Assembly: GCA_964587725.1 (NCBI GenBank)
Contig: CAZPLO010000003.1
Span: 85,670-116,263, forward strand
Direction of reading: 5' to 3'
DNA: 30,594 nt
From: an uncultured archaeon
Lineage (GTDB): Archaea > Altiarchaeota > Altiarchaeia > IMC4 > SCGC-AAA252-I15
Part shown: one piece after another, positions 1 through 30,594 of the stretch
How the letters are laid out: each line of letters starts with the position of its first letter
Numbering within the stretch: the stretch's first letter is position 1
Notes under the pieces: generated by a model
What the model saw: the letters and a program-made list of their open reading frames with translations, nothing else
The model's database searches: none
What the model was told of the DNA's origin: nothing
Position numbers and translations under genes: made by a program

Positions 1-17
1 CGACGCTCTTCCGATCT
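1..17 (+). other. Residual Illumina TruSeq adapter (technical artefact)
   Basis: CGACGCTCTTCCGATCT equals the 3' end of the Read-1 primer ACACTCTTTCCCTACACGACGCTCTTCCGATCT and sits at the very start of the window. Confidence 0.95.
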
Positions 18-18
18 T

Positions 19-486
19 TCGGCGGGTGAATACGCCGTCGAGGCGTCGAAGCCGGATTACGAGTTGGGGACTGCTTCGTTGACGGTGAAGCCGAAGCCGC
101 TGACACTAACATACTACTTCCAGGGCGACCAGCTCATCCTCAACGCGTCCAGCAACGGCGCGCCGGTGGAGAACCTCCGCATCAACGTGAAGGCCGACGG
201 CCTGGACGAGGCCGTGGTCACCGACGCCTCCGGCATGGCGGCCGTCGCAGCGAACGCGTCCGGCAACTACACCATAACCGTGTCCGACCCCAACTACGCC
301 GGCACGTCCGTATCTGCTGTGCGGTCGGAGCTGATACCCGCGGGCCTGCTGATACCGCTGATTATCGTGCTGGTGGCTGTGGTGCTGATAGCCATCTTCG
401 CAGTGGTTCTGATATACCTGCTGCGGCGGAGGCAGGGCCCGAAGACCAAATTCACCCGCACGGGCGGGTCTAGGCTTGGCGGCTGA
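19..486 (+). CDS. 5'-truncated membrane-anchored surface protein (beta-sandwich-like domains, C-terminal TM helix, basic tail)
   Basis: Frame is open from the window start (SAGEYAVEASKPDYELGTASLTV...). NAS/NYT sequons, long hydrophobic helix LLIPLIIVLVAVVLIAIFAVVLIYLL followed by RRR. The TTG at 64 is probably not the real start. Confidence 0.75.
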   Translation, partial: SAGEYAVEASKPDYELGTASLTVKPKPLTLTYYFQGDQLILNASSNGAPVENLRINVKADGLDEAVVTDASGMAAVAANASGNYTITVSDPNYAGTSVSAVRSELIPAGLLIPLIIVLVAVVLIAIFAVVLIYLLRRRQGPKTKFTRTGGSRLGG

Positions 487-494
487 GTCACACG

Positions 495-1577
495 ATGATG
501 CATTTGTCCACCAACGTGCTCGGCTCCTTTGTCCTACGGGACGGGAAGGTGGTGAAGCAGCGGCTGTTCACCAGCCCTGCAGGGGATATTGCGTCGAAGC
601 TGATGGCGGCGTCCGAGTCCTACTGCAGCGAGGAAAAAGAGCTTCTCCGGGAGCTCGCGGACACCGGCAACGAGCGCGTGTACGTCAACCACCCCCGCAG
701 GTTCAGGGGAGCGGGCGTCGACATCGAGTTGGTGGAGGAGGAGTCCCGCGTCCCCGTGCAGAAGGTCGCGGCGGAGCTTGGAATACCTGCCGGGAAGGCT
801 GAGTCTCTGATGCGGGAGGTGAACCGCCTCATAACCAGGGAGCGGATGAAAGATGTTGGCAGAGACCAGATACTGGTTCAGGCGGTCAACAGCCTCGACG
901 ACATCGAGGAGGCCGTGAACCGCCTGGTGGAGCGCCTCCGCGAATGGTATTCGCTTCACTTCCCCGAACTCGACGACATCGTGTCTTCGCATGAAATGTA
1001 CGCCCGCCTGGTTGTGGACATCGGCTCCAGGGACTCATACGTCTCCGCGGACTTGAACGTGGACCCGGAGTTCACCAAACGCATCGTCGACGCGTCGAAG
1101 GACTCTCTGGGCGTGGACTTCACCGAAGACGATTTACGCGCGGTGAAGGCGCTGGCCGATCCGGTGACCACACTGCACGCAAAACGCGGGGAAATAGAGG
1201 CTTATGTGTCGAAGCTGATGGAGGAAATAGCACCCAACCTGAACGCGTTGGCGGGGCCTCTGTTGGGGGCGCGGCTGATAGCGTTGGCGGGCAGCCTGCA
1301 ACGCCTCTCCATGATGCCCGCTGGGACCATCCAGATACTCGGCGCCGAAGACGCGTTCTTCCGTTTCATGAAGTCCGGGAAGAAGCCGCCTAAACACGGC
1401 GTCATCTTCCAGTACCCGGACATCCGCGGCTCCAAAAAGAACATAAGGGGGAAGCTGGCCCGCACCTTCGCAGCGAAACTCGCGATAGCGGCGAGGGTCG
1501 ACGCATTCGAAGGCGACTTCATAGCCGACAAACTCAAAGAAGACTTCGAGAAACGGGTTAAGGAGCTGACAGGATAA
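495..1577 (+). CDS. nop5: Box C/D sRNP subunit Nop5 (aNop56/58)
   Basis: NOSIC motif RLREWYSLHFPEL; Nop domain IAPNLNALAGPLLGARLIALAG, PAGTIQILGAE, PPKHGVIFQ, RGKLARTFAAKLAIAARVDAF. No KKE tail. Confidence 0.96.
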   Translation: MMHLSTNVLGSFVLRDGKVVKQRLFTSPAGDIASKLMAASESYCSEEKELLRELADTGNERVYVNHPRRFRGAGVDIELVEEESRVPVQKVAAELGIPAGKAESLMREVNRLITRERMKDVGRDQILVQAVNSLDDIEEAVNRLVERLREWYSLHFPELDDIVSSHEMYARLVVDIGSRDSYVSADLNVDPEFTKRIVDASKDSLGVDFTEDDLRAVKALADPVTTLHAKRGEIEAYVSKLMEEIAPNLNALAGPLLGARLIALAGSLQRLSMMPAGTIQILGAEDAFFRFMKSGKKPPKHGVIFQYPDIRGSKKNIRGKLARTFAAKLAIAARVDAFEGDFIADKLKEDFEKRVKELTG

Positions 1578-1601
1578 GTCCGTACAATAGGAAGTTGGTT
1601 G

Positions 1602-1660
1602 TCCATCAGCAGCTACCCTTGTCGTCACAGTGTCGGTCTACTTCGCTGTCATCATCTGGA
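1602..1660 (-). ncRNA. Archaeal box C/D methylation-guide sRNA
   Basis: Minus strand reads TCCA-G-ATGATGA(C)-CAGCGAAGTAGA-CCGA(D')-CACT-GTGACGA(C')-CAAGGGTAGCTG-CTGA(D)-TGGA: 4-bp terminal stem, two 12-nt guides, TATAAAA about 25 nt upstream. Confidence 0.92.
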
Positions 1661-1685
1661 ACGTTATTCATTAGCTGCTTCTGGC

Positions 1686-1692
1686 TTTTATA
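1686..1692. promoter_or_regulatory. TATA element probably serving both the sRNA (-) and the DUF2582/GT4 unit (+)
   Basis: TTTTATA on + and TATAAAA on -; about 25 nt from the sRNA 5' end and 45 nt from ATG 1738, which has a GAGGTGA SD. Confidence 0.55.
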
Positions 1693-1737
1693 CTGTTGCG
1701 CACATATTTTATTCTCATATTTTTTGTGAGGTGAATT

Positions 1738-1944
1738 ATGGATTTATGGGGGGATATCGGAACCGCTGCGGGAACTGTTTTTAACGCGTTGTCCGGCCAG
1801 AAGAAGCCCGTGTCGACGGCTGCGCTGAAGAAGAAGACTAAGCTTTCAGACGGCATGTTGAACCTGGCTTTGGGTTGGCTGGCCCGCGAGGACAAGGTGG
1901 TTCTGTCCAAGAACAAGAGTTCAGTGTCCGTTAAACTGAAGTGA
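1738..1944 (+). CDS. Small winged-helix protein (DUF2582-like)
   Basis: IGxxAGxV...LALGWLAREDKV signature; SD GAGGTGA upstream. Confidence 0.85.
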   Translation: MDLWGDIGTAAGTVFNALSGQKKPVSTAALKKKTKLSDGMLNLALGWLAREDKVVLSKNKSSVSVKLK

Positions 1945-1968
1945 AAAGTTGTCTACGGGGGGTGAGTG

Positions 1969-3138
1969 ATGCGTATTGGGATGTTCAGCTGGGAGACCCT
2001 TAACTCCATACCGGTCGGCGGAGTGTCGGCTGTCGTATCCCAGTTGTCGGAGGCGTTGGCTGCGTTGGGGCATGAAGTCCACGTGTTCACCCGGAACCCC
2101 GGCGGCAGGCCGGAGCACGAGCTGATAAACGGGGTGTGGGAGCACCGGTGCGTTACGCCTGGCTGCGAGGACTTCATAGAGTACATGGACCACATGTGCG
2201 ACTCCATCGTATCGTGTTTCCACTGGGCGGAGCAGGAGTACGGCCGGTTCGACGTAGTACACGGCCACGACTGGCACGTCGTCAACGCCTTAGCCAATGT
2301 CAAAGCCAACAGAGGATACGACAACATCGTGTGGACCTGCCACAGCACCGAGTTCGGCCGTAACGGCAACAACTTCGCGGACAACTGGTTTTCGGCGCGC
2401 ATCCGCCACCGTGAGTGGTTGGGTGGCTTCATAGCCAAGGAGGTTACCACCGTCTCGTATCAGATGCGGTATGAGCTCGGCCGCGAATACCAGATGCCGG
2501 AGGACAAGGTCACCGTGATATACAACGGCATCAACACCGGCCGTTTCAAAGGCGAAGTCGATGCTGGAAGGGTGAAGGAACGCTACGGCCTCCACCCACT
2601 GGACCCGCTGATACTGTTTTTCGGCCGCGTCGTCTACCAGAAGGGCCCGGACCTGCTGCTGGAGGCGGTGCCGGAAGTCGTCAACGAATTCTACAACGCT
2701 CGATTCATCTACGCCGGCAGCGGGGACATGATAAACCACCTTCACGGCCGCGCCCACTGGCTGGGCGTCCACGACAAAATCAGGGTTCTCGGGTACGTGA
2801 GCGAACAGGAGAAACTGGATTTGTTCAAGGCATGCGAACTAGTCTGCATACCGTCGCGGAACGAGCCGTTCGGCATCATCACGTTGGAGGCGTGGGCCTC
2901 CGGCAGACCTGTTGTCGCCGCCGACGTCGGCGGCCCCAGCGAAATCATAGACAACTTCCGCACCGGCGTGAAAGTCCATTTGACTTCGGAGTCTATTGCG
3001 TGGGGCATCAAGTACCTGCTGGGCGACCGCTCCGGCGAAAGCCTTAAGAAAATGGGTCCAATATGCAGGCGGGAAGCCGAGAAATACGACTGGAAGAACC
3101 TCGCCAAACAGTACGTGGGCGTGTACAAAGAGGTTTAA
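1969..3138 (+). CDS. Glycosyltransferase family 4 (glycogen-cluster type)
   Basis: VGGV...GHEVHVFT, HGHDW, GRVVYQKG, EPFGIITLEA (EX7E); SD GGGGGTGA before ATG 1969. Confidence 0.93.
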   Translation: MRIGMFSWETLNSIPVGGVSAVVSQLSEALAALGHEVHVFTRNPGGRPEHELINGVWEHRCVTPGCEDFIEYMDHMCDSIVSCFHWAEQEYGRFDVVHGHDWHVVNALANVKANRGYDNIVWTCHSTEFGRNGNNFADNWFSARIRHREWLGGFIAKEVTTVSYQMRYELGREYQMPEDKVTVIYNGINTGRFKGEVDAGRVKERYGLHPLDPLILFFGRVVYQKGPDLLLEAVPEVVNEFYNARFIYAGSGDMINHLHGRAHWLGVHDKIRVLGYVSEQEKLDLFKACELVCIPSRNEPFGIITLEAWASGRPVVAADVGGPSEIIDNFRTGVKVHLTSESIAWGIKYLLGDRSGESLKKMGPICRREAEKYDWKNLAKQYVGVYKEV

Positions 3139-4091
3139 CTCATTCCTCCGAGTTTTCGCAGTTTATCCTGGAACACCCTCTCCTGGGAGTTCATGATTGT
3201 CTTGTTTTTAGCCAGTTCAGCCGGCTTTCTGGCCAGCTCTAGGAAGGCTCTTGTCTCATAGTCTCTGGCCTGCTGGAGGTGGTGGGCGGCCGCCTTAGCC
3301 GCTTTCGGGTCGTCCAGGGACTCTATCGCCTTCTCCACGCGTCCCTCGTCCATGTAGGCGTCGACTTCGCAGAAAACAACCCCCGGTTGAGTATCCCCCC
3401 TGCCAGGCACCAGGAGCATGTTGACGGAGCTGTGCGGCTGCATAATCCCCGCCTCCATAAGCTTCAACTCGGATTCCATGGGGTTGACTCCCAGTTTGAG
3501 GGAGCGTTCAACAATCCACTCCTCGTATCTCTCAAGTTTTTCCAAGGCTTTTCCGAATTTGTCCGTTAAGATGACCTCATTAATGAGGTCGGCTTGCCTT
3601 CCTTTTTCACCGTATAGTGTGTGGACTTCATCGTGTTTGGCTGCTATGGCCTTGTATAATCCTCTGATCCGGCGTTCCTGTGTTCTGTCGGCTGGTATCC
3701 GGTGGCTGGTGAACTCCGGATACTGCACGCTGCCGTCCCGCATGGTTGGGGGGTGGTATTCGTCGAAGTACAACGGCATATTATCGGGGACTAGGGCTCC
3801 TCGCATGTCTATGACGTTCTCCGGAAACAGGGTGTGGGCGAGCCGGTAGATGTGGTAGAGGCGCATGAAGCCCGCACTGGCCTGCGAATACAGGAACCTG
3901 GGATACTTTATGGTGGTTGGTTCTCCGCATTCGCGTTTGGATGTGACGGGGTAGTAGTTTGTGTGGAATGTCTTCACCACGTCGGTCCCCGTCAGCTGAA
4001 GGGGCTCCGGCAGGAATCCGACAACACCTTCTTCGCCGACTATCGGCTTCCCCCTGAACCGTCTGTCGGTTACCTTCTTCGCCCGTGGCAT
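3135..4091 (-). CDS. Hypothetical protein (possible degenerate kinase-like fold)
   Basis: 318-aa ORF filling the gap; its stop overlaps the GT4 stop (TTAA); no confident family. Confidence 0.7.
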   Translation of the reverse strand: MPRAKKVTDRRFRGKPIVGEEGVVGFLPEPLQLTGTDVVKTFHTNYYPVTSKRECGEPTTIKYPRFLYSQASAGFMRLYHIYRLAHTLFPENVIDMRGALVPDNMPLYFDEYHPPTMRDGSVQYPEFTSHRIPADRTQERRIRGLYKAIAAKHDEVHTLYGEKGRQADLINEVILTDKFGKALEKLERYEEWIVERSLKLGVNPMESELKLMEAGIMQPHSSVNMLLVPGRGDTQPGVVFCEVDAYMDEGRVEKAIESLDDPKAAKAAAHHLQQARDYETRAFLELARKPAELAKNKTIMNSQERVFQDKLRKLGGMS

Positions 4092-4127
4092 ATAATCTAC
4101 TAGGCACTCTCAGATTTTAACTCCACC

Positions 4128-4472
4128 CTATGGTTCGTCGCATTCCCCGCCTCTCGAGTAGCCCATGGCCCTTGCCTCGTACACCGTCTTCAGGCATTCC
4201 TGCACGTCGGACGGCCGCATCTGCTGCAGGGTGTGGCAGAAGCAGTAGTGGTATGTGTTGGAGTCTTTGGGGACTATGAACACGGTTCCCTTGGGGCAGC
4301 CGAACCACTCGCAGGTGCCGTTCTCCGGCTGAGGTGGCGTTGGCGCGGGTGCTGCGTCTCCGTTGTCTTTGACGAGGATGTAGTCCACCATCAGGAACAC
4401 CACAACAGCCATCAACGCGACCGTGAAGGTGACGCTGAGGAAGTCCTCCCGAAGCGAGCCGCGGCCTCTCAT
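4128..4472 (-). CDS. Membrane-anchored protein with Ada-metal-binding-like C-terminal domain
   Basis: N-terminal TM helix, Pro-rich linker, FIVPKDSNTYHYCFC...EARAMGYSRGGEC resembling the SxxYHxxxC...EAxxxGYRPCxxC pattern; TTTATATA upstream. Confidence 0.65.
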   Translation of the reverse strand: MRGRGSLREDFLSVTFTVALMAVVVFLMVDYILVKDNGDAAPAPTPPQPENGTCEWFGCPKGTVFIVPKDSNTYHYCFCHTLQQMRPSDVQECLKTVYEARAMGYSRGGECDEP

Positions 4473-4501
4473 CCCAAGAACTATTTAAGCCCATATATAA
4501 A

Positions 4502-5752
4502 TTACCGTGATTTCCTCTTCCGCCCGGTTTTGTCTTTTTCCCCCAGGTTCCACCGTATAATCCGTTCTCGGAAGTCCATTAACGCGGCGTGGTAGTTGAG
4601 GCCGGCGTCGAAGGGGTTGCCGTGGTGGCTGAAGTACTCGTGCACGCTGCCGTCGCCCATGCCCTTGGTGCACATGTAGTAGAAGTGGTCGCTTATCTGT
4701 AACATCTTCCAAATCCGCTTGAACTCCTTGTTTTTGGAGGCGCGGACGTCGTGTTCCATGCCTTTGAGGCGGGCGAAGTTGAGGTGCTGCATGTGGTTGC
4801 CGAGCCAGGCGCTGGGGTCCCGTTCCATGTCAGCCCACGACACCGTCTCATACCACGGCACCTTGATTTCGCCGCGGGGGTGGTATCTGTCGACGACTTC
4901 AGAGGGTGTGTTGAACTCCAGGTTCTGCTTCTCCAGCACCTTCCACGGGAGGGCGTCGAGGAAGTGGAATATTCCGGTGTCCTCCCACTGGTGCTCTCCG
5001 AATGTTTCATAGTCCATGAATATGTTGATGGTGTCGTCGGCGCTCCAGCTCAGCCATTCCGCGTATTTTTCAGCCGTCAGAGGCCAGCCCTCCCACCACC
5101 GTGCGCTGAAACGGTATCCCACGTCGTCGCTCAGCTTATAGTTCCTCAACAGTACGCGGAGGTCTCCGTCTTTCCGCCGGTACACGTAGTTGGGGCTCCG
5201 CCACCCCTCGAGTATGCGTTCGATGCCTTCGGTCATGATGGCTTTGAAGCCGAGTTCCTCGATTTCCTCGGCGATGGTGTCGTGGTACAACAGCTCGGTG
5301 TTCCTGAACACCTGCGGCGTCTGCCCCAGGTAGTCCTTCACCATCCGCCGGTGGTCCTCCGCCTGTTCCTTGAACTCCTCCCGGTACTCGAACAACGACG
5401 CTAGGCTGTGGTACTGTGTCTCGCACAGGAACTCGCAGCACCCCGTCTCCCCCAGCTGTTTGAAGAGCTCAAGCAGGTCGGGGTCCCACCGCTCCATCTG
5501 CTCAAGTATGCAGCCTGACAGCGAGTACGACACCTTGAACTTCCGCTTCTCGCCTTTGAGGCGGTCCACGTTGGCGAGGATGTTCTGTGTGGCGGGCCAG
5601 TAGCATTTCTCAGCCACCTTATGCAGGGTCCACTCGTTCAATCCCGTGTCGAAGTAGTAGTCTTCAAGCCCGTTCCGTGGGTCGCCGTTCGGCCAAAACC
5701 ATCTTAAACGGTGTGGCTGGTGGACCTGAAAATAAATGCAAATCGATGTCAT
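4502..5752 (-). CDS. Glycoside hydrolase family 57 (AmyA-type alpha-amylase-like)
   Basis: YFQVHQP, ETQYHSL, FRNTEL (nucleophile), FMDYETFGEH (acid/base), SDHFYYM; SD GGGGGTG; alternative TTG start at 5761. Confidence 0.95.
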   Translation of the reverse strand: MTSICIYFQVHQPHRLRWFWPNGDPRNGLEDYYFDTGLNEWTLHKVAEKCYWPATQNILANVDRLKGEKRKFKVSYSLSGCILEQMERWDPDLLELFKQLGETGCCEFLCETQYHSLASLFEYREEFKEQAEDHRRMVKDYLGQTPQVFRNTELLYHDTIAEEIEELGFKAIMTEGIERILEGWRSPNYVYRRKDGDLRVLLRNYKLSDDVGYRFSARWWEGWPLTAEKYAEWLSWSADDTINIFMDYETFGEHQWEDTGIFHFLDALPWKVLEKQNLEFNTPSEVVDRYHPRGEIKVPWYETVSWADMERDPSAWLGNHMQHLNFARLKGMEHDVRASKNKEFKRIWKMLQISDHFYYMCTKGMGDGSVHEYFSHHGNPFDAGLNYHAALMDFRERIIRWNLGEKDKTGRKRKSR

Positions 5753-5795
5753 ATGCTCCAAACACCCCCCTGGAAGAAAGTATTTGCAGCCGCAC

Positions 5796-5803
5796 TATAT
5801 AAA
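5796..5803 (-). promoter_or_regulatory. TATA box of GH57 gene
   Basis: TTTATATA on the minus strand about 44 nt upstream of ATG 5752. Confidence 0.65.
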
Positions 5804-5807
5804 TCAG

Positions 5808-5916
5808 AGATTTCCACCGGTCTATTGACCGGTGGTGTTGGCCAGTGGAAATCTACTATCAAGAACCGCCTTAAAAGTATATCATACCGCCGGTCTATGA
5901 CCGGCGGTTCTTGATA
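5808..5916. repeat. Pair of related GC-rich palindromes with nested outer inverted repeats
   Basis: CCACCGGTC-tatt-GACCGGTGG (5814-5835) and ACCGCCGGTC-tat-GACCGGCGGT (5886-5908); outer IRs 5808-5822/5840-5854 (13/15) and 5857-5870/5903-5916 (14/14). Confidence 0.9.
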
Positions 5917-5920
5917 TGCG

Positions 5921-6358
5921 TCACACCCCGCAGGCGGTCTGTATTATGGTTCCGTCGGCTGCGACGGTGTACGTCTCCTCCAGCCCGGCTTCGTCTTCCG
6001 TGAAGACGTTGTAGAATACGGTGTTGAGTTTCACCGCCCGCTGGACCGTGTAGTCGGAGTCCACGGACACCAGATATTCTCCCACGGCTGCGGCCGCGTC
6101 CGCCTCGTCTTCCACCACAGCCGAGCCCTCCCGTAGTATGGGTCCTCCGGGGGTGGTCTCGTGGCACCAGCACCGGTCGACCATGCAGTCGAAGAGCATG
6201 CACACGTTCCCCGTCTCTTCACCGCATTCAGGCGGCACCTGCGCGGACTCGATGCCCTTGTAGAATACAAGGTCCTGTTTGTCCAGCCACTCCTGGTTGA
6301 GGCAGCCTGAGACGAGCACTACCACAGCCAACATTATAAGCCTGCGCATGGTAGACAT
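5921..6358 (-). CDS. Hypothetical lipoprotein, Cys-containing
   Basis: RRLIMLAVVVLVSGC lipobox-like signal; cluster of five Cys; start could be 6349. Confidence 0.8.
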   Translation of the reverse strand: MSTMRRLIMLAVVVLVSGCLNQEWLDKQDLVFYKGIESAQVPPECGEETGNVCMLFDCMVDRCWCHETTPGGPILREGSAVVEDEADAAAAVGEYLVSVDSDYTVQRAVKLNTVFYNVFTEDEAGLEETYTVAADGTIIQTACGV

Positions 6359-6411
6359 TAAAATCCTGCGTATAAAACCGTCTTTTTAGGCTGGCGTTCG
6401 CATAGGATTCC

Positions 6412-8268
6412 ATGGGGGGTTACGCTGTCGTCCCGGGGGGGATGGGGTTGGATTCTGCGCGTAAGCTGGAGTTCCTGTTAGCAAACGGCTTGGGCGGCTA
6501 CTGTTCCTCAACAGTCCTCGGCCTTAACACCCGAAAATACCATGGTCTCCTGGTTTCATCGCGCGCCAACCTGGAGCGGCGGGTTGTGCTGGAGCAGACG
6601 CTGGAGGAGCTGACGGTAGGCGGCCGGGAATACGCCCTCTCCGTGGTAGAATACGGGAACACGCTCGACTCCAGAGGCTTCGACCACCTCCTCCGTTTCA
6701 CAGCCGGCGCAGACCATGCGGTGTTCGAGTACGAGGCTGAGGGGGTCCAGGCCGTCAAGACCATACAATGCGTCCGAGGCTCCAACGCCCTGGTGATATC
6801 GTATTCCATAGCCAACCGCTCGGAATCGGATGCTGTGTTAAAGGTGCGTCTGCTGGTGAACTCCCGCGACATAGACGAGCTGAACCCTGGTGGACGCACG
6901 TTCACCCAGGAGGTATACGGCGGCAGGATACTCGGGGTGTCTTCGCCGGAGGACTACATCATGTTCTACGCCGACGGACTGAAACCTTCCGCCGACAGCG
7001 TATGGTACCGCAACATCAAGTACTCTGTGGAGGATGAACGCGGCGAAGCTTCCGTGGAGGACGTGTATTCCCCCGGTTTCATGGAGTTGAATGCGTCACC
7101 CGGTTCGTCGTCGAAGGCGTCCTTAACGGTGGTTTCGTCGGAGTCTGAAGACGAGACCGCCGCCGCATTCCAGAACATGGTCGTCGGGGAGCCTGAAGAC
7201 ATGCGCAGCGAACCAGCAGAAGCTCTTTCATCGGCTGCTTCATCGTTCATAGTCGAGTCCGGCCGCGCGACCGTCGTAGCAGGCTACCACTGGTTCATGG
7301 ACTGGGGCCGTGACACCATGATAAGCCTGCCGGGGCTGACATTGGTAACCGGTAACCTGGATGCATGCGAGAACATACTGGCGGGGTTCATCGACAACAT
7401 GCGCGGCGGCAGGATACCCACTAAATTCACGCCTGCGGGCCCGGAGTACTACGACTTCGACGGTACACTGTGGATGCTCGACCGGCTGAAGGAATACGTG
7501 AAATACGCCGGCGCCGACAGGGCCCGGGAGTTCATCACCCCCAGATGGAACAGCATCGCGTCGGTGATAGACTCGTACTCCAAGAGGGTTGAGGATGGCT
7601 TGTTCCACAACCGCTCCGGCACGTGGATGGACACGCTGGAGCGTGATTACGCGGTGGAGGTGCAGGCCCTCTGGCACAACGGATTATGTGTGGTGGAGGA
7701 ACTGTCTGAGCTGCTGGGCGAGTCGGCTGACTACGCGACACTGAAGTCTGACTTCAACTCATCCTTCATGGACCGTTTCTGGAACGGCAGCTACCTCAAC
7801 GACTGCCTCGACGACCAGTCAATGCGGCCGAACCAGGTTATCTCGGCGTCATTGGATTACTCCCCCCTCCCAAAGAAGGAGTCTGCGGAGGTGATGCGTG
7901 TTGCGGAGGAGGAACTGCTGACGCCCTGTGGTTTGAAGACTCTGTCCGAAAACGACCAACGTTACGCGCCAAGATACGTCGGCGGCGTCGGAGAACGCGA
8001 GAGAGCCTACCATAACGGGACGGTGTGGCCTTGGCTGCTGGGCCCCTACTGCAGGGCTGCAGTCCTGTTGGGCGGCGACTCCGGGCGACGGCACTCCCGC
8101 GAAGTACTGGAGCCGGTGTTCAGCCGCCTCGGCGACGGCTGCCTGGGCACGCTGAATGAAGTCTACGACGCGGACGAACCCCATACTCCTAGGGGTGCGG
8201 TCAGCCAGGCGTGGAGCGTCGCCGAAGTGCTGAGGGCGTGGGCGGAGGACGCCGCCGGCCAAGTTTAA
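6412..8268 (+). CDS. Amylo-alpha-1,6-glucosidase (glycogen debranching enzyme)
   Basis: EFLLANGLGGY, TRKYHGLL, AGYHWFMDWGRDTMISLPGL, TWMD, RPNQ, YHNGTVWPWL, QAWSVAE. Confidence 0.95.
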   Translation: MGGYAVVPGGMGLDSARKLEFLLANGLGGYCSSTVLGLNTRKYHGLLVSSRANLERRVVLEQTLEELTVGGREYALSVVEYGNTLDSRGFDHLLRFTAGADHAVFEYEAEGVQAVKTIQCVRGSNALVISYSIANRSESDAVLKVRLLVNSRDIDELNPGGRTFTQEVYGGRILGVSSPEDYIMFYADGLKPSADSVWYRNIKYSVEDERGEASVEDVYSPGFMELNASPGSSSKASLTVVSSESEDETAAAFQNMVVGEPEDMRSEPAEALSSAASSFIVESGRATVVAGYHWFMDWGRDTMISLPGLTLVTGNLDACENILAGFIDNMRGGRIPTKFTPAGPEYYDFDGTLWMLDRLKEYVKYAGADRAREFITPRWNSIASVIDSYSKRVEDGLFHNRSGTWMDTLERDYAVEVQALWHNGLCVVEELSELLGESADYATLKSDFNSSFMDRFWNGSYLNDCLDDQSMRPNQVISASLDYSPLPKKESAEVMRVAEEELLTPCGLKTLSENDQRYAPRYVGGVGERERAYHNGTVWPWLLGPYCRAAVLLGGDSGRRHSREVLEPVFSRLGDGCLGTLNEVYDADEPHTPRGAVSQAWSVAEVLRAWAEDAAGQV

Positions 8269-8292
8269 ATACGGGTAATTTCATTTTATCAT

Positions 8293-8568
8293 ATGGTTCC
8301 CGTGGCGGGCATCAGACTGGACTACCTGCTCAAGATTGTGGAGGGCCTGCGGGGAAACAAAGAGCTGAGGAACATCCTCGGAGACCCGGTGGAAAAACAC
8401 ATTGTGTTGCTGGTGGAGGACGGGAGGTTCAAGTTCAACTCCCTGACACCCTATGGTGGGGAGGAGAAAACCTTTGCAGAGGAGGATAGGGTGCGGGCTA
8501 AGGAGATAGTCGAGTCGGTAATAAATGCGAATTACCCTGGCACGGAAGGCCTTCCGGAGGTGCGGTGA
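8293..8568 (+). CDS. Hypothetical protein
   Basis: 91-aa ORF with coding-like composition; TTTAAATA about 22 nt upstream suggests a leaderless transcript. Confidence 0.7.
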   Translation: MVPVAGIRLDYLLKIVEGLRGNKELRNILGDPVEKHIVLLVEDGRFKFNSLTPYGGEEKTFAEEDRVRAKEIVESVINANYPGTEGLPEVR

Positions 8569-8672
8569 TGGCTGAGGCGGAATACTACGACGAGTCCGAG
8601 TCCATGGCCGGCTCCGTGATGAACATGGCTTTGGTCGGCGGCATGATAGGTTTCGGATTGGGGATGATCTAA
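8568..8672 (+). CDS. 34-aa small membrane protein (not in ORF track)
   Basis: MAEAEYYDESESMAGSVMNMALVGGMIGFGLGMI; TGATG stop/start overlap with the upstream gene and a GGAGGTG SD. Confidence 0.65.
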   Translation: MAEAEYYDESESMAGSVMNMALVGGMIGFGLGMI

Positions 8673-8707
8673 TCAAGCTTAAATAGTTTCTATTTCAATA
8701 TTTTCCC

Positions 8708-9865
8708 ATGAAATTCATCGGTTTTGGTGTGTTGGTGGTTTTGTTTGTTTTAGCGTCCGGATGCATTGAAGGTTTAACGCCCAGTGCTGCTACGTCGACG
8801 ACTCAGCCGTCGATTGTTTGCAACAGGCCCTACATTAGGGTTGGCGGCGACTGCTGCCTCGACCGCGACGGCAACGGAGTATGCGACCGGGATGAGACCT
8901 CCATGACGGAGCCGTCGATGACGCCGACCACTGCCGTGACCCCAACAACGGCTGCGATGCAGCCGTCGCCGGATGCGATGTGCAACACCGACGCCGACTG
9001 CGGCGAACCCGAGGTGATGGTCGTTTGCAGTGAAGACGATGTGGTCAAGCTTACCGTAACCTACCGGTGTGTTAGGCCGGGGATGTCCTCGGCGGACTGC
9101 ATAGCCCGAGCCCGCTCAGAAATTGTTGACACCTGCGAAGCCGATGAAATCTGCTACTTCGGAGTCTGCGTGGACGAAGACGTGGCCGACGACTACGAGA
9201 CCACCACCACGATGGCGCCTGAGACCACCACGACCACTGTGCCGGGCGCGTCGACAACATCCACTTCATCCACTACAACAACCACCGGCGGAGGCGGGAT
9301 AATGGAGGAAACTACTACGACCACGTTGTTCTCCCTGCCGTGCGCCGCACTGCCCGCTTGGACCCCCAGTCAATGCAGTATAAGGTCGTGCAGCGGCTTC
9401 AACACGTGCGTGTATGTGCCTTCCGCCAACCCGCTGCTGCCGGGTTCCTGCACCTGCAAGAGTCTGATGCTGACGACTACGACGCTGATGCCTGTCCTGC
9501 CCTGCAGCGGATTCCCCGCGTTCACGCCGTCGTCCTGCACGGGCAGAACCTGTCTTTCGGGCACCTGCGTGTATGTGCCGTCCGCCAACCCGCTAATCCC
9601 CGGCTCCTGCGCATGCAAGGCAACCACGACCACGTTGGGTATGGCGCCCATGACGGTGATGCCCACGGTAACGCTGCCTGGTGGACTGTTCACCACCACG
9701 ACCACCACACTAGGCTACGCTCCGATGACTGTGATGACGTTGCCTGGCGGAGGATTGTTCAAGACCACGACCACTACGACGTTGGGCATGGCTCCGATGA
9801 CACTCCAGCCTGTGATGACGACCATCCCAATGATACAGCCGACATTGTATATCCCACGGTATTAG
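8708..9865 (+). CDS. Thr/Cys-rich surface lipoprotein with internal repeats
   Basis: VLASGC lipobox, CCLDRDGNGVCD, poly-Thr linkers, 2x CVYVPSANPL(L/I)PGSCxCK, 3x TTTTLG(M/Y)APMT. Confidence 0.85.
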   Translation: MKFIGFGVLVVLFVLASGCIEGLTPSAATSTTQPSIVCNRPYIRVGGDCCLDRDGNGVCDRDETSMTEPSMTPTTAVTPTTAAMQPSPDAMCNTDADCGEPEVMVVCSEDDVVKLTVTYRCVRPGMSSADCIARARSEIVDTCEADEICYFGVCVDEDVADDYETTTTMAPETTTTTVPGASTTSTSSTTTTTGGGGIMEETTTTTLFSLPCAALPAWTPSQCSIRSCSGFNTCVYVPSANPLLPGSCTCKSLMLTTTTLMPVLPCSGFPAFTPSSCTGRTCLSGTCVYVPSANPLIPGSCACKATTTTLGMAPMTVMPTVTLPGGLFTTTTTTLGYAPMTVMTLPGGGLFKTTTTTTLGMAPMTLQPVMTTIPMIQPTLYIPRY

Positions 9866-10728
9866 ACGTCCAGGCCCCAGACTATGCGGATGGCGTAGCC
9901 GATGGCGAACGTTACCGCGGCCACGCCCAAACTTATTCCCGACATCTCCAGAAACCGCGGTCCGAAGGCCAGGTCCCTCGCCACTGAAATGTAGAATGTG
10001 AACACCAGTATCACGAGTATGGCGTTCAACAGCGTGAACGCCAGCGCCGCGTAAATGTTCGGTATCAGCAGATACGGGACTATTAGGAAGAATACTGTGA
10101 GCACGTAGGCGCCGCCGGTGTACACCGACGCCTTCACAGGATCCTTGCCATCGCCGGGCTCCGCCTTGGTTGAAAGATACTCCGACGCCGCCATCGACAG
10201 CGACGCCGCGATGCCTGTTATGAGGCCGGTTACAGCCACCAGACGGGCTTCCTGCAGTGCGAGGGTGAATCCTGCGAGGGCGCCCGTCAACTCTACTAAC
10301 GCGTCGTTCAACCCCAGCACAATCGACCCCACATACTTGAGGCGTTCCTCGTCTATCATGCCTATGAGCTGTTTCTCATGCTCCTCCTCCTCGTCCGCTA
10401 TCTCCGCAGCCCCGGGTATGCGCTCCGCCAGCTCCCTGTAGGACACCTGCGCCCGCTCCTCACCCTTCTCCATCAGCCGCACGCCGAAGGTGAGGCCCAA
10501 TACCCGGGCCATGAGATAGTAGAACCATATCCTCACCCTGTCGGGTTCCACGTCCTCGCCGGCATGCTGTTTCCAGAAGCTGTAGTGGCGTAGTTCGTCC
10601 TCGCCGATTCTCTCCAACACTTCGCTGTTGGGGGCTTCCACAGTGCCTGCCAGTCTGCGGTAGATGTTGTACTCTGTTATCTCGTTCCGCATGGCGGTCA
10701 GAATCTGCTCCCTAGTGGACTCATCCAT
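9862..10728 (-). CDS. Ferritin-like (rubrerythrin-type) domain fused to VIT1/CCC1 transporter
   Basis: Two ExxH motifs (DELRH, EEEEHE); GSIVLGLNDALVE and IAASLSMAASEYLS VIT1 motifs; several TM helices. Confidence 0.92.
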   Translation of the reverse strand: MDESTREQILTAMRNEITEYNIYRRLAGTVEAPNSEVLERIGEDELRHYSFWKQHAGEDVEPDRVRIWFYYLMARVLGLTFGVRLMEKGEERAQVSYRELAERIPGAAEIADEEEEHEKQLIGMIDEERLKYVGSIVLGLNDALVELTGALAGFTLALQEARLVAVTGLITGIAASLSMAASEYLSTKAEPGDGKDPVKASVYTGGAYVLTVFFLIVPYLLIPNIYAALAFTLLNAILVILVFTFYISVARDLAFGPRFLEMSGISLGVAAVTFAIGYAIRIVWGLDV

Positions 10729-12517
10729 TGTGTTTCTTCAATGCGAGGTCGTGGGCTTTCACGTAGTTCTCTATAAGCACCTTCCAGTCGGCGGATGCGG
10801 CCAGCTCCTTCGCATTCAGCCGGCGCTTGGTGAGCTCCCTCTTTTCCATCACAACTATCTCATACAGTCTCGCCTGCAGTTCATCCACCATCTTATCGTA
10901 TGGGGTTCCCTCCACCTCCAAGACGCCTATGCCGTCGCCCCTGCCCTTGATGAACTGGCCGAAGCCGGCGAGGTCGGTGGTTATGGCGAGGGTCCCCTGG
11001 GCGGCGGTCTCCAGCGGCGTGTAGCCCCAGGGCTCGTAGAATGACGGGAACACGCCGACGTCGCAGGTGAGGGTGGCCTGGTTGTAGTCCATGCTTATGA
11101 GGCGGTCGGCGGTCGACAGATAAGCGGGGTAGAATACCACATTCACCCTGTCTTCCTCACGGTTCAGCAGCCCGTTCCTCCTCAGAGCCTGTATTATGCT
11201 GTCCTGCTCCTCAGGATAGGACAGCTCGAACGCGCACAGCGGCGGCGTCTGCCCCTTCCTCTCCACGAAATGCGCGGTCAGCTTCCGCACCTGCTGGAGG
11301 AAGTCTTCGGTCAGAACCTGGTCGGGGACGTCCCCCCGAGCTATGAAGTCGAGTATGCGGTCCTGCACCTCCGGCAGCCGCTCCTGCACCTGCTCCTCAA
11401 TCTCCTCATACAGGGCCTTGTTTTTGAGCACCTGCACGTTCTCCCCGCGTATTGCTGCGGGTATGAATATGAACGCCACCACATGTTTTCCGACGTTCTC
11501 CTCCTTCAGGCGGCTGTTGAGTCTGCCGAGGGCGTCTATGAACACGTCCACGCCCTTGTTGTGGAACTCGTACCTGCCGGATATGAACATGCTGCGGATG
11601 TTGTTGATGTCCAGGTAATAGTATCTGCAGAAATAGGATACGAGGAACTCCCGCATCCGCCTCCGATACTGTTTCCTCAGCACAGACAATTCCTCCGCCT
11701 CCGGGTATTTGCCGGTGTCGAGTCCGTTGTATAATAGTACGTCGGGTTTCTTGCCCAGCAGGTACTCGGCCTCCCTCCCGGTTATCTCGCTGACTGTGGT
11801 GAAAACATCAGCGTTGTTGGCGCACGCCACCTCCACGCTGTATTTGTCCTCGCACCTGTATCGACGGGCCATGTCCAGGTCCGCGCTTCCGCCCGCGCCC
11901 AGGCCGTTGTTGACCATCCCGTAGAGGTCGTCGCCGGCGCCGCTTATGCACCTGCCGAGCATGGTGGCGTGGGTGGTGAACACGGTCGCCACGGGCACGT
12001 TGTTTTTTTTCATGTGGAGTATGGCGAACCCGCTCATCCACTCGTGGAAGTGGCCCACCACCTTCGAGCCCTTATATGGTTCCTCCTTCACCAGCTCCTC
12101 CGTCAGCCGGCCGGTGGCGTGCGACCATCTCATGGGGTCGTCGAACCAGTTGTCGGACCTCAGGGAATCGACTTCGTAGTCCTCCCACAGCTGCTTCTTA
12201 AGCCCGTTAACATCGATTTTGTAGTCTTTCACATCCAACAGTATCACTGTGGGGCGGCCCGGTATCAGCCATGTGCCGTAGTGGCAGGTTACGCCCTCCT
12301 TCTGCAACCGCTTGAAGGCCTTGGCGAGGCCGGCGGGCGGCTTGGTTTCGTCGAACTCCACCCGCGCCTTCGAAGGCTCATAGTAGCCTACGCCGCAGTA
12401 TCCGCCGGCGTACTGCTCAACCATCCTCGCAGCCTTGGACCGTATGACCGTGTATATGCCCCCCACCTTGTTGCAGATTTCATAGGAGGTCTCGAACACG
12501 TATTCCGCGTCTTTCAT
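10721..12517 (-). CDS. Glycogen synthase, GT3 (eukaryote-type) family
   Basis: FETSYEICNKVGGIYTV, HFHEWM, FTTHATMLGR, FTTVSEITG, SGRYEFHNKG, FPSFYEPWGYTPLE. Confidence 0.95.
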   Translation of the reverse strand: MKDAEYVFETSYEICNKVGGIYTVIRSKAARMVEQYAGGYCGVGYYEPSKARVEFDETKPPAGLAKAFKRLQKEGVTCHYGTWLIPGRPTVILLDVKDYKIDVNGLKKQLWEDYEVDSLRSDNWFDDPMRWSHATGRLTEELVKEEPYKGSKVVGHFHEWMSGFAILHMKKNNVPVATVFTTHATMLGRCISGAGDDLYGMVNNGLGAGGSADLDMARRYRCEDKYSVEVACANNADVFTTVSEITGREAEYLLGKKPDVLLYNGLDTGKYPEAEELSVLRKQYRRRMREFLVSYFCRYYYLDINNIRSMFISGRYEFHNKGVDVFIDALGRLNSRLKEENVGKHVVAFIFIPAAIRGENVQVLKNKALYEEIEEQVQERLPEVQDRILDFIARGDVPDQVLTEDFLQQVRKLTAHFVERKGQTPPLCAFELSYPEEQDSIIQALRRNGLLNREEDRVNVVFYPAYLSTADRLISMDYNQATLTCDVGVFPSFYEPWGYTPLETAAQGTLAITTDLAGFGQFIKGRGDGIGVLEVEGTPYDKMVDELQARLYEIVVMEKRELTKRRLNAKELAASADWKVLIENYVKAHDLALKKHNG

Positions 12518-12543
12518 ATTGGGTAAATGATTTGTCAGGCGGA

Positions 12544-12564
12544 TATATAAAGAACGTTTTTATA
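12544..12564. promoter_or_regulatory. Back-to-back TATA boxes for glycogen synthase (-) and hsp20 (+)
   Basis: TATATAAA (12544-12551) and TTTTTATA (12557-12564), 26 and 30 nt from the two ATGs. Confidence 0.7.
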
Positions 12565-12594
12565 GGGGGTTTCAGTATATGTGTTTTGGATAAA

Positions 12595-13131
12595 ATGGAC
12601 GACGAACGCAGGAAACGGAGGAGGAGGTTTTTCGAGGACATGTTCGACGAAGGATTCTTCACCGGCTTCGACGAGGAATTCCGCAGGATGCAGGAGCACA
12701 TGAACCGGATATTCGACGAGGCCATGAGCGGAGGCGAAGATCATAAGAAATACGTCTACGGGTTCACCATGCGCACGGGCCCAGACGGCAAGCCGGTGGT
12801 GGAGGAGTTCGGCAACGTGCCCCGCTCCGGCGCAGCCAAAATCGGCGGGGAACGCGAGCCCCTCGTAGACGTCATAGACGGCGAAGACGAAGTATCCGTG
12901 ATAGCGGAGCTCCCGGGCGTAGACAAGAAAGACATCGACTTGAACGCTGGAGAACGCAGCCTCACCATCTCAGTCGACAAAGAAGACCGCAGATACCATA
13001 AGGGGCTGAAGCTGCCGGCGGACGTCGACCCAGACTCCGTGAAAGCAACATACAAGAACGGCGTACTAGATGTGAAACTCAAACGCATGGAGAAAAAACA
13101 GGAAAAGAAGAAAAAGATACAAATCGACTGA
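12595..13131 (+). CDS. hsp20: Archaeal small heat-shock protein Hsp20
   Basis: YVYGFTMRTGPDGKPVVEEFGNV, REPLVDV, AELPGVDK, ATYKNGVLDV; ATG 12595 preferred over TTG 12532, which lies upstream of the TATA box. Confidence 0.95.
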   Translation: MDDERRKRRRRFFEDMFDEGFFTGFDEEFRRMQEHMNRIFDEAMSGGEDHKKYVYGFTMRTGPDGKPVVEEFGNVPRSGAAKIGGEREPLVDVIDGEDEVSVIAELPGVDKKDIDLNAGERSLTISVDKEDRRYHKGLKLPADVDPDSVKATYKNGVLDVKLKRMEKKQEKKKKIQID

Positions 13132-13135
13132 TTCC

Positions 13136-13858
13136 CTAATGCATCTTCCTCGCGACCGTCAGAAACCCAGTATGTCCGAGCATGCGGGTGTCGGGGCGCA
13201 TTTTGTCGGGTTTCCAGTTGCGGAGCATGGTTTCGAAGGTCTCGTGCATGTAGCCGTCCAATACTTCGGCGAGTTGGCGGCTTTGGTTTATGCTGGGGCT
13301 GTATGATACGAGGGTGCCGCCGGTGTTCAAGGCACCCTCCAAGTTAGGCACTACACGCCATGGTTCGGCGAGGTCCAGGAACACCGAATCCAAGTCTTTT
13401 TCACCTACGCCGTCGTAGATGTCCCGCACCTCCAGCCGCACGTTGTCGACGCCGAACCGGTCGAAGTTTTTGCGCGCTATGTCAGCGAAGTCCTCCCGTA
13501 TTTCATACGTCACAACCTCCTCAGGAGCCACCACATGCGCCAGATACATGGTGAACAGTCCGCTGCCGGTTCCGGACTCCAACACCCTGCTGCCCGAGGA
13601 TGTGCCCGCGTAGGCGGCGGCCAACCCCATGTCCTTCAACGTCATAGCCTGCGGCCCCCTCATCGCCTTAGAAATGAAGTCCAGTATATTCGGCTCCAAG
13701 ACCGTGAAAGCCTGGTTTTTGTTGCTTTTCACCGTGTCTCCCGGCTTCGCAGCCCCTATGTCCGCCGCAGCAGCCATCCCGTAGTTGGTGTGCAGGTCAT
13801 TTCCGTCTTTCACGAGATACTTCCTCCCCTTCCCGTCCACCAGCAGCTTCATAACCAT
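13136..13858 (-). CDS. trmI: tRNA (adenine-57/58-N1)-methyltransferase
   Basis: VLESGTGSG, YEIREDF, FLDLAEPW, YSPSINQ, GHTGFL; start ATG 13858 or 13852 (the track's 14008 start would overlap the divergent gene). Confidence 0.93.
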   Translation of the reverse strand: MVMKLLVDGKGRKYLVKDGNDLHTNYGMAAAADIGAAKPGDTVKSNKNQAFTVLEPNILDFISKAMRGPQAMTLKDMGLAAAYAGTSSGSRVLESGTGSGLFTMYLAHVVAPEEVVTYEIREDFADIARKNFDRFGVDNVRLEVRDIYDGVGEKDLDSVFLDLAEPWRVVPNLEGALNTGGTLVSYSPSINQSRQLAEVLDGYMHETFETMLRNWKPDKMRPDTRMLGHTGFLTVARKMH

Positions 13859-13923
13859 GTGGTAACCCCCGAGGTTATAACCCTGTTCATGCCTCTTAAT
13901 ATATCCCATACCATAATTTAAAG

Positions 13924-16086
13924 ATGAACTACTTTCGGACTGCATTAGCCATCCTGCTGCTGCTGAACACCGCGTCCGCCGCGACCACGTCAGCGTACCA
14001 GGACTCATTCAGTCTCCTGTGGGAGAAGGATTTGAGCGGCGACGTGAAATCAGTGGCGGTTGTTGACTTGGACGGCGACGGCAGCGCGGAGGTGGTGGTG
14101 AACAGCATCTACGTCACAAGCTACGGCACCAGCGGCAGCGTCTACGCCCTCTACGGCGACGGCGAACAGAAGTGGAGGTATCTGGCGGGTCCCATGAAGG
14201 CCTCACACACATCCGAGGACGGCTACACCATAGCCGCGGGCCCCACCGCCGAGTTCATAGGCCCCGACGGACAGTCCGTGTGGAAGCGGGCTACACGAAG
14301 CTCGCAGGCGCAGACCATATACGCGCAGAGCGCCTACGCAGCCGACGTCAACGGAGACGGGCGCACCGACGCCGTATTGGGGACGAACGTCGGCACCAAA
14401 GGGGATTTGTTGAGTGTGCGGGACAGCGGCGGCGGCGAAATCCTGGACCTCAACTTCAAGGGCATGCAGTTCCCCAAAACCCTGTATTCTGTCGACTTGG
14501 ACGGTGACGGCACACATGAACTCCTCATAGGCACGTTGAAGTTCACCCGGAACTCCCTCGCCGAGACACTGGATGAAGCATATAACCGTCCAGCATCGTT
14601 TTTCGTCTACAGCCTATCAGGCACCCTGGAGTGGACCGACAACTACGAGGGCGCCGTCACGGCCGCGGCCGCATGCGACCTGGAAGGCGACGGCATAACC
14701 GAGGTGTTGGTGGGCACCCTAAACAAAATCGCGGTCTACACGCCCGCCGGCCAGCGGCTGTGGGAGAAGGACGTCGCCGGCCAGGTGAACGACATCGTAT
14801 GCGGGGAAGTCGACGGAGAAGCCCCCCTGGAGGTGGTGGTTGGAGCGGGCAGGACATACGTCCTTGAAGCCGACGGAGAGGAGATGTGGAGCTACAGCAC
14901 CGGCGCCGCATACGGCGTGGCGTTGGTGGATTTGGGCTCCGACGGCGTGTCCGAGGTTGTGTCCGCCTCCACCGTATTGCGGATTCTCGACAGCTCCGGA
15001 GACCTGCTGTATAGTTCGGAAAAATACGACTCCATAAACTCACTGGACGTCGGGGACCTGAATGGAGACGGATACGACGAGATAGTATTCGGCGGAAACG
15101 ACGACAAAGTCCGTGCGCTGGAGACCAGGGAGTACTCCCGCCGCATATCAGCGGACAACTACTTCATCCTGGCGAAGGGGGCTTATGAGGCGGGCGACTA
15201 CAACGCCACCCAATACTACGGTGAACGGGCGGAGGAAATGTACCGCATCCTCGGCGAGGAAATGCACGCGCAGAAGTCGGATAAACTGGTCGAAGACGCG
15301 AAGGCGTACGAGGCGGGAGACAACTTCCACAATCTCTCCAGACAGTACTTCAACCAATCCGACTACGACAGGGCGGCGGAGTACGCGGAGAAGGCGTTGG
15401 ACGAGTACCGTAAAGTAAACGACCTGCACAAGCTCAACGAAGTCAACGACTTGAAGAAGCAGGCGGAGCTGCTGCCCGACGCGGGAGAGAATCTGAACCT
15501 TTCACGGAAGTACTTGGCCGAGAAACAGTACGAGAACGCCTCCGACTACGCGTTGAAGGCCCGCAGCGCATACAGTTACATCGGGAACGCGGAGAAGGAG
15601 GCTGAGGCCGATGAAGTCTACCAGCGGGCTCAACTGTACGTCGACTTCTACCGCGGCTGCGAAGTGGTTATGGGCTTCTGCGAGGAAGATAAAGTGGAGA
15701 ATGCGTCGCAGGCGCTGGAGGACTTGGAGGAGCTCTACCAGCAGATAAACGACACCGCCCTGGAGCCGAAGCTGGACGAAACCAGGGGGCGGGTGAGGAT
15801 GCTGACCATGGACGAGGAGGTGATGCTCTACGGCGGTTTAGGGGTTATTCTGCTGCTGTTGCTGCTGATACTGGCTGCAGCCGTCCTCGTGGGCATGTAC
15901 TTCAAGGAGAAAGGCGGCTTCCGAAGCCTCTCAGACCTATTCGACCACGTACGCCTGTATTTCACCGAATACGGGGTTTGGGCGCGCGAGACCGCGCGTC
16001 GCAGGCCGTCTGAGCGGAAGAGCAGAAGCGGCCTCCGGGGCCTCCGCACCGGGCCGGGGGAGAGCATAGGCGACAGCTTCAGATAA
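13924..16086 (+). CDS. Single-pass membrane protein: signal peptide, 7 FG-GAP-type Ca-binding repeats, TPR-like helical stalk, TM, cytoplasmic tail
   Basis: DLDGDG, DVNGDG, DLDGDG, DLEGDG, EVDGEA, DLGSDG, DLNGDG repeats; repeated Y..A..YA.KA...Y helices; TM GLGVILLLLLLILAAAVLVGMYF. Confidence 0.9.
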   Translation: MNYFRTALAILLLLNTASAATTSAYQDSFSLLWEKDLSGDVKSVAVVDLDGDGSAEVVVNSIYVTSYGTSGSVYALYGDGEQKWRYLAGPMKASHTSEDGYTIAAGPTAEFIGPDGQSVWKRATRSSQAQTIYAQSAYAADVNGDGRTDAVLGTNVGTKGDLLSVRDSGGGEILDLNFKGMQFPKTLYSVDLDGDGTHELLIGTLKFTRNSLAETLDEAYNRPASFFVYSLSGTLEWTDNYEGAVTAAAACDLEGDGITEVLVGTLNKIAVYTPAGQRLWEKDVAGQVNDIVCGEVDGEAPLEVVVGAGRTYVLEADGEEMWSYSTGAAYGVALVDLGSDGVSEVVSASTVLRILDSSGDLLYSSEKYDSINSLDVGDLNGDGYDEIVFGGNDDKVRALETREYSRRISADNYFILAKGAYEAGDYNATQYYGERAEEMYRILGEEMHAQKSDKLVEDAKAYEAGDNFHNLSRQYFNQSDYDRAAEYAEKALDEYRKVNDLHKLNEVNDLKKQAELLPDAGENLNLSRKYLAEKQYENASDYALKARSAYSYIGNAEKEAEADEVYQRAQLYVDFYRGCEVVMGFCEEDKVENASQALEDLEELYQQINDTALEPKLDETRGRVRMLTMDEEVMLYGGLGVILLLLLLILAAAVLVGMYFKEKGGFRSLSDLFDHVRLYFTEYGVWARETARRRPSERKSRSGLRGLRTGPGESIGDSFR

Positions 16087-16130
16087 TATTTAACCCTCTA
16101 CAGGAATACGTTAACCAGGGGTGATGACAG

Positions 16131-16556
16131 ATGCCGAAGAAGAAAGCCAAGTTAAAATCCGAGAAGAAGCCTGCCCGGAAGTCCAAAGCCGGGAAGAAGC
16201 ATTCTAAGGGGAAGTCCAAGCCCAGGAAGAAGCGGGACAGTGTGTTGTCGTCGATGGAGAAGGACCTGCGGAAGAGCTCCCGCTCGGTGATGCTGGAGGA
16301 GGAGATGAAGCCGCAGCGCAGCCACCTGGTGGAGGTCAAACAACACGATAAGGATTTGAACTACTTCTACCGGAAGATGGTGTTGCGGTGCAGGAAGTGC
16401 GAGAGGGACTTCAACCACGAAGCCAAGCTCAAACCCATCGAGGTGGAGCTGTCGTGTCCCAGCTGCAACGAAAGCCACCTCCTAACATTCCACCCGAAGA
16501 GCAAGTTCTACATCGTCCGCTCCAAGTCGTTGGACGTCGTAGACACCCTGGAATAA
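16131..16556 (+). CDS. Lys-rich N-terminus plus zinc-ribbon protein
   Basis: Very basic first 35 aa; CRKC...CPSC; SD GGGGTGA. Confidence 0.8.
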   Translation: MPKKKAKLKSEKKPARKSKAGKKHSKGKSKPRKKRDSVLSSMEKDLRKSSRSVMLEEEMKPQRSHLVEVKQHDKDLNYFYRKMVLRCRKCERDFNHEAKLKPIEVELSCPSCNESHLLTFHPKSKFYIVRSKSLDVVDTLE

Positions 16557-16801
16557 TGCTCGAGAAGGAGCGGCTGGAAAAAGACGCCCTCAACCGCATC
16601 AGATGGGACGACAGCCTCAGCCCCGGAGACTTCACCGTAACCTACTTGGACCGCGTCACCAACCGACTGTTTGAAGTCCCCTACGCGTCCATAGAACACT
16701 CCGGAGACTACTTCACACTGGATGATTCACAGATACCCGTCCACAGGATACGCGAGATAAAACACAAAGGCGAGGTGGTGTGGGCGAAACGGAAAGTTTA
16801 A
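16556..16801 (+). CDS. MJ1316/DUF504 domain protein
   Basis: LNRIRWD...YLDR...IPVHRIREI...GEVVW; true start ATG 16556 (TAATG overlap with the upstream stop). Confidence 0.9.
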   Translation: MLEKERLEKDALNRIRWDDSLSPGDFTVTYLDRVTNRLFEVPYASIEHSGDYFTLDDSQIPVHRIREIKHKGEVVWAKRKV

Positions 16802-16853
16802 ACAGTTTAAAGAAAACCTTAAACAGTTTAAAGGAAAGTTTAAACTGTTTCAG
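16791..16853. repeat. Three imperfect tandem 21-bp AT-rich repeats with palindromic core
   Basis: GGAAAGTTTAAACAGTTTAAA / GAAAACCTTAAACAGTTTAAA / GGAAAGTTTAAACTGTTTCAG. Confidence 0.85.
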
Positions 16854-17148
16854 ATTTCACCCATTCTTCGTATTCTGGGTTGGCTTCCACCTCATACTTC
16901 ACTATGCAGGGGACTTCGTCGGGGTGGCTGGCTTTCACCTCCTCCACGAGTTTCTCCCAGTTTTCGGCGGTGGTTTTCACGTTGGCGGCGACTTCGCCGG
17001 CCTGCTCTATCCTGCCCTCCCACCAGTAGCTGCTTTGGACGGGGTAGATGTTGGCGCAGGCTATTATCTTTTTGTTCAGCAGCTGCCCGACTATGCGGCC
17101 GGCGTCCTCTGCGGTCGGGAATGTGATGTAGATGTCGAGGAAAGACAT
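16840..17148 (-). CDS. cutA: Divalent-cation tolerance protein CutA
   Basis: IACANI, SYWWEGRIE, KTT, HPDEVPCI, YEEWV. Confidence 0.95.
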   Translation of the reverse strand: MSFLDIYITFPTAEDAGRIVGQLLNKKIIACANIYPVQSSYWWEGRIEQAGEVAANVKTTAENWEKLVEEVKASHPDEVPCIVKYEVEANPEYEEWVKSETV

Positions 17149-17170
17149 AATATGGATTATGCGTAGCCTA

Positions 17171-17833
17171 TTAAATCCTTTTCTCGCAGATGCCTTCCAG
17201 ACAGCATCCTCCGCACAATGGACTGGTCTTGCACGTGTTTTTCCCGTGCTCCACTATCAACGCGTGGTATTCGTTGTATAGGCCGGCGTCTTCCGGCAGA
17301 CTGGATTCGAAGAACCCCTTCACCTCATCGTATGACACACCCGGTTCGAACCAACCCATCCGCGTGAATATCCTCTTCGTGTAGGCGTCGACGACGAAAG
17401 ACGGCTTGCCGAGGGCGTACAAGAGTATGCTGTCCGCGGTCTCCGGCCCTATGCCCCACACCCCCAGCAGCTGCTCCCGCAGCCCATCCAATGGCGCATC
17501 CCCCATATCCTCCACCACCCCATCATACTCCTCCCGCAGGAACCCTACGAACTCCTTAAGCTTCCGCGCCTTAACGTTATGGTACAGCGACGGACGTATG
17601 AGGCGGGCCAGTTTGTCCTTCCTAACGGAAGCCAAGCCATCAGGATTCAACACCCCCTCAGCCTTCAGATCCCCTAAGGCCTTCTCCACGTTCCGCCAGG
17701 AGGTGGACTGGGTCAGTATGGCCCCCACACACACCTCGAATGGCGTGTCCGCCGGCCACCAACGCTGCCGCCCGTATTCTGTGAGAAGCAGGTCGAATAT
17801 CTGCTCAGCCCTTCTTCTTCCCCTTCCGGTCAT
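17171..17833 (-). CDS. Endonuclease III-related HhH-GPD DNA glycosylase with Fe-S motif
   Basis: WWPA, EVCVGAILTQ, LLGVWGIGPETADSILLYA, VVDAY, C-terminal C-x5-C-x2-C-x5-C; Glu at the lyase Lys position. Confidence 0.92.
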   Translation of the reverse strand: MTGRGRRRAEQIFDLLLTEYGRQRWWPADTPFEVCVGAILTQSTSWRNVEKALGDLKAEGVLNPDGLASVRKDKLARLIRPSLYHNVKARKLKEFVGFLREEYDGVVEDMGDAPLDGLREQLLGVWGIGPETADSILLYALGKPSFVVDAYTKRIFTRMGWFEPGVSYDEVKGFFESSLPEDAGLYNEYHALIVEHGKNTCKTSPLCGGCCLEGICEKRI

Positions 17834-19586
17834 GGTACTGGTGTATCTTCTCCTCCACTGAGGTTACGAACGAGAACTCGTACTTGCTCAGCGTCTCCTC
17901 GTGCTCGACTGTCAGCAGCTCCTCGACGTGGTTTTCCCTCAGCTTCTCCAGCTTATGGCGGTCTTTCAGGTAGCCTTCCACTATGTCCGACACCACCACC
18001 CCCGACAGCATCCTCGGCACAATAACGTAGTCTGCGCCGTAGTCGTACAGTTCCAGCGCCTGCCGGACGTTTTCGGCGGTAACGATCACCGGCGTCTTCC
18101 GGTTGTGGAATTTGGTCTCGCTTATCAGCAGCATGCTGTCTTCCTCGTCGACGACCGTGGAAATCACCAAATCGGTTTTGTCAAGGTGTAGTTTGTCGAG
18201 GACGTCTATGTCGCCGACGTCACCGTATATGCACGGCAGCCCCTCCTTGATGAGGGTCTTCACCCGCTCCGGGTTGAAGTCGACTATGATGAAGTCTTTC
18301 CCGTCCTTCTCCAGGGTCTTGGCTATCGAGTATCCCATCCGGTGGCACCCGCATACGACGGTGTGTGTGCCGGTGGGCTCCTCAACCTCCATCTGCGGGG
18401 TCTTCTCCACCGACGAGAACCGGTCGAATATCATCAGGTTCTCCGAAATCATGTGATACAGCTGTTTGTCGTATTTTATGGTATATGAGGTGAGGGTTAT
18501 GCTGGCGACGGCGATGAACGCTATGATGGAGAACAGTTCCGCGGAGATGTGTTCCATGATGAGGCCCTGCATGGCGATGATGAGGCTGAACTCGCTTATC
18601 TGCAGCAGTGATATGCCGGTGAGGAACGACACCCGCCTACCGTAACCCATCAACGAGGTGAGGAACATCATCACCACCGGCTTCACCGCGATGACCACGG
18701 TCAGCAGCACTATCGTCGGCAGTATTATGGTGGTTATGTCCTGGAACCACACCTCCATACCCAGGGACACGAAGAATATGATGGCGAAGAAGTCCCGCAG
18801 GCTCCGGACCTTCCCCACCACCTCCAGGTTGTATGGGAAGGCGGCGACGGCGATGCCCGCTATGAAGGCGCCTATGGCCACTGAAAACCCGGCCATGTCG
18901 CTCATCTTCGCGAACAAAAAGAAGAACGACAGCGCGGTCAGGAACATGAGCTCATGGGATTTGGATATCCTCTTGAATATGCTGGGTATCACGTATTTGC
19001 TGGCCACCACGGCCATGGAAAACAGTCCCGCCCCGAACACCAGGGACTCGGCGAGGGAGATGGGTGTGAGGTTGTCCAGGGTGCTCAACACCGACAACGC
19101 CATTATGACGGTGACGTCCTGCATCAGCAGCACACCCAGTATGATGCGCCCGTGTAGGGTTTCGAGCTCGTTTTTGTCCGACAGTATCTTTATCACCACC
19201 ATGGTGCTGGAGAACGTGAGCGCCAGTCCGAGGTACACAGCCTCCATGTTGCTGAAGCCCATGTTGAAAGAAAGGAAGGCCGCCAACGAGAAAATAACCA
19301 GTCCGGAAATCACCGCCACCGTTGAGGCGGCGACCCCAACGTCCCGGAGACGTCTTAAATCCAGTTCCAGGCCGACTATGAACAGGAGGAATGCTATCCC
19401 CAGCTCCGACAGGTTGCGTATGACCTCGGAGTTCGTTATCAGCTTCAGCCCCAGGGGGCCTATGATGATACCTGCGAACACGTACGCCGGAATCAGCGGC
19501 TGCCGGAGAATCCTGGTCAAGTGTGCCAGAAGCGTAGCCGACACGATTATCAAGCCGATATCCCATAGGACAATGTCTTCAATCAT
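17805..19586 (-). CDS. CPA2/Kef-type cation:proton antiporter with TrkA-N (RCK) domain
   Basis: ELGIAFLLFIVGLE, FSSTMVVIK, LLMQD, QISEFS; VVCGCHRMG, IYGD, GADYVIVP. Confidence 0.93.
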   Translation of the reverse strand: MIEDIVLWDIGLIIVSATLLAHLTRILRQPLIPAYVFAGIIIGPLGLKLITNSEVIRNLSELGIAFLLFIVGLELDLRRLRDVGVAASTVAVISGLVIFSLAAFLSFNMGFSNMEAVYLGLALTFSSTMVVIKILSDKNELETLHGRIILGVLLMQDVTVIMALSVLSTLDNLTPISLAESLVFGAGLFSMAVVASKYVIPSIFKRISKSHELMFLTALSFFFLFAKMSDMAGFSVAIGAFIAGIAVAAFPYNLEVVGKVRSLRDFFAIIFFVSLGMEVWFQDITTIILPTIVLLTVVIAVKPVVMMFLTSLMGYGRRVSFLTGISLLQISEFSLIIAMQGLIMEHISAELFSIIAFIAVASITLTSYTIKYDKQLYHMISENLMIFDRFSSVEKTPQMEVEEPTGTHTVVCGCHRMGYSIAKTLEKDGKDFIIVDFNPERVKTLIKEGLPCIYGDVGDIDVLDKLHLDKTDLVISTVVDEEDSMLLISETKFHNRKTPVIVTAENVRQALELYDYGADYVIVPRMLSGVVVSDIVEGYLKDRHKLEKLRENHVEELLTVEHEETLSKYEFSFVTSVEEKIHQYHDRKGKKKG

Positions 19587-20338
19587 CTCTCAAACAAGTT
19601 TCTGCCCCCCAATAGTATGTTCTCGTCCCGTAAATGATTTGGCATATCCTCTACATATCCGTACCAGTACACTACGAGGCCGAGGCCGAACAATCCCACG
19701 TAGTGGCTCAACTGCTTACCGTAGTCTCTCTTGTACTCTGTTTCGTCTCCGAAGCTGGCCTTGCACTCTATCCAGTTAACCCACTTTCCCTGCATCTTCA
19801 AGGGGCTCTCCAGTTTGAAGTCGGGGGTCTTCCGGTAGTTGTGTTTCTTCGCCTCCTGCTCCGTAAGATACTTCACCCGCCTCATGTCCAGCCACTTCTT
19901 CACCTTGTGTTCCACGTCCTTGCCGCGTTCCCACTGTATCCTCGTCCCCTCAGGCGAGTATATGAGCTCCTCGTCGAGCACGTCGTTCAGCTCCTTCTTC
20001 AGCCGTTTATCTGGTATGCCGTGCGGGTCTTTCAAATAGTTTTTGAACTGTTTCTTGCCTACTCCGGTGTGCTGGAGCATCAGGGAGGCGGTCAAAACGG
20101 GGGGGAAGTCCTCTTCCTCGGATATTTCGATGAAGCTTTTCCCGTGCATCCAGTCCCCTATGAGGGTGGGAGCCCTTTTTTTGACCCTGTAGTAGTCTCT
20201 CTTCGTTTTTCTGACGATTTTCTGGGACAGTATGACCAGAAGCAGTTCCTCATCCAACCCCTCCTCCGAAGCCAGTTTCTTTATGTCCGAGCGTCGGTTA
20301 AGCCTGTCGTATATGCTCTGGTATTCGGTGGAGTTCAT
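19583..20338 (-). CDS. C15orf41/CDIN1 (TPD) family PD-(D/E)XK nuclease-like protein
   Basis: Helical N-terminus with FPPVLTA, then KTPDF...WIECKASFGD...QLSHY..LFG.GLVVYWYGY. Confidence 0.9.
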   Translation of the reverse strand: MNSTEYQSIYDRLNRRSDIKKLASEEGLDEELLLVILSQKIVRKTKRDYYRVKKRAPTLIGDWMHGKSFIEISEEEDFPPVLTASLMLQHTGVGKKQFKNYLKDPHGIPDKRLKKELNDVLDEELIYSPEGTRIQWERGKDVEHKVKKWLDMRRVKYLTEQEAKKHNYRKTPDFKLESPLKMQGKWVNWIECKASFGDETEYKRDYGKQLSHYVGLFGLGLVVYWYGYVEDMPNHLRDENILLGGRNLFER

Positions 20339-20415
20339 TTTTCCGGCGAGCCAACCCCACCCCCGGCCTGTGGAAGGTAATACTATTTAAGCGGTGTCCT
20401 TTATAATTTAAAACC

Positions 20416-20735
20416 CTGGTTTCCGGTTTAGAATCATACGCTCCCCGGCTCATACGCAGGCCGGAGCGGGAGTTTTTCCGGCTGATACTGAAGTATTTCG
20501 ACGACGTAATGGACCACGTCACCCTACTCTCCAAGGAGGTCGAATGTGTCACAGGCGCCGGTTTCCGCGGCTGTGAGGGTGTCACAGCCTCCTCTACAAC
20601 AGGGTTTTGGAGGTGGTGAAGACGAAGCGGGCGTACCGCATGGAGCTGCAGAGGAAGGAGAAACTGGTTCAGAAGCTCCGCGACATGGAAGTCCGGGAGG
20701 TGGTGGCGGAATTGGAGAAGCTGAGGAAGGGTTAG
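20416..20735 (+). pseudogene. Small gene split across two frames (frameshift or recoding near 20574-20580)
   Basis: Frame A (CTG 20416) LVSGLESY...ECVTGAGFRGCEG; frame B CHSLLYNRVLEVVK...ELEKLRKG* ends at 20735 with a 4-bp stop overlap; one extra G at 20577-20579 joins them into 106 aa. Confidence 0.6.
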
Positions 20736-21220
20736 ATGTTGTGGATGTCCGCCTTCATCTCCTTGGGGTCCAGCAGCGCTACGGTCCTCACACCCGTCAG
20801 GTAGCCGCATGTTTCGCCGGGGTTCACCACCATCGTATCCCCATCCAATGTTATTTCGGGGGTGTGGGTGTGACCGGTTATGACTATGTCGTAGCCTCCT
20901 GACTCGACGAAGGCTTCGAGTATGGTGGGGTTGTGTCCGTGGTAGACTACGATCTCCTTCTCGTCGTATGTGAGCTCCAGGAGCTCGGCGAGTTCGGTGC
21001 TGAGTTCCTCGAGTTTCTTGTTCAAATTGGGTATGTCGCCTTCGTTGTTGCCGTACACCGCCTTGAAGTCGCAGTCGAGTTTCTTGAACGCCTCCACCGT
21101 GAACGGGGACACCAGGTCGCCTGCGTGAAGTACCAGGTCGACGCCCTCCTGGTTGAAGAACTCCACGGCCTTGGCTATGGCCTCCATGTTGTCGTGGCTG
21201 TCGCACATAACCCCTATCAT
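20732..21220 (-). CDS. Metallophosphoesterase, YfcE/MJ0936 family
   Basis: DSHDN, HAGD, GNNE, YHG, GHTH, VNPGE motifs. Confidence 0.95.
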   Translation of the reverse strand: MIGVMCDSHDNMEAIAKAVEFFNQEGVDLVLHAGDLVSPFTVEAFKKLDCDFKAVYGNNEGDIPNLNKKLEELSTELAELLELTYDEKEIVVYHGHNPTILEAFVESGGYDIVITGHTHTPEITLDGDTMVVNPGETCGYLTGVRTVALLDPKEMKADIHNI

Positions 21221-21255
21221 CCCTTACCTATTGTTTTCACGCCTATTAAAGGGTT

Positions 21256-22473
21256 TCAGAAACGGTCGTACCGTATGCCGACGACACTGGTATTGTATGT
21301 GCACCGTTCGGCGGCCACCGCCTCCCAGGTGGTGTTGGCGAGGTCCCCGAACGACAGCGAATAGGTGAAGTGTTTTATGTATCGGACTCCGGGGTCCATT
21401 TTACCCGCATGCTTGAGGGGTATGTCCTTGAGCGTCCATTCGGTTGGGAGGCTGCTGTTCTCCAGGGTCCCCCGCTCCCCCACACTCCACGGCTCCCCTG
21501 TGGTGTTGGTCATGTTTTCATTGTACTGGTCTATGACGAAGGTGTTGCGTCTCACGTCGACTCCGGGGGGGCACCACCTGCTTATCCTGAAGGTATAGTT
21601 TACGCCGTCTGTGTAGTCCGAGCCGGTGTTCGAGACTCTGATGTTGGTTTCGAACGCCGCCACAGCCTCACCAGCCGCGGGTTTCGCCTGGTTGAAGTCC
21701 AAATACATCTTCAGCCGGTGTATGAGGTCGTTGTTGACGGTTGTTTCAACGCTGGCGAGGGTGACGTTCACCGCCGCCGAGTCGGTGGTTAGCGGTTGGC
21801 TGTCGACTCCGTCATTGTATCTGTCGTCGTCGGTGTTCGAGTCCAGGGGGTCTGTCCCCGTCACCTTAACCTCCTGGTAGTCTGTGAGGCCGTCCCCGTC
21901 CGTGTCCTTCTTTCGTTTGTCTGTGCCGTAGTTTTCTTCCGCCACGTCGGATAGGCCGTCGCCGTCGGTGTCCAGGGCGTGGCATATGTTTTCCCTGCAC
22001 GTGTAACCTGTCCTGCACTTCTTCGCCTTATAGTATATGTCTGTGCAGCATTCGTATTCGGCGGGGCACTCGTCTCTGACGCATTTGTAGTCGACGCATT
22101 CTATGGGGCCGGGGCATTCCTTCAGTTGGTACATGCCGAGGACGCAGCATTCGTACGGGCAGGGGCGGTCGACGCAGGTGTGGTTGACGCACGCGAACCA
22201 CTCCCCGCAATCTTTCACCCTATATTGTTCGCCGGTGCAGCATTCATGCGGACACGGTATCTTTGCCGCAGTGGTTGTAGTGGCTGTTGTGGTGGTCGTT
22301 GTGGCCTGGACCGCATCCTCCTCCACCCTCTGCTCGGCCAAATACTCCTGTATGAAGGCGTCGGTGTCGTCTTCCACGACCTCAACATCCTCCTCACCCC
22401 CCAATATGAGGTCGAGGCAGCCCGACAGCAGCAGCACCGTCAAAACCGCCGCATACGCCCCCTCAGTGTCCAC
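21256..22473 (-). CDS. Lipoprotein with Thr linker, three 6-Cys repeats and DTDGDG Ca-binding repeats
   Basis: LLLSGC lipobox; CPHECC/CPYECC/CPAEYECC repeats; DTDGDGLSD, DTDGDGLTD; GTG start. Confidence 0.85.
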   Translation of the reverse strand: MDTEGAYAAVLTVLLLSGCLDLILGGEEDVEVVEDDTDAFIQEYLAEQRVEEDAVQATTTTTTATTTTAAKIPCPHECCTGEQYRVKDCGEWFACVNHTCVDRPCPYECCVLGMYQLKECPGPIECVDYKCVRDECPAEYECCTDIYYKAKKCRTGYTCRENICHALDTDGDGLSDVAEENYGTDKRKKDTDGDGLTDYQEVKVTGTDPLDSNTDDDRYNDGVDSQPLTTDSAAVNVTLASVETTVNNDLIHRLKMYLDFNQAKPAAGEAVAAFETNIRVSNTGSDYTDGVNYTFRISRWCPPGVDVRRNTFVIDQYNENMTNTTGEPWSVGERGTLENSSLPTEWTLKDIPLKHAGKMDPGVRYIKHFTYSLSFGDLANTTWEAVAAERCTYNTSVVGIRYDRF

Positions 22474-22524
22474 GGTGGTTATATATGCATTTAAACGCTA
22501 TATTATAACAGAGGTTGAGTTTGC

Positions 22525-22650
22525 ATGCCCACTGCGGAGAAACACCTTAGGGCGGCCGTTGAAGCAGGCGTCAACGAGAAGCTAGACCCCGTAATGGACA
22601 AGCTGCTGAAACGCACCAACCCAGATAAACTGATGAAATTCGAGGAGTAG
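22525..22650 (+). CDS. 41-aa micro-protein (not in ORF track), paralogue of the next gene
   Basis: MPTAEKHLRAAVEAGVNEKLDPVMDKLLKRTNPDKLMKFEE; SD-like GAGGTTGA; ungapped similarity to 22658-22861. Confidence 0.75.
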   Translation: MPTAEKHLRAAVEAGVNEKLDPVMDKLLKRTNPDKLMKFEE

Positions 22651-22657
22651 ACTCAAC

Positions 22658-22861
22658 ATGGCTTCTAAACGAGTGAAAGAGCACATGCTGCCCAAGAAGG
22701 CGAGGGAAAAGATAGACGAGGGCTTGGATACTGAACTCCATAACATGCTTGACCCGCTCGCCGCCAAACTCAATGAGAGGACCCGCGAGGACAGGATTAT
22801 GGTGGCTGAACCCCCCAAGGAGCAGTCGGAGTCCGGGCGTCAGAGGAAAAAGGCCGCCTAG
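22658..22861 (+). CDS. 67-aa small helical protein
   Basis: GAGGAG SD; shares LDP-x3-KL-x2-RT-x2-D-x2-M with the upstream micro-ORF; stop overlaps the ATPase stop (CTAG). Confidence 0.75.
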   Translation: MASKRVKEHMLPKKAREKIDEGLDTELHNMLDPLAAKLNERTREDRIMVAEPPKEQSESGRQRKKAA

Positions 22862-23598
22862 TCCGTCTTGTTGCCTATCAGCTTGAAGAACGCTTCCTGC
22901 AGGTTTCCGGTGCCCGTCTGTTTCAGTATGTTGTCTATGGTGTCGCAGGCCATTACGCGACCCCTGTTTATGACTAGTATGCGGTCGCAGAGTTCCGTTG
23001 CCTCATCCAACAAGTGTGTGGACAGTATGATGGTTTTCCCCCGTTCATGGAGTTTCTTCACCACACCCACCATCTTCCGCGCATACACCGGGTCGAGTCC
23101 GCTGGTGACCTCGTCCAGCAGCACCAGCTGGGGGTCGTGTATCAGCGTCTTGGCTATCGCCACCCGCCGGCGCTGCCCCTTCGACAGCGTCTTGATAACC
23201 TCGTCTATGTGCGACTCCATGTCCACCGTCCGCAGGCTCAAGTGCAACTGCTCCTCAACGCCTTCCACGCCGTAGAGTTCCGCTATGTAGTGGAGGTGGT
23301 CCCGCACCGTCATCTCCCCGTACAGGAAGTCCTCCTCCGGCAGGTACCCCGTCAACTCCTTCACCTTTATCTTGTCCTTGACGGTGTCGAAGCCGTTTAC
23401 CGTGCATCTGCCGTCGGTGGGGTCCAATACCCCGCATATCATACGCAAAGTAGTCGTCTTTCCGGCGCCGTTGGGTCCGAGGAACCCGAACACCTCCCCC
23501 TCCCCGACGGTGAAGGACACGTCTTCGACGGCGTAGTCTTCAGTGTATACTTTACCCAGCCCGTCGGCTATGACGAAATCAGGCATGATAGTAACCAT
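22858..23598 (-). CDS. ABC-2 type transporter ATP-binding protein
   Basis: Walker A GPNGAGKTT, signature LSKGQ, Walker B LLDE, D-loop SGLDP, H-switch STH. Confidence 0.96.
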   Translation of the reverse strand: MVTIMPDFVIADGLGKVYTEDYAVEDVSFTVGEGEVFGFLGPNGAGKTTTLRMICGVLDPTDGRCTVNGFDTVKDKIKVKELTGYLPEEDFLYGEMTVRDHLHYIAELYGVEGVEEQLHLSLRTVDMESHIDEVIKTLSKGQRRRVAIAKTLIHDPQLVLLDEVTSGLDPVYARKMVGVVKKLHERGKTIILSTHLLDEATELCDRILVINRGRVMACDTIDNILKQTGTGNLQEAFFKLIGNKTD

Positions 23599-23644
23599 TG
23601 GCTGTTGCTTTTTATAAAAGACAGGGTTTCCCGCTGGAGAGCGT

Positions 23645-24082
23645 CTACCTCAATGCTTCCTGAGCACTTCCCCTCGCGTCCTCGTTCATCCGCTGGCTTT
23701 CCTGGACGTCCACGACTGGCTGGTTGACTCGGGTGTCTCTGGTGCGGATGCCGACGGCCTCCGCCATCCACCCCACTCCGACTCTGTCGGCGAACCTCCC
23801 CAGCGCGGGTGCGCGTTCGACCCGCGTCTCCATCTCACGGTGTACGGTATCTGGAGTCTGCGCCTGCGCCTCCACGTTGGAGAAATCCGCTCTGATTTCC
23901 GCCTGCCGGGCCCTTATGTCCTGCAGACTATCTTCTTCCACACCCCCCCGTTTGGCGTTCAGCTCCTGCTGCTGCAGCCCCTGCAGTTCTCGCGCAGCAT
24001 CCTCCTGCTCGCGTTCGCTCATGGCGTGTCTGCCGTCGTCTTCCACGACATTCACCCTGGGCTTCCTCAACTCCGTCGCCAT
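23645..24082 (-). CDS. Hypothetical charged/Gln-rich protein
   Basis: 145-aa ORF with E/Q/R-rich helical composition; TTATAAA about 25 nt upstream of the ATG. Confidence 0.7.
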   Translation of the reverse strand: MATELRKPRVNVVEDDGRHAMSEREQEDAARELQGLQQQELNAKRGGVEEDSLQDIRARQAEIRADFSNVEAQAQTPDTVHREMETRVERAPALGRFADRVGVGWMAEAVGIRTRDTRVNQPVVDVQESQRMNEDARGSAQEALR

Positions 24083-24181
24083 CAGTTAATACCTGGAGTG
24101 ACGTGTTTATAACCCATCTGAAGCGGCTTTCCACTTGGTTGGTGTGGGTCTTTTATCCCGTGAAATCTGATTAATTCTACT

Positions 24182-25966
24182 ATGTTGCCGCGTTTCCTGG
24201 TTGTGAGCAAATACGAGCTGAGGCAGTACAGGGGCAGCCTCGTGGACGAGGCCGTGGTTTTGCTTGTAATCCTGACAGGGTTCCTGATGCTGATGACCCC
24301 CGAGGTGGGCGAGAGCAGCCTGCCCAGCAGCCGCAGCATATACCGGGTCGGCTACCTCAGCGGCAGCGTGTTCGAGGCTGTTGAATCCTACACCCTCGAC
24401 TTCATCCCCTTTGAAAACAAGTATGAGATGATTTCAGCGTCCAGTCTGAACGAGATAGACGCGTTCACCATCTACAGCAAAGACCGCATCGTCGTGTTCA
24501 GCTCGGGGACGCGGAAGTCGGAGGCTGCGCTGAGCCACTTGAACGCGGTGTTGTCGGAGTTCAACACACAGCTGGTGTTCACATACATAAACGACGACCC
24601 TACTTTGGAGGGTATTCTGTTGCCGGTGCGGGTGGACGTGGTGGAGGAGCCGATAGACTACAGCAGCGTCATAAACGGGAGCATAGCGTTGAAGAGGCAG
24701 CAGCTCCTCGGCGAAGTCCGGTTCGGCGAAGAAGAGGCCGCGAGGGATGCTTCCGCATCGGACCTGGAGTTGAACGTGTCAGGGGCCGCCGGCGGAGAAG
24801 AGGGCCCGGGCTTAGGAGACCTGGAAGGCGGCGGCGCCCAGCAGGTGGAGCTGTCGCTGCCTGTTGAACTGTCGGTGGAGTTCCCGTTCCGAAGCCTCTA
24901 CAAGAACATGACCCTGATTTCGCCCCTGATACTGCTGTCCATTCTACTCACCTTGAGCCTCGCCAGGGAACGCGTGGACCGCAACATAGAGAATCTGTTC
25001 AGCAGCCCCCTGTCACGGTCGGAGATACTGTTGGGGAAGGCGTTCCCGTATGTGGTGGCTGTGGTCGTCCTCAGCTTCCTCTACGGCCTGCAGGCGACTC
25101 TGTCGCTGGCGGCGGTGAAGGTGGCTGTGGTGTTCGCGGTGTTGGCTGCGGCGATGGTGTCGTTCGGATTGTTCGCAGTCCTCGTGGCCCGCAGCTACCG
25201 TGAACTCACGTTCATCGGCTCCTTCAGCCTGTTCTCGTTCTTCTTCTTCATCGTATTGCCGAACGTGTTCTCCGGAGTCAACGTCCTCTCATTCATCTCT
25301 CCCCTCGACATCGTGACGAGTATCGAAAACGGCGCCCACATACCGTGGACCGATTTGACGCTGTCGCTCATCCCCTACTGTTTCCTCTCCCTCTTCTTCC
25401 TGTCGTTCACTGAAGTGTGCTTCACCCCTGAGGTGGTGTTCTCCTCCATGAGCTTCCGCGCACTCCTGTCGCGGTTCTACTCCACCCTTTCGAAGGCACT
25501 CTCCAACAAGCTGGCGTACGTGTTCGTGTCCGTCGCGTTGCTGGTGCCGTTCATCTTCATAGTGGAAAGCATACTCGCGTACCTGGTGCTGCCCCTGGGC
25601 CGCGCCGCCCCCGCCGTCTCACTGGTGCTTTTGGCGCTGGTGGAGGAGGTCGTCAAGATCGTCCCGTTCTACCACCGCCGCATGAACCCCGCCGTATACG
25701 GTGTGGTGGCCGGCCTCAGCTTCTTCGTGATGGAGAAGCTGTTCAACCTCTACCTAATCTACAAGGTGTACTCGTACCTGCAGGGCCCTTACGTGTTCTT
25801 CTTCCAGAACCTGCTGCCTACGCTTCTGGTGCACATGCTCGCAACCTCCGTGTTCGCATTCATACTGTATAAGGCGAGGCGGAGGATATGGTTCATCGTC
25901 GGCCTCGCGTTTTCGGTCACAATACATTTCGCATACAATTTCATGCTCATCGGGGGTGGGCTGTGA
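24182..25966 (+). CDS. ABC-2 permease fused to C-terminal PrsW-type intramembrane protease domain
   Basis: RERVDRNIENLFSSPLSRSEILLGK permease motif; PrsW motifs VEEVVK, FFVME, LVH, IHFAYN. Confidence 0.85.
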   Translation: MLPRFLVVSKYELRQYRGSLVDEAVVLLVILTGFLMLMTPEVGESSLPSSRSIYRVGYLSGSVFEAVESYTLDFIPFENKYEMISASSLNEIDAFTIYSKDRIVVFSSGTRKSEAALSHLNAVLSEFNTQLVFTYINDDPTLEGILLPVRVDVVEEPIDYSSVINGSIALKRQQLLGEVRFGEEEAARDASASDLELNVSGAAGGEEGPGLGDLEGGGAQQVELSLPVELSVEFPFRSLYKNMTLISPLILLSILLTLSLARERVDRNIENLFSSPLSRSEILLGKAFPYVVAVVVLSFLYGLQATLSLAAVKVAVVFAVLAAAMVSFGLFAVLVARSYRELTFIGSFSLFSFFFFIVLPNVFSGVNVLSFISPLDIVTSIENGAHIPWTDLTLSLIPYCFLSLFFLSFTEVCFTPEVVFSSMSFRALLSRFYSTLSKALSNKLAYVFVSVALLVPFIFIVESILAYLVLPLGRAAPAVSLVLLALVEEVVKIVPFYHRRMNPAVYGVVAGLSFFVMEKLFNLYLIYKVYSYLQGPYVFFFQNLLPTLLVHMLATSVFAFILYKARRRIWFIVGLAFSVTIHFAYNFMLIGGGL

Positions 25967-27054
25967 GGGGTCATGTGATAGCCGCCCGTGAGATGCGGGC
26001 TATGATACGGGAGAAAAGCTTCGCGTTGATTATACTGCTGGAGCTTCTGCTGGTTTCGTCGTCAGGCCTGCTTAGCGTCGGCTACGTGATGCTGACGTCG
26101 CCGGAGAGCAGCGGGATGCTGTCTCAGCTGAGCAGCCTCGTCTACGTCGGCGTCGTAACCGGCACGAGGATGCCGTATTCGCAGGTGCTGGAGGAGTCCC
26201 GCGTCCACTACACATTCTACAATGATTTGACGGTGGCGAGGCAGGACTTCAACGACGGCATAATAGATGCGATACTTGTGGGCGACATACACTCGGACGA
26301 GCCCCCGTCTGTGGTTTCACTGTATATCCCGTCCAACAGCCCCAAGAGTCCGCTGACGAAATTGTCTGTGAAAAAGGCTCTTATCAGGTTGGAGGAGTCG
26401 CTGCGGGAGCGGAAGATAGAGTTGTATGCGCCCGGCCTGGAGTTCGCCTCGTATGAGATACTGGACTTTAAGCCGCAGGCCCGTTACCTGGAGATATACT
26501 TCATCTTCACCCTCCCCCTGCTCCTGTTCCTGCCGTGCGTGGTGTCCGGCAGCCTCGCCATAGACAGTTTGACTCAGGATTTGGAGTCGAAGAGGATATT
26601 GAATCTGGTTGCTGCTCCCCTGTCCAGCAGCGGAATCGTGTTCGGGAAGGCGTTGGGCTCTTTCATACTGTCGGCGGTCCAGGTTGTCGTGTGGCTTGCT
26701 GTATTGTCTTACACGGTGGTGGAACCCACCAACCACCTGCCCTTGATACTGTTGTGCGGCGTCTACACCCTCATCTTCCTGAACGCGGGCAGTCTCCTGG
26801 CATTGTATCTGGGGAAGATGCGTTCGGCGCAGATACTCTACACGTTCGTGAGCATGAGCGCCATCAGCCTGTTCAGCCCCTTCGCCAACCTCCACCCCCT
26901 GCTGCTGGAGTTCAGCCCCTCATACATCATCACCCGCCTAGCATTGGGTGCTCCGCTGACCGCCTTCACCTGGCAGCTGACGGTCCTGGCGGCGTTGGCG
27001 GTGTTATCCACCCTGGCAGTCCACCTCTCCAGCAAACGGGTGAACAGGGTATGA
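25963..27054 (+). CDS. ABC-2 permease subunit
   Basis: GTG start in a GTGA overlap with GGGGGTGG SD; IAAREMR start motif; DSLTQDLESKRILNLVAAPLSSSGIVFGK; multiple TM helices. Confidence 0.88.
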   Translation: MRGHVIAAREMRAMIREKSFALIILLELLLVSSSGLLSVGYVMLTSPESSGMLSQLSSLVYVGVVTGTRMPYSQVLEESRVHYTFYNDLTVARQDFNDGIIDAILVGDIHSDEPPSVVSLYIPSNSPKSPLTKLSVKKALIRLEESLRERKIELYAPGLEFASYEILDFKPQARYLEIYFIFTLPLLLFLPCVVSGSLAIDSLTQDLESKRILNLVAAPLSSSGIVFGKALGSFILSAVQVVVWLAVLSYTVVEPTNHLPLILLCGVYTLIFLNAGSLLALYLGKMRSAQILYTFVSMSAISLFSPFANLHPLLLEFSPSYIITRLALGAPLTAFTWQLTVLAALAVLSTLAVHLSSKRVNRV

Positions 27055-27075
27055 TGGTAGATTAATATAATATGT

Positions 27076-29418
27076 TCAGTTCAGCTTCACCCTGACGCCG
27101 CGGAGTTCTTCCATGTCCACGACCTCAACGTCCTCCCGGCCCCTGAAGGCGTCGTTCAGTTCCTCCATGTCGCAGTCTTCTCTGTCTGTGAGAATCTCCA
27201 GTGTTTCGGGGCCGGCGTTGAGGCGGAGGCGCAGCTTCTTCTCCCCGGAGTATATGTCCATCGCCATCCCCCCGCTTTTCATGACTGTTTGGATCAGGGG
27301 CTGCAGGTTGTTTTTCAGGGCTTCCCCTATCCTGCCGGCGTCCGATGAACTGTATTCCCCCGAGGCAACGTCCACTGCCACTTCCTTCGAACCCTCGGGT
27401 ATGTTTCCGAGCACCCTGGAGGAGACTATCATGTCCCCCACTTCATCCTGGTTGAGTTTCTTTTTCGTCGGCAGCCTGAACGTCACCTCCGTTCCATGGT
27501 CGCCGGTTCGGATGTCCAGTTTACCGCCGAGGTATTTTTCCACTATCCTGGTTGCGATGGCGACGCCCATGCCCATGTGTTCCGCACCCCTCACCATGAA
27601 CGGGACCCTGTCCAACACCCTGTCTCTTATGTCCTCGCCTATTCCGGGGCCCCTGTCGATTATCTTCAATTCTATGTTTCCTTCTTCCTCCCTGGCTTTC
27701 ACCCCGACTCCGGCTTTGGTTGCGGCCGCGTTCGCCACCATCTCGTCGACGGCGGTCGCCAGCAGTTCGCGGTCTGTGAACATCCTCAGGCTCTCCGGAA
27801 CGTCGACTTTAACTCCGTCGTATTTGCCCGCGACGCCTTCAACCACGTCTTTAACGCCTACTTCGGCTCTGTTGACTTTGGTTTCGCCCGTGAAGACCGC
27901 GGCGAACAGGTCGAACCGGGCGGCTATCTCCTCCCCCCTCTCCGTTTCGGAGTATATCTTTTCAGCGTATTCTCCCGTCTTATCCGGGTCGTCCGTGTTC
28001 CTCATGAGCTTGGCGAATGCCCCGATAGCCCCCACGGTGTTCCGGAAGAAGTGGGCTAAGGCGCTGCTGTGCCTCCTGAGTATTTCTATGAGCCTTTCCC
28101 TGGCCACCCGCTCGTCAGCCTGCCTCACCGCGGTCCTGGAGGTGGATATGAGCATCCTCATCGCCTCTATGTCGGGGAGCTGGTCCCGGGTTACCTGTCC
28201 TGGAACGAGCATTCGGAGGCTGCCGACCTTGTCCTCCCACTGCAGGGGTATGTTAACCACTGTGTGGCCGCGCATGCCCACGTCGTCTACGAGGCCCTGG
28301 TTACGCCATCTCCTGACGGCTCCCGCGTAGCCCCTGAGCTCTTTCTGGCCGTATCTGCTTTTTTCTTCGGGCGAGAGTTCTTCCCCGTCTATTATCTTCA
28401 TAACTGTGTCCACGGGTATTACGGCGACGTCTGTTTCGTGGAGTGTCTGCTCCGTCTTCAGTATGCGTTTGGCTTCCGGGCTGGCTTCTCCGCTGGCCCT
28501 CACATGGTCTATGTATGCTTCCACCCGCTTGTTTTCGGCTTCGCTGCCGTAGTCGAGGTGCTGGTCTATGACGTTGTGCATTTCATCCGCCCTGCGTATG
28601 CGGACGTCGCCGCGTATCCTGCCTTCTTCCATGCCCAGTTGGTTGGCGAGTATCCGGCGTCCGCCGTCGAATATCGACTTCAGGGTCTCCTGCTTGCCCC
28701 TGCTCTGTGAGGCGATGGTGGCTGCGGACAGCGCCGCCAACACGGTCTGGTTCATGCGCTCCTCGTTCTTCCTCAAATCCACGACCTCCATGAGGAGGCC
28801 GGACAGTTCCCCTACGCCGCGGAAGTTGTCGAGTAGGCGCTTGTCTATGTCTATGTTGTCTCTGTTGTCCGCCCACAGCACCGCCTTCAGGTTTCCTCCG
28901 CGGTCTGTGATGCCCACCCACGCGCATTCTCTGGCTTCGGTGTAACCGTGTTTGGTTCTGAAGTCTTCGTTCACGTTGCCCACGTATAGCATCTCGGGCC
29001 GCCGGTGTTCGAGGGTTTCCTTCGCAACCCACGTACTCCCCCCTCCTTCCTCGATATCTTCGTCGGTGTTGAGGGGGAGGATTATTTCTTCGCCTCTGCG
29101 GCGGCCCTCCGGTATCCTGAGTATGTCCTCTCCCTCCTCTGGCACGCGGAGTTTCTTCTCTTTTATCTCGCACCGGTGCTCCAACCGGTTTTCGTCCGGG
29201 TTGTATACGTAGACTCCGGCGCGCGTGAACCCGACACGTTTAACAATCTGCTGCACTATGTAAGGCCATATCGCCTCTTCGGCGAGCGACGTCGGCCCCA
29301 CCACTCTGACGTCGTCTTCCTTCTGCAGTGGCGGTTGTTTCTCGTACAGTCCGGGAATCTCCGGCCCAACAGGTTTCTTTTCCCTCGGACCCTGCTGTTT
29401 GTCGGACTCCCGTGACAT
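27076..29418 (-). CDS. Soluble GAF-domain sensor histidine kinase
   Basis: GAF-like GFTRAGVYVY...VLWADN; H box LAHFFRNTVGAI; N box EMVANA; G1 DRGPGI; G2 MGMGVAIA; no TM helix. Confidence 0.85.
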   Translation of the reverse strand: MSRESDKQQGPREKKPVGPEIPGLYEKQPPLQKEDDVRVVGPTSLAEEAIWPYIVQQIVKRVGFTRAGVYVYNPDENRLEHRCEIKEKKLRVPEEGEDILRIPEGRRRGEEIILPLNTDEDIEEGGGSTWVAKETLEHRRPEMLYVGNVNEDFRTKHGYTEARECAWVGITDRGGNLKAVLWADNRDNIDIDKRLLDNFRGVGELSGLLMEVVDLRKNEERMNQTVLAALSAATIASQSRGKQETLKSIFDGGRRILANQLGMEEGRIRGDVRIRRADEMHNVIDQHLDYGSEAENKRVEAYIDHVRASGEASPEAKRILKTEQTLHETDVAVIPVDTVMKIIDGEELSPEEKSRYGQKELRGYAGAVRRWRNQGLVDDVGMRGHTVVNIPLQWEDKVGSLRMLVPGQVTRDQLPDIEAMRMLISTSRTAVRQADERVARERLIEILRRHSSALAHFFRNTVGAIGAFAKLMRNTDDPDKTGEYAEKIYSETERGEEIAARFDLFAAVFTGETKVNRAEVGVKDVVEGVAGKYDGVKVDVPESLRMFTDRELLATAVDEMVANAAATKAGVGVKAREEEGNIELKIIDRGPGIGEDIRDRVLDRVPFMVRGAEHMGMGVAIATRIVEKYLGGKLDIRTGDHGTEVTFRLPTKKKLNQDEVGDMIVSSRVLGNIPEGSKEVAVDVASGEYSSSDAGRIGEALKNNLQPLIQTVMKSGGMAMDIYSGEKKLRLRLNAGPETLEILTDREDCDMEELNDAFRGREDVEVVDMEELRGVRVKLN

Positions 29419-29449
29419 GTTACATTTTTCGCATTACCGGGATATATAG

Positions 29450-29485
29450 TTGACGGCGGTTCCCCTACTAAGTGGTCGCCGTCAA
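29450..29485. promoter_or_regulatory. Inverted repeat abutting the TATA box of the kinase gene
   Basis: TTGACGGCG (29450-29458) / CGCCGTCAA (29477-29485), directly next to ATATATAG at 29442-29449. Confidence 0.6.
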
Positions 29486-29886
29486 ACACGCATGATATCA
29501 AAACACACATTCCATGGAGAAAACGTTTTGGTGCCAAATATATGCTGTACAAACAACAGATAGGTTAATATTTTCATATCTTTCGTGAGTTTTTCACATG
29601 AAAGATACAAAAACACTCACATGATTTCCTTTTGTAACCACATATGCCTGGGAATACTGAACATTGTCCTATTTTTATAGGATTGATGCGCATATCATAT
29701 CGGGCTAAACTTTGTGGGCCTGTTTATTAACACTTACCCACAGGTTAGTTACGGTGTAAGGTGGTTTGGCATTATGACTGAACGCGGGTTGGCTGACACC
29801 CCATGGATGCGGAACGATGTTCTTTACAGTGAACCATCCCCTGTTTACGCTTATTCCCTGGCTGGGAACAACGGAGGAAACATAAA

Positions 29887-30594
29887 ATGATTTCGGTGAA
29901 AGACAACGGAACAGTCTGCGACTGTAGACACACGGCAACCCCACGCGGGCACAAGAGCTTCTGGACGAAAATAAGCTCAATGACGGTCGCATTAATCCTC
30001 CTCTGCACCGCAATCCCAGCCAGCGTGAGCTCTCAGTCAGCGTCCATATTCGTGGCAGGTTACGACTCATGCGACGACTACTGCACCAGCAACGGCTACG
30101 CAGCCGGAACCTGCCGCCAGAATCAGGGTGCGTGTCTGGATAACGAAGTCTGGGAGAACGGCGGGAACTCCTACTGTAACGAAGGCGGAGGCGGCGGAGC
30201 AGGGAAATGCTGCTGCCAGGAAGGAAGCGTCTGCGGATGGAGCGAAACCTGCATGGTGGTTCAGGAGAACGGCACACAATCATCTGGAATAACCGCCGAG
30301 TGTCCTACAGGATACGTGGTGACGGGCGGCGGATTCAGCGACGGAATAACAACCTCCTACTTGGGCAACGAAAACGACCAGAAGGCCTCATACCCCAGCG
30401 GCAACGGCTGGTACTGCCAGGGAAACAACCCATCTGCTCCTTCATCCTGTTACGCGGTCTGCTGTCCCGAAGAAATAATAGAGACAACATCCGACTACAC
30501 TGAAGGCGACCAGACAAGTGGCGTCAACGCCCCTGTCTGCGGAAACCTGGTGTTGGGCGGCGGATTCTACGACGCCGGCTCAACCAACGACGAC
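29887..30594 (+). CDS. 3'-truncated secreted Cys-rich protein (not in ORF track)
   Basis: ATG 29887 with GGAGG SD; 236 open codons to the window end; hydrophobic signal MTVALILLCTAIPASVSS; CDDYC..GTC..CCC module; CPTGYVVTGGG..W.C..CYAVCC module and start of a second copy (VLGGGF). Confidence 0.88.
   Translation, partial: MISVKDNGTVCDCRHTATPRGHKSFWTKISSMTVALILLCTAIPASVSSQSASIFVAGYDSCDDYCTSNGYAAGTCRQNQGACLDNEVWENGGNSYCNEGGGGGAGKCCCQEGSVCGWSETCMVVQENGTQSSGITAECPTGYVVTGGGFSDGITTSYLGNENDQKASYPSGNGWYCQGNNPSAPSSCYAVCCPEEIIETTSDYTEGDQTSGVNAPVCGNLVLGGGFYDAGSTNDD

What the first reader, a model, noticed from the sequence alone, without database searches (positions are those of the whole stretch)
1602..1660. 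Unannotated double-guide box C/D sRNA beside nop5, apparently aimed at the peptidyl-transferase centre
Seen: complete C/D'/C'/D architecture, a terminal stem, two 12-nt guides and its own TATA, lying antisense 24 nt past the stop of the gene for its own core protein Nop5. Known: the residue paired to the 5th nt upstream of a D/D' box is 2'-O-methylated. Inferred from my recollection of archaeal 23S rRNA: the D guide pairs with AGCUACCC in AAAAGCUACCC...GGGAUAAC (about U2438, E. coli numbering). The D' guide pairs with CUACUUCGCUG, matching the CUAC(C/U)UCG(A/C)UGUC segment and selecting the C2498 equivalent, a site bacteria methylate with the stand-alone enzyme RlmM. One RNA could therefore bridge two sides of the PTC loop.
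Basis: partly seen in the sequence, partly recalled or inferred. Interest (0 to 1): 0.85.

Follow-up and report, generated by a model that had tools for sequence, protein, structure and literature searches.

The report
Box C/D guide RNA beside nop5
This is a real archaeal methylation-guide RNA gene, shared across its phylum, and one of its two guides points at a ribosome active-site nucleotide that bacteria methylate with a dedicated enzyme.

Summary
A 59-nt box C/D sRNA gene lies on the minus strand at 1660..1602. It has boxes C, D', C' and D, two 12-nt spacers, a 4-bp terminal stem and a TATA box at the right distance. It sits 24 nt past the stop of a Nop5 gene.

It belongs to a family found in 49 of 61 genomes of its class, which is also the whole phylum sample. 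The terminal stem covaries, and no Rfam family reaches threshold.

The D' guide pairs 11 of 11 Watson-Crick with the organism's own 23S rRNA. The N+5 rule selects the E. coli C2498 equivalent (chance about 0.002). The same pairing holds in all 6 genomes where guide and rRNA could both be read.

The D guide is nearly invariant across the phylum, but its target is not settled.
- **Helix 74, U2438:** only 8 pairs (chance about 0.24), but present in every rRNA read.
- **GTPase-associated centre:** 10 pairs with one G-U (chance about 0.05), but broken at the methylation site in four lineages that keep the guide.

Most relatives carry a different D' guide that seems to select G2251, so the C2498 guide is a lineage-specific retargeting.

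Expression and methylation could not be tested. This is a new member of a known kind, of moderate interest.

The parts
1602..1660 (-). whole box C/D sRNA gene (59 nt)
   Evidence: Read directly. Covariance-model hit at window 1601-1660, E 1.7e-19.
1656..1660 (-). 5' half of the terminal stem (four outer bases pair) plus one unpaired base before box C
   Evidence: Across 24 homologues, 95 of 96 cells are paired and 3 of 4 pairs show changes on both sides.
1649..1655 (-). box C
   Evidence: Exact consensus. Six of its seven positions are invariant in 24 aligned homologues.
1637..1648 (-). D' guide (12 nt)
   Evidence: 11 contiguous Watson-Crick pairs with own 23S 2469-2479. N+5 is own C2472, which is E. 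coli C2498. Chance 0.002.
1633..1636 (-). box D' (variant, C at second position)
   Evidence: The terminal GA is nearly invariant in the alignment.
1622..1628 (-). box C' (variant at fifth position)
   Evidence: Both GA dinucleotides are invariant in 24 homologues. The fifth position varies freely.
1610..1621 (-). D guide (12 nt)
   Evidence: Positions 2-9 from box D are identical in every homologue I read (33 full-length, 18 further); positions 10-11 depart in three (G020, G039, G051). Pairs with own 23S 2409-2416 (8 WC, N+5 = U2438) or 1082-1091 (10 contiguous, one G-U).
1606..1609 (-). box D
   Evidence: Exact consensus, invariant in 24 homologues.
1602..1605 (-). 3' half of the terminal stem
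   Evidence: Covaries with 1660-1657.
1685..1692 (-). TATA box of the sRNA promoter
   Evidence: An A/T-rich block at -31 to -25 has A+T fraction 0.8-0.9 across 24 homologues, against 0.3-0.5 beside it.
495..1577 (+). nop5 (core protein of the box C/D sRNP), convergent neighbour
   Evidence: Pfam PF01798 Nop domain, E 3.1e-66. The same adjacency occurs in 7 of 35 homologous loci.

Best explanation
Window 1660..1602 (minus strand) encodes a genuine archaeal box C/D sRNA.

**Inferred mechanism**
- It is transcribed from its own TATA promoter.
- Its terminal C/D kink-turn and internal C'/D' kink-loop bind L7Ae, then a Nop5 dimer and two fibrillarins. All three proteins are encoded in this genome.
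- Each 12-nt spacer pairs with rRNA, and fibrillarin methylates the 2'-OH of the residue opposite the fifth guide base upstream of box D' or D.

**Targets**
- D' guide: C2498 (E. coli numbering) in the central loop of 23S domain V. I hold this at about 0.85.
- D guide: most likely U2438 in the 3' strand of helix 74, 60 nt upstream of C2498. I hold this at about 0.5.
- If both are right, one particle can hold both strands that flank helix 89 while the peptidyl-transferase centre folds.

**Evolution**
- The RNA belongs to a phylum-wide family with a fixed D guide.
- In most members the D' guide appears to select G2251 in the P loop.
- In this lineage it was replaced by the C2498 guide.

**Shown versus inferred**
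- Shown: the architecture, conservation, stem covariation, the pairings and the presence of the protein genes.
- Inferred: transcription, particle assembly and the methylations themselves.
For: **Architecture**
- All four boxes, two 12-nt spacers and the terminal stem are at the stated coordinates.
- It is one of only 2 strict candidates in the whole 1.56-Mb genome.
- Seven of the 11 sub-threshold Rfam hits in 1400-1900 are C/D-box families lying on this exact span, minus strand.

**Conservation**
- A covariance model finds the family in 49 of 61 genomes of the class.
- In 24 aligned homologues, box C is invariant at six of its seven positions, box D is invariant, and both GA pairs of box C' are invariant.
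- In the terminal stem, 95 of 96 cells are paired and 3 of 4 pairs change on both sides. None of 500 shuffles reaches the observed covariation score, and slid controls fall to 4-65% paired.

**Promoter**
- An A/T-rich block at -31 to -25 is kept across the 24 homologues.

**D' guide**
- It forms 11 contiguous Watson-Crick pairs with own 23S 2469-2479, and N+5 is own C2472.
- A MAFFT alignment to an annotated E. coli 23S puts this at C2498.
- A random 12-mer reaches 11 pairs covering N+5 in 16S plus 23S with probability 0.002 (200,000 trials).
- Of 274 box-flanked half-mers in the genome, only 3 reach a perfect 10-pair core. One is this guide and one is the D' guide of the other sRNA.
- The same guide pairs 10-12 bases at the same site in all 6 genomes where both could be read: G000, G001, G010, G013, G020, G021.

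**D guide and helix 74**
- Positions 2-9 of the guide are identical in all 51 homologues read (33, 18 more); positions 10-11 are the same two bases in all but three (G020, G039, G051).
- Its 8-base complement is present in 25 of 26 rows where I read that region (22 of 23, 3 of 3). The exception, L060, is a second, divergent 23S in a genome with 6% contamination.
- Pairing lengthens to 9 in G021 and G023.

**Core proteins**
- Nop5 is in the window.
- Fibrillarin is at C1:111960-112592, E 2.3e-78.
- There are two L7Ae-family genes.
Against: - No RNA data exist. The 4 runs that hold this DNA are all DNA, so transcription, RNA ends and methylation are untested.
- In this genome the D guide pairs better with 23S 1082-1091 in the GTPase-associated centre: 10 contiguous pairs with one G-U, chance 0.048.
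- A third weaker site exists in 16S at 743, with 8 core pairs and a mismatch next to N+5.
- Guide positions 10-11 are kept in 48 of the 51 homologues read, yet helix 74 pairing does not use them in this genome.
- Boxes D' and C' both depart from consensus by one base.
- The single-strand fold is no more stable than shuffles (z +0.40). This is expected for a guide RNA, but it gives no support.
- The G2251 assignment for the other D' guide type rests on 9 of 10 core pairs with a constant internal mismatch. About one random half-mer in five reaches that score. The site is the top hit in 8 of 11 genomes, third in one, and absent from the top three in two.
Confidence: 0.72

Rival explanations
1. 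The RNA is the same, but the D guide directs methylation in the GTPase-associated centre (helix 43). The target would be the U at own 23S 1086, which is E. coli position 1075 by direct count in the strain I aligned. This would be instead of U2438, or in addition to it.
For: - In this genome the site gives 10 contiguous pairs with one G-U, starting at the base next to box D.
- The chance of such a run is 0.048, against 0.24 for the helix 74 match.
- Four 23S rows (G006, a second G015 copy L061, G017, G032) have 10 perfect pairs there.
- Guide position 10, kept in 50 of the 51 homologues read, pairs at this site.
Against: - In G021 (f2), G023 (f4), G029 (f5) and G053 (f9), the rRNA base at the methylation position is C, opposite guide A. 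All four keep the D guide core unchanged.
- The guide base next to box D, which pairs at this site, varies freely among homologues: G, T, A or C.
- This site is in domain II, while every D' target proposed for the family lies in domain V.
Confidence: 0.3
2. The D guide has no methylation target. It serves only as an anchor or folding chaperone for domain V, or it acts on an RNA I did not examine. Only the D' half would be catalytic.
For: - No rRNA site gives the 9-10 Watson-Crick pairs usual for archaeal guides.
- A genome-wide scan found no site of 10 core pairs other than the antisense of the gene itself, and no hit in a recognised RNA gene.
- Chaperone roles for archaeal double guides are discussed in PMC7994747 (passages).
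Against: - The near-invariance of ten guide bases (positions 2-9 in all 51 homologues read, 10-11 in 48) argues for base-specific recognition of an equally invariant partner.
- The helix 74 complement is exactly such a partner.
- The N+5 base is paired at both candidate rRNA sites.
Confidence: 0.15
3. It is not an RNA gene. The boxes would be a chance pattern in the nop5 3' region or in the divergent promoter region.
For: - No expression data exist.
- A mechanical 61-aa ORF (1599-1784, +) and a 164-aa antisense ORF (1134-1628, -) overlap the span.
Against: - The family is found in 49 of 61 genomes, with flanks that diverge freely while the boxes stay fixed.
- The terminal stem shows compensatory changes.
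- The locus occurs in other genomic contexts in 28 of 35 loci.
- It has an 11-base match to the functional core of 23S.
Confidence: 0.03

Closest known systems
Archaeal box C/D sRNAs (for example the Rfam sR1, sR2, sR5, sR12, sR14 and sR17 families)
   Same: About 60 nt long, with the C/D'/C'/D box order, 12-nt spacers, a short terminal stem, rRNA-complementary guides and the N+5 rule. These are the best sub-threshold Rfam hits on this exact span.
   Different: No family reaches its gathering score. The best is sR2 at 17.4 bits against 42. The guides and targets differ. The host is a mesophile-type MAG with only 2 clean C/D sRNAs detected, against dozens in hyperthermophiles (PMC4644070 passages).
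RlmM of Escherichia coli (stand-alone 2'-O-methyltransferase for 23S C2498)
   Same: Same predicted substrate nucleotide and the same chemical modification (PMC3488215 abstract and passages).
   Different: RlmM is a protein that recognises rRNA structure without a guide RNA. Here the site is chosen by base pairing. In Table 1 of review PMC11542601, Cm2498 is listed for E. coli only, with no entry for H. marismortui, yeast, human or Arabidopsis.
Guides for the P-loop G2251 in other archaea and eukaryotes
   Same: The commoner D' guide of this same family seems to select G2251. Dennis et al. predict guide-directed modification of the E. coli G2251 equivalent in three archaeal species (PMC4644070 passage).
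   Different: The window's own copy has lost that guide, and I found no other G2251 guide in this genome. I did not test for sequence relatedness to those published guides, because their sequences are in supplements I could not open.
The second C/D sRNA of the same genome (contig C10, near 17,952, minus strand)
   Same: Same architecture. Its D' guide makes 10 perfect core pairs with own 23S and selects own U2526, which is U2552 of the A loop by the constant 26-nt offset between the two numberings seen (my reading). Its D guide pairs six bases downstream.
   Different: It has a longer terminal stem and exact consensus internal boxes. It is unrelated in sequence and lies at a different locus.

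Membership tests
archaeal box C/D sRNA | Box C (7-nt consensus) near the 5' end and box D (4-nt consensus) near the 3' end | tested here: met
   Exact consensus at 1655-1649 and 1609-1606. Box D is invariant and box C is invariant at six of seven positions in 24 homologues.
archaeal box C/D sRNA | Terminal stem that brings C and D together to form the kink-turn | tested here: met
   4 bp (1660-1657 with 1605-1602). 95 of 96 cells are paired, and 3 of 4 pairs have compensatory changes.
archaeal box C/D sRNA | Internal D' and C' boxes forming a kink-loop | tested here: met
   Present at 1636-1633 and 1628-1622, each one base off consensus. The GA dinucleotides needed for sheared pairs are invariant or nearly so in 24 homologues.
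archaeal box C/D sRNA | Spacers of about 12 nt between C and D' and between C' and D | tested here: met
   12 and 12 nt. The 12-nt constraint is stated in PMC7229835 (passages).
archaeal box C/D sRNA | Guide complementary to rRNA or tRNA with the target base paired at N+5 | tested here: met
   D' guide: 11 Watson-Crick pairs with own 23S, chance 0.002.
archaeal box C/D sRNA | Second guide also has a convincing target (double guide) | tested here: inconclusive
   D guide: 8 WC pairs at helix 74 (chance 0.24), or 10 pairs with one G-U at helix 43 (chance 0.048). Phylogeny favours helix 74.
archaeal box C/D sRNA | Host encodes L7Ae, Nop5 and fibrillarin | tested here: met
archaeal box C/D sRNA | Expressed as a stable RNA of about 60 nt that is bound by the core proteins | not testable with these tools
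   No RNA run holds this DNA; there are 4 DNA runs from one study.
archaeal box C/D sRNA | 2'-O-methylation present at the predicted residues | not testable with these tools
   There is no modification data for this uncultured organism.
any existing Rfam C/D family | Score at or above the family's gathering threshold | tested here: not met
   0 matches in the whole window at gathering score. The best is sR2 at 17.4 bits against 42.

The most novel reading that the evidence does not exclude
This small archaeal phylum may run a minimal RNA-guided system of two or three sRNAs. Its predicted targets are G2251, C2498 and U2552, exactly the three ribose methylations that E. coli places in 23S with the stand-alone enzymes RlmB, RlmM and RlmE. 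That would be a convergent minimal set for the peptidyl-transferase centre.

Within the phylum, one sublineage retargeted the D' guide of a fixed-D-guide sRNA from G2251 to C2498. The new duplex includes the phylum's own C at position 2503, a base described as universally conserved A elsewhere. The methylation might therefore compensate for a remodelled tunnel entrance.
Probability: 0.15. Interest if true: 0.6.

Novelty: new member of a known kind. Interest (0 to 1): 0.38.

Why it matters
It gives an uncultured archaeal phylum a concrete, testable rRNA modification system: two clean guide RNAs, both aimed at the catalytic core of the large subunit.

If confirmed, Cm2498 would be an RNA-guided counterpart of a modification so far tabulated only for bacteria. 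This bears on why the same few riboses around the peptidyl-transferase centre are methylated again and again by unrelated machineries.

The family also shows a guide swap on a constant scaffold, with both forms surviving side by side in one genome (G007). That is a clean natural example of how guide RNAs change targets.

None of this overturns current understanding. C/D sRNAs aimed at the PTC, and double guides that bridge rRNA strands, are established ideas.

Tried and rejected
**Expression.** The look-up of sequencing runs listed 4 holders, all DNA, from one study of microbial mat metagenomes, and no RNA holder. I did not use read laying, because contigs of DNA runs cannot show an RNA.

**Earlier findings.** A second call failed on a missing argument, and I did not try again.

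**A perfect target for the commoner D' guide.** A 9-base pattern search in 5 relatives gave only scattered sites with no shared context, at or below the rate of the reversed-pattern control. I dropped the idea of a perfectly complementary target and turned to sites with one mismatch.

**Other targets for the D guide.** A genome-wide scan found 38 sites with 9 or more core pairs besides the gene's own antisense. One of them lies on the strand opposite the 23S gene; none lies on the sense strand of a recognised RNA gene. Aragorn found only 14 tRNAs in this draft genome, so tRNA targets are not excluded.

**A G2251 guide in this genome.** There was no convincing candidate. The genome is 92% complete.

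**Position 2503 across the phylum by pattern.** The pattern was too loose and mostly hit coding DNA. It did show that the phylum sample is the same 61 genomes as the class. I rely instead.

**Taxonomy.** The only named relative is a MAG labelled Candidatus Altiarchaeales archaeon (66% Nop5 identity). The taxonomy look-up did not know that name. I treat the phylum name as tentative.

**Literature.**
- 'C2498' with 'box c d' and 'archaea': 0 papers.
- 'altiarchae' with 'fibrillarin': 1 paper, listing only, unrelated.
- 'altiarchaeota' with 'snorna': 3 papers, listings only, unrelated.
- 'U2438' with '23S': 6 papers, of which I read passages of only one (PMC3351187); it concerns base methylations in helix 74, not a ribose methylation of U2438.
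- PMC5047217 (the 10-nt limit of guide pairing) is not held.
- The per-site target tables of PMC4644070 and PMC6009581 are in supplements, which are closed. I therefore cannot say whether a C2498 or U2438 guide was already predicted in a hyperthermophile.

**Duplex free energies.** Not obtained (see below).

Full report
**What is there.**
On the minus strand, window 1660..1602 reads as a textbook archaeal box C/D sRNA.
- A 5-nt leader, whose four outer bases pair with the last four bases of the RNA.
- Box C at 1655-1649, exact consensus.
- A 12-nt spacer at 1648-1637.
- Box D' at 1636-1633, one base off consensus.
- A 4-nt loop.
- Box C' at 1628-1622, one base off consensus.
- A second 12-nt spacer at 1621-1610.
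- Box D at 1609-1606, exact consensus.

An 8-bp TATA-like block sits at 1692-1685, about 30 to 23 nt upstream of the predicted 5' end. The ORF at 495-1577 on the plus strand carries the Nop domain (PF01798, E 3.1e-66), and its stop lies 24 nt from the 3' end of the sRNA. The next gene downstream (1738-1944, +) is a small winged-helix protein (DUF2582), then a family-4 glycosyltransferase. Fibrillarin is not here. It lies on another contig (C1:111960-112592, E 2.3e-78). Two L7Ae-family genes are also present.

**Is it more than chance?**
- A strict pattern for the full architecture finds only 2 candidates in the 1.56-Mb draft genome on both strands. One is this locus and the other is on contig C10.
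- Rfam gives nothing at gathering score in the whole window.
- With permissive thresholds on 1400-1900, 8 of the 11 weak hits lie on this span and strand, and 7 of those 8 are C/D-box families. The best is sR2, at 17.4 bits against a gathering score of 42.
- The single-strand fold shows the terminal stem but is no more stable than shuffles (z +0.40). That fits a guide RNA whose spacers must stay open.

**Relatives.**
- A BLAST search of 41 relatives gave many hits.
- I aligned 24 compact homologues and built a covariance model from them. It finds the family in 49 of the 61 genomes held for the class. By these are also all the genomes held for the phylum.
- In the alignment, box C is invariant at six of seven positions, and box D and both GA dinucleotides of box C' are invariant. 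The GA of box D' is nearly so, and the fifth position of C' varies freely.
- The terminal stem is paired in 95 of 96 cells, and 3 of its 4 pairs show changes on both sides. None of 500 column shuffles reaches the observed covariation score. Sliding the partner by one to three columns drops pairing to 4-65%.
- Upstream, an A/T-rich block at -31 to -25 is kept (A+T 0.8-0.9), flanked by ordinary composition.
- The neighbourhood is less stable. nop5 lies next to the sRNA in 7 of 35 loci examined with 1.5-kb flanks (G000, G003, G004, G006, G013, G018, G023). It is not there in G001, of the same genus.

**The D' guide.**
- The organism's 23S rRNA is at C1:98696-101556 on the minus strand, and the 16S is at C1:102058-103545.
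- The D' spacer forms 11 contiguous Watson-Crick pairs with own 23S 2469-2479. The base opposite the fifth guide position is own C2472.
- I aligned the own 23S to an annotated E. coli 23S of 2904 nt.
- In 200,000 random 12-mers of genome composition, 0.2% reach 11 pairs covering N+5 in 16S plus 23S.
- Among 274 box-flanked half-mers in the genome, 3 have a perfect 10-pair core. They are this guide, the D' guide of the C10 sRNA, and one coding-region hit.
- The 11-base target word occurs three times in the genome: in 23S, on the strand opposite the sRNA gene itself, and once on contig C10.
- Ten homologues carry the same guide type: G000, G001, G004, G007 (one of its two copies), G010, G011, G013, G018, G020 and G021.
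- In the 6 of these genomes whose 23S could be read, it pairs 10-12 bases at the same site.

**The D guide.**
- Its positions 2 to 9, counted from box D, are identical in every homologue I read, including families f8 and f9 of other orders. Positions 10 and 11 are the same two bases in all but three (G020, G039, G051). Positions 1 and 12 vary freely.
- There are two candidate targets in own 23S.
  - 2409-2416: 8 Watson-Crick pairs at guide positions 2-9. N+5 is own U2412, which is E. coli U2438. This lies in the 3' strand of helix 74, where U2438 pairs with A2071 in E. coli (PMC3351187 passages).
  - 1082-1091: 10 contiguous pairs with one G-U at guide positions 1-10. N+5 is own U1086, which is E. 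coli position 1075 by direct count in the strain I used. This lies in the helix 43 region of the GTPase-associated centre.
- By chance alone, the first is expected 24% of the time and the second 4.8%. In this one genome, helix 43 is therefore the better match.
- Comparison points the other way. The helix 74 complement is present in 25 of 26 rows read. The odd one, L060, is a second, divergent 23S in a genome with 6% contamination. Pairing grows to 9 in G021 and G023.
- At the helix 43 site, the base at the methylation position is C, opposite guide A, in G021, G023, G029 and G053. All four keep the guide core unchanged.
- A mismatch at the target base should block methylation. This last step is established knowledge of the system, not something I tested.
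- A third, weaker site lies in 16S at 743.
- My odds for the D guide are helix 74 about 0.5, helix 43 about 0.3, and neither about 0.15-0.2.

**The family's other D' guides.**
- Most homologues carry a different D' spacer.
- For the commonest type, the best 23S site is the P loop in 8 of 11 genomes with a readable 23S. It ranks third in one (G008) and is not among the top three in two (G015, G034).
- The pairing is 9 of 10 core positions with a constant G-opposite-A at guide position 7. N+5 is the base aligned with E. coli G2251.
- In family f8, the guide has U at that position, which would turn the mismatch into a wobble. I read this by eye; no script computed it.
- In G002, both the P-loop stem and the guide differ from the common type, in a way that keeps 10 contiguous pairs. 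There, however, the P-loop site ranks third by my score, behind a site in the 5' strand of helix 74.
- A score of 9 is common by chance, at roughly one half-mer in five. The G2251 assignment therefore rests on consistency across genomes and is an inference.
- G007 carries both D' types in tandem copies about 100 nt apart.
- I found no G2251 guide in the window's genome.

**The wider picture in this genome.**
- The only other clean C/D sRNA lies on contig C10 near 17,952, minus strand. Its D' guide has a perfect 10-pair core with own 23S and selects own U2526. The constant 26-nt offset between the two numberings makes this U2552 of the A loop; that equivalence is my reading, not a computed mapping. 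Its D guide pairs six bases further on.
- The predicted guide-directed sites in the phylum are therefore G2251, C2498, U2552 and probably U2438.
- Review PMC11542601 names G2251, C2498 and U2552 as the three ribose methylations of E. coli 23S, made by RlmB, RlmM and RlmE. Its Table 1 lists Cm2498 for E. coli only (passages).
- The resemblance is striking, but it is partly an effect of where conserved, unprotected rRNA lies. PTC hotspots for archaeal guides are well known (PMC4644070 and PMC7994747 passages).

**Comparison with what is known.**
- It works like, and meets the sequence definitions of, an archaeal box C/D sRNA. It is not a member of any Rfam family.
- My searches found no paper that links C2498 to a box C/D guide in archaea (0 papers), and none on C/D RNAs of this phylum (listings only).
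- The per-site tables of the large archaeal surveys are in supplements that I could not open. A C2498 guide in a hyperthermophile may already be on record.

**Verdict.**
- This is a new member of a known kind, in a little-studied phylum. It comes with a tidy example of guide retargeting and a possible RNA-guided counterpart of bacterial Cm2498.
- Expression and methylation remain untested.

Noticed in passing
G000:C1, own 23S position 2477 (L001); also L033-L061 and L127-L129: Every 23S of this phylum that I could read has C at the position aligned with E. coli A2503 (27 of 28 rows, 3 of 3; alignment). PMC5499644 calls that base universally conserved (passages). The one row with A (L060, G005) is a second, divergent 23S in a genome with 6% contamination. 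Family f8 also differs at 2504. A2062 is kept. The D' guide of the window pairs with this C.
   Followed up: partly
L010 (G004) 1544-1707; L005 (G013) near 1410-1435; L018 (G017) near 1813-1831; L016 (G033) near 1751-1764; L029 (G039) near 1662-1678: In several relatives, the 3' end of the sRNA (end of the D guide, box D and the 3' stem half) is repeated 75-300 nt downstream. It occurs twice in tandem in G004. Each copy is preceded by an A/T-rich hairpin whose stem differs between genomes but stays paired. This is not present in the window. It could be half-guides, duplicated attachment sites or terminator modules.
   Followed up: no
G000:C10, about 17,952 to 17,894, minus strand (outside the window): A second clean box C/D sRNA with a 5-bp G+C-rich terminal stem. 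Its D' guide has 10 perfect core pairs with own 23S and selects own U2526 (U2552 by the 26-nt numbering offset), and its D guide pairs six bases downstream.
   Followed up: partly
window 495-1577 and G000:C1:111960-112592: nop5 is not followed by fibrillarin, its usual operon partner in archaea (the operon habit is recalled, not from a call). Fibrillarin lies on another contig.
   Followed up: no
L012/L051 (G037 contig C51) and L007/L037 (G021 contig C267): In G037, the sRNA lies about 1.5 kb downstream of the 23S gene on the same contig. In G021, it lies about 13 kb from the 23S gene. The family therefore sits near the rRNA operon in some lineages and next to nop5 in others.
   Followed up: no
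L007 (G021) 1501-1559 and about 1670-1728: G021 has two tandem copies with the C2498-type D' guide. The second has a degenerate box C region and scores lower with the model (E 1.1e-11 against 2.0e-19).
   Followed up: no
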